NCBI GenBank assembly: GCA_964106645.2
Contig: OZ067040.1
DNA length: 64,000 nt
Source of the DNA: Podarcis pityusensis
Taxonomy: Eukaryota
Strand: one strand, 5' to 3'
In this document: positions 1 to 64,000 of the stretch, in pieces
How positions within the stretch are numbered: position 1 is the stretch's first letter
Layout of the letters: every line of letters begins with the position of its first letter
Made by a program: the position numbers and the translations under genes
The notes under the pieces: model-generated
Database searches by the model: none
What the model was told of the DNA's origin: nothing
What the model saw: the letters and a program-made list of their open reading frames with translations, nothing else

Positions 1-86
1 TCAAGGTGGCGTTCATCAGATTCCCAGCTATGGATTAGAACTCCAGGTGTCTCTTGTCTCATAAACTTGTACTTTTCTTTTTACAG

Positions 87-227
87 ACTCAGTTTGATAT
101 AGCTGTTGCAAGTGAAATCATGGCAATCCTAGCACTGGCCAGTGGTCTGTCAGATATGAAAGAAAGAATGGGGAAAATTGTCGTTGCTAACGACAAAAAA
201 GGACAACCAGTGACAGCAGAGGATTTG
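87..227 (+). CDS. MTHFD1L: MTHFD1L coding exon (~exon 18), FTHFS domain: [47 protein letters not shown]
   Basis: Polypyrimidine tract + ttacag acceptor, gtatgg donor at 228; 141 nt, phase 0/0. [11 protein letters not shown] is the MTHFD1L form of the motif (MTHFD1 has FDISVASEIMA). Confidence 0.95.
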
Positions 228-863
228 GTATGGATCACCTCAGGATTCTTATTATTACTTTTGCTTATTAAGACACAATGCAGCTCTTATAAAAATCCAC
301 ATTCAGAGACAGTGTGTATCTGGGGTGCACCTTATTGCCAGAAGAGTCAAATTTGGTCAAAACTGGGGGTTATTTTCTGTTTCTAACAACTCATCCCACC
401 TATATCAGTGGTTTTCAAAAGGTGGGCAGCAACAGACTGGCAGAGGAGCAAAAGTTTTTAGGAACAGAGAGACTCTGTTCACCTTCTTCACCTTTGCCAG
501 CAAAATATGGTAGAATTAATTCACTTTAGCAAAGGATTTTTATTAATTCACGTAGAACCAGGGCAGGCTGATAGCTTTCCCACTTGTCTCATCACACCAG
601 CCTGATTCAGGAAAAGCTGCAGCTTTGTTCTAATTATATGTCCCTGTGTATAGTTTTGCGAGGGGTTAGAGATGTCTTGTTTGGTTCCCCTTTATAATGC
701 TATGTTGGCTCAATTCTCTAAACTGAGAGAGGGACCTTTTTTCAGCCCCAGAGCCACAATCCCCTCTGGACAATCTTCTGGAGGTCACATTCCAGTAGTG
801 GGTGGGGCCAGAAGCAAAAGTGGACAGAGCAGTTAATTTTTTTAAGAAGGCTAGTTTATGTAT

Positions 864-1673
864 GGGACGCGGGTGGCGCTGTGGGTTAAATCACAGAGCC
901 TAGGGCTTGCCGATCAGAATAATAATAATTATTATTATTATTTACACCCCGCCCATCTGGCTGAGTTTCCCCAGCCACTCTGGGCGGCATCCAATCAAGA
1001 GTTAAAAACAATGCAGCATTAAATATTAAAAACTTCCCTAAACAGGGCTGCCTTCAGATGTCTTTTAAAGAGAAGATAGCTGCTTATTTCCTTCACATCT
1101 GAAGGGAGGGTGTTCCACAGGGCGGGCGCCACTACTGAGAAGGCCCTCTGCCTGGTTCCCTGTAAGCTCACTTCTCGCAATGAGGGAACTGCCAGAAGGC
1201 CCTCGGTGCTGGATCTCAGTGTCCGGGCTGAACAATGGGGGTGGAGACGCTCCTTCAGGTATACAGGACCGAGGCCGTTTAGGGCCTTAAAGGTCAGCAC
1301 CAACACTTTGAATTGTGCTCGGAAACATACTGGGAGTCAATGCAGATCTCTCAGGACTGGTGTTATGTGGTCCCGGAAGGTCGGCAGTTCGAATCTCCGT
1401 GACGGGGTGAGCTCCTGTTGCTCAGTCCCTGCTCCTGCCAACCTAGCAGTTCGAAAGCACATCAAAGTGCAAGTAGATAAATAGATACCGCTCTGGCAGG
1501 AAGGTAAACGGCGTTTCCGTGCGCTACTCTGGTTTGCCAGAAGCGGCTCTGTCATACTGGCCCCATGACCCAGAAGCTGTACGCCGGCTCCCTCGGCCTA
1601 TAGAGCGAGATGAACGACACAACCCCAGAGTCGTCCACGACTGGACCTAAGGTCAGGGGTCACTTTACCTTTA
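864..1673 (+). mobile_element. Sauria SINE, interrupted by an L2 fragment
   Basis: Head GGGACGCGGGTGGCGCTGTGGGTTAAA at 864, B-box-like GTTCGAATC after the interruption, (ACCTTT)n tail; 13-bp TSD ctagtttatgtat (851-863 / 1674-1686). Confidence 0.9.
920..1375 (-). mobile_element. L2-clade LINE 3' fragment nested in the Sauria SINE
   Basis: ORF 1019-1306(-) encodes an L2-type ORF2 C-terminus (FKALNGLGPxYL...RAFSVVAPALWNTLP...FKRHLK); (TAA)n-like tail. Confidence 0.88.
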
Positions 1674-3399
1674 CTAGTTTATGTATATGGTCACACACCA
1701 CTCTCTGTTCTCCATCAAAGCACGTAAGAGGCATTGTCAGTGTTCCAGCCAAGCAAAGCAAGACTAGTGAAGGGTGTGGCCTGGACAGGAGGGTCCAAGG
1801 AGCCAGACAGAGATACTTGTAAGGTGAGCATTTGGCCACCCTTGCTGTTAATCACAGACCTTTGCAAAGATAATCAGGTTATATGCATATGACTACATGC
1901 CAGCATCTCTGCATGCTCTCCTTGAGAAATGGGCTAAGAGGATAGAACAAGTTTAGAAAGTGATGCTTCATGATGCTGTTTCTACTGCTGTTTGTTTTGA
2001 TTTTTTTTGTTTAAATTGTTTTTAATTTTATCTGTAACCTGCCTTAAGTATGATTTTATCATAGAAAGGGCAGGATATAAATGTCCAAATAAATAAATAG
2101 TTCGAAAAACATGACTTACGTGCATACATTCCTGAGCCTTCAAAAACAGGACTGGAGTTTGCAAATTAAATGTTGGGAGTGCAGCTGCAAATAAATTTTT
2201 TTTTAGAATAGAACAGTATCCTAAATTTTAGGTCTCAGAAATATTTTAATGTCACTCTGAGTGCATGCTTCCATTAACACTCAGCATGGGTTCAAAACGA
2301 ACCCATTTATAAAGTTGCTTAACTTTCCCTATATTGAATTGATGTTTTTACAAGTAGCCTTCAATTCATTATTTAATGTTCAACCTAAACTCTAATTCCT
2401 CCTCTCTTTCATTTGTTTCATATGTGAATAATGTTTAATATACCATGCAAATATGCAATTGCTCTTAATTTCAGGGTGCTATACCACATTTTCAGTGTAC
2501 TGTAATAAAATCTAAAATACACACTTGGAGATGAAAACCAGATGCTGCAAGGGCTGGAGGTGGGAGGAGGCAGAAAAGAAAAGATAAATTGAATATTTCA
2601 TAAACTCAGAGGCTCCTTTCACAAGTGTAATGGGTTTTTAAAAGCCATCCTCTGTAATTGAACTACAGAATTTGTTGCCAAAATATGGTGCTCATTGAGC
2701 AGGATTCTGAAGACTAGATTGCAATTTGGCTGCGGTATTATCGTAAAATGTTTGATTGACAGATGCCATATCTCCATGGCAAATTAAACTGGCATGCCCA
2801 AGATTAGTATTTCAGCAGCCATGAGGAATATTAAATAAATATGTAGCTATTTGTTTAGTAAGGAAGCTTCTCAAATTACTGCATGAGGACTCTTTTTCAC
2901 ATTGAATATACTCATTTTACAAATAGCATACAGGTGAGGATATTATCTTGGAACCCTAGGCTCCAGTTGTGTTTGTGGTGTCTTAATGTAAGGCACGTTT
3001 TGATTCTTTATGGAGTTCTTTCTTTCCTTTTAAAACAACCAGTTCCTAGGAGGTTTTATTTCAAACTTGATCAAGCAAAATATCCAGTGAGAGAGTATCT
3101 GGATTATCATACCATAAATGTGCATTGAGACAAACAGTTATCAAACAGAATTAAATGTTTAATGGGGGGGGGCAGTTTCTGATCCTCTGTTCCTCAGTGA
3201 AAACAATGTGTTATGAGAGACACTGCATCAACCCCTAAAGAGCAGGAAAATGGGTTAGGAATGGCCATGAGGAAGAAGCTTGGATGTTGACTGCAGCCTT
3301 CTTTATCAATAGCAAATTGTCCAGTGCCACCTAATGGAGAACTTGGCTTCCTGGCTGGAACTGTTTGAGTACCTACAGAAAAGGGCATCTACCCTGTGG

Positions 3400-3585
3400 T
3401 CTTATGTCAGACTCCATCTAGACTATCTCCCTGTTTCCTACAACCAAATGCCTCTGGGAAACCCACAAGCAGAAGATGATGGCAATAGCCTTCTCCTGTT
3501 CCCCAGCAGCTGGTATTCAGAAGCATACTGATGACCATACTCTGAACCTGGAGATTGCATTAAACTATGATGACCAGTAGCTATC
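3400..3585 (-). mobile_element. Degraded CR1-like 3' fragment
   Basis: Resembles the squamate CR1 3' region (atgcctctgggaaacccacaagcag...ctggtattcagaagcatactg); recognised by eye, boundaries approximate. Confidence 0.45.
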
Positions 3586-3737
3586 AGTACCAAGTGGTGT
3601 GGCTATGCTGCTCACCTGACCTAGCTCTGGCATTACTGCTTACTGGGATGGAATGGTGGAGGGAGGGAGTGGCAAGGTTGGTGCAGTGCAAACCCACCTG
3701 ATGGATACAATTCAGTGTTCCTTCCAGTGCATTTGCA

Positions 3738-3869
3738 NNNNNNNNNNNNNNNNNNNNNNNNNNNNNNNNNNNNNNNNNNNNNNNNNNNNNNNNNNNNNNN
3801 NNNNNNNNNNNNNNNNNNNNNNNNNNNNNNNNNNNNNNNNNNNNNNNNNNNNNNNNNNNNNNNNNNNNN
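3738..3869. other. Assembly gap (132 N)
   Basis: Run of N characters. Confidence 1.
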
Positions 3870-4344
3870 ATGCAGTAGTTAGTCAACCAAATGGAGGTTC
3901 AGGTGAGTGGCGCAGCCCGACCACAATTCTCTTTGTGAAAGCTATTGAAAGACTTTTCTTCTGTAAATATGTCCTCTAAGCAAATGACCACCACCATAGA
4001 TTGTACAATGATCTTGGGGAAGTGGGTGGGCTGGTAACAATAACAAGTCATGGCTGGCTAAGAAAGGCAAGCTACAATGTGTGGGTCTGTGCCTTAAAAT
4101 ATTTCCATGTTCAGTGTATGTATTACTTTTAGAATTGTGTTGTATTGAATTGTATAACTCAGAAGCTTTGTTACCTCCCATTCAGAATTTATAGTGATGG
4201 AGGTGGCATTTCCAGAACTTTTAGCACCACCCTACATAGAGATAACAATGTTTTTCACAGCTGTGTGTTGGTTTGTGTTTAGCTAAACACTTTGATTTTT
4301 AAACCACTTTACTTGAACTTATAAGCAGTTTTTTTCTTTTTTAG

Positions 4345-4413
4345 GGAGTAACTGGTGCTTTGGCGGTTTTGATGAAGGATGCAATTAAACCAACACTGAT
4401 GCAGACATTAGAG
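4345..4413 (+). CDS. MTHFD1L: MTHFD1L coding exon (~exon 19): GVTGALAVLMKDAIKPTLMQTLE
   Basis: tttttag acceptor, gtcagt donor; 69 nt; continues the frame of the previous exon; conserved FTHFS motif KDAIKPxLMQTLE. Confidence 0.95.
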
Positions 4414-6089
4414 GTCAGTCAAATCATCTGTAACCCTAACCTTTCTCTTCCCTTTTTTAAAAGGACTATATCTAAGTTGCCAAAGTGCTTTTCTTTTTTA
4501 AAATTGAAATTAAACATTTACTTGTTTATACAGCATGACTCCTCCTTTTCATATTTGATTTGCATGGGCATTTTACAAGGCATGTTAAGAGAGGGTTCCC
4601 CTCTCCCAAGTCCAAGAACATTTGAATTTCAGTTAGCATGACCTGTGCTAGAAATGCAGATCCAAGGGGAGTTCTGCCATTTCCGCCCACCTCCCTTTCA
4701 GCACCCCCTTTGCCATACCCCACATCGTTTCTGAGATGCTCTCAGGAGCAGCCTGGGAAGAGAGGGGATGGAGGGGAGAGGTAGGAAAGCTCCATTCTGT
4801 GATCAGAACTCCAGTTACCCTTCTTAAGATCCACATGATTGTTAAGAATTGAGGCTGCAATCTATACAAGCTTAAATCCCAGCCCACTCCATGGGAGTTA
4901 AGCATACACAGAGATCACAGCCTCAGCTTTTATAGGAACTGAAATGAAGTGTCACCTGTCATAAATAAACAGTAAATAAATGGGATGTCTATTTAAAGAA
5001 AACATGGTATCTGTGAAGACATACCCTTTTACCATATTCAAATATATATTCATAGAAAAGATATTGGTGCAAACAGAAGCATAGGGAATGCTTACTTCTA
5101 AGCATGGCAGTTTTACTTGGAAGCCCCTTGGCTTGCAAAACGACAAGGAAAAAACAGTACCATCTGTTGGTTTGGATCCAGAGAAACTGTGAGTGCTGCT
5201 CTGTTCACAGAAGGAGAGGGGTGGCAATTAGGGGTAATTTCCTGCTTCCTCCGATGACCTTGGAATCCAGGAGGAGTGCCAGATTGGCCCCACCAATGCA
5301 TTTACGCTGCATTGACCGCCCTGCTACCTTAGCCTTCCTGGTAAGCAACAGCGACCTGCCTACTGGTCACTGTAAACTGCTTTGAGGTTTTTCCTACAAT
5401 CAAGTAAGGTAAAAAAAATATATGGGAAAAATAAATAAATACTAGAAAGCTAATATAGTGGCTCATCCCCAACCAGTGAGCCACTTCTGGCTCTGGAAGA
5501 GATGGTCTTTGAAGGTGCAGATAGAAACCTAATAGGAGCCTTATTTGGATTATCAGCCCTTCTACAAATAGAAAGCCACCTTCCATTTGAGAAAGAGCCA
5601 CTCTGAATCCAAATCATTATATTTTCATTTTGGATCTTTACTTAGAGAGGTTTTGCATACAGAACACATGATTGCTTGGCTGAAAACTTGTTTGAATTAT
5701 CACATTTCTTGGTTTACAGTTATGTGGTGATTATTTTTTTTTACAACCAGCCTTGTCTGAGCCTAATTTTGGTTTGGTTTTATTAGACAACAATTAAGTG
5801 GTCAAATAGGATATGTACATGGATGTTTTAACAATATTTCCATAAGAAACTGGGAATCATGGACATCATGATGAAATAGCTGTTAGAAGATGTTGCTTGG
5901 TAAAGCGCTATAACATTATTGTGTTGTTGTACCTCCCTCTTCAGAAAACCCCAACATAATTTATCTGCCTGAGGAAGCCACATCAAATTCTAGCTTGTGT
6001 TTGACTATGGACAATTTTTACACTTTGTTATCTTAACAATATTTATATGTTACTGAATAACAAATAAAAAGTACAGCAGAATCGGTATA

Positions 6090-6331
6090 CAGTGGTACCT
6101 CGGGTTACATACGCTTCAGGTTACATACGCTTCAGGTTACAGACTCCGCTAACCCAGAAATAGTGCTTCAGGTTAAGAACTTTGCTTCAGGATGAGAAAA
6201 GAAATCGTGCGGCAGCGGCGCAGCGGCAACTGGAGGCCCCATTAGCTAAAGTGGTGCTTCAGGTTAAGAACAGTTTCAGGTTAAGAACGGACCTCCAGAA
6301 CAAATTAAGTACTTAAACTGAGGTACCACTG
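6090..6331 (+). mobile_element. Tc1/mariner-pogo(Tigger)-like MITE, family A, copy 1
   Basis: TIR CAGTGGTACCTC...GAGGTACCACTG, TA on both sides, repeated internal GCTTCAGGTTA motif; 5 copies in the window. Confidence 0.9.
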
Positions 6332-7267
6332 TAATGGGAGAAGGGGAAATCTCAGTGACACACACACACAAAAACAAATCACATGAACTTTAGATTTAAC
6401 ACAAAGTTTAAAGAGCCTGGTAAAATAAAAAGGTCTTCACTTGGTCCTGAAAACACTGAAAAGTAGGCAACAGGTGAATGCATTTTTCATCCCTGGGTGC
6501 CCTCATTGAAAAGGCCCTTCCCACCACATCTTACCTGGTGAGAGCATGTGGAGACGGGTCTCTGAGAATGGATAGATAAATGTGGGTGTGTATTATAGCT
6601 TTTTAAAAGCTTGAAATGTACCCTTTTCTGTTTCCTGTCAGCCCCTCAGGAAGTATTCAAATACTACTGCTATGCATTTATGGAGCACTGTAAATCTTTC
6701 AATGGGTTATAACACTAATCAAATACTGCTCTGCAAGCGAGGACCCAAGCACAGTAATATTCACCATAAGGCTTGGTGTACAAAGCAGCTTGCTGACTGA
6801 GTGACACCCATAAACTACTGAAATTTATTTCCCTGATAGCAAATGATCAGTGGCAGTTTCTATTAGTTTGAAAAGAATAAATGTATATTGTATTTATTCA
6901 GTGATACTGATACCGCCGGGGACTATTTTTGCTGTTTCTGCCATTGTCCTCCAGCTTCAGTTTCAAAGCGCACATAGCAGAATAGCTATCAGATCATTGA
7001 TACAAAATGCCATCCTTTGGATAACTCCCCCACCCCACCCCATCTTTATATTACATTCCTTTCCTCACCCGCCTGGCCTCCTCCATTAATGAAAGAAAAC
7101 TTGTGTTTTCACAGGTGGAATCACCATAGGTTCTCTCTTTCATATGTCTCCTAGAGGAATTTTAGAGCTGTTGAATCAGATAGACATTTATTAGAATCCC
7201 ATGAATCAAATGCAACTTAAAAAGAGCTACCAGATACACTATTTTTCTTTTAATTACTATGAATACT

Positions 7268-7354
7268 GAAGTCCTATATGTGTCTACTCAGACATAAGCC
7301 CTACTGAGTTTAGTAGGGCTTGCTCCTGGGTGAGTGTGGTATAGGATTGCAGCC
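7268..7354. repeat. Short (~90 bp) imperfectly palindromic MITE-like repeat
   Basis: cctatatgtgtctactcaga...gtgagtgtggtataggattgcagcc; related copies at ~4854, ~25741, ~28890 and at the L1 target site. Confidence 0.55.
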
Positions 7355-7902
7355 TCAGTGAAACTGGCCTCAGGAGCCTAAGTTAAAGCAGCTGACTTGT
7401 GACAATGAATAGTTGGAAGCTGCAGTGCCAGACCTGACACTTCCATGTGAAAAGAAGCAATTGGAAAGAAGGCATTTTTCAGAGTTCTTTAGTAGGCAGG
7501 AATTGCTTCAGCAGCTGGAGAAAAGGTTTTTAACTAGTAAAGCAGCCACCTGAATGTGGCTACCAACTTAATCGCTAAAAGAACCTGGTTCCCGCCATAT
7601 TTTCTGCATCAGCCCTGGTTAGCATGGCTGCTGGAGGGGCTCTAAAAGCTCTTGGGGCCAAACTAGACATGATGTTTTATCATATAGGTAAATAACAAAA
7701 ACAGCAATAGCCAGCGTTGGGCAGGGAGAAAAGATTAGCTGAATTGGGCGTATGGCATGGGATGGCATAGGGGATTTAACACTTTGCCTCTGCCACAGTC
7801 CCCAGTTGGAATCAGAGGCTTCTATGCCTGCTATAAAGAATGGTTTTGCCTGAGCAAGTAAAGCAGAACTCTAAATATGGATACGAGCTTAATTACTAAA
7901 GC

Positions 7903-8091
7903 CTTATATCTCAGTCTACCTCTAGAACACCTACTAAACTATCCTGATAGAATCAGGATGCAGAGCTTTCTGTTGCTGCTGTGGATACAGTCTTATATCT
8001 CAGTCTACCTCCTAGAACACCTACTAAACTAAACTATCCTGATAGAATGAGGATGCAGAGCTTTCTGTTGCTGCTGTGGATACAGTCTTAT
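7903..8091. repeat. Tandem duplication, ~89-bp unit x2
   Basis: cttatatctcagtctacc...gctgtggatacagt starts at 7903 and again at 7992, with small indels. Confidence 0.95.
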
Positions 8092-8286
8092 GGTCCTCGA
8101 GGTCTCTCGGAAAGGCTGTTTGTTGTCCTACTGCAGCCCACTTTGTCCTGCTCCAGTCCAGATGATAAGCCTCATTGCTCCACAAGAGCAACGTAGAATA
8201 TAGTACAGCACAATGTACAAGGTCTTAACTGTTGTTTTCTGCTTGTGCTCTGATCACATTTCTGCTTTTGCTTTTGATACTTTTAG

Positions 8287-8398
8287 GGAACCCCAGTTTT
8301 TGTGCACGCTGGGCCTTTTGCAAATATTGCTCATGGTAACTCTTCAGTTTTGGCAGACAAAATTGCCCTTAAATTGGTTGGCAAAGAAGGATTTGTAG
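8287..8398 (+). CDS. MTHFD1L: MTHFD1L coding exon (~exon 20): [37 protein letters not shown]
   Basis: ttttag acceptor, gtgagt donor; 112 nt (phase 0/1); hallmark FTHFS motif [14 protein letters not shown]. Confidence 0.97.
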
Positions 8399-8879
8399 GT
8401 GAGTACAAGCTCATTTTGTTTTGGAATGTTTACGTGGAGCTGGAGTAGTTTCATTTGAAATTAATGGCAAAGTGTTGTTTTAACTCAAGTGATGTGTATC
8501 ATGTTTACGTAGCATCACTTTAGTGTGTGATCTCAATACATTCTTGATCAAAAGGTATTGTTGATTTGGAATTCCATGTTTATACTTGGATCCATTTGCC
8601 TGGCTAGATTTCCACTGAAACCAGAAGCAGGCTAGTGTTCCCGTCTTCTGCCCAGTTTTCACAGTGGGATAATGTTGGTTTTAAAGGGGTGCTTTCAACT
8701 CTTTAATAGTGTTCCAAAGCAATGCAGATTGAAAGAGAACTTTTTGTTGAATTCCATTGCTAAAATTATCCTTAGCAATGAGGATCTCAAAAGTACATTT
8801 TTTCTTGAAAAGTGTACCTTTTAGAAGTTCAGCGGATTCTAGAAGCAAAATTGGTGATGATCAGAAGCAGTACTGGCTA

Positions 8880-8983
8880 GGTGGTGGTGGTGGTGGTGGT
8901 GGTGGTGGTGAAGTGCAGTCAGAGGAGCAGGAGGGTGGTGGTGGTGGTGGTGGTGGTGGTGGTGAAGTGCAGTCAGAGGAGCA
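8880..8983. repeat. (GGT)n microsatellite + gaagtgcagtcagaggagca, duplicated in tandem
   Basis: Two ~(GGT)10 tracts each followed by the same 20-mer. Confidence 0.95.
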
Positions 8984-11900
8984 AGGACCAATGAACCTAA
9001 AGTTCTGCAGCGAAATGCTAAAGCAATGTTAAGCCATTACATCTGCACCAGCCCTGGATGGGACCATGATAAAATTTAAATATATGTTAGTTAATATTTA
9101 ATATCTACAAAAGACTAGATAGATAGACAGACAAATATTATGTAAACGGCCAAGTTAAGCAAATGGTTTATAATTAGGTCTGTTTGCAGAATGACATCTT
9201 AAACAGAGATACAGCTTGAAATCATTGACTCATGCTATCATCTGAAATAAGCATAATGGTTGTAAGCTGCTGCAAGAAAAAGTGACCAATAAGTTGAATT
9301 GAACAACAACAATGTTCATAAGAACAACCTCTACTGAGTGAAGCCATTCATAATAAACAATACAAATAAGTTTTTAAATTCAACTGACACTAATTAGTCA
9401 GTCATAAAATGAACAAAAAGTAATATGATTAACAAAGGCAGAGACCAGTCACACGGAGGAGAGATAGGCCAGTGCAGAGAGCTTGTGAATGGTGCTTGTA
9501 GCGCAAGAGGGCCACAATATGCATAAAGAAGTGGCAGCTCATGGACTAGCCCAGTTCCCTGAAGGGCTCCATTTCAAGACTTTCTGCATGGTCAGTTCTA
9601 ATACCTCCCCCTGATTTGAGGCAATTCCCTTCTCCCTCTGCAGCCCTGGAGTCAGATAACACATGGTAGGTCCCCCTCCACCCAACCCTCTGGAGAGGCT
9701 TTTTAGAGGACACAGGGGACTGTGGAGTGGAAGGAGAAGGGAAAGATATGTTGCATGAGCTGCCTTCTGATTGTGCAACGTTGGGTGCAACCTACTTTGT
9801 ATAACATACACAGTATTCCCAATACACCCTTCCCCCACTCATATAGAAAAATAGGAGTCTTTCTGTGCTTGCACTATCAGATAATTGGAGAAATTTTGGC
9901 ATGCTTTGTGTGTATTGTAAACATAAGCAGAAGTAAGCTTTAATAAGTTGTCTGAATAATTTACTTGCTTCATTCTGCAGTTGAAATGCTCATCAGAACA
10001 AAACTACTTGCAGTAGCTGCTTAGTGATCTGTGCAGAATGTGCACAGCTGTATTTCAAAAATCCTTGTATATGCTCAAAAGTATTTAAGTTTATATTATA
10101 TATACTTATCTATGCTCAAAAGTGTATTTATACAAAAGGTTTATAAATCACTGCGTAAAAATAGTGCAGCATATGTGTTTGAAACAAGAAAGAATGATCT
10201 GCATTTTTTTTAATAGATTGTAAAATGCTTTGCAGTATTTCTTTGGTGGGAGTTCTTTCTCCAAAAAAGGAAGTAAATGCTTTGCTTTAAACCCCGTTTG
10301 GCACCAAAGCACATGTGATGTCTTAATATTTGCATTGTTCAGAGTTCTTTATAGTTGTTTTTGCTTGACTTCATTGAAAAATCACTGTGTATCGAGTGTT
10401 CCAGTGAGTGTTAAATTTAAAAATCCTTGCTATCTTATGTCATAACATTCACTCTCTTGCATTTGTAGCTCCATTTCTTTTCATAGTTAAGAAAATACAG
10501 TGCTTACTGAAGCAGTAAAAATGATCCTTCCCTGTTTTGGGGGTCAAATGTTAAATTAATAATGGTCACAAAACAAAACAAAACAAAAATACACAAAAGC
10601 ATGCGCGAGCACACACACACACACACGAGAGATAAAAATAAAACTACTGTACTATAAAATCACCAGTAAAATTATGTAAGCTACAGGGCAAATAACAGCA
10701 GCAGATCAGAACTATCCACAGTTGGGAGGGGGTAGATTGTAGTTCCACACAGACAGCTGGGGGGGCACCATGGAAAATGTCCTGTCCCATATCACCCTCC
10801 TAGCATCCCATTGGGATGAGGCCACAAGAATGGTCTATCCGCCTGACTTCAAAGGATGTGGAGGACAGTATATTGAAAGCCACTATAAAAGTCAAGAGCT
10901 TTTAAACTTGAACTCTTATCTTCTGTTATATAAATACCATTGGTTGTTGTTATTTTTTAAAAGATGTTCAAAGATACTTTTTACTTTTTAATATTTATTT
11001 TCAGTTTACTTTTTAATATTTATTTTCACTTGTGTTTTTAGAAAACTTTGATGTATACTGCTCTGCTGATAATTGAAATATCCTGTTAGACGCCTGCTAA
11101 CAAACATTGCTCTAGCGCCATCTCTGATTATAATTTATAGACTCCAATATAAGCCATTTCAGCAGATTTCCCCCCACTGTGAAATATAGCTAGCACAGGA
11201 AAATTCTTTGTCTCCCACAGGCAAAAAAAATACTAGAGGTCAGTCTTTCTCTCTCTGTTTTTAAGAATTCATAAATCAAATCCAGCAACACTGTCAAAAG
11301 TGCTGCTTCTCATAGCTCACTCCTATCAATTCACAAATAAGAGGGTTCCAATTAGACATGCATGGCAAAAAAGAGTAGTAGCTGTTTCCCCTCCACCTCA
11401 TTTCTGCAATTTATTTTCTCATAAACAAACCGAACATAAGAAAATGCATGGGTGTATCAACTTATATTATTTGAACAAGGCTAGAATAGCGATACCTTGC
11501 AATCGAAAGCCCATGTGGGACAGCTGAGAGGGAGATTTGGAGCTGGAAATGGCAGACTGGGACAGGAATCGTATCCTTTTCTGCCACTCTTTATGTGCTC
11601 CCAAAAAAGTCCCCTCCTAAAGTGGCTTTTCATCTCCCTAAAAGGGCTACTCTTGGGTTACTGTTACACATGTTTGGATGATATCCAATGCTACCAGTCT
11701 AGTTGAAGAATGGCACTTGATCTAGTGGGGGCATCCACTAACATTGGATAAGAGGAGGCAATTTTTGCCAATTTCCCCTTCCTGTTGCAGCCTGTGTCCC
11801 CCCCCCCCCACCTTCCACATTGTTCTGGAGGATTCCTCAACTCTCTGGAGCTGGGGGGGGGGGACAGGGGACCGCAATGGGAAGGGGGAATTGGCAAAAG

Positions 11901-13173
11901 TCACCCCCTCTTCTTTTATGTTAGCTGGTGCCTGTGCTAGAGTAAAAGTTTAATTAAGATCCACCTTTCTGTATAGCATGTAGTTTGGCCTCCATAATAA
12001 CTGAGTTTTCATCTCTTAAAAAACTCCACTCAGAGCTGCTTTTATGGCAGTCGATTTTACTGAATAATTGAGAACCGAAGCCTTTCTATTTGCACCAAGC
12101 CTTCTTGGTCAGGCTGTTCATAGTCTTTTTATATGTCAGTGTGATATTAATCTGGGGCTATGTACTGTAATAAAAGTCCTAAGAAATCACAGTGAACATA
12201 ATGGTCGCATTGGGGTGGGGTGGGAGAATAAACAAACACACCATCTCTGCAGAGTGGGCTCTCTCTGTGCAATGGGGGGGGGGGGCGTGTTCCCGGAATG
12301 GGAGGAGAGTCTTCCTCCTACTTATTTTATTGTTGGAGAAAAGGCAGGCAGAAAAGGGACATTTTTTACCACTCAGCAGCTTGAAGCTGCCTGCGATTTG
12401 AATTAGGGTGCAGCCTTGCGCTGTTGTGATTGATGATTCCGAAACTTGCTGTGTCCTGGATGATTGCACCAAATGATAGAGACATTGATCATTCTGATTC
12501 ACCACTGCCTTCAGTGGTGTGGCATCTGCTGTTATCTCTATGTAGGGCAAGCTGCACTCTCTGAATATACACACCACTTTTCTGTGAGTGAGCAGAGGCT
12601 CTTCCTTTAACAACAGTTTGGTACTTAGCAATAGAAGATCCAGGCTTTAGCTGACTGGATATGGTGACCCTGAAGCGCAGCCAGCAGAGGGAACTGGATC
12701 CAATCAAAAGTGCCCAGCACACACTCTGCAGGCCACTGTGCAGGTGGACAGGGCCCTCAAGGTGCTGGGACTCTGAATGTAGGAGTCAGCACTGAGGAAA
12801 TGCCTGCCTTTTGCGTATGTAAGGCCCATGGTGCTATACCATATGACATTAGGAAAAGAGAAGATTGTTTTAGCCACAATGTTTATGTGTTTATCCACAA
12901 CGATAGGATGGATTCCATATACGTACAGAGCCAATATAGACCTGACATGCAGTCATGGGTATCTTTTTTCAGATTTTTTAAAGGCCAAAAGCAGCTTTAG
13001 GAAGATGTACATTGGAGCAGAGAAATGACTGGCCAGAATGAGCTTAATATTTGCCCATCCTTTCTTTTCAAACTCTACCAGCCCACCTCCAGCTGCTGTT
13101 CTCCCCTTGTGTCCTTGAGGAGATTGCTAGCATATGTTATTCACCTGACAGATAAGTGTACAGAGCTGTCATT

Positions 13174-14210
13174 TTCTTCTTCTTTGGCAATCACTCGTAG
13201 CCAAGTAAGATTGTCTTCCATAAACACGGTTTTAACAATGAGTCCATAGATGACTGTGGAGACCAATTCTGGATCCACACGTCCTTCCACAGTGGGGACA
13301 TTGGTTTCCGGGTGGGAGTTGATCACAATGTTGATTTGCCAAGCGTGCCTTCCTCTTAGCACATTTCTCCCTTGCATCCTGAGTTTGAGTGTCTTCAAAG
13401 CCCATGACACCTTTGGTAAAGGGTTTTCTCCAACTGGAGCGCTCGCAGGCCAATGTTTCCTAGTTGTCAGTGTTTATACTACATTTTTTTAGATTTGCCT
13501 TGAGACAGTCTTTAAACCTCTTTTGTTGACCACCAGCATTACGCTTTCAATTTTTAAGTTCAGAATAGAGTAGCTGTTTTGGAAGACGATTATCAGGCAT
13601 CTGCACAATATGACCAGTCCAACGAAATTGATGTTGAAGAATCATTGCTTCAACACTGGTGATCTTTGCTTCTTCCAGTACACTGACATTAGTTTGCCTG
13701 TCTTCCCAAGTGATATGTAAAATTTTTCGGAGACACTGTTGATGGAATCTTTCAAGGAGTTGGAGATGGCATTTATAAGTGGTCCATGTTTCACAAGCAT
13801 ATAGGAAGGTTGGTAGTGTAAACAAGCATTTTGGTTTCCCTGCGAATGTCTCGGTCCTCAAACATTCTGCACCTCAATCGGGAGAAAGCCGCACTCACAG
13901 AGGTCAGGCGATGCTGGATTTCGGCATCAATGTTGGCCCTTGTGGAAAGATAACTGCCTAGGTAGGAGAAGTGATCAACATTTTCCAACATTCCACCATT
14001 GAGTTGGATTTGTGGCGCTGCAGAGGGGTTATTTTGTACTTGTTGGTGCATCACTTTGGTTTCTTGGATGTTGAGTGATAGGCCAAGCTTTTCATAAGCT
14101 TCTGCAAAGATATTTAGGATGGTTTGGAGGTCATCCTCTGAGTGTGTGCACACTATGTTGTCATCAGCATACTGAAGCTCTATGACAGAAGTTACGGTAA
14201 CCTTACTCTT
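13174..14210 (-). mobile_element. RTE-clade LINE, 5'-truncated and frameshifted
   Basis: Minus-strand ORFs give QYADD RT motif, FSYLGS, LYACETWT, RLPKQLLYSEL and a C-terminal CPHCGRTCGSRIGLHSHL motif; (GAA)n tail at ~13174. Confidence 0.88.
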
Positions 14211-14224
14211 CAACATACTGCGGT

Positions 14225-14460
14225 TGTGCCTTAGTGTGTGATATTTGAGTCAGGAACCATGGTTCAAATCTCACCTCAGCCACGAACTCACAGAGTAGTC
14301 TTCGGTGAGCTCTATCTTTCAACTCCCCCCCACCCTGCACATTGTTAAGATGGAGGTGATAATACCAACAAAATTCACAAGGTTGCTGTAGGAATTACTG
14401 GAATGTCAAATGCTTTAAACACTTAAAAAATGTAATATAAAAACTAAATGTTATTTTTAT
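14225..14460 (+). mobile_element. Old MIR/Ther1-like CORE SINE
   Basis: ggttcaaatctcacctcagcc B-box-like region and cacaaggttgctgtagga core-like segment; highly diverged. Confidence 0.5.
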
Positions 14461-15538
14461 ATGGGGCATGTCTTTTTCCTGCTGCACAGGCTTGTATTAC
14501 ATTTTTTTTAAGCCTATAACTCCAGCACCATGAACATCTCACAAATACATAGAAAAAATAAAAAGATTTGTGGGATCGTTTGGAATAGTTGGATAGAACT
14601 TTGAGCATTACGTTCCGTGAACAGTCATTAAAGGAAGAGATCTTGGGTCACATTGTACAAACAGCCAGTTCATTTACCCTTGCTGTAGTAACATAAATGT
14701 GGTGTCCTTTCAGATGAATCATGATATCTCCTGGTTTATTTTGGCAGCTGCTCAGTTTGGTGATTTGCTGCATACAACAAGCACCAGCCAAAATGCCTTG
14801 GATCCAGAGGGTTAGAGTTCATGTGCTTCTGTGACTTTGAACTCTTCCTTTCCATGGTTTCCTTGTTGACAGCTGCACCAGGACAAATATGTTTACATCA
14901 TAGAAGTGGATGGCAGCTAGCAATTCAGAATTTCCATTTCCTTTTGTATTGTTCTGGAATTTGGCCTCCATAATTCCATGTCCTGAAACTTTGCCTAGTG
15001 TGCATGTTTCTCTTTAGGGTCTTCCAGTGCATACTCTTTGTTTTGATTTAGATATGTTGATAGTAAATGCTGACTGCAGGAAGGTTACGTTAATTAAAGT
15101 TTGCTTCTGTTTACAGGGAATTTTATTGTGGGATAAATGAATTTTCTTGTGACAGTTCCATTTGTAGCCTTGCAAACTGAAACATGTGGTTGCTTTTTGT
15201 AGGGCTCCCTGCCATGTCAAAACACTGCTGCATTGAGGGCTAATATGTAGCTGCTTAAACTGCAGTGTAGTGAACATAGTTGCCGCTTTCTTTTTCTGAA
15301 GGCTGAGAAATCCAATCAGCCGTTGACATTCAGGATTCTAAAAAATAAATAATACATTTCCCAAGAACATTTTGCACTGAGAAAGTGGATGAAATAATCC
15401 ACAAATGCTGAGTCTCCGGAATGGTTTGAGGTATTTTTTTTTATTTCACCAAAATGTAGTATATACTTTAAAAGTAATAATGAAAAAGTTAAAGGCATTT
15501 CCCTTAATTTGCCTTTCATTCTTCCTTCTATATATATG

Positions 15539-15668
15539 TGGCTCAGTCAGGAGGGCATGAGACTCTTAATCTCAGGTTTGTGGGTTCGAACCCCACGTTG
15601 GGCAAAAGATTCCTCCATTGCAGGGGGCTGGACTAGATGACTCTCATGGTCCTTACAAACCTATAATA
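15539..15668 (+). mobile_element. tRNA(Lys)-derived SINE with CR1-like tail
   Basis: tggctcagtc...gagactcttaatctcagg...ggttcgaaccccacgttgggc head followed by ggactagatgac...ggtcc CR1-type 3' end; second copy at 58448. Confidence 0.75.
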
Positions 15669-15755
15669 CTAGTCTTATAACCATGTTTAATTCTGGACAT
15701 CTACTTGTTTCCCTAACTTTATTCATTGAAAAGTTCTCTTCAGATTCAGTAGTAT

Positions 15756-15805
15756 TTTAAAAAGAAAAGACAGAACTCTGTTTAAAAAGAAAAGACAGAA
15801 CTCTG
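15756..15805. repeat. 25-bp direct tandem duplication
   Basis: tttaaaaagaaaagacagaactctg x2. Confidence 0.95.
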
Positions 15806-17459
15806 TTTTGCTGTTAATTCTATTTCCTCACAGCATTTACACTAATAGGATGCCTAAAATTATTACCCAAAGTGAGAAGATTGAAATATTTAAGTGTTTG
15901 GCCAGGGCACAGATTGCATTATTTTAGGACAACTTCATGCTTTACATTTTTAAGTTGTATGCTAGTGATATTTTAAGTGTATACCTAAAATTTTAAAGTG
16001 ACAGTGACATACAGGTGCTGAAATGCACATGTACATATACAGTACATATGTGTACATTCATATACATGATGGATGTATGTATATACAAATATTGGAGAGC
16101 TGGGATTGGCAATGGCCTCTGTTGAGTGTACACTCTTATGAGCAGCTAAAATTGGCTGCTGTGGAATTGCAATAGGGTTCCTTTTCCCCTAGCCTAAGGA
16201 CTCAGATCAGATCACAGATACGTCCTTAAGCTGACATTGGATATTGTCAGATAAGTCCCTAAGTGTTATGGCTGAGCAAGGATCTGATTCTGGGACTGTT
16301 GCTTGTAAAATAGCCCTACATAGAGTGCCTTCTTATGACCTGCTGTAAAATACTTCCTGGAGTCTTTTGAACTACTGGCTGAATTGCATTAAACTGTTCT
16401 GTGAAAGAAGCTCTAGCAACTGGAGATCTAACCCCTCCTCAATTGCCTGTGCTGCTACTGCTGCCACCTGTTCTAACTCCTGAGAGAAAGCAGCCCAAGT
16501 AGTCTTGTAGACTGCAAAGAGAAAAATCTAGTGATGAATTCCCATGCTGCCTATCAGGAGAAAGTAAATCTGATAACCTCCAGTGGATCTTTGCACATCA
16601 TGCAGGTTCTCTTGGCCTAGCTTGTCCCAGTGGCTAATTGTGGGTTTCCAACAAAATGTATTGCAAGTTGTTGTTTGATTCCCATTGGTTTAATAGAAGA
16701 CTTATTCATACTTATGTCACTGTTGAACTAGGGATTATCATGACTCTTTCTTGCTCTTTGGCCTCCAGTTGCTCATGTTTTCATTGGCACTCTGATTTAC
16801 AGGCAGGAAATAATACAAAAGTGATTGTGCTGAATATTTGAGCACAAACAGGTTTCAAAGCACATGGTTTTGGCACATGGCTTTATCTTCAGAATTACTC
16901 TCTGTTTTATTTCCTTTGCAGTTGGTAGCCTTCATCCTGCTTCCTTCCTCTCTTGAAAGTTGGAGTGCTGGCACTCCTGGCTTTGTGTTTGTCACACTTG
17001 AGTCTTTTAAATAAGAAATTCTATTCACTTTTGAGATAAGCCCTACATCGCCACCACCTCTCCTCCTCTTCCTCCCCTCCTCCCCAAGCCAGATGGGGTC
17101 CACAGTATGGTGGCCATGTCCCCAGATACCCCCTTCACATCCACTAGAGTATCTTGTCCCCAATTTTTAAATGTATTGTTTAAAAATGAGGTTTGGGGGT
17201 TGTTACTTGTTTTGATTTCTTGGTTGCAAGGGGAGTTGCCTCTCCTCTTCCACGTGCTCAACTGGGGATTGTCACACACACCCCGAACCAATGGGGGGGG
17301 CATGGGGGAAGAGAGTGGTGAAGCCCCGTTGTGCAAACAGAAGTCCATTCACAGATATTCTGCTGATGGGGCTAGTTAGGTGAATCCTGCCCTTAATTAC
17401 ATATAATTATAGAATTTCCATTAATTATAAATTTGTTGTGACAGATTGCATGACTATAC

Positions 17460-17990
17460 ATTTATTTTAACTATTTTTCTATCATTTAATTACAGTAATC
17501 TCTAAACAGTGTACAGGAGACCTAATACAATGAAACTAAAAATGAAGTAAAACTAAAAATCAGAATTCACTTTAAAAGCCTGCTGAAATAAAAGTCTTCA
17601 GTAAGCACTGGAAGGTCAACAGGAGAGAGTTCCACAAAATACTGCAATACTGAACATATAACTCCTGGTGGATATGAGCTGAGCATCTGAGCCATGGCAG
17701 GCCACAAACAGTGGCTCAGCTGAAGACCTCAGTGATCAAGTAGAGATCTAAGGGATTAGGAGGTCCTGAGGTCTCCTAGACCCAAATTATAAAAGGGCAT
17801 TGCAAATTAATAGAACATTTAACTTGACCCAGAAATGTGTGGGCAGGGTAGTGCAAGCTTTTGAGCACCAGAGTTATGTGCTGGCAATAGCCTGTCCCCA
17901 CCAACAGTCTAGCCTCAGTGTTTTGAACCAGCTGAAAACTCTGGACCAATAGCAGCCCCACATATATGTAAAGCATCTCACCACTCCTAA
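17460..17990 (-). mobile_element. Old L2 fragment
   Basis: ORF 17776-17976(-) has QLVQNxxARLL...HITxVLKSLH, typical of L2 ORF2; boundaries approximate. Confidence 0.65.
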
Positions 17991-18103
17991 AAGAGAAGGA
18001 AGAAGCCCCTGCACATATGGAGCTCTGTTTGTGTACACTAGGTGTTTAGTGACTGCCAAATTGACTCTCTGATCCCTCTTAACTAACTCTTTGTTCCTAA
18101 CAG

Positions 18104-18243
18104 CAACTGAAGCTGGTTTTGGTGCTGATATTGGGATGGAGAAATTCTTCAACATCAAATGCAGAGCTTCTGGCCTGGTTCCCAGTGTGGTTGTGCTTGT
18201 TGCTACAGTGCGGGCTTTGAAGATGCATGGAGGTGGGCCAAAT
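18104..18243 (+). CDS. MTHFD1L: MTHFD1L coding exon (~exon 21): (A)[46 protein letters not shown]
   Basis: cctaacag acceptor, gtaagt donor; 140 nt (phase 1/0); [10 protein letters not shown] and [17 protein letters not shown] signatures. Confidence 0.97.
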
Positions 18244-18667
18244 GTAAGTTTCTGTACCTATCTCATAAAACAAATGATAAATCTTTAGAACTCCCTAAGC
18301 CTGAGAAAGCCCCTTATCATTTGAAATATGTATAAACGCTTTAATTTCAGAATTGCTGGAATAGTTCGCAATGTAAGCTAATTTAACAAAGACTCTCATT
18401 TCACTGTCTTTCATCATGTAGATGTGGCATTATCTGTGTTGCTTGTTGGATTAAGATGTATTAAAGAGGATAGCTCTAAAAAGGACTAAAAATTTAGCAA
18501 GGAGAATTAGGTCTGTTTGGAATTTTTCTTCTCCCCCACTCTTTCTCTCTCTCTCTCTCTCTTTTTTACACGCAAGTACTGGCCTTTGAAATGCCATGGC
18601 TAAACTCACAGGGTTACATCCAGATTTACAGCACAATCCTAACCATGCCTACTAAGAAATAGGTCCT

Positions 18668-19000
18668 GGACTTCCGGGTTGGCGCCATCGGTAATGGCGG
18701 ACTCCCTCTGAGTTTCTGAGGGACCAACTCCGCGGGATTGGGTCTGACCGCTGCGGCGAAGCGGGGGGGCCTTTAAAAATCACAGGCGGGTGAAGCCTGT
18801 GAACGTGGGGACTCGGCGGGCACCTTTTGCGCCCCCCCAAATTGCGAAGGGACCCTTTTAAGGGCTCCGGAGCGAGACGGGGTGAAAGGCGCGGTGCTGA
18901 GAGTCGACTGCTTCTTCCGCGGAGTGAAGCCGCATAGCTGTTATCGGAGAGCGCTGACTTTTTCCTGGGACAATTTGACTTTGAAAGCAACTACCCGTGA
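18668..19000 (+). promoter_or_regulatory. L1 5'UTR CpG-rich internal promoter region (inferred)
   Basis: Dense CpGs against an AT-rich, CpG-depleted background; L1 elements use internal Pol II promoters. Confidence 0.6.
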
Positions 19001-19610
19001 GTAGGATTAAATTGGATTTAAAGGGGAAAACAAGTCAATTCTGCACTGAAGCGGGAAGGTATAAACAGGAAGTCTGCCTTCCTTTCTTGTAAACAGATCA
19101 AAGCAAAGAGACTGTAAGCGGAAACTCTGAAAGACGTTTGAAAAAGACTTAAATCTCAACATCAGGAAAGCGATCTCCCCTCCGGTTTGCAGGAGAGGAG
19201 GGGGGAAAGGTTTGAACTGTATTTATCTGCAAAAAAAGGGGAAAAGGAAGCTAAAATCCACCGCCTAAACCCTGGGAACGGACTGCCCCGAGATAAGGAA
19301 TGCCGCTCTGTGGAAAGCCTATTGGTAAGCAGAGGACTTTTGACAGCTAACTCTGCAAAAGAGATACAGTGTTTCTGAACTTCTCCTGGCTTTAAAGTAA
19401 CTGATTAAGTGCAACTGAAACTGTTGTTTTTATGTGAACTGGGGGACCTATAAGGATTATTTTCCTTTTTTAAAGTTGCAAGCTTTGGCTGTTACTGTGT
19501 CCCCCTAGAGGAGGCTTGACATTGCTACAATAACAACTGGGCTAGAGGAATTTTCCATTTCAAAATAAATTCCAGCTGTGGGATCGACCTTGGACTCTCA
19601 TGAGAGTGTT

Positions 19611-20709
19611 ATGGCAGATGGAAGAGGAAAGTTAGAGTTGACGCAGGAAAAAACTACTAGGTCTGGCAGACCGTATCGGACAGATACTGCGTTGCAGCGA
19701 AGGGCTTCAACATCTGGTCCTTCTGGACCATCTGGAATACCAGGGGCTGCACCTCCACAAGTTAAACCAAAAGTTATGTCGTGCTCAGGCACTTGGAAAA
19801 ATTAATGAATCTTTGGAAAATTTAGCTAAACAAGTAGCTGAAACAAATAAACAAGTAGCCGAAGCATCAGTTAAAATTGACCAGAATACTACAAGCATTA
19901 ATAACTTGGGACAGAAGGTGAATACCAACACAGAGTCTATTGAAAAATTACTACAGGAATCTGCTTCAACCCGAAAGACAGCTGAAGAAGCAAAAGATAT
20001 AGCAACTGCTACTCAAGAGAAGATACCACCGATATATAGGCAACTTGAGGACCACGGTCTGATGTTGTCTATGATTGAATTGAAGGAGAAACAAAGAAAT
20101 TTAAGAATCAGGGCTGTACCAGAACGTGAGAAAGATAATTTGGCTGATTTTCTTACACAGGAATTTGCAGATTTCTGGCAACAGGATTTGGGGAAGGAAG
20201 AATTTAAGATAGTGAGTGCATTTAGACTTGGAAGAGGAGGAAGGAGGAACAAGGTGAGAGACTGCTTGATTACCCTTCGAACAAAAGAGGAGAGAGACAG
20301 AATCTTGAATCTGCATTACCAAAAGACTTTAGAAATTTACGACTCAAGTGTGGAGATATTCAAGGACATTCCAAAACACCTTTTGGACTTAAGGCTCAAC
20401 TACGGAGATCTGGTTGCCCTGTTGAGAAGAAATAGAATCATCTTTAGGTGGGAATTCCCTCAAGGCCTGTCCTTTAAATATAAGGGAAGAAAGATAAAAA
20501 TAAGATCAGTCAATGACAAAGATAGGTTTCTGAAGGACCACGGAGAAGATCTACAGAAAGAAGTGGAATCCGGAGAAGAGCCAAAAGCACTGGAAAAAGG
20601 AATACTAGATATAGCAAACTTATCTTTCGGATTGCATGGTCCAGAGAAAGTGACACCACTGACAGAACAAGAACAGACACTTGGCGCAGTTGGAGGTAAA
20701 GCGAAGTAA
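19611..20709 (+). pseudogene. L1 ORF1p (coiled coil + RRM/CTD), frameshifted near 19780
   Basis: ATG at 19611 (MADGRGK...) stops at 19805, while the other frame continues AQALGKINESLENLAKQ...; heptad-like region, RNLRIRAVPE and IFKDI...R motifs typical of L1 ORF1. Confidence 0.85.
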
Positions 20710-20716
20710 CCCCATC

Positions 20717-23700
20717 ATGGCTCTGCAACTGTTAAGTTGGAATTGTAATGGTCTGAATTCCCCTCGGAAGAGAAAAAGTGTTTTTCATTTACTAAAAAAG
20801 GAACAATTGGACTTGATTTGTCTACAAGAAACACATATAACAAGGTTACACAGGAAACTACTGATTAACAAGAGATTGGGGCAGGAGTTTATTTCATCTG
20901 ACAAAGTTAAAAAAAGAGGAGTTGTGATTTATGCAAAGGAGAGACTATCACCGAAATTTATTTTTAAAGATGACCAAGGAAGATTTCTGGCAATTGAAAT
21001 TCAAGTTCAAGGAGAGAAATTTTTGATAGTAGGAATTTATGCACCGAATGAGGGGAAATCTGAATTCTTTAAAAAGTTGCACGAGATCTTAATGGATTAT
21101 TTGGATTACAATCTGATTTTGATGGGAGATATGAATGGAGTAGTATCTACAAACATGGATAAGGCACAAAGACAGGTAGTTACCAAGGATGGTAGACTAC
21201 CGAAAACATTCTTCGAGATGACAGACAATTTTGACTTAGTTGATACTTGGAGAACAAAGAACCCCTTGGGAAGAGAGGGAACCTTCTTTTCTGAAGCCAA
21301 GATGACATGGACTAGAATTGACCAAATATGGGTGACTAGAGGAATGGCACCAAAGATAAAGAAAGTGGAAATCTGCCCAAAAACCTGCTCCGACCATAAT
21401 GCTGTAAGGATGGAGTTGAAACTAATATCAACTGGCTCCTTCAGATGGAGGATGAATGACACCTTATTCAGAGATGAAGAAGTGTATAAAAAGGCCCAAA
21501 AAACCTTGAGAGACTATTTTGAAATAAATATGAATACTAATGTAGAAAAAAGAGTAATCTGGGATGCAAGTAAAGCTGTCATGAGAGGGTTTCTGATACA
21601 ACAGAATGCAATAAAGAAGAGAAGTCAAAATGAGAAGAAAGATAAAATTTTGGGGAAAATAAAAGAAAGTGAAAAGAAACTGAGAGCAAAACCAAAGTCG
21701 CAGGAGATTTTGAGAGAAATAAAGTTATATCAAGTACAATATATGGAAATGATGAATCAGGAAATAGAATGGAAAATTAAACAAATGAGACAAAAAACAT
21801 TTGAATCAGCTAACAAATGTGGGAAATTGCTGGCCTGGCAAATGAAAAAAAGACAAAAATTAAATACTATTACAAATTTAGAAGTGGAAGGAAAGAATAT
21901 ACATAACCCAACTGAGATTAGAAACTGTTTCCAGAGGTATTTTAAACAACTATATACACAAGGGCCACAGAAAGAAATGGATATAGACCGATTTCTGAAG
22001 ACAAATGGATTACAAAAAATCTCTCAAGAAAGTAAATTAATGTTGAACTATAAAATATCTGAACAGGAAGTAGAAGGTGCCATTCAAAACATGCAATTAG
22101 GCAAATCTCCAGGACCGGATGGGCTGACTTCTAGATATTATAGATCTTTGAAAGAGTGGTTATTACAACCTTTAAAGGAAGTCTGCAATGAAATATTGGA
22201 AGGGAAAAGGGCACCAGAGTCGTGGAAAGAGGCGTACATTACACTTATACCGAAGACAGAGACTGAAAAGACTCAGCTTAAGAACTACCGCCCCATATCG
22301 TTACTTAATGTGGATTACAAAATTTTTGCAGACATTTTGGCCAAGAGATTGAAAAAAGTATGGATGGAAGAGATTCACAAAGACCAAGCGGGCTTTCTCC
22401 CGGGAGGACACCTGTCTGATAATTTGAGGAATATAATTGATATTCTGGAAAAATTAGAAGTGAACATAAATACTAAAGCAGTTTTGATATTTGTGGATGC
22501 GGAGAAAGCTTTTGATAATATCTCTTGGAGTTTTATGAAGAAGAACCTACAGGGGATGGGGGTATGCCAAGGTTTTGAAAACGGTATAAGTGCAATTTAT
22601 TCAGAACAAAAGGCTAAACTAATTGTAAATAATGTGGTGACGGAAGAATTTAGGATAGAAAAAGGGACAAGACAAGGTTGCCCAATTTCCCCATTGCTTT
22701 TTATATCGGTCCTGGAGGTTCTGCTGAATATGATTAGAAGGGACCGGTTGGTTAAAGGTATACAGGTCGGAGCCAAACAGTACAAATTGAGAGCATTTGC
22801 AGATAACTTAGTATTGACGTTACAGGAGCCAGAATCTAGTACCAAAAGAGTTTTAGAACTGATTCAAGAATTTGGTCAAGTTGCAGGATTTAAACTGAAT
22901 AAGTCAAAGTTCAAGGTTTTAGAGAAAAATTTAACACCAATGGAGAGAGAGAGGTTTCAGAATGAGACAGGTTTAACAGTGGTTAAGAAAGTTAAATACT
23001 TGGGGATTAACATGACAGCAAAAAATGGGAATTTATTTAAAGACAACTATGAAAAATGCTGGGCTGAAGTGAAAAAAGATTTAGAAATTTGGTCAAATTT
23101 GAAGCTTTCACTGCTGGGCCGTATTGCTGTGGTAAAAATGAATGTATTGCCTAGAATGTTGTTTTTGTTTCAAACATTGCAAATTGTGGACAAAATGGGT
23201 GGCAGAGAGATATTTCTAAATTTGTCTGGCAGGGCAAGAAGCCTAGAATAAAATTTAAAATACTAACAGATGCAAAGGAAAGAGGTGGCTTTGCCCTGCC
23301 AGACTTTAAACTTTACTATGAATCGGCAGCTTTTTGCTGGTTGAAAGAATGGTTGCTTCTTGAAAACACTGACATTTTGGATCTAGAAGGTTTTAACAAT
23401 GTATTTGGATGGCATGCATATCTGTGGTATGATAAGGTCAAAGCACATAAAGCATTTAAAAACCATATTGTCAGGAAAGCATTGTTTAATGTCTGGATAA
23501 GATACAAGGACTTATTGGAAAATAAAACCCCAAGGTGGCTGTCACCGATGGAAGCAAAAGCTCTGAAAAAGCTCAATATGGAGGCCAAATGGCCGAAATA
23601 TTGGGAAATTTTGGAACAAGACGGAGATAGACTGAAATTGCAGAGTTTTGAGAAATTAAAAAACAAAGTGCGAGACTGGCTTCATTATTATCAGATAATG

Positions 23701-24441
23701 GAGGCATATAATTTGGACAAGAAAATTGGTTTCCAGGTGGAAAAATCAAAATTAGAAACAGAACTGTTAGAATCCAAAACTAAGATTTTGTCAAAGATGT
23801 ATAACTTGCTGTTGAAATGGAATACTCAGGATGAAATGGTGAAATCTGTTATGATTAAATGGGCGCAAGATGTTGGACATAACATAATGATGGCTGACTG
23901 GGAACAGTTATGGACCACAGGTATGAAGTTTACGGCATGTAATGCCTTAAGAGAGAATATTATGAAAATAATATACAGGTGGTACATGACCCCAGTCAAG
24001 CTTGCAAAAATTTATCATTTGCCCGATAACAAATGTTGGAAATGTAAAGAAACTGAAGGTACATTCTTTCACCTTTGGTGGACGTGCCCAAGGATTAAGG
24101 CTTTCTGGGAAATGATATATAATGAACTGAAAAAGGTATTTAAATATACCTTCTTGAAGAAACCAGAGGCCTTTCTCCTAGGCATAGTCGGCCAATTGGT
24201 GCCAAAGAAGGATAGAACTTTTTTTATGTATGCCACAACAGCAGCAAGAATACTCATTGCAAAGTATTGGAAGACACAAGATTTACCCACTTTGGAAGAA
24301 TGGCAGATGAAGCTGATGGACTATATGGAACTGGCAGAAATGACTGGCAGAATCCGAGACCAGGGAGAAGAGTCGGTGGAAGAAGATTGGAAGAAATTCA
24401 AAGACTACCTACAGAAATATTGTAAAATTAATGAATGTTAG
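20717..24441 (+). pseudogene. L1 ORF2p (APE endonuclease + reverse transcriptase + CCHC), disrupted
   Basis: SWNCNGL, LQETH, GDMN, RIDQ, SDH endonuclease motifs; PGPDG, YRPISLLN, DAEKAFD, GTRQGCPISP RT motifs; catalytic FADD reads FADN; frameshift near 23198; C-terminal CWKC...HLWWTC. Confidence 0.93.
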
Positions 24442-27403
24442 AATGATGTTGGATAGAAATTAAGTGGTTTCCAGCTGTAATGCTTTAAGGGAATATGAAA
24501 AATGGGTTGTCAATAGGTAAAAATCTAACGTTACCATTTTAAGACCAAAGATTTGGATAAATAAAGAGGGTAAGGATTTGCTGAACCAACAAATTGAATT
24601 GAAATACAAAAAAGGGAGGTATGAGGAGGTCCGGGAAACAAGCTAAGGAAAAATAAGTAATGGAAAAACTGAGTGGTTTTTAATCATTTTTATTTTGTAT
24701 TTTCTCTTTCTTTTTCATTTTTAGATTGTAATTTTGTATTTTCTTTTTCTTTTTCATTTTTATATTGTAATTTTTTGAAAATCTTAATAAATATCTTATT
24801 AAAAAAAAAGAAAAGAAATAGGTCCTATCAAATTCAGTGGGGCTTACTCCCAGGTAAGTGGGGTTACAACTGAGTATTGCTGTGCTTAGAAGCAGATCCA
24901 ATTAAATCAATGGGCATCCCACTGATTTCACTAAGGCTTCTCTAAGCATGACCAACCCATTGTGTCCTCTAGTCTGAACTGCTACCCACTCTGCTCTGTT
25001 TCTGCCATTTCCTCAGTCTTGAACTACTAACTAGGGATATCCTCTAGTCACTGTTAAGTACATTTAAGACCAGCTGAATATAATGGAATGGGGTTATTAA
25101 AAATCCCTGGAAATGAAAGTGCTGAGCTTGCCCCCATTTCTTTGTCTTCTTTTGATCCTGATCATAGCAGTACTCAAGGTAGATGTATTACAACCAAATC
25201 TCCCTCTCCTGCCTCTCGAGTTCTTGGAGTACTTTCCCTTCCCTTATCCTGTCACCTAAGCATGCAGTCTGGCTTTCATCTACTTCGTCACTTTCCGCCC
25301 TCTTTTTCTTAACTTTAATTTCTCGCTAGAGCTGGACTTCCTATCTTTTTCCTGGGCTTTTGCAGCCACTTCCCTGCGGGCCATTGCTATTTGTTTGTAA
25401 ACATTTACTGGTCCCACTTCAACTATCTTAACCTCTGTGCAGAATTTTTGCTCCCAAGATTGTGTGGTAGCTGCTATGATCACATTGTGAGCAATGGCCC
25501 ACATTCAGCCTGTCTGCAGTTTGCCTTCGCATTCACCAGATTCTTGCCTTTGCCTTTCCTGGCTCTTCATCTTCCATGCTCACTCTGGCAGCCTTTGTTC
25601 CTAAAGTAGCGGATGCACCATTTCATGTTACACTGAAACTCTCTCACAGAATGCATGTCCTGATTCCACCTTTCAGATTCTTCTGCAAACTACTTTTTCT
25701 GCTTAATACTTTGCAAACTCGCTCTCTTACCTACAGCATGAGCCTAACCATGTTTACTCAGAAGTAAAGCCCCATTGATCTCAATGACACCTACTGCTAT
25801 GTGAGTATGTTTTGGAATACAGTCATAATATTATTTATTAAACGCTTCTTATCATCCAGTTGCAGATACTTGTCGACTGGGTAACAATGACCAGTGCTTT
25901 TGCACCCAACCATCCCCAACCCCCAATTGAAGGGGCTGTATTTACTTGTCTGAGAACTTGGGTTGAAACAAGGCTGCTTCTTTGGAATACCTGCTTGCAG
26001 GCTGAGCACGGCCACTGAAATCTCTAACACTTGTTTCACCTTCTTCGCGTAGCCAAATGAAGCATTCACTCTAAGCAAGGAAAGCACCAAGCCATATAAT
26101 TCACAAATTAGAATGTAAATAGATTTCCACCCCCTTGAATATTTCTAGCTCACTTCCCTTCCTTAACTTTTCCAGTTGAGGTGTTCTTCATATTTATGCT
26201 GGGCTGCTGGTTGTCAGGAACTGGAATCAATTTACTTTGTTAGTGTTGTGCTTTTGGGTTTCCACTCTGAAGAACTGCCAAATGTAGCTTCGCAGACTTG
26301 AACTTTTAAAATAATTATTTTCAAGCAACAGGGTTGTTCAAGATTTGTCAAGGAATAAGATTTCAAAGTGGGAAGTGGGACAGTGGTTACATTTCCTGAC
26401 AACTCCTATTCAAGAGGCAAACCCAATAAACCCTGCCCCCAATTGTACCTTTCAGTGCAGTTTTCTAACAAGCCCCTCCCCTCCATAAGCTCCTCCTCTG
26501 ATTCTCCACTTTCTCACCCTCTCCTTATCATGTTGCCAGCAACATCCAACTCCTCCACCTTTTCTCCCTGGTTATTGCTTCATCCACCCCCCTACTGGAA
26601 GCCAACACCAGCTAGCATTCAGGTGGTAGTCTTGGCAAAATAATGCGATAGGATGCTGAGCATTGCCTAAGTCATGTGCTAAAGAGGAGTGTGTAACAAT
26701 GGTTGTGGTTGTTGGATAGGCTGCAGCTCTCTGCAGCCCTCATCTGGCATTGGGGCATTAGCGGGGATTTATTATATAGCATGGTAAAAATGACAGGCAA
26801 TAGGTGGTCCATATTTGTCTCTTACCATTTTTTTTAAAAGGTTCACAGTCACCTTAAGTGTCTTAAAATGTGCCTTAAACAGCATGTTATTTGAACATGT
26901 TATTGGAGTTTCCAACTGAGATGAATGGTGTGAACACAGGGATAGAGGCTTTTGCAGGGGAAAAGCAGGGGTGCTTAACCCTTCCCCCTACTTGCAGAGT
27001 TTCCCCTACAACCTCTTCTCACAGGCCACAGTTTCCTCCAGCAGGGGCTGATGCAATGTAACTTCAGTTTCAAAATGGAAGCATGAACATTTTAGTAAAA
27101 CTTAATGGTTGCTAAATGGTGCTAAAAATGAACTCGGGGCTTCAATCTGACATTATTTAGGTAGTGCTGGCTTGAAGAATACTAGATGTTGCCAAATCAC
27201 ACTACAACATCAATAATCTGCTTGTGTAGATACAATAATTAATGAAAGAAGCAATGTGAAATTGTAATATTCCCGTTGTTGATACTGTTAAATGCTGACT
27301 CTCGCTGCTTTTTAGAAAGGTATCAAAATACAATTACATGAAGCAACCTCTCTGGACAGGTCTGTTCTATGACCATTGTTTAACTACTTGTTTGTTATCT
27401 TAG

Positions 27404-27445
27404 GTGACAGCTGGTGCCCCTCTTAAGAAAGAATATACAGAAGAG
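27404..27445 (+). CDS. MTHFD1L: MTHFD1L short coding exon (~exon 22): VTAGAPLKKEYTEE
   Basis: ttatcttag acceptor, gtaaga donor; 42 nt, phase 0/0; fits between the flanking exons. Confidence 0.93.
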
Positions 27446-27553
27446 GTAAGACCATTTCCTGACAGATTTAAATCTTTCATTGTCACTTTGTAGGCAGTCA
27501 AGGTAACAGAGGAATTAAATTTGACATTTACAAAGACTAGACTCCTGAACGGA

Positions 27554-27742
27554 GGGGAAGGGTCATAGCTCAGTGGTAGAGCATCTGCCTTGCAAGCAGA
27601 AGGTCCCAGGATCAATCCCCAGCATCTCCAGGCAGAACTGGGGAAGACTCCCCTCCTGAAATCCCATAGAGTTGATGCCAATCAGTCTAGACAGTGCTGA
27701 GAAAGATGGACCAATGGTATAAGGCAACTCCCTATGCTCCTA
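27554..27742 (+). mobile_element. tRNA-derived squamate SINE (tentatively Squam2-type)
   Basis: A-box tagctcagtggtagagc, B-box-like ggatcaatcc, tail gatggaccaatggtataaggc...ctatgctccta; further copies at 33201(-) and 56147(+). Confidence 0.8.
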
Positions 27743-29380
27743 TTTCTGTTGTTTGTTTGTTTGTTTACCATTCTTAATTTAGAAAATCCCCAACTTTTTA
27801 TATGCTTTTGGCATTTCTGTTGTATTTGTTAGTCACCTAGTTGTGTCTGAACACTCTTGCTGGGCTACGGAAGCGGGATATAAATGATTATAAAAATAGA
27901 TGTAACCAAATACTTTGCAACAAAAATTCATTTTCCTTCATTATGATAACTGAATGCACAGGACTTCATAGATTCTCCATAAGAAAAAGCAAAGCAATTG
28001 TCCAGACCTTTCTATAGCATTAACAAATTGTGCAACAGTGTTTGTGTGTTCCTGTTTCGATGAGCTAAGAAATGCATGTTGTTTCTAGAACTCTTGCTTA
28101 AGAATGCTACAATCCGCAGCTCTTTTGTTGTTTATTTGGTTAGTTTCTCCCCCCCAAAACACTTTTTTATTGCTTCATGGTTTTGATGGAAGTAGGCCTC
28201 TGGCCACAAAGCTCAAAGTTCATGCCACAAATATTCTGACCATAGGTTATGCATATAGTTTTACAGTGAGTGACTCTGTGACCAATTTGATAATCCCACA
28301 CTAACAGCAGGATCTAGACTTCTGGTAGCCCCAAGATCCATCAGCATTCCCTTAAACAGCAGCGCTGGAAGGAGTGTCCCCTGCCTTTGCTGTCTCTCCA
28401 CATATGCACTTCATAAAGTGTTAACGGTTTCCCACATCCACATTTCAATATCCTCTTTGGCTTCCCTTTCTCAACACATCCTTAAAAAAAATATCTCTTG
28501 GTAATCACCTAGTCTTTTCCTGAAATCCTATGTGCATCTCAAGACTGGAGGGGATGTGTATGTAGAACCATTTTTGAGGGGTGCTTCCGGAAAAGTTAGA
28601 AGCAGCAAGAATCTCATTGTTACGGTAACATCGTGCACTACCAGCAGCCCCATGTGAACTGCAGATGTGGATTCACTCAGCAGCCATACCAGTTCTACAA
28701 GTAAAGATCTTGAGATCTATAGATTAGCAGTGTCCAAAATTAGTTTTGAATCTCAGACATAATAGGCTTGAAAGATTTTTCAGCAGACTGGATTTCATGA
28801 TTCTGTCCAGATTTGAGCTTCCTTGAACTAGTCACATGTTGAACAGAGTTTTCTAAGCAGTATGGAATACGGTTAATAAGAACCACAATGCTATGTATTT
28901 CTGTCCAGAAGTAGGCATACTGCATAGGATTGCAACCTTTGGGAGATGAGCAGAAATCTCTTTATTTAATCCTGCTTACCATATAAACCCTTTAGGTGGA
29001 GCTGTGGGTTAGAACTGGGGAAACTTGGCTGTGGCCTATACAACTTCCAGGAGCTTGTTTTTATTAATCCACAGACATAGTGCATGATAGGCATCATTTT
29101 CATGGCTAGTAGGACTGTCTATTTTTTTGCCATGCTGCTGCCAATTCATCTGAATGTAAGTTGTTTTAACTGATTTTAATACTGCATTCTTACATTGTTG
29201 CAACCCACCCTCGGGGCTTAGAATGAAGGACAGTTAAGAACTCTTAATATGATGATCTTGAGGAGAAATTCACTGTACCATCTGGCTTTAGTAAAAAAAA
29301 AAAAAAAGCACTGAATGATAAGTGAAAAGTATTTTTATTGCAGTTAAATTTATATCGACTTTTTGTTCTCTGTCCACCAG

Positions 29381-29481
29381 AATCTCAAGCTGGTATCTGA
29401 TGGCTGCAGCAATTTACGGAAACAAATTGAAATTGCCCAGCAGTTTGGTGTTCCAGTTGTAGTGGCTCTCAATGTTTTCAG
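29381..29481 (+). CDS. MTHFD1L: MTHFD1L coding exon (~exon 23): NLKLVSDGCSNLRKQIEIAQQFGVPVVVALNVF
   Basis: tgtccaccag acceptor, gtaaga donor; 101 nt (phase 0/2); FGVPVVVALN motif. Confidence 0.95.
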
Positions 29482-29485
29482 GTAA

Positions 29486-29745
29486 GACTTGTTTTTTAGA
29501 AATCCATGCTGGGTCTTCTGGGTCTTTAGAAATCCATTACTTGGGTCTTCTTTCTTTACCCTTTTTAAAAATGGGGATAATATTTGCCCACCTCCAAACT
29601 GTAGGGACCTCACTTGTTCTCCAATAATTCTCCAAGATTATAGACAGAGGTTCTAAAATTATATCCACAAGCTCCTTTAGTACCCTTGGGTGCAGCAAAC
29701 CAGGCCCTGGATATTTGAATTCATTTTAAGTTAGCTAGGTGTTTC
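29486..29745 (-). mobile_element. Internal CR1 ORF2 fragment abutting the exon donor
   Basis: gacttgttttttagaaatccatgctg matches the CR1 at ~35244 (gacttatttttcagaaatccatgctg); minus strand encodes QHGFLKNKS. Confidence 0.75.
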
Positions 29746-30115
29746 AATGTGTACCTTCCACAGCCACCTCAGTACTTTCTGAGGTCTGTAGCTATCCTTG
29801 CTCCTCTGACTCGTGAGCCCTTCCTCCAGAGAGTGGCTGCTGATTGCAACTAGAGACTAAAAAAGTAATAGAGGTAGCCAATCTGATATGTAGCAGCACA
29901 CATGAAAGGAGGAGAAACCAGTTTTCTCATCTCTTCAGTAACCCAGTGCCAGTTACCACGTTCAATTTTGTAGGAGTCAGTGGTGAATGGACCTTGGACC
30001 TTGCACCTATGGTGTATAAAGCCATATTGTTTTTAGTCTTGCCTAAGTTAAAACTGTGAATAGTGCTAAGTTTGTATAGACATTTTGCTTAGATATTTTG
30101 TATACTTCTCTTACC

Positions 30116-30256
30116 CAGGCAAAGGGGAACCTGTGGCCCTACGAATATTGGGTACTACAACTCCCATCATCCCTGACCATTGGCCATGCTGCCTGTGGCT
30201 GATGGGACTTGGAGTCTACCAAAAATATCTATATGGCTACAGGCTCTCCATCCCAG
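30116..30256. mobile_element. Palindromic hAT-type MITE (ctacaactcccatcat family)
   Basis: Near 8-bp TSD ctcttacc / ctcttatc; internal inverted repeat. Confidence 0.75.
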
Positions 30257-30365
30257 CTCTTATCTAATGAACTGCTGTTGTCCCCAAGTACATTAGTATG
30301 GAGAGCCACTTAGCAAATTTGACTGATAAATAAAGTTGTAAATGAAATGATTGTTTTGTTGGCAG

Positions 30366-30543
30366 TACGGACTCTCCTGCTGAGATTGATTTAGTCTGTG
30401 AGATTGCCAAGCAGTCTGGAGCTTCTGATGCAGTGCCATGCAGTCACTGGTCATATGGGGGCAGAGGAGCTGTGGAATTGGCTCAGGCTGTAAGAAGAGC
30501 TGCCAATCAGCAGAATAGCTTCAGATATCTCTATGACCTGGAG
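30366..30543 (+). CDS. MTHFD1L: MTHFD1L coding exon (~exon 24): (S)TDSPAEIDLVCEIAKQSGASDAVPCSHWSYGGRGAVELAQAVRRAANQQNSFRYLYDLE
   Basis: ttgttggcag acceptor, gtaagc donor; 178 nt (phase 2/0); HWxxGGxGA motif. Confidence 0.95.
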
Positions 30544-30854
30544 GTAAGCAAAAGATCCAGCCAATTTCTTTGTGGTATGTGCATTTATTTCCACATAGTG
30601 GAAGTTGTAGCTGTTCAGTCTGAACCTTTAGGTGTACACATTACTCCTGTTGGGATCATATCTATGTTGGTGGTTTTTGTCAGAATTCTAATTCAAACGT
30701 GTCCTGTTACAAGTGTTCTTACTCTGCACACTTTGAAAACTATTAGGTTCAAATATATATGATGGAATCCAAATTCTGTATGCCTTGTTTTGAATTGTGC
30801 TCTGTTTTAATGTCTAACTCAGGATCTGGCACACATGCAACCCTTTTAATTCAT

Positions 30855-31224
30855 AAGGCAAAAAAGGTAAGGTAAAGGACCCCTGGACAGTTAAGTCCGG
30901 TCAAAGGCAACTCGCTTCAGGCTGAGGGAGCCGGCGTTTGTCCACAGACAGCTTTCTAGGTCATGTGACCAGCATAACTAAACCACTTCTGGTGCAACGG
31001 AACACCATGACAGAAGCCAGAGCACACGGAAACGCCATATACCTTTCTGCTACAGCGGTACCTACTTATCTACTTGCACTGGTATGCTTTCAAACAGTTA
31101 GGTTGGTGGGAGCTGGAGCAGAACAATGGGAGCTCACCCCATCATGCGGTTTTGAACTGCTGACCTTCTGATTGGCACACCCAAGAGGCTCAGTGGTTTA
31201 GACCACAGTGCCACCCCCATCCCA
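30855..31224 (-). mobile_element. Sauria SINE (antisense, internally deleted)
   Basis: aaaggtaaggtaaagg tail, body homologous to the 864 and 52238 copies; 11-bp TSD ttttaattcat (30844-30854 / 31225-31235). Confidence 0.88.
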
Positions 31225-31318
31225 TTTTAATTCATCTGCCCCTGCCTAATAGGATATTCCTTAGCTCAAATCTTTAATCTGTCTGGAAGCATCTGATGTT
31301 GCAGTATTTGTGAAAGCA

Positions 31319-31370
31319 AGCTGTCAGGGGTGGGGGTGGAGAGAAGCTGTCAGGGGTGGGGGTGGAGAGA
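31319..31370. repeat. 26-bp G-rich tandem duplication
   Basis: agctgtcaggggtgggggtggagaga x2. Confidence 0.93.
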
Positions 31371-32333
31371 AAGAGAGCTGATGATTGCCTAGATAGGAGA
31401 CTACTGGGAGCCAATCTTTGCTTTTTAAGGAGGAGTGGATATTTAAAATAATAATTAAGAAGTAAGTCCATGTTGAACATTTGTTTATTGTTGGATTTCT
31501 CCAGATTATTGCCCTTTAAAACAGTCAGGCTTAAATTTAATTCCATTTTATGCAGTTGCTTTCTGTTTCTTCTTCTTCTAAATCCTACCATTTTATACTA
31601 GTGAGCATATAGCACTAGATTAACCAGTGCGTTGTCAGCTGATGTAAGCAAGTTAATTAGCATCAAGATTAGTAATTAAATTTCTGGCATAGTTGGAATG
31701 TGGTGTGAAGAAACAACGGTGCCCTGATTTGAGAGCGTGAGTGAGATGTGAAATACCTTACATCGTTTGTCAAGGGGCTGAAATACTAAGAAACAAGGTG
31801 AAGCTAAAGATATCCAAATAAATTGTGGGATTGGGAATTACACAAGGGATTTTTGCAAAAATGCAGACAGGCGGCAAGCGGCTTTAAGAAGACCACAGAG
31901 AAGTTTGCAATATTAACTATGTTTGTCTTCACACAAGAACCCATCTAAATGGTTTGACTCTGTGTTGTTTATTATTTCTTTCCCATTGTTAAAGAGAATT
32001 GCCCATGAAAGCCATCTGAATTCTGTATGAAGCAATCTGTATTTCACAGGATTTGGGTTTTTTTTAGTATCAGCTAGAATACAAATAGTGATCATCAACT
32101 TATCAGTGCTCCCATCTAAGAAGACTTCCTTCCAGTGTTTAGAACAAGGTTTTAAGTTGAAGCAGAAAGCTATTACTCAGCATAAGTGCATTCATTAGCA
32201 ATAAGCCTAGATAATGAGGGTAGGGTTGTTGAATCCTATACATCCCTTTCCCAAACCTTCCAGGCTTCAGTAATTAAGTAATACAGGGGTGGGGAACTTA
32301 GGGGACTCAGGGGCCAAATGTGGCCCTCTAAGC

Positions 32334-32469
32334 CAGGCTTCCTCAACCTCGGCCCTCCAGATGTTTTGAGACTACAATTCCCATCATCCCTGACCACTGG
32401 TTTTGCTAGCTAGGGATCATGGGAGTTGTAGGCCAAAAACATCTGGAGGGCTGAGGTTGAGGAAGCCTG
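32334..32469. mobile_element. Palindromic hAT MITE, probably nested in an older hAT-like element (~32284-32820)
   Basis: TIR caggcttcctcaacctc / gaggttgaggaagcctg; perfect 8-bp TSD ctctaagc. Confidence 0.88.
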
Positions 32470-33200
32470 CTCTAAGCTCTGGCCCTTGGGTCTGTTCTCC
32501 ACACCACACTTTCTCCCCTCTGACACCCCTTTGTTGGTCCTTCTTGCCACCCTCCTTGAGTGTTGTTCCTGGCTGGAATGTGTCCTTGAACATTCCTCAC
32601 TGGCCCTGCTTCACACCCTTCTAGAGCATTTTTGCTTAAATGCAAATGGGTCCTTGAACTGAGACAATGCCCCTTATTTGTCTGGATGGAGAAGGTGTGT
32701 GTAGCACCCAGTCAGCAGTAGAAAGGGGAAGTTTCCACTCCTTGTTCCACCTACTTTTGCCCATGGCCTTGCCCATGTGGTCGCCCAGAAGGGAACGCTG
32801 AAAAAGTTTCCCTACCTTTGTGCTACAAGATTGTAGCGTAAGGTTCCTATTGCTCACAACTTGCGGCCAGCCGAAATCCCATTTGGCTCTCAGAGATTTC
32901 TGCTGACTAGAGATTTTTTTGTCAGAACTACATATTTCTCCTCTTAAGAAATCAAAGTACAGAAAACATGACACAAGCCGTCTCTCACCACATCAACTTG
33001 GGTGAAGACAGACATAATTAAAAAGAGAGCCTGCAGCATGTCCCTCAGCAATGGAATGAGCCTAGCTTTTTCCTCACTTCACAATTTGATTGACAGACAT
33101 GCATACCAGTAAATCAAATGCTGGTTCCTCTGTGAGTCTCGCTCTGCCTTCACGCTTCAGGCAGGCACTTTGTTTTTTAAAGGCTGCATGTACATGTATA

Positions 33201-33394
33201 TAGGAACATAGCTGCCTTATATGAAGTCAGACCATTGGTCTGTCTACCTCAGTATTGTCCTCATTGACAGGCTGTGGCTCTCCAAAACTTTAGACAGGGA
33301 GCCTTTCCCAGTCCTGTTGAAGGTGCCAGACACTGAGCCTGGGACCTTCTGCATGCAAACCAGATGCTCTACCATTGAGCTATGGCCCTTCTCC
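33201..33394 (-). mobile_element. tRNA-derived squamate SINE (same family as 27554)
   Basis: Reverse complement of the 27554 element, including head and taggaacata tail. Confidence 0.8.
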
Positions 33395-33706
33395 AAATGA
33401 GACAGCTTGTTTTTTGCTTTATTAATTTGATAGAAAAAAGTATAGAACAACTTGGACACCTGCCAATCAGAGTTGTGCAGAACCGAGTTCTACAAAGTTG
33501 CATAATTTCTCTCCCCCCCCCCCTTGAGAATGTTTATACTGAACACAGGGAGTCTGCTTCTAAACGTGGGTCTCTGCTTCAAAAATATTTCATCTCTTTT
33601 ATTTATTTCAGTTGATTTAAATTTATATTATTTGAGTTGCTGGAACCTTCCCTAGGACTTTAGGATGAAAGGTGGACAAAAATAATAATAATCTAATACA
33701 GTCATA

Positions 33707-33932
33707 CAGTGGTACCTCTGATTACGTACTTAATTTGCTCCAGAGGTCCGTACTTAACTTGAAACTGCTCTTAACCTGAAGCACCACTTTAGCTAATGGG
33801 GCCTCCCACTGCTGCCGCACCGCCAGAGCACGATTTCTGTTCTCATCCTGAAGCAAAGTTCTTAACCCGAGGTACTATTTCTGGGTTAGCGGAGTCTGTA
33901 ACCTGAAGCGTACGTAACCCAAGGTACTACTG
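33707..33932 (-). mobile_element. MITE family A, copy 2
   Basis: CAGTGGTACCTC TIR, TA TSD; reverse complement of the 6090 copy. Confidence 0.9.
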
Positions 33933-34022
33933 TACCTTGGATCTCAAACGCCTTGGATCCTGAACAAATTGGCTCCCGAACAATCGAAACCCGGAAGTGA
34001 GTGTTCCAGTTTTTGAATGATT

Positions 34023-35514
34023 TCATAGAATCATAGAATCATAGAGTTGGAAGAGACCACAAGGGCCATCAAGTCCAACCCCCTGCCAAGCAGGAAACAC
34101 CATCAGAGCACTCCTGACATATGGTTGTCAAGCCTCTGCTTAAAGAGCTCCAAAGAAGGAGACTCCACCACACTCCTTGGCAGCAAATTCCACTGTCGAA
34201 CAGCTCTTACTGTCGGGAAGTTCTTCCTAATGTTTAGGTGGAACCTTCTTTCTTGTAGTTTGGATCCATTGCTCCGTGTCCACTTCTCTGGAGCAGCAGA
34301 AAACAACCTTTTTCCCTCCTCTATGTGACATCCTTTTATATATTTGAACATGGCTATCATATCACCCCTTAACCTCCTCTTCTCCAGGCTAAACATGCCC
34401 AGCTCCCTTAGCCGTTCCTCATAAGGCATCGTTTCCAGGCCTTTGACCATTTTGGTTGCCCTCCTCTGGACACGTTCCAGTTTGTCAGTGTCCTTCTTGA
34501 ACTGTGCTGCCCAGAACTGGACACAGTACTCCAGGTGAGGTCTGACCAGAGCGGAATACAGTGGCACTATTACTTCCCTTGATCTAGATGCTATACTCCT
34601 ATTGATGCAGCCCAGAATTGCATTGGCTTTCTTAGCTGCCGCGTCACACTGTTGGCTCATGTCAAGTTTGTGGTCAACCAAGACTCCTAGATCCTTTTCA
34701 CATGTACTGCTCTCAAGCCAGGTGTCCCCCATCTTGTATTTGTGCCTCTCATTTTTTTTGCCCAAGTGCAATACTTTACATTTCTCCCTGTTAAAATTCA
34801 TCTTGTTTGTTTTTGCCCAGTTCTCTAATCTGTCAAGGTCGTTTTGAAGTGTGATCCTGTCCTCTGGGGTGTTAGCCACCCCTCCCAGTTTGGTGTCATC
34901 TGCAAATTGGATCAGGATGCCCTTGAGTCCATCATCCAAGTCGTTGATAAAGATGTTGAATAAGACCGGGCCCAAGACAGAACCCTGTGGCACCCCACTA
35001 GTCACTCTTTTCCAGGATGAAGAGGAACCATTGATGAGCACCCTTTGGGGTCAGTCAGCCAGTTACAAATCCACTGAGTGGTAGCATAGTCAAGACCACA
35101 TTTTACCAGCTTCTTTACAAGAATATCATGGGGCACCTTGTCAAATGCCTTGCTGAAATCAAGGTAGGCTACATCCACTGCGTTCCCTTCATCTACCAGG
35201 CTTGTAATTCTGTCAAAAAACAAGATCAGATTAGTCTGACATGACTTATTTTTCAGAAATCCATGCTGACTATTGGTGATCACAGCATTCCTTTCTAGGT
35301 GCTCACAGACTGTTTGCTTAATGATCTGCTCCAGAATCTTCCCTGGTATTGATGTCAGACTGACTGGGCGGTAATTATTTGGGTCGTCTCTTTTCCCCTT
35401 TTTGAAAATAGGGACAACATTTGCCCTCCTCCAGTCTGCCGGGACTTCGCCTGTTCTCCAGGAATTCTCAAAGATGACTGCCAGTGGTTCTGAGATCACA
35501 TCTGCCAGTTCTTT
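34023..35514 (-). mobile_element. CR1 LINE, 5'-truncated (~1.5 kb), one frameshift
   Basis: (ATTCTATG)n tail; ORFs 35002-35526 and 34103-35041 with NYRPVSLTS, LDFSKAFDKVPH, GVPQGSVLGP, FADD, RPHLEYCVQFW; frameshift near 35045. Confidence 0.95.
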
Positions 35515-36181
35515 TTCGGTAGCCAAACATCCGGCATGGTTTCCGCAGCCTCTGATTGGCTGCAGGACGCGCCTTCAGCCAATCGAAAGCTGCGCCTTGG
35601 TTTTCGAACAGTTCCGGGAGTCGAATGGACTCCCGGAACGCATTCTGTTCGAGAACCAAGGTACAACTCTAGTAACAACACTGAAGCAGTTTCAAATACA
35701 GTACAGATGCAGGGTTTGTAGATCAAGAGCCAAACCCCGATGGACATAAGGATTTCTGACAACCCTGAAATCACTGGGTTGAATGATTTAAACTGCTTTT
35801 AGAATGCTTTTTTAAATGCTTGTTATTATTATTCATGAACCACTTTGCTAATGGAAACGATTCAAGTAGTTTTCCAGACACACTGGAAATACTAAAACCA
35901 TTTAAATTAAGCACAATCAATAAAAAACATAAAACACACATCTATACAAATAAAAAAGAGTGGTTTTGTAGATGCTGGCCCACTATATGTGGCCACAAAC
36001 CCTTCAAACTGAGGGCCAAAAGCCTGTGGGAAACTGGAAGGTTTTTGCCTGGCCGTATTAGTGATATGGCCTCATCCAAGAGAAAGGGTAAGATATAAAT
36101 TTCATCAATAATCAATAATGGTGTTGTAGATTTGGGAGGAGGACCCCCTTAAAACCTAGAAATTAATAAATGCTAGGATTT

Positions 36182-36710
36182 TGATCAGGTTTAAGGTGCT
36201 GGTTTTGACCTTTAAAGCCCTATGCGGCCTAGGACCCATGTACCTACAGGACTGCCTCTCTTGGTATGCCCTGCGGAGGACCTTAAGGTCCACAAATAAC
36301 AACACTTTGGAGGTCCCGAGCCTCAAGGAGGTTAGATTGGTTTCAGCTAGGGCCAGGGCCTTTTCAGCACTGGCCCCGACATGGTGGAACGCTCTGTCAC
36401 AAGAGACTAGGGCCCTGCGGGACTTGACATCTTTCCGCAGGGCCTGCAAGACAGAGCTGTTCCACCTGGCCTTTGGTTTGGACTCAGTCTGACACTTATG
36501 TTTCCCTCCCCTTATGGTCTTGATTTATCAGCTATTTTAAAATGAGGCTGCATTTTAGATTGCATTTTAACCTGTATTTTAAATGGGATTTCCACCCCCC
36601 TCTTTTTCCCCTATTATGTTTTTACTGTGATTTTATTGGTGTTGGCCGCCCTGAGCCCGGCTCTGGCCGGGGAGAGCAGGGTATAAATAAAAGTTGTTGT
36701 TGTTCTTATT
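36182..36710 (+). mobile_element. L2 LINE 3' fragment
   Basis: ORF 36181-36492 (RFKVLVLTFKAL...RAFSALAPTWWNAL); 3'UTR ending ggtataaataaaag(ttg)n. Confidence 0.87.
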
Positions 36711-37077
36711 TGGGATATGACGGGAGAATACAAACTGCAGAGGAATTCATGGGCTAACCTATGCAAAACGGAGTGGCCAAGCTAGGGCCATTAAGAAACA
36801 CCCATCTGTTTTATTTATTTATTTATAGACATTTATAGCCCATCCTTCACCACGTGGTCCGAGGACTGAATTCTCCTTCCTCTTGCATTGGCTTTGGTAC
36901 TTGTATTAAGCCATAGTCCCCTGTGACATCCATACCAGGGAATTCTGGCTTGATCTCAGTTAACTAATCAGGATATTAAGTCAGCATCCGACATTGCTGG
37001 AATTATAGTTATGTGTTTGGCTGTGACCCAAGGATGTTATTTTATGCTTGTGCACTGAGGTTTTGGTCCTTATAGAG

Positions 37078-37210
37078 CAGGGATAGCCAACGTGGTGCTT
37101 CCAAATGTTATTGGACTACAACACCTATCACTCCTTGCTATTGGCCTTGCTGGTGGGGGCTGATGGGAGTTGTAATCCAACGTCTGGAGGGCACAACATT
37201 GGCTACCCCG
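37078..37210. mobile_element. Palindromic hAT-type MITE
   Basis: cagggatagccaacgtggtgc...gcacaacattggctaccccg; near TSD ttatagag / ttacagag. Confidence 0.78.
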
Positions 37211-40200
37211 TTACAGAGGTTGCTCATGGATAGTCACAGTGGGGAGACAAATAAAGCTTCTTTGCTCCTCTTTGCTCCTTCAAACCATATTAATTTGAAG
37301 TGTAGGCCACCCTGCTTCTTCCCCCCCCCCTCCAAGGAATCACATCTGTCAGCATGGCACTTGAAAGCATTCATAAATACAGTGAAGTGTACAATACCCC
37401 CTAATGTGCGTTTCTTTCAAACAAAATCTGGATGTGCTTTTTGCCTGATCTTTTTTTTTTTTAAGTGATGAGTTTGAAAGCTAGCTTTGTCCCTTTCTTA
37501 TTCACACACTCCGCCCATCCCACGTGACAGCATGGCACTTTTAATATTTGTTTTTATTAAATATTTTCCGTTCCTTTCATGTTCTCAAACATGGGGCGGG
37601 AAGTGGCTCCATGTTGGGAAGATGAAAACAAATCTCGTATGGCCACAGATGGAGGTGTAGATTCGCATAACAGTTTCAACTTTTAAGTGAACATTTTCTT
37701 CCATACATTAGGCCGCCAATTCTGTCCTACAGCAATCTAGCTAAGGAGGGTGCTTTGAGTTTAGGAATTGCCCTCTGTCATCCACTGAACTTGTGGAATC
37801 AAAAGAGAAGGCTGAAATTACAAACAGATTTAGGAAAGGGTAATGGGAACGGAACAAGAAAAAGTAATGAAAGATGAAATGTGCAGAGTCAGCTGCTATT
37901 TTAGCACCAAGCCATATTAATCCAAAGCACCTTGAAGTATGCATTTTGTCTTGGCTGTGTTCCTCACAATAGATTTGAGGAAGATATAGATGGCTTCATT
38001 TAGCTGGGGCTTGGTTATTTATTATTTCTCCCAGTCTGTGTAGAAATGAAGAAGTACTGATCCCTAAGCTAAAGGCTATTATATATATATATACTGAATA
38101 TGAAAATATTACTAATAACAAATCCAAAGATTTATTCTCATGATGTTAAAAGATTAAAAACAAAACAGAAGGCTTATTTTAAATCTTTTTAATCACATGA
38201 CACTGAACACAGGTCGCATTATGAGGTTATGCAGACATTGCTCCCCACACATGCTTCTGCCCATGGTTCCTTGTTTCTGTCTTGCTCCATGGTGTATAAA
38301 AGCTGAGACAGAAGATATTTCTGTAGCTGAAAACAAATGTCTATTCACTTTGTACACATGGAATGGTATTCAGTTAGGTACTCAGGGTAGATCCACTGAT
38401 ATTAATGGACCTAACTTAGTCATCTTAGTCATCAATTTCAGTGGGTCTACTCTGAGTAAAAATCAAACACCACCCATGAGAAGAGGAGTGGGAAAGCATG
38501 AGTATGTAAAGGAATGTATGGGAGGGGGACAACATTCAAGCAGCCACTCTGACAGAGTGTTGTAACATTTGAAAGTGCGAGGTTTCTCTTTCGTACATAT
38601 TGGGAATAAAAAATCTTTCCTCTCTCTTTTTGTGAGTGAAACTGTGAGCCACGCTTTAACTTTAGCTTTATGTGAGACTTTAGCTGAATGTGAGATCAGA
38701 TAAAATTGCCCCATAGCCAAGGATGAGCTGATCACCAACTTTCCCTGGTTTTAGCTAAAGGTGAATTATTAAGGATAAACGTGTCTTCATAGGCACCTCT
38801 CCCAGAGTGAATTTTCCCCAAAATAACAAAATTGCAGCTGATATTTTTCAACACGATTTTCATTGTTACTTCACTGATGAAAGTGATTTACTGTCACTTT
38901 TTGCATCCTAAGTTGTTGCTTAGGATGTAATCAAGGGGTAAATTCTGTACATTGATCCAACAGCTGGCAGTTTTGAATGAGCATATTTCAACACTCTGCA
39001 TACACATGGGAAGAAACACATGAGTTATACTGTTCTTAAAGTATTAGTCTCAGTCAGGCTACGTGCTTCATAGGAAAACTGGAAGGGATCTGTTGTTCCT
39101 CAAAGCAGCACCAGACCTACTGAGGCATAGGCAAATATGCTTGTAATTTGACCCTCATGGTACCTTGTGTCATGTTCAATATAAGCTTACATTGACAGTT
39201 TCGTAGTATAGATTTCACAAAACACTTCCACTGGAAGAAAGGCCCTGGTATTTTGCTACAAATAAATTTATACAACACTTAAAAACCACAGCACAGTTTC
39301 CGAAATTAAGGAATTAATAATGAAAAAGTCTGTTATTCTTCTGTCATATTTCCAACAGTACAAAACTTGCATCAAACCACATTGAGATATACTTTTCGGA
39401 GACTCTTTAAGCAGCCCTAGTGTATTAAAATATATTCTGTCAGTTTAATTTGTCCAGCTCCTTTGAATAGCACTCCTCACATACTGGACATATACTGGCA
39501 ACTTTATTTTGTCCAATGTAGGGATGAATAGTATAAGTAGTAGCCATTGTGTTACACAGCAAATTCTTATGTAAGCAGCTCTTTGAAACAAGATAGAATA
39601 CATTCTACACAGGGAGAATACTATACCTGGGTCCTTTGGGGTGTACAGCTGTTACCTATCACCATAGTAAATTCTGTATTGCATGTAGATAGCATATTTC
39701 TCCTGGGCTTCCAGTCTGATAGTATAACATATAATCTGGACCTCACAAAATGTCCCAGGGCAGGGCAGGTACTTTTCTTTTTAGGATACCCATCCACTCA
39801 CTATAGGATATAAACATCCTGAACTGCAAAGCTTTCATTAATTTCATTCACAACATCATCACCTGTGTAAAGAGTCTGAGAATGGGAGAACAGGCCACGG
39901 CTGGCTGAATCGCTTCCCACCTCTGGGCTGAAGCACACCTGATCCCGATGGTCAGGATGCATGTGTTCCATTTTCACCATGAATCTGAAGGGAGCTGTGC
40001 CATGTGGTCAATGTCAGATTTAAGCACCACTATACCCAGGTTCAGATTAGGTCCAACTGAACTGAATGCTGCAGGATCTTTCAAGAAGTGTCATGTGAAA
40101 GACTGACAGTTTTGCATAACATTTTTAGTTGTTGTTGTTTTTTTTAGTTACCCCAATTGATTTCAGGATACAATGTACTGAATCATAATAAATGTTTGGT

Positions 40201-40404
40201 TTTAAAACACACATTTACTATAGCAAAGTAGACAGTGGATTTGTCTAGTCATGGAAGTCTTGCAAGTGACTTAGACCAGGTCCACCCAACATGAAGTCAA
40301 TGCTTATTCCAGTTATGAAATATGGCTGCTATATCTTTGTGTTCATCTCTGTGGCTGTTGTGGGCTTGAAAGCTCACAGGGTGATAAAAAGGGGAGCCAA
40401 AAAG

Positions 40405-40574
40405 CAGAGGTGGAGCAAGGTGGGTGCGGACCGCCCCGGGTGTCATCCTGAGGTGGGTGACATTGCCACCGCCCCGGGACGCTTACCGTGGGCAGCGCAC
40501 ACACCCACACCCCGGATGCGCATCCCCGGCGCCGCTCGCCGCTGCAGGTGCCAGAGCAGTTAGCTCTGCCACTG
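40405..40574. mobile_element. GC-rich hAT MITE
   Basis: Ends cagaggtggagc / gctctgccactg; degenerate 8-bp TSD ccaaaaag / ctgaaaag; CpG-rich. Confidence 0.65.
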
Positions 40575-41819
40575 CTGAAAAGCACTCTTGCCAGCCTGGT
40601 TCTGTTTCACTAAAACACTACTTTTACGCTTGCAGAAGAGTCTAAAGCCTTAATCCAGAATTTATAAACTGTTGTAGCTGAACAGCATCTCACAGTTTTC
40701 AGTCACGGGGTACATTCACACATGCTGCTGCTGCCTTTGGGTCAGCTTTGTACAGAAAATGATTTTTTCTGGTCCACAGCTGTGGTGGGCTTCTGAGGGA
40801 AGGCTGAGTATAAAACATTGTAACACAAGTAAATATTGTAAAGGTTCATATTCACAATGGACAGAGAATTCTGTTAGACTGTAATAGAAAGGGTAAGTTT
40901 TGTTTTACATTTTTTAGTTGTAAATTGTGCCCAACTGGTTACAGTTGCTGAAGGTACACATCATAACCTCACTTCCAAATTCTTTGGCTTAAGGCCAAAT
41001 GAAGAACAGTTTTGTAGCATGTTTATCTTCAACCAGACCTTTGGTTGATTAATATTCTATGTCGTTTAAAATGTGTTTGTGTGTGTGGGGGGGTATTGGT
41101 TTGTTTTGTTCTTGATCTTGTTTTTAAAAAATGTAGTTTGTGTTTTTATTTTGTATTTTTATGTTGTGAGCTGCCTGGGATTTTTGAATGAAGGGCAGTA
41201 TACAAATTTAATAAAATAATAATAAATAACAATGATTCCGTGCAGAAATGTCCTGCAGGCTTAATTGAAAGAAACGATGTTTGGATGCTTAAATATTTGA
41301 ATTTAACTCAAAGAGCATGTAAACTTTTTCTTATGGGCAAAGATTGTAAAATATCATAGTCTCCAAGCAGCATAGAGGTAGGGGGCGTTATGAAAAGTTT
41401 TTGTTGTGTTGGGACTTGATAGTTTATAGTTTTGTTTTAAAACTGGTGGTGCTCACCATCTCTTTAAAAACAAACTGCAAAATGTATTTCTGTGGACATT
41501 AAATATAAGGCCAATTTTTATCAGCACAGTCTGACTCCAATTACTAGGTCATATGTTCAGTAACATTTTGTTTTGTTTTAAATGAATTGGTCTTGAGTGA
41601 TGCTAGCAATTTGTACTGATCTGACTGCCTGTTCTGTTCACGTTATTTAATTTGTTGCTCATGCTGTTTACAGTCAGTAGCTGGTGCCACAGAGCTGACT
41701 TTTAAGAGTCAGTTCTTTAACTAATCCTTGTTGGACAGGCACTTGTTTAGTTGAGGCTTATAACCTTTCACTGTTTATAAGCTTGGCAAACATAGCATCA
41801 TTTGGCCCATTTTTCAGTA

Positions 41820-42061
41820 CAGTGGTACCTCGGGTTGAGAACTTAATTCATTCTGGAGGTCCGTTCTTAACCTGAAACTGTACTTAACCTGAAGCACCAC
41901 TTTAGCTAATTGGGCCTGCTGCTGCCGCCACGCTGCCGGAGCATGATTTCTGTTCTCATCCTGAAGCAAAGCTCTTAACCTGAGGCACTATTTCTGGGTT
42001 AGCGGAGTCTGTAACCTGAAGCGTATGTAACCTGAAGTGTCTGTAACCCGAGGTACCACTG
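41820..42061 (-). mobile_element. MITE family A, copy 3
   Basis: CAGTGGTACCTCGGGTT TIRs with TA TSD. Confidence 0.92.
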
Positions 42062-43842
42062 TAGTGCATACCTGAAGCATGCTAGCATCAGCGACTTGAG
42101 CTTTAAGATGTTTTGCACTTCTTCAGTCCTATCTGATTCAGATTTTGCAAGATCTTCTCTCAAAGTGGCGTTTGTTTGAAACCACATAGCTGCAGTTGTC
42201 CATGCAACTCCAGCTGCAGCAGAGGGTTGTTTGCCTTTCTGTGATTCATATTCCTTACAGAGGTTTAGCAAGCCCTGTCATGTGGACTTGACTGTAATGT
42301 TGTCACTGATCACCATGGGTTTGGACCTAATGTTTTTCTAATTTAGATGCATCTTCATTGATACCCAACAGAAGGGACCGGAGTTCCCGGCTTCATTCAT
42401 AGTGTATATAACCTTACTTAAGTTCAGTTCCTCCTATTTCTGACAGTTCCAGTTGTGAATCTGGCACCATGAGTCCCTGGGGTTTAAGGTCATATTCTGT
42501 ACTGCCTGTGGCTAGTGATCCCTTGACCCAAATGCCGTCTATATTTGTGGGTGGAGATCCTTCAATCCTACTGCCATTTCTACCAGCTGGCAGCCCCTAG
42601 GCTTTATTTGCAGAAGAAGAAGCAGTATTCCTTAATCCTTAAGAGGTTTGTTTTCTGCATTGACATGTATTTTAGTATCATAAAGTTGATTAAAGTTATT
42701 GCCAAAGATGGTTTAAAAATTGGTAGGGCCATTAGGGCTATATAATGTGATTTTGGACCTGTATCTGACCTGTAGCTGAGTTGAGTTGTCCATCGCCCAT
42801 TCAGATATTTTTTTTATTTGTTAACTTGTTCTGCTCTAAATATGTTATCATAGAGATTGGAATCAAATATAATTTAAGCCTAATCACCCTTATGTGACTA
42901 CTTTTATCAAGAAGATTTTGGCAAATTTCTCATTTAAAAAAAAAAGATTTTGCAGAGTAGACAGTAGAGCAGCAAGGAACTCTGAACTACAAGTAGGAGC
43001 TTTCTGAGAAAAGACAGTGGAATGTTTTCTTTCCTTACAACTTTTCGTTCTTGGCTGTATCCAGAGCGCAATCAAAAGTTACATTAATGGGGATGTTTTG
43101 CATTTCTTCCCCTTCATTCGCAATGACAGCTGACATGGAGGTATTGTAACAAGAGTCACAATTTTACGATGGCAAACTCTGCCAGCTGGAATACTCTCCT
43201 TGGGTCCAGGTTGCCAGGATTTATATCCAAGCTATTCATGAGGTATTATCTCAGACATTCATTATATTGTACTGTACTTGATGGCATCCATGAAAACGCC
43301 TGAAATCCAGCATGTGACACCAGCCTATCCAGTTTAACCACAATAAGCACGTAACTTGTGATTCAAAAAATGTCTTGAGGCATGGATTTCATTAAGCACA
43401 TTTCCTATAGTTACCATGTAAAGAACAAAGCTTACAAATGCCAGTTCTAGTTTATTCCCTGAGCTGGTTTTATTTGTGCTACTCATGGCTTGTTGTAGTC
43501 TCCACCGACAGATTTTATATTTACAAGTTAGATTTGTAAGGGCAGTCCAGGACCTCCAGACACACTGCCCAGGCATGGGCACTTTGGTGCTGCTCATGCA
43601 GCAAAAACAACACGGGAGGCAGCAGTCACGAGTGACTGGTCTCTGCAGCCACAGCAGGCGTTGTGATTCTCCAGTGATTTAACTTCATCCCTGGAAGTGC
43701 ACTCCGTTGTCTTTCAAGAGAGAGATGTGGCAACAACAGATCTGTAAAAGTAGGGGCACTTTTCTGGTGTAGGAAGAAATACAATTATCCCATCTGGGAC
43801 TGTGCTAAAATATATGGCCTAGAACTGGAGTAAGTAAAGAGC

Positions 43843-44085
43843 TAGTGGCGGAACAAGGTCAGGTGGTACCCAGTGCGGAAAATTTCTTGTCACCCCCCCC
43901 CCATTGATTTTTTTTGCCTGCAACATTGGTTTGACTTTATTTCACTTTTTTTGGCGGGGGGGACGAGGAGCCTGCCAGCCACCATACAGCTGAGGGCAAA
44001 CCATTTCAGCAGCGGGAAGCCGTTGACTGTCACACAGCATTTTGTTGCCCTCCTCGGAGGTGACACCCACCTTGTGATGCCTCTG
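43843..44085. mobile_element. hAT MITE
   Basis: Perfect 8-bp TSD taaagagc; ends tagtggcggaacaagg / ccttgtgatgcctctg. Confidence 0.78.
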
Positions 44086-46199
44086 TAAAGAGCTAATCAT
44101 TGTAGGAAGGCCCATCTGCCTCCCAGAGGCTGCATGGGGGAAAAGATCCCCCTGGTTGTTGTAGGTACTGTGACTGGCTGTAGTTTGAGGTTCTAGGCCT
44201 CAACTCTATATGAATAGTTGTTTAGTAAGAAGCAATGTGTCCTCTTACTGGAATCCCAAGAACACTTCTGACTCTATTACAACAGTGGTAACAATTACTG
44301 TATGTACGCTTTTATATGGGGATGCTGGTAAGATCTTTATCGGTAACTGATGAACTAGATTTTGTTGAGCCATATTTGTATCTGGCTATTTAGAAATGCA
44401 GGTGATAGTACTTAAAATGACATCAATTGCTTATTTTCAACACAAAAGCAGTACAATAAGATTATTATCAATAAGATACCTTAAGATCTTCAGGCAGACA
44501 TAGGGTTAAGTATTAGGAGCAGTTTCTTAAAAGATATGGATTACAGAGGCTGAGATGAAATAGGGGACACATTTTACAAATATTTTTGTTCAGTAAAATA
44601 AGCCTTTTCACTTTTGGTTCCTTCCTGAACCCAATTACCTGCTGCTTCAGCATGATTTTGTTTGTTTAAAAAATTGCCCGTGACAGTGTTGTCATTTGAC
44701 GTGTTAGATTTGCCTACAGGACAACCTCATAATTACTAGGGAAACTGATTTTTAACTCCTTCGCCTCCAAAGAAACAAACAAAAGAGCTAAAGTGAGAGC
44801 TGCCCACAATTAGGGTAGTTAAGCCAGTGTGCAAAAGGTCTGTTTCTGTGAAACATTTTGGGCTCCCCAAAGGTCCCTCTTAGAGCCCAGAGTGTTTACT
44901 TCCAAACACCTTGCTCAGCCCTAAAAAAAAAAAATAGATCAAGTTATTGGATTTAAAAGGGTCAATTTAAAGAATATTCTCAAACCTTGCATCTTTCAGC
45001 ATACTTGAAAGTGACAACTCTTCCAAGAGACACAATTTCAAGTTCACAAAAGAAAAGGAAAATATTTCTGAGTGAGTTTAATTATCCTCCTCCTCTTAGA
45101 GCCAAAAAACGTAAGAAGTTAAGTGCATCTTTGCTTCAGAGCAAATTGCATCTGCTAGACTTGTGTGTTCCCTAATGGTATCAGAGCAGGAGTAGAGGAA
45201 CAATTTAACCCTTTCCCTGCTCTTCTCCTGAGAAAATTCCTCTTCTGAAGCTGGTATTTGGTTTGGGGGAAATTCCTCATTGGCAGCAATGCTGACAATG
45301 GTCAATCCATTACCCTCGGCATTGCTGACAGGCCTTGCCAGCGTAGTGACACACAGCAGGTAAAGATAAACGGAGAGGATAGGATGTGAATGAAAAATGA
45401 ACACAAAGAGGGGGAAATTATCTGATGCTTCCATGGGTATTTCTTTAAGCAATTTTGTGTTTTTTATTTGAATGCATGTTGGGGGGGGATTTCTCTGTTT
45501 GTTGAAAAGCAATGTGATAATGAGGTTTCTTCTCAAATTGGATAATGATCAGGTTAAGCCCTGTCATTTTACAGGAAAGCAATGAAGCATTATGTTTCTT
45601 TGGTACTTTTAATCGAAGGGATCCTGTAAGTGCTTTACAGGCATAAGTGCAGCAATCAAAGCTTGTGCAGCATGAGCTGGTCACAGTTTGATCAATGCAC
45701 TATTGATTTCAAAGGCATCCTGCTGTAAAATCCCCTCTGCTATGAGGGTCAGGCTTTCACTATAGCGTCTCCTTAATCACGAAATGAAATGTAGCTGAGG
45801 TAACTGCTGTTACGTGGCCAGGGGGTGGGGAAAGAGGAGCCTTACTTGTGTTAACTCATACCTGTGTTCAGATTTTTCATTCATCCTTTTATCCTCTTTT
45901 CCTGTGGGGGTGGGTATTTATTCTCATTTCTATCCCAGTTCATTTCAAAGTGGTTGGCAAACTTGCAATAAAAAGGAAGTACCTATATAATAAAATACTA
46001 TATATAGTTAAATATATATGAGTTAAAATTACCTTACACATGCTTAACCACAGCTGTTGTAAGCCAGTCTAGCTAAGAAGGCCTTACAGGCAACATTATA
46101 AGCAGAGGACAGTCTTCCCTTTAGAGGGCTGTCATGTCCCAAGTCCATTTTAAAGATGAACCATAAGAAGAAAGACCAGAGGCCTTGAAGTTTTTCACT

Positions 46200-46550
46200 T
46201 CTTCATAAACAATCTAGAGTTAGGAGTGAGTGAGGTGACCAAGTTTGTTGATGGTCCTACATTGTTCAGGGTCATTAAATCAACAAGAGACTGTGAAGAG
46301 TACTAGAAGAACCTCTCCAAACCCAATGAATTGGTGGACAAAATGGCAAATGCAAATCAGTGTAAAGTTATGCATGCCAGGGCAACAAGACTTAATTTCA
46401 CATATATTCTTAAGGCGTTTGAACTGGTGGAGACTGACCTGGGATGAGACCTTGGGATTGTAGTAGTTAGTTTGATGAAGATGTCACCCCAGTGTGCAGC
46501 AGCTGTGGAAAAAAAGGCAAGTTCAGTGCTAGGGATCATTAGGAAATGAT
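46200..46550 (+). mobile_element. Degraded CR1 RT fragment
   Basis: KWQMQ...VK(L)CM-like and gatcattaggaaa segments resembling CR1 ORF2; boundaries approximate. Confidence 0.6.
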
Positions 46551-46561
46551 TTTCTGGAGTA

Positions 46562-46778
46562 CAGTGGTTACTCTGGTTACGAACTTAATTAATTCCGGAG
46601 GTCTGTTCTTAACCTGAAACGTTCTTAACCTGAGGTACCACTTTAGCTAATGGGGCCTCCTGCTGCTGCTGGCGCGCAATTTCTGTTCTCATCCTGAGGT
46701 AAAGTTCTTAACCTGAGATACTACTTCTCAGTTAGTGGGGTCTGTAATCCGAAATGTTTGTAACCCAAGGTATCACTG
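46562..46778 (-). mobile_element. MITE family A, copy 4
   Basis: cagtggttactc / ggtatcactg ends with TA; homologous body. Confidence 0.87.
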
Positions 46779-46915
46779 TATTAGCATTGAATTATGCACA
46801 TTTTCTTGGGCAATATAAAATGTTGAAATAATTATCTTGAAATAATTATCAGGAGAGTGTCTTAAGACTCTTAGCAATGTGCGTTAACATTTTGTCATCT
46901 TCTTTGTTTCCACAG

Positions 46916-47023
46916 CTTCCCATTGTTGAAAAAATAAGAATGATAGCACAGAAAATCTACGGAGCAGAGGATATAGAGCTGTCTCCTACAGCACAATCTC
47001 AGATAAATCGTTACACTCAACAG
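46916..47023 (+). CDS. MTHFD1L: MTHFD1L coding exon (~exon 25): [36 protein letters not shown]
   Basis: tttccacag acceptor, gtaaaa donor; 108 nt, phase 0/0; KIxxIAxxIYGA motif. Confidence 0.95.
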
Positions 47024-47427
47024 GTAAAAACAATAAAGGTGTATGCTGTGGGATATATTGTAGGGGGTCACTCCCCGCTGTTTTATAAATTGCATATAGA
47101 TTTTTGGATGATGAATGAGAACTATCCAGTTTGTAGTGAGGGGTTCTAATGTTCTGGGTACAAGAAGTCCAGTTCATACAGTTCACTAGCATGAAAGCAT
47201 GTGTGATGCAGCATGTGCATACACATTCATTGGGCCACAAAAAACTATGCATGGGCCCAAGTTCTTTTTGTATACTCCATTAATTTTTACTAGTCATAGA
47301 ATTTAGCTATATTCATTGAAGAATGTTATTTTGGCACAGGATCTTGGAAGGCGTGTTGTTCCTTCATTACAGCGTACATACAAACTTGTAATCAAGTAAT
47401 CTGTCCTTTCCATTTGTCATTTGTCAG

Positions 47428-47580
47428 GGATTTGGAAAACTCCCAATTTGTATGGCAAAAACTCACCTGTCCCTCTCTCACATGCCTGAGAAGAAAGGTG
47501 TTCCCACTGGCTTCATCCTGCCTATTAGTGATGTGAGAGCCAGTATTGGAGCTGGTTTCATTTACCCATTGGTGGGAACG
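47428..47580 (+). CDS. MTHFD1L: MTHFD1L coding exon (~exon 26): [51 protein letters not shown]
   Basis: ttgtcag acceptor, gtgagt donor; 153 nt, phase 0/0; [14 protein letters not shown] and [10 protein letters not shown] motifs. The following intron runs past the window end. Confidence 0.97.
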
Positions 47581-47889
47581 GTGAGTAGGGTCCATTTCAT
47601 TCTCAATCTGTGTCTTAGCTGTTATGCGCTTTGAAGATCTTCCTGGGAGCTCTGTGATATAAAGGAGTACAGAAATTCATAAAATATAAATAACAATACG
47701 ACACCACTTACCAGAAATTGCCTTAACCTGCAAGTTACACCAGTACATTGTAATCTCAACGTATATGGACTAGGATCTAAAAAAGTGTAAATTTTGTTTC
47801 ACAAACCCAAATAGGCTTTTTGACTTCAAATAGCAGTTACCAGATGCTGCTTTTGAAACTGTGGGGAGAGCAATTTCTGATGATGATGG

Positions 47890-48088
47890 TTATTATTATT
47901 ATTATTATTATTATTAATACCCCACCCATCTGGCTGGGTTTCTCCAGCCACTTTGGGTGGCTTCCAGCAAAATATTAAAATACAATAATTCATCAAAGCT
48001 TCCCTAAACAGGGCTGCCTTCAGATGTCTTCTAAAAGTCAGATAGTTGTTTATTTCTTTGACATCTGATGGGAGGGCGTTCCACAGGG
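47890..48088 (-). mobile_element. L2 3' fragment, same subfamily as 920-1375
   Basis: (TAT)n tail, ccatctggctg, LWNALPSDVKEINNYLTFRRHLKAALFRE. Confidence 0.85.
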
Positions 48089-49415
48089 CATATAATAATA
48101 ATTTATTTCCCAAGGATCAGTTGTAAAGGCAAGAATTCAGCTGGGCCAGCTCACAAGGCTTCTTTGTGGGATCCTGTCCATTTCTTTTAGCTTGAGAAAA
48201 CTGCTCACGTAAGCTTTTCATCCTTTACAAAACATTTAGCATATATGTTCCCCTTTCAGACTGATCTTGATTGATTTATTTTTTATACATTTTAATGATA
48301 CTGTTCCTTGGCACTGATTATTTCTAATTGGAAGACCTCTTATGTAGCTGTTCTAGAAATGGAACCCAGGCACCAAGCAAAAACGTAAAAAGAAAGTGCT
48401 CTTGTGGTGTTATCTCATTATCCCAGAGTACAAGCCGGCTTCCTCACATTAGCAACACATTGGGGAGTGACTGAGAGTATCTGACTTATTGTTCTGCATT
48501 ACCAGTGAAAGGGAGCAAGGAAGGAAGTGATTCCTGACTAGATGTGTTTTTGGAGTTCAGGAAATTCTGTCATGAGGACTCTCTGGCCTTGGGGGGGTGC
48601 TTTCGATGTACACGATCAGGAAACATTCCTTTCACCACAAGCACAGTAAATTGTTAACATTTCCGCAGAGGGAGGTAATCCATAATGTGACTTGAGCCCT
48701 TTTGTGCACGCTTGGGAAATGTGTTCATGTTTCGTGGAATGTTATGAGCAAGTTGAAATGCTGAATTACTACTAAGCCTCACTGAAGTCACAGGGATATG
48801 AGCTGGCCAAGTCTAGCCCCTTCCATGCCCACACAATGCACTTTTGGCTGTCAGGCCTGCTTTTATAAGCTAGATGTGAGGAGGAATTAATGATATTCTG
48901 GTTGGCTACACATGCATATTCCTGTAATGCATAAATTTAAAGCAACCTATAATCTTGGAAGTTCCTTTATAATAAACTGTCCTTTATAATAAACAGTACT
49001 TGCTTTACTTCTTCCTGCAGTGGGAATTCTGTGCGCAATGGGGAAGTCTTCTTATGAAAAAAATGTACCAGGCTTTATCAGAGGAAGTAGGCAGTAAAAC
49101 TGGGGGGGGGGGCTTTAATTAACACTGGCATGACTTTTATCTCTTCTCCCTTTGACCCTGATCGAGGCACTACCATATACTCGCAGGTGGACTGTTGAGA
49201 TCATGGCTTGGCTATAGAGAGAACAGGCAGGAAGCCTTGTTGAGTGTGTTTAGGAAACTGGTGAGGTCATTGGTGAGTTATGCTTGGGTGGAGAATCACT
49301 GGATTCTCTAGTGCATGCAAACAGAGTCATCTCCGCCCAAAAGTTATTGCAGCTTTGTATTTTCCCACATTTTCTGTTAATCTGCTTTTGTGATGGTGGT
49401 GTATTCCATACAGTA

Positions 49416-49770
49416 CAGTGGTGCCTCGCAAGACGAAATTAATTCGTTCCGCGAGTTTTGTCGTCTTGCGATTTTTTTCGTCTTGCGAAGCACGGTGTCG
49501 GGAAAGTTTTGGAAAAGCTTCAAAAATCACCAAAGTCTTTAAAAACCTCAAAAAAGGCTACCACACCACGTTCTATGAGTTGCTCCTCGAAGTCAAGTCG
49601 CAACTGTATTAACGGTGTTAAGAAAAAGGAAACAAACTTGCAAGACGTTTCCGTCTTGCGAAGCAAGCCCATAGGGAAAATCGTCTTGCGAAGCAGCTCA
49701 AAAAACAAAAAACCCTTTTGTCTAGCGAGTTTTTTGTCTTGCGAGGCATTCGTCTTGCGAGGTACCACTG
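49416..49770. mobile_element. pogo/Tigger-like MITE, family B
   Basis: TIR CAGTGGTGCCTCGCAAGACGAA / TTCGTCTTGCGAGGTACCACTG, TA TSD, multiple internal CGTCTTGCGA repeats. Confidence 0.9.
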
Positions 49771-52237
49771 TACTTAAGTATGCAACTTTGGCTTACTCTT
49801 GTGACAGCACTCATTAAAAGACAATGCAGGGCTGCATTCTGTATAGGGGCAAGATAAACATTTCACTGTACCAGCTTTTGAAGTCACTCTTATCAAGCCA
49901 GTTTTACATCTCTAGTTGGGAGGAACCCCAGGACAGATTTTGGGTGTGGAGAGGGAGGGGGAAGGTTCCACTGTGCAAGCCAGAGTGTTTGTGATAACAG
50001 GACAGCTTTGTTGCATACAACCCAAATATTTTATCAATAGGGAACCAATAAAATGCATTGCATTAAATTCTTAGTGCAATGAAATGTAGCTGCTTAAACT
50101 GTACACTGATGTTCCAGCACTTTAATGCTATTCTGGTTTTATAGTGAAGGTACACAAGGCCATAAACTTGTGGGAGCTAAGTAAGTCTGGTCAATGTTTG
50201 GATATCTGACTTTGGTTACCTAATGGAAGAAAGGCAAACTATAAATGTAATTAAAATTTTAAAAATAACTAAATATTAGGAGGCTGTTCATTGTACCCTA
50301 CTTAGTCATGTTTTACTGACAGAAAAGGGCAAGGAATGGTTTTTTTAAAAAATGGTATTTCAGCTATCTATTTTCTCTTCAAATATTATCCATTAATGTT
50401 TACTGATGCATCAGTTTAGAATAGATTGTTTATTAGCCAAAGTATTAACTTTATTTGTTAAAACAGGAGAGAGAATCTGAGCACCTGCTGGTTAAAATGT
50501 TTCTATGTAATAATCTAAGGAGTGGAAAAGATTGCACCTTTTTGTTGCAAGTTTACTTAAGGGTTTCTCTGTTAAAGATCTTTCTTTTCAAAGCATGCCA
50601 CCAAACATCTATATAGTGCAGAATACCAGGAGGACCCAGAGGTGACAAAGTCCCTTGCTTACCAGCCATGCAGTTTAAGTGCACACTCCACTGCCTACAC
50701 TTTAATGCAAAAGACTGGCTCGGTAGTACACTGTGTATTGAATTCAACATAGCGCTAAGGTGATTGTTCAGTCAGGCAAGCATAACCCAACTGTTCTTGG
50801 GGTTCTCCTGACCCTCCACAGCAGATTTGGGAAGTGGGGGAGGGAGGGGGGCAAGTCCTGCTGTGCTAGGGGGGACTGTTGCGCTGGCTTCTACTAGTGC
50901 AATGATTTAGTTGAATATAGCCCTATGTTTTCACTATCGCTTTCTCAGTGTGCAATCTGATCAGATATCTCAACTTGCTTCCATGCTGCTTGCCCCAAAG
51001 TTGGTAACTGAGAACACATTGCTATAATGAGTGTGTGTGTCATTATTTTCCTCTTGAAAACTTGTCAGCTGAAAAACGTGCTCTGAATGACAAGATGTTC
51101 ATTTGTGCACTTGAGAGAATTGGAAAAATTGAGGGGGAATTCTATAATTGGAGAAGTTGTATCGTTAGTTGTGTTTGGATGTGTGAAAACTTTCTCATAA
51201 TAACCTTAAGCACAATGGTAAAGTAGGCTTTATTTCAGTATAATTGCATTATAAAGGTCATTTGCACTGAGTCCAATAGGAAAACAGTATTCTCATTTCC
51301 TGCTTTACATTCCAGACTACTTTCAGTTGATTCTGACAATTGGTTCTAATTATATAATGTGTTAGGGTAGCATACATGTTTATTATTTAATCGCCATGTG
51401 TACTGTACTATTCAGTGCAATATTTTTGCATATGTTGGGCTTTATTATACTGTATTGGTGTAGTAGATGGGAAAAAGTCCCACAGCTAGCTAGCAGCACT
51501 TTATAATATAATAACAATGCTTCCCACCCCCCACCCCGTAGCTGTTTTGGCAGCTGGTGGTAGTTTAATTTTGATAAGTTTGACATAAAGAATGGAATGT
51601 GTTCATTTTTGGAGGCCAGAAATATCAGAGGGAAAGTTTAAGGGGAAATGAGACAATGACACACTCCGATTTTGGGCACTGAAGTTTTGTTCATTCTCTC
51701 CTCCAGAACATTTTAAAATTCTTATTTACTGATGTGCAATGTACAATGTCTGTGGCAGCATGGGCTGCTCTGTTATTTGCAGTGCAAAAGCAACTTTGAA
51801 CCAGAATTGCAGTGGAATTCGTTGACTATCCACAAGAATATGTCTAAATTAGAATGGGAGGAAGCCATCATGAGGAAGTAACAATATAGGCGGGGGAAGC
51901 ATACTTTTAACATACTTGCCCTTTTAGAAAACCTGGCACCTTCATTATATACCTTTAGGCACTGGGCAAAAACTTTTCCTTTATAACCAGGCCTTTGGCC
52001 TTGAACTATCTGTGGCCTTTTAGAAGTGGGTGGGATGATGCTTTTAATGTACCTTTCTTGGTTTTCATGTATCTGTGGGATTGGGGGGCATTGTTTGCTT
52101 GTAAGTTGCTTTGGGTTGTCTTGAGCAAGAAAAAATGACTAACAAATGTAGTAATAATAATAATAATAATCCATCCTAATAGACCAGCCTCCACTGGTGT
52201 ATATACTATTTTGCTATATACTATTTTGCCAGTTAAT

Positions 52238-52593
52238 GGGACGCGGGTGGCGCTGTGGGTAAAAGCCTCAGCGCCTGGGACTTGCCGATCGAAAGGTTGG
52301 CGGTTTGAATCCCCATGGCGGGGTGCGCTCCCGTCGCTCGGTCCCAGCGCCTGCCAACCTAGCAGTTCGAAAGCACCCCCGGGTGCAAGTAGATAAACAG
52401 GGACCGCTTACTAGCGGGAAGGTAAACGGCGTTCCGTGTGCTGCGCTGGCTCGCCAGATGCAGCTTGTCACGCTGGCCACGTGACCCGGAAGTGTCTGCG
52501 GACAGCGCTGGCTCCCAGCCTCTAGAGTGAGATGAGCACACAACCCTAGAGTCTGTCAAGACTGGCCCGTACGGGCAGGGGTACCTTTACCTT
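52238..52593 (+). mobile_element. Full-length Sauria SINE
   Basis: GGGACGCGGGTGGCGCTGTGGGT head, (ACCTTT)n tail, 15-bp TSD tattttgccagttaa (52222-52236 / 52594-52608); CpGs retained. Confidence 0.93.
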
Positions 52594-52643
52594 TATTTTG
52601 CCAGTTAACCAATCCTAGCTGAATCATTTCCAAAGCTTCTCAT

Positions 52644-53102
52644 CAGTGGCGTAGCGTGGGGGGGTGCAGGGGGGGCCGGCCGCACCAGGCGCAACATCTG
52701 GGGGGGGCGCTCGCACTCGCAGCTCTCTGCCCCTACCTGGCTCACTCACTCTCTCTCACTGCAGTGCTGGCTGTGCGAATCCGATCCGAGCCGCTGGGTC
52801 GCCGCCCACTGTGGAGGGGGTGGGTGCCAGGCGTGCGGTGCGGAGAGAGAGCGAGGGACTATCTGGGGGAGGGACAGTGCAGCGGTCGCCCAGCGCAGCG
52901 CTGAGCACGGGAGAGAACCACACCAGACCAGACCAGGCAGCAGCAAGAAGAAGCTGGCAGCGGCGGCAGGTTAGGGGTTAGGGGGCGCAAATTACTTGCC
53001 TTGCCCCAGGTTAGGGGGCGCAAATTACTTGCCTTGCCCCGGGTTAGGGGGCGCAAATTACTTGCCTTGCCCCGGGTGCTGACAACCCACGCTACGCCGC
53101 TG
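52644..53102. mobile_element. GC-rich hAT MITE with internal 33-bp x3 tandem repeat
   Basis: 17-bp TIR (16/17) cagtggcgtagcgtggg; perfect 8-bp TSD cttctcat. Confidence 0.92.
52976..53074. repeat. 33-bp tandem repeat x3
   Basis: ggttagggggcgcaaattacttgccttgcccc(a/g) x3. Confidence 0.95.
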
Positions 53103-53531
53103 CTTCTCATACCCATGAGGTCTGGCTGCTTTATTATACTGATCATATCTTATTACTTGTTCTCCATTCTCTTACAGCCAGGAAAACTGTCAGCTCACAT
53201 TCCTTATCTAATCCATTGCTAGAAAGTTTTGGCATGCCTTTGTACTGATGTGAAGGCTTTCCTTTCCTCAGGAGAGTCCCTCTTCTTGCTTTTTTCATTA
53301 CTAGCCAGCCATCTTTGCTCTTATTCAGTTCACTCAGAAAGGAATGCAAGGAGGGAGTATTACAAAGTGGAAAGGGGCTAATTTCAGAGTTTCATGGAAC
53401 TATCTGAAAAATAAATGCCTGTAGGAAGAAAATAAAATGTTAACCCTGGTTTATCATTTCCCACTTTAATATATAAAAATAAAAAAAAATCCTTCCAGTA
53501 GCACCTTTAAGACCAACTAAGTTAGTTCTTG

Positions 53532-53569
53532 GTATGAGCTTTCGTGTGCAAGTACACTTCTTCAGATAC
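53532..53569 (-). ncRNA. Minimal hammerhead motif, antisense copy
   Basis: Exact reverse complement of 53654-53691. Confidence 0.7.
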
Positions 53570-53653
53570 ACTGAAACAGAAGTTGCCAGATCCTTCTATA
53601 TAGTGATTATAGTGATTCACTATATAGAAGGATCTGGCAACTTCTGTTTCAGT

Positions 53654-53691
53654 GTATCTGAAGAAGTGTACTTGCACACGAAAGCTCATAC
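53654..53691 (+). ncRNA. Minimal type I hammerhead ribozyme motif (Penelope-associated)
   Basis: gtat-CTGAAGA-a-gtgt(acttgc)acac-GAAA-gc-TC-atac: stem I gtat/atac, stem II gtgt/acac, palindromic AGCT in place of stem III. Confidence 0.7.
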
Positions 53692-56146
53692 CAAGAACTA
53701 ACTTAGTTGGTCTTAAAGGTGCTACTGGAAGAATTTTTTTTTATTTTGACTATGTCAGACCAACACGGCTACCTATCTGTAACTAATATATAAAAGTGAT
53801 TCTAATTCTGTTGTGCGGTAAGGTATTAGAACTTGTAGACCGTGGAGCTCCTGCTTCCATGTGGAGGTGCTTTTTGCTTGCACACCGTTGTGCTAGTTGT
53901 CTGTCACTATGACTGGACCAGGGCACAAATATTTTGCATATACTTGCTTAATTGTTGAACACTTTTCTGCCTTAAGTACTCTAAGCACAACTGCTTTCAG
54001 TAGATTAGGGCTTCATCTTTTAGTTTTTTGACTGCTTCTTAAAGAGTGTCAGCAGCTGGGAAAAGTAACCCAGCAGAATGAAGGAAAAACTATTCTGCTG
54101 CGCCTCAAATTTTTTATGAATTCCAGATAAGTTTACAATCATTATGAGATCTCTTCACTTTGTCAGAGTTCACTGATCATCTGGAAACTCTGCTTTCTTA
54201 CGGTTTGAAGGCAGCTTTTTAGAGGGAAGAAACTGATGACAGAAATGATGCAACATATAGTCTGATATATTTTCAAAGATGTTGAGGTGCTATCAGCACA
54301 CATCTTGGGTAGCTGTTTGAATGAGAATTTGGAAGATCATTTGGTGGCTTCGAAAATCTGATTGAACTAATGCTATATTTTGGCTCTGAAACTTGTCCTA
54401 TTCATCATTTGAACACAAGCGTGATCAAAGCAAAAAGCTCTATTTCAAAACATTTTATATGTAACCATGATCTTCACTTTCATCACAACCAAACCAATTT
54501 AGTTCAGTAGCAGTTCTTTTGGGGGCGAGTGGAGGGGACCCATCTGTTTTAAATATTGATAACTAGATCAGGCATTGAGGGTCAGCATAGTCTATCATCT
54601 GCTTACTCCTATATCTTGGCTCACCAAGTTTAATCTTATGACCATGTTATGACATGCACAGATTACACAACCTCAAAACAATGGGGAGTTTCAGTTTGGT
54701 GAAAGGGTGAAACCATTTCTAAATATATTGGAAGTTGTCAGCACCACTAAGCTTACTCCTTTCCTTTGGATGCCAGACAGGGCATGGAAAGAAGGAAATT
54801 AAAGGACAGCAACTTCCTACATTTACCAAACCAACTGCTCACTACTGTTTATCCTGTTAGCCGCTCCAAGACTCCCCATGGCAACAACACTGGTGGCAAA
54901 TTTGCCACAAGGATAGTGACACGTCTAGATAGGCAGGTTTGTAGCCACTGCTGCTGTTAAATCACTGATCAATCTGTTGTCTTGTGCATTCAGTCTCAAC
55001 TCATCCCCAGTTGCTGCCTGACAGGTCAGGCTCTGCTTCATGTGCAGTGAATGTGTATTTTTGCCAGCTTGCTGCTGTTTCTACTCACTGCCACAATCCT
55101 TTTCTCCTTGCTGCAGCCAGACTTACAGTTGACCATCCAGCAATGGTTTTTGTAAGACTTTACACTTCGTTACCCAGAGGGAAAGCGTGAGCAAACACCA
55201 CGGAGCAGCCACAGAAGGCTGGCAAAAATCACTGCTGGGTGGTTGAATGACAAGTCAATTGAGTCTGTTTGAAGGAAGGAGACTGGGGTGGTGGCAGCTG
55301 TTAATACTCTGCTTTGACTAGTCCACCCTCCCCCTCTAGGCAGTGAGAGGGGACGGGGGTGTCACATTTTAAGGTTCGCAGAGTGTGTCTTGCTTGAGTG
55401 CCCTAGCTTTTCAGGGTTAATTATGAGAGTGTACTTGTTGTTTGTCATTTTCCATTGTAATCCCTTAATCTCCAACAAATGACCCCCCCCTCTCTCTCTC
55501 TCTATATATATATATATGTCAGAATGAAAGTTCTAAAGGCTGACACAGTCCAGATGACATCCCAATATGGGGTCCATAAGAATTGTAATGAAGCTGTAGC
55601 TGTACTTTACAGTTCTTTCAATGGTGTTTTTTAAAACCAAAAAAAACCCCTTACAGTGATCTTGGGGGGAGTCTGAAGAGAAGATGTATTTGCAAATGTA
55701 GTAGAAACGAGGGAGAATGAGTGAGTTGTGCTTATCTTTGCACTGGACATAGGAAGATGGGCTTCCGGGAGACTCACACTAAAGTACCAGTCATTGCAGG
55801 CCATTAAATTCGGTGAGTTTCCATTATTAATACTTATCTCTTATTCAGCTGATCACATTATTACAGGTATCTGACATAGTCTGTAAAATGTTTTGGGTAT
55901 CAATCATTAAATCAGATCATTTTATCTATGCTGTGCCTACAGATGTTGGCGTAGAGGCAAACCAGATCACGTTTCCTTCCTTTTTTGAGAGCATAAAGCC
56001 AAGAAGGAAGGGAGAGTCTCTTTAAACACTGATGTGGGTGAGAGGTGGTCTGACCTCAAAAGCAATTTCACCTGGCCCTTTATGACGCTAACATATTTTA
56101 ATTAATCAATGCTAAAAAGAATTTCCAGTGTTTCACTTGTACAGAA

Positions 56147-56336
56147 AAGGGAAAGAGCTTTAAGTTGGTGGTTGACCACCTGCTTTGCACACAGGTGCCA
56201 GGGTCAGTCCACAGCATCTCCAGGTGAGGCAGGGAATATCCTGTCTGATACCCTGAAGAGCTGCTGCCATCAGCATAGACAATACTGAGTTGGATGCATC
56301 CGTGGTTGGACTCAGTATAAGACAGCTTCCTTATAT
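56147..56336 (+). mobile_element. tRNA-derived squamate SINE (same family as 27554), diverged
   Basis: ctgctttgcac...cagcatctccagg...gacaatactgag...tcagtataagacagcttcct. Confidence 0.72.
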
Positions 56337-58447
56337 TTCAGTCATACTTTCTTTCCCTACCCTTCAGGGCCTATGCATCTAACCAAATGTTCCTCCACTG
56401 CCCACTTTGCAATCACCATGTGCCTGGGATCCATAAAGAATGTTTTCTGTTGAAGCATACATTAAACACCCACACAGCTTCCTCACCTTACTGAACAGTA
56501 AGTTGGAAACCTAGGTGGCAGGCTAACTGATCCAGGGTGAGAGACTGGGAGAAGAAGTAGGTCCCCAGCTGGGAGATGGGAGGGTCTAACTCTCTGCATG
56601 CAGATAAATGACAGGATATATTTGCTATAAATATGGTATATGCCTTATAGGTATCCCGGCCCCCCTTTCTCTCCTTTCTGTTTTCTCTGGTTTTTTTATT
56701 TTGGCTTTTTAATATTCTTGTTCTGTAAACTAGTTTGATTCTTATGTATTTTATGTCAAAAAAATTCAATAAAAATATTCATAAAAAAGAAAAAGAAACT
56801 TAATGGTGGGGCCATTGGAATTTGGTGCTTGGAATTTGGAAGCATTTGTTTATCAGGAATATCTCCTTAGAGAAACGAAAGGAAGGAGCTGTAAGTGCAT
56901 TAGAAATATTTTTTAAAACCCATGCTCTAAAGTTATCCAGAATGCAGGAATGCACCTCCTGAAAAGCAAAACAAAGCACAACAGATCAAAGGTGAATTTT
57001 AGTTGTGAAAGACTTGAGTCATGGGATACTTGAAGGAGATATAATTGAATGTTTATAACATTTATGTACTAGATCACATTCAGATTTGTCAGTTGATTTT
57101 CATTTCCGTGAAATGTCAGATGGTGTTTTTGTGCTCAGTTCTGGTCATGACACTTAAAAAAAAAAAAGACTAAAGTGGCTTTGGAAGAGAGCAAGGAAAA
57201 GGAGGAGGCAATTGGAATGCAAGGCATGCATGAAGATTATGACAACAGGTATGTTTAGGCTAGAAGAAAGAACGTTAAAAGTGAACAACAACCAGAAAAC
57301 CTAAAATTCTGTATTAGAAGTACCTAAAGTATTATCTCATTTGGTTCCTTGGTTTGCTCTAAAACCTCTTAATGATGCATTTGTTTGTGTTTGGCCTTTG
57401 CAAGATGACTGTTGCAGAATGTTAATTCTCTACCATAATATCATTTTCCTGGCTTGGTAGCCAAATGACCTCCTAACATATTTTAGACTTCCTGCTTTAG
57501 CTGTAATTCAGTTTACTTCTCTATCTTTAGCGAGTTACTCCTCATGATTTGCTTTTCTGCTTTTTACTGTAGTTGGCAAAGAAAAACAATCAATGTGTCA
57601 CATGGCACTGCTTAAGATGTAATCCTTCAGATATAAACAGAATAGAAAAGTAACTCCAGGTAATCTATCTCAGTAATTCAAGTAAGTAGCTAGCTTACGT
57701 TATACACTGTATAAAATTGATGCCACTACTGCTGCTACTACTAATGATAATAATAAATAAGAGAACAAACAATACATATTTAGAAAGGACATGTGTGTGT
57801 GTGTCTTTTTAAAAGTTCAACATATTATTAAATACAGTGTTATTAAAGGAGAAAGAAATGGACAGCTGTACAAATAACTTACATTTTACTAGTTGGCCAT
57901 TTTAGTCCCTAAATGTTGATTAATCATTTAAATCTGATAAATACCATAAATATGTTTTTTGAAATGCAGCAGGTGCTGCTACAGTAGACTGCCTTGCCGT
58001 ACACTTTCAGGTATCCAGAGATTGACCTGAGCAATTAATGATCAAGTTGCATTCTCACATGATACAAGCTCCCACTGATGCCTTACAGTATCCTCCCTCA
58101 AACATACCAATGCAGGATGTGATTTGGAGTGGTTCACAGTGTCAGGGGACTCCTAGTCTTGACTCTGAGATAAGAGTAGATATACCATTGATCTGGTACC
58201 TGACAGCAGAACCCAGATTCCACGTATGAAATCTAACTTTTACCATCAAAATTAGTTCTTCTTGATTTGATAGCATTCGCTGATTGTCTAGTTTGACAAT
58301 GTCACTAACTTACGTTTGAATATCTAAATGTTCAGTTCACTAGTACTAGCTGATACTGTTTTACAATGTGGTTGCCACACCCTATAGTTTTTTGGTTCAG
58401 TCTAGTCTGTAAGTCACCGGCGTGTTCAGTGTTATGAAAGCAGGTTA

Positions 58448-58543
58448 GAAAGGACCAACCCCTTGCAATGCAGGAATCTTTCACCCAATTTTTTCACCCA
58501 CAACCCTGAAATTAAGTCTCATGCTCAACCAACTGAGCTATCC
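58448..58543 (-). mobile_element. tRNA(Lys)-derived SINE (family of 15539)
   Basis: gcaatgcaggaatcttt...gtctcatgctcaaccaactgagcta is the reverse complement of the 15539 element. Confidence 0.7.
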
Positions 58544-58740
58544 CTCAGGTCACAATGTCGCATTAGGATCCTTTTATTCCAACAGGCTTCATGTGTGTGA
58601 AGTATTCCAGTAGTACCCTTGGATAAACCCCATTCATTTCTCTCCCATATACACACTGAGGTGGCTGCCCACGCAGTGCAGCCACAAGCAACAATAAGTT
58701 GTTTTTACAGCTCAGTTTTCTGTTTTATAAAATCAATATA

Positions 58741-58966
58741 CAGTGGTACCTTGGGTTACATACGCTTCAGGGTACATATGCTTCAGGTTACAGACTCCAC
58801 TAACCCAAAAGTAGTACCTCGGGTTAAGAACTTTGCTTCAGGATGAGAACAGAAATTGTGCTCCGGCAGCACGGCAGCAGCAGGAGGCCCCATTAGCTAA
58901 AGTGGTGCTTCAGGCTAAGAACAGTTTCAGGTTAAGAACGGACCTACAGAACCAGAGGTACCACTG
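58741..58966 (+). mobile_element. MITE family A, copy 5
   Basis: CAGTGGTACC TIRs, TA TSD, same orientation as 6090. Confidence 0.9.
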
Positions 58967-59874
58967 TACCTTCTCTTCTCTGTTCTGTTAATCTGACATC
59001 ATTATTTTAAATCATAGTTTTGTTCAACCAAGGTTTGGCATCAGCCTGCCTATAGCCTGAAAAATAAACTTGCAGGAGGCAATTTCAACTTTTATTCCTC
59101 TCCATGTTAGCATAGCCCCTTTCAGAAGCTGGCGTAATGCTAATAGAGAGAAAGCCACGCCACTGGATCCTTCCATGTGGCCCAGGTCTCCTGGCTCCCT
59201 TGGTGGTATGAGGAGGTGCCCTGCTGCCGCTGTTCCTAAATCACAAAGGTAATGTTGAGAAAGGACTTTAAGTGAGGTCAAAGCAGGAACGCGAGAGAGA
59301 ATGTGCTTCGTATTTTTTCTACTATACTATTTTCCTCTGATTGAATAAGATATTCCTTCCATGGGATGCTGCTGTCAAAAGAGTAAGTTAGTTAATTTTT
59401 ATTAGCTTCCATTTAATTGAATTTTGAGAGAGAGCTCTGATTACAAATGCAGTACAGGAAAAACAGAAGAGGAATGCATTACACAGCTATCCAAACAGAT
59501 ATATTAGTTCCAATCTTTCCCCTCCATTGTGCAGGAAATTATAGCTATCTGTTTGGCAAAGGGAGATAAATATACTTATTGGAGCATTAATGTTGACTCA
59601 AGGGGGTATGTGAACCGCCCCCCACAAAAGGATGAATATGGATATAGACTTTAGGTTACACGAGTACAAGTTAACCTTTTCTCTTTCAGAAACATGGTAA
59701 AAAAGCAAAATAAAAACATGCCATTATCTCCATGTTGTTAGCATATAGTAAGAGAAAGTCAAAATGATTTACTGTTTTACTGTGCTAAGCTGTTTCTGCA
59801 CAGGGCACACATTTTTGCATTTCAGTAGTGGTTGTTTTAAATATACAGTACCTCAAATGTAAATCAAATTATAG

Positions 59875-60780
59875 AAAGCTGGATTGTGATTATGGGACCA
59901 AACCAGCCTTGGTTGCCCTAACGTATGGCCTTTATTGGAATAAGCACAGGGGAGTGCAACCCTGTTATTGTTCCTTGTTCTCTCACCAGCTTTTGATAAT
60001 ACTGACTGAGCCAGCTTAGTGAGATGGGTGTTGGAGACAATTAAGCAGTGGTTCCAATACTATTTTCAGGGTCAGTTTCAGAGGACAGCAGTGGGTGATT
60101 TTCTTTTGCCCCCCTGGCTGTGCTGTGAGGTTACATGATGCCGGGTGTCAGTGGTGGGCTGGATAAGGGCCAGTAAACTGATTCTGAATCCTGGTAAGGT
60201 GGAGGCACAATGGATGGATGCTTCCTGTATCAGGATAATTGGACAACTGCCTGCTTTTGAGGTTTGCAGTCTGTGGGTGCTTCTGGGTCTCCTTTGGCTG
60301 ATAAGACAGCGACAGCTGTTTCTCGGCCAAGATAGCCTGACCACTGTTGTCCATGTGCTGGTAACCTCCAGGCTGGATTACTACAATGCACTCTAGGTGG
60401 GTTGCTGCAGCTGGTGCAAAATGCAGTGACTCAACTGCTCACTGCAGCAGGATATTACCACATTACCCTGCTGTTGAGAAAATTGCATTGACTGACAATT
60501 AGCTACTGTTTCTGGTTTTGGTGTATAAAGTCCTTTACAATTTGGGTCCAGGATACCTGAAAGATTGTCTCACTCCTTTCATACCTACTCAGTCTACTCA
60601 GAGGTCTGTTCCACACAACGCAGGAATCATAGCCATGGGAATCCCCTGTCCCTGAATATTAGACAGGTACTCTCTCTGTTGTTTCTTCTGTCTACTGAAG
60701 TTCTTTTTCTTTCACAAAAGAAAGCTGAGATCTTTCCCAGTCCGCATGTGTATTGGAATGGTTTTTAAGATTTTTTCCCA
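59875..60780 (+). mobile_element. Degraded L2 ORF2 fragment
   Basis: GTKPALVAL and LTTVVHVLVTSRLDYYNAL remnants; boundaries approximate. Confidence 0.72.
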
Positions 60781-60949
60781 AGATTTTTTTTAAAAAATAA
60801 TTTTTCATTTTCTAATACACAGAAATAATAATAATTGCCATAAAGGAGAGAGAGAGAGAGCGTGCACTTGTTACTTGCCACCTTCGGCTCCTCTGGGAGG
60901 ATAAAATAGGATAAAAATAATAATTAATAAATGACTAATGTAATGCATT

Positions 60950-61935
60950 TTTTATTTATATTTTTGTTGTTGTTGTTGTTATGCCACCCTATACCCGGAA
61001 GTCTCAGGGCAGTTCACAGAATTAAATCAAAATATAAAACCACAAAATATATAATCATAATAAAAACAACCCAATAACATCCCCCCCAAAAAACCCACAT
61101 TTTAAAAGGGTATAGGATGTCAATCAAATCAACCAAAGGCCTGGTTAAAAGGGAACATTTTTGCCTGGTGCTTAAAGGTGTATAATAAAGGCACCAGGCA
61201 AACTTCCCTGGGGAGAGCATTCCACAGACAGGGAGCCACTGAAGAGAAGGCCCGTTCTTGTGTTGCCACCTTCTGGACCTCTCGAGGAGGAGGCACACAG
61301 AGGACGGCCTCAGAAGGTGATCTCAGGGTCCAGGTAGGTTCATATGGAAAGAGGCGGTCCTTGAGGTATTGCAGTCCTGAGCTGTTTAAGGCTTTTTAGG
61401 TCAAAACCAACACTTTGAATTGGGCCCAGAAACTAATTGGTAGCCAGTGCAGTCGGACTAGGATCGGTGTAATATGCTCAAACCATCTTGCTCTGTTGAG
61501 CAACCTGGCTGCTGAATTCCACACTAGCTGAAGTTTCCAAACCATCTTCAGAAGCAGCCCTATGTATAGTGAATTGTAGTAATCTAACCTTGAGGTTACC
61601 AGCAGGGGCGTACGAATGTGGGGCGGGCCGCCCCAGGTGCTACCCTGGGGGGGTTACAAGATGGCCCACTGCCTCCCCCTCCATCTGTAGAGCAGCCGAG
61701 GGCACGTGCGTGCCGTCCGTACAGGCTGCCGCTCAAGCATCGTCCATATGGGCACCACGCGTGCGCAGCTGGCAATTTGCCCTGCCCCACCGCACCCTGG
61801 GTGCCAGAGAGGCTTCCTCCACCACTGGTTACCAGAGCATAGATATCAATAGTTCAGCTATCCCTATATAGATAGGGGCATAGCTGGGCCACCAGCTGGA
61901 GCTGATGGAAGGCACCCTGGGCCACTGAGGCCACC
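60950..61935 (-). mobile_element. L2 3' fragment containing a nested hAT MITE
   Basis: gagcattccacag (LWNAL), ggtcaaaaccaacactttgaa and aatctaaccttgaggttaccag (VTSRLDY on the minus strand); simple-repeat tail near 60950. Confidence 0.8.
61603..61827. mobile_element. GC-rich hAT MITE nested in L2
   Basis: Perfect 8-bp TSD gttaccag (61595-61602 / 61828-61835); ends caggggcg / ccaccactg. Confidence 0.85.
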
Positions 61936-64000
61936 TAAACAATTCAATGCATAATAAGATGCTCTGTAGCAGATCTCCTTAACAAGAGATTTAGTTTTTA
62001 AATGGCTGTTACAGCTGCAAAAGCAGGAAGTATACAAGGGAAAGGGTTCATCGTACTCAGCCTGTGCTGTCCCTTCTATACCGTATGGCTATTTATCAGA
62101 CTATCTCTTTGGCTCTGCGAAAAGGTGTTGTGCAACAAATCTGTGCAAATCCCAATCTTGACTTTTCCAAGCTGTGCCAATGCTACCTTTCAACTCTGTT
62201 CTCAGAGCCTGATTACCTCATTTGCGAAACTAGCATAAAATACTGTGTGCTAGAAAAAATACTGGTACATTAAAAATTGTGTATTGTGTTTTAGATCATT
62301 GTTCCATTTTGCTTTAAATTCATCTTCCATCTCCTTTAAAACTGGGCTGTTAGGCTCTGCCATACCTCCGGTAACCACAGAAGACACAGGGGGCAGGGGA
62401 AATAAAGGCTTTTAATTATGCTGTAGAGAACCCAGGCACCACTTCAGCTGTGCAGCTGGAACCCCAAACTCTAATAACTAAACCAGCAAATGTGTGTAAC
62501 TCAGATGAAAGGAAACCTTGAAATATGTAATTTAGGCTATTATTTACACAGCATGCCGGTTTTGGTATCTTGACCTCACAATAATAGATCACAATTTTTT
62601 TCTTGTGCCCTGGAGTACCTGATAAAATGATGCCTCCTACCTTCTGGAGGTATTGCATTGGCAAGGATTGCAATTACTTTTACTGTCATAATTTATAAAC
62701 CAATATACAATCAGTGTTATATTTAGTACTATGGAGTTCTAAAATGCATGGGGAGCTTTCATGAATTTTAGAAGTCGCAAGTTGGAATGTGACCCAAACC
62801 ATGGTAGTGGTGGTGGTGTGTAGCTTATGACTCACCCCTTGAATGTTAAGTAAACACAATTTCAAAAATCTGAATACATTCTGCCAATTTCAAATGGCAC
62901 AGAGGAAAGGAGATTGGAAGTAGGAAAATGGCACTCCTCTTGAATCTACCGTTTAAAACAACAGCTTCATACTGTTGTGTTCTGATAGACCTGAATATGA
63001 ACTGAATGTCCTATTTCTATGCTTTGAGTCTCCAGCAAGAATTATCTGGCTTTTATTATTGTTTCTTCTGCATATTAGACTAAGGAATTCAGAGCAACAT
63101 GTTTGTCTCAAGCAACCCTGCGAGGAAGCCTCAGCTTGGGATACACTATCATGCTCTGCTGGGACTTGGTGCTCACCAGGGAAATGATAGAGATTCCCAG
63201 AGTCTCTTCCTGTAAAACCAGGCCCTATCAGGACTCTAGCTACTCCCAATGGACTCTTCTGGCTGAGCTTTGGAAGGTGGTGTTTCAGCTGAGAACCAAA
63301 GTTATCCGAAGAGTGCCAAGGCTTCCCTTCTAGTGGTTCCACCCTCTTGGGTGAGCTGGGTGCAATCTTTTAAGTAGCTCACTTTAGTTGCATGCTCCTG
63401 CATGGCTGTGGAACAGGAGAAGCTATGGGGGAGTCATCCCCAGAGTGGAGGATGCTGGAATATCTGTGTCCTCAGGCAAGGATGGGATAGAAGGGGTTGC
63501 TGTGGGTTCCACCTCCCCACTGAGCAGGGGTTGACTTGTGGGTGTGAATGCAGGGGACATAACATTAACTGGCTCATGACTTCACAGGGGTAGTAGGGAT
63601 TTGAATAATGCCACATTCAAACCCAACATTTTAGCCATCACGCCACACTAACTCTGCTCTTAAATTGACTTTTCCGTTCGAGCTGTATTGCAGCATAAGA
63701 TTTCATGAACTCAGGCCTGCTTCTTCAGATGTGTAAAGTATTATCCTCACTGACTTGATGAGGAGAGGGTTGGGGTATGCAGGGGGTGGGGGATTCTCAT
63801 ACTGACTAACTCTTATTGACTAGCTGTGGAATAAAATCAATTATATTTGGAACTTTGGAAACTAATAGAGGCTTAAGCTTAAACTTGCTCCCAAGTAACC
63901 CCTCCAAGGGTCACATGTTGCAATTCATAGTCATGTAGCAGGGGACTAATTGTAGTAAGGGCATGGATGATCACTCTTTTCATGATATCTGTGTTTAAGG

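Follow-up and report, generated by a model that had tools for sequence, protein, structure and literature searches.

A polymorphic head-to-head insertion of a Penelope-like element, with a minimal hammerhead motif on each strand, in the last coding intron of a Podarcis pityusensis FTHFS gene

Inverted copies of Penelope-like pseudo-LTRs that carry a tail and are bounded by a target-site duplication (TSD) have been described, and self-priming has been proposed as their origin (PMC3846280). For the Penelope-like element of the green anole, in vitro work identified two reverse transcriptase (RT) start sites bracketing the tail, with extension of both target strands, and showed that the hammerhead of this element cleaved only in the presence of the element's protein, uncleaved RNA being the main template (PMC11167929). 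Minimal hammerhead motifs occurring as pairs on opposite strands, 100-700 bp apart, have likewise been noted, as have reptile motifs, and single minimal hammerheads gave no cleavage (PMC4209133). Among endonuclease-positive elements, a CX2-5CxxC linker between the RT and the nuclease characterizes the Neptune and Nematis types (PMC8557442).

Here, we describe one such insertion in a window of 64,000 nucleotides from Podarcis pityusensis (contig OZ067040.1), by which we mean the whole stretch of DNA that was analysed. An earlier note, made from the letters of this stretch, had described a Penelope-like palindrome with a hammerhead motif on both strands inside the MTHFD1L pre-mRNA, and had proposed that the palindrome silences its own ribozyme. 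Both the architecture and the motif are already published, and the locus is an ordinary one, being one young stump among thousands in this genome; a literature search of limited coverage found no paper on "self-silenced" palindromic hammerheads or on the present family. We consider it highly probable that the locus is a recent, polymorphic, 5'-truncated head-to-head Penelope insertion, built by double priming on RNA from one source, in which the hammerhead is an inert passenger that would be masked in the host pre-mRNA only as a by-product.

Parts of the insertion and its site

The 317-bp insert comprises two 131-nt arms with one mismatch (53491 vs 53732), a 10-nt spacer, a 36-nt tail, and a 12-bp TSD, and every element of the palindrome that had been claimed was thus recovered from the sequence. 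The parts of the insert and the host features around it are the following, in window coordinates.

47428-47580, + strand: penultimate coding exon of the host FTHFS-domain gene
47581-64000 (part in the window), + strand: host intron with the insertion, 22,414 bp long, ending ~6 kb past the window end
53467-53478, + strand: left TSD, 12 bp, present as a single copy at the empty sites of X2 and X4
53476-53606, - strand: tail-less arm, an inverted pseudo-LTR copy of parent-unit positions 2828-2957, starting from the T-rich tract
53532-53569, - strand: mirror minimal hammerhead motif, matched by the descriptor
53570-53602, - strand: mirror TATA-like and initiator-like motifs, assigned by arm symmetry
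53607-53616, + strand: central spacer, a junction scar in which the closing bases of the left arm are stuttered, read from the sequence and resembling stutters elsewhere
53617-53747, + strand: tail-bearing arm, a direct pseudo-LTR copy of parent positions 2828-2957
53621-53653, + strand: TATA-like box at 53621-53626, followed 30 nt later by an initiator-like TCAGT whose A is at 53651
53654-53691, + strand: minimal type-I hammerhead motif, host-sense, found with the descriptor from PMC4209133; its cut site is a prediction
53748-53783, + strand: 36-nt tail, with the first ATG of the parent frame (53752-53754) and its first codons
53784-53795, + strand: right TSD, 12 bp, recognized from the direct repeat and the empty sites

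The final AAA of the left TSD overlaps the start of the left arm as a microhomology, and tail position 53755 deviates from the family sequence. No other near-perfect inverted repeat longer than 100 bp occurs within the 64-kb window. Other elements with inverted repeats, located at 49412-49774, 6088-6333, 32334-32469, and 11721-11941, are probably small DNA-transposon derivatives. Upstream of the insert, a 459-bp element at 52644-53102 ends in 17-bp terminal inverted repeats, is bounded by an 8-bp target duplication, and contains three 33-bp repeats, so that it resembles a hAT-type MITE; a GC-rich insertion of ~360 bp at 52222-52608, flanked by 15-bp direct repeats, resembles a lizard SINE.

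FTHFS exons run along the + strand across the window, and the insert resides in the last coding intron of this gene, 5.9 kb downstream of the donor at 47580 and 16.2 kb upstream of the last coding exon. On C1, another FTHFS gene carries dehydrogenase/cyclohydrolase exons matching human MTHFD1; such exons were looked for at the host locus, and none were found there. In MTHFD1L, the dehydrogenase/cyclohydrolase part is divergent. Because the C1 paralogue fits MTHFD1 and no such exon was found at the host locus, the host gene is assigned to MTHFD1L, by exclusion only. In transcripts of this intron, the arms would form a 131-bp hairpin, which would be removed with the intron on splicing. A partial second copy of the host gene, 254 kb upstream (G000:C3:66008612-66064818; L036-L037), ends at a 200-N gap; it is 99.8% identical across the 14.8 kb compared and is likely a falsely duplicated haplotype. 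An empty site within the same assembly was sought in this duplicate, which stops at the gap before the site.

Contigs from X2 (organism A) and X4 (organism C) join 53466 directly to 53784 with one copy of the repeat, which provides empty sites in a second sample of the same species and in one related species, and the TSD is proved because these empty sites hold a single repeat copy. Contigs from X1 (organism A) span the outer junctions on either side and are oriented there as the assembly is; X1 differs from the window at two flank positions and may be the source of the assembly itself. Taken together, the X1 junction contigs and the X2 empty site establish that the 317-bp insertion is polymorphic within species A. 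In X3 (organism B), both flanks are present, and no site-spanning contig occurs among those listed. The recent insertion proposed at first is borne out by these empty sites, but not by the near-identity of the arms, which had been offered as the argument for its age: dating by the arm mismatch was rejected, as the mismatch falls on the main polymorphic site of the family.

Parent element, family, and formation of the mirror arm

The window arm is 96-98% identical to other copies of its family. At L031, we found a parent element in the form of a 2,993-bp tandem unit with an open frame of 951 codons, around which lies an 828-bp direct repeat (the pseudo-LTR) that is 98% identical to the window arm; a second open frame, of the same length, is present at L032. 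The L031 frame contains (i) an RT domain (RVT_1, E 3e-12), (ii) a CX4CXXC linker between the RT and the nuclease, upstream of the GIY-YIG motif, and (iii) a GIY-YIG match (E 2.4e-4) whose 21.8 bits lie just under the curated cut-off of 22.6. Atlas neighbours sharing the domain type of the parent score 0.98. The insert itself combines homology to a tandem-derived pseudo-LTR, an inverted 5'-truncated copy, a tail of 30-40 bp at one end, and a TSD, as Penelope-like insertions do. On sequence grounds, it is a 5'-truncated insertion of a young endonuclease-positive Penelope-like element, and the Penelope origin suggested beforehand now has behind it a parent with an intact RT and GIY-YIG frame and a pseudo-LTR homologous to the arms. 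By the linker criterion of PMC8557442, the parent classifies as Neptune/Nematis type, and Neptune would be preferred over Nematis from the vertebrate host. At L031 6142-6392, 1.2 kb away from the intact parent, there is an older head-to-head stump belonging to a related subfamily; it is 74-84% identical and has a U at the cleavage position.

A 26-mer from the 3' half of the hammerhead has 5,363 exact matches in the genome and none in the control. The shape census covered all 65 insertions that hold the first 100 of these matches (C1, first 29 Mb), and comprised 39 head-to-head insertions, 15 solo arms with a tail, and 11 solo arms without one; the tail was on exactly one arm in 39 of the 39 head-to-head insertions. 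Extrapolating from 39 of 65 insertions per 100 matches to 5,363 matches gives ~2,000 head-to-head pairs genome-wide. A direct repeat of 12-16 bp flanks 40 of the 47 head-to-head pairs listed, with none at 6 of them and one of 7 bp at the last. Short head-to-tail runs of the hammerhead segment occur at L057, L136, L109, and L077, including three 74-bp copies at L057, and could allow a dimer fold that is impossible for the window copy. Two presumed RNA runs from other organisms held family pieces only.

The 5' limits of the arms are clustered, in that 45 of 104 sampled arms start at parent positions 2858-2870, at an initiator-like motif just before the hammerhead; a step in sequencing depth and the commonest joints also fall there. 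Judging from the motifs and these pile-ups, this initiator-like motif, 30 nt after the TATA-like box, is likely the RNA start of the element. Against this, the Drosophila element has a TATA-less internal promoter (PMC2377424). The window arms extend 34 nt beyond the common stop, to 2828, and both keep the TATA-like box; since they pass the putative RNA start and retain this box, the window copy likely came from read-through (tandem) RNA.

Double priming of RNA from one source best fits the junction patterns, as far as we can infer. The nuclease of the element would nick both target strands ~12 bp apart; one 3' end would prime at the end of the RNA tail, while priming by the second would take place 36 nt upstream, at the U-rich tract; both cDNA copies would proceed toward the 5' part of the RNA, and their ends would be joined with a short stutter. 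Most family members stop near the putative RNA start, just before the hammerhead.

The common source of the two arms is suggested by the alleles that they share. A minority allele with 215 matches, against 4,914 for the majority (~4%), was shared by the two arms of 38 loci and confined to a single arm at 3, with 1 locus unresolved, among the first 100 of the 215 matches; 36 of these pairs were judged by eye, while 2 more and the mismatched ones came from a separate check. The window arms themselves carry an allele that has only 7 matches in the genome, and it is in both arms here alone. Both arms would accordingly derive from one source, but a single unchanged RNA molecule does not explain the differences between them: the window mismatch, on the main polymorphic site, has G on the tail-less arm and A on the tail arm, and the same direction was found at L011, L025, and L027, that is, at all 4 mismatched loci, with no reverse case seen; and 14 long-armed pairs (5,222 columns) showed 14 discordant sites, several of them family-polymorphic, vs 22 shared minor alleles. 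A-to-I editing was considered as the cause of the mismatch and not adopted; the direction is the same in 4 of 4, but the tail arm had served to select one of these loci, and the base on the 5' side is a G, which A-to-I editing disfavours.

Fold-back, in which a single cDNA would fold and be copied back toward the target by self-priming, with no second priming on RNA, accounts for the shared alleles, as well as for the agreement in arm length, which is to within 30 nt in 31 of 39 pairs (in 5 of the 11 long ones), and for the window arms, both of which stop at the same base. We nevertheless judge it unlikely. Of the 39 pairs, 22 have a tail-less arm that extends further 5' than its partner (the difference being as large as 447 nt, at L065), 13 show the reverse, and 4 are equal (counted by eye), and because either arm can be the longer, neither contains the other, which argues against a simple fold-back. 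Further, both end types occur alone, at 15 solo arms with and 11 without the tail (n = 65 insertions), the latter being tail-less arms that fold-back leaves unaccounted for, and there are 4 loci whose two arms disagree at a site that is polymorphic in the family. Double priming thus remains the preferred reading.

The hammerhead motif and the host transcript

The descriptor CTGANGA..CGAAA has two matches in the 64-kb window, one per strand and both in the insert, in agreement with the minimal hammerhead first noted on each strand; its minimal, dimer-type architecture also agrees with PMC4209133. The + strand motif has a stem I of 4 bp, a core from 53658, an extra A, a stem II of 4 bp (5 in the family), and a palindromic AGCU where stem III would be; cleavage is predicted after C53687. 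The features of the type-I minimal form are therefore all present, namely the core, G10.1-C11.1, stems I and II, the palindromic remnant of helix III, and an NUH site. In the family variants listed, the catalytic core is kept, and most of the variation is located in loop II or at C17/U17, the compared copies being so nearly identical that they limit a test of compensatory changes; a private change in the window copy removes the fifth pair of stem II. A search with the Rfam hammerhead covariance models, which the earlier note had suggested as a check, gave no match, at E values of up to 10, to either the window or the (non-palindromic) parent repeat, as is expected because the motif is without helix III. 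Rfam microRNA matches, which were below gathering scores and reflect the hairpin only, were rejected.

We looked for a footprint of cleavage in the ends of the family arms, using the 100 matches listed of 102; 98 were scored by eye after 2 were dropped (one internal deletion and one older subfamily). The predicted cut coincides with the ends of 18 of the 98 arms (14 loci), against a mean of 8.2 per position over 12 positions. Arm ends also pile up at positions 2904 (17) and 2894 (13), and short microhomologies can explain all three peaks. An earlier tally of arm ends was similar, and 2 additional loci start exactly at the predicted cut. Genome-wide, the expected number of arms ending at the cut is roughly 40 (18 obtained through a filter that keeps ~42%), vs 5,363 that span it.

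A small but real effect of the hairpin on its host, whether by dsRNA editing or small RNAs or by a cryptic splice acceptor in the tail, seems improbable to us. The duplex is 131 bp long and near-perfect, a U-rich tract precedes the AG at 53757-53758, which ranks ~30th of the 1,504 AGs of the intron, and a donor-like site lies at 53818. However, this rank comes from a crude pyrimidine score, the U-rich tract is itself part of the hairpin arm, the true splice sites are 5.9 kb and 16.2 kb away from the insert, and the insertion is polymorphic, hence under no long selection. At 53734-53823, the U-rich tract, the AG, and the donor-like site would together define a cryptic exon of 59 nt (53759-53817) with an early stop.

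On the reading of a self-silenced ribozyme, the MTHFD1L pre-mRNA would be cleaved by the sense hammerhead if the antisense arm did not prevent it, so that the palindrome would matter for host tolerance of the insertion; we regard this reading as very unlikely. The motif is indeed host-sense inside the intron, and RNAfold, the folding check named at the outset, predicts a whole-insert hairpin (-232.7 kcal/mol) that abolishes the hammerhead; both of its helices have a probability of 0.000 in the whole insert and in nascent chains, and a forced ribozyme fold costs 72 kcal/mol. Masking of the sense ribozyme by the antisense arm is accordingly what folding predicts, but it is not supported as a special self-silencing feature, in view of the 39 of 65 insertions with the same shape and of the misfolding of the lone arm. 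In a lone arm of this copy, the probability of stem I falls from 0.22-0.47 to at most 0.01 with at least 10 upstream bases, and in the family form from 0.31-0.37 to at most 0.04, whereas for an RNA whose 5' end is the initiator the active fold is only 0.8 kcal/mol away at most. Because a lone arm with upstream bases is already predicted to misfold, the second arm would be unnecessary for silencing; nor is the antisense-first order special, because every outward-pointing inverted repeat has its antisense copy first on both strands. Moreover, there is one sense motif per strand, hence no cis dimer; monomers were inactive (PMC4209133) or protein-dependent (PMC11167929); and a masking arm is absent from 26 of the 65 sampled insertions, which are solo arms. 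The weak excess of family ends at the predicted cut (18 of 98, mean 8.2) may reflect occasional cutting in vivo, but it is equalled by other positions (17 and 13 arms) and is explicable by microhomology. From folding models and by analogy, the hammerhead is likely to be idle in every host transcript, whether or not a palindrome is present, and "self-silencing" is likely a by-product of how the stumps form, since the lone arm misfolds and published minimal monomers are inactive or protein-dependent.

That the palindrome is an assembly artefact is scarcely credible: no contig in the 4 runs bridges the hairpin centre, whose central 8 bases are uncovered and are therefore known from the assembly, and the same region holds the likely false duplication 254 kb upstream, but the X1 contigs cross both outer junctions in the correct orientation, the exact TSD is defined by the empty sites, and the same design recurs at many other loci.

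A possible start-gated hammerhead and comparison with described systems

Building on double priming, we tentatively suggest that an RT dimer uses a single uncleaved RNA to prime both strands, from two fixed sites separated by 36 nt, with run-off at the RNA start, and that the hammerhead is start-gated. It would fold only in RNAs beginning at the initiator, 7 nt before the core, and upstream bases would trap it in any read-through or host transcript. If true, start-gating would explain how the host tolerates thousands of intronic copies, ~1% of arms would derive from ribozyme-cut RNA, and the thousands of stumps of the family would record Penelope-like integration. The polymorphic, TATA-keeping copy in MTHFD1L offers a natural with/without pair for testing start-gating, and carriers and non-carriers can be compared for editing, small RNAs, and splicing. 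With its intact parents, very young copies, and polymorphic intronic insertion, the family is a useful data set for Penelope integration, its use lying in the data on the two start sites, the shared source, and the possible start-gated folding.

The motif resembles the minimal hammerheads of animal Penelope-like elements (PMC4209133) in its short stem I, the extra base before G10.1-C11.1, and the palindromic replacement of helix III, whereas its stem II is of 4-5 bp, compared with 7-8 bp in Schistosoma. Non-LTR retrozymes (bioRxiv 10.64898/2026.07.22.740005) are likewise short, non-coding, hammerhead-bearing derivatives of Penelope pseudo-LTRs in vertebrates; however, they are head-to-tail tandem arrays, whereas the present insertion is a single head-to-head pair with a TSD, and identity with a non-LTR retrozyme was rejected on this ground. 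Unlike retrozymes, the window pair was apparently built at its site, as junctions differ between loci.

Poseidon PAc of the green anole (PMC11167929) shares the two RT start sites bracketing the tail, the extension of both target strands, the AT-rich targets, and uncleaved RNA as the main template. In contrast to PAc, the present parent has the CX4CXXC linker, which PMC8557442 gives for Neptune/Nematis and not for Poseidon, its hammerhead lies upstream of the ATG, and its tail spans the start codon, whereas the tail of PAc lies >100 nt into the frame. With described endonuclease-positive insertions (PMC8557442; Pen2a_Av and others, PMC3846280), the present family shares (i) head-to-head pseudo-LTR copies with a TSD, (ii) a 36-nt tail at one end with the first codons, (iii) TATA-like and initiator-like motifs in the repeat, and (iv) a parent with an RT together with a C-terminal GIY-YIG domain. 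It differs from them in that the whole insertion here consists of two stumps only, in that such stumps number in the thousands (by extrapolation), and in the length of the TSD, which is 12-16 bp here vs 8-10 bp in the rotifer examples.
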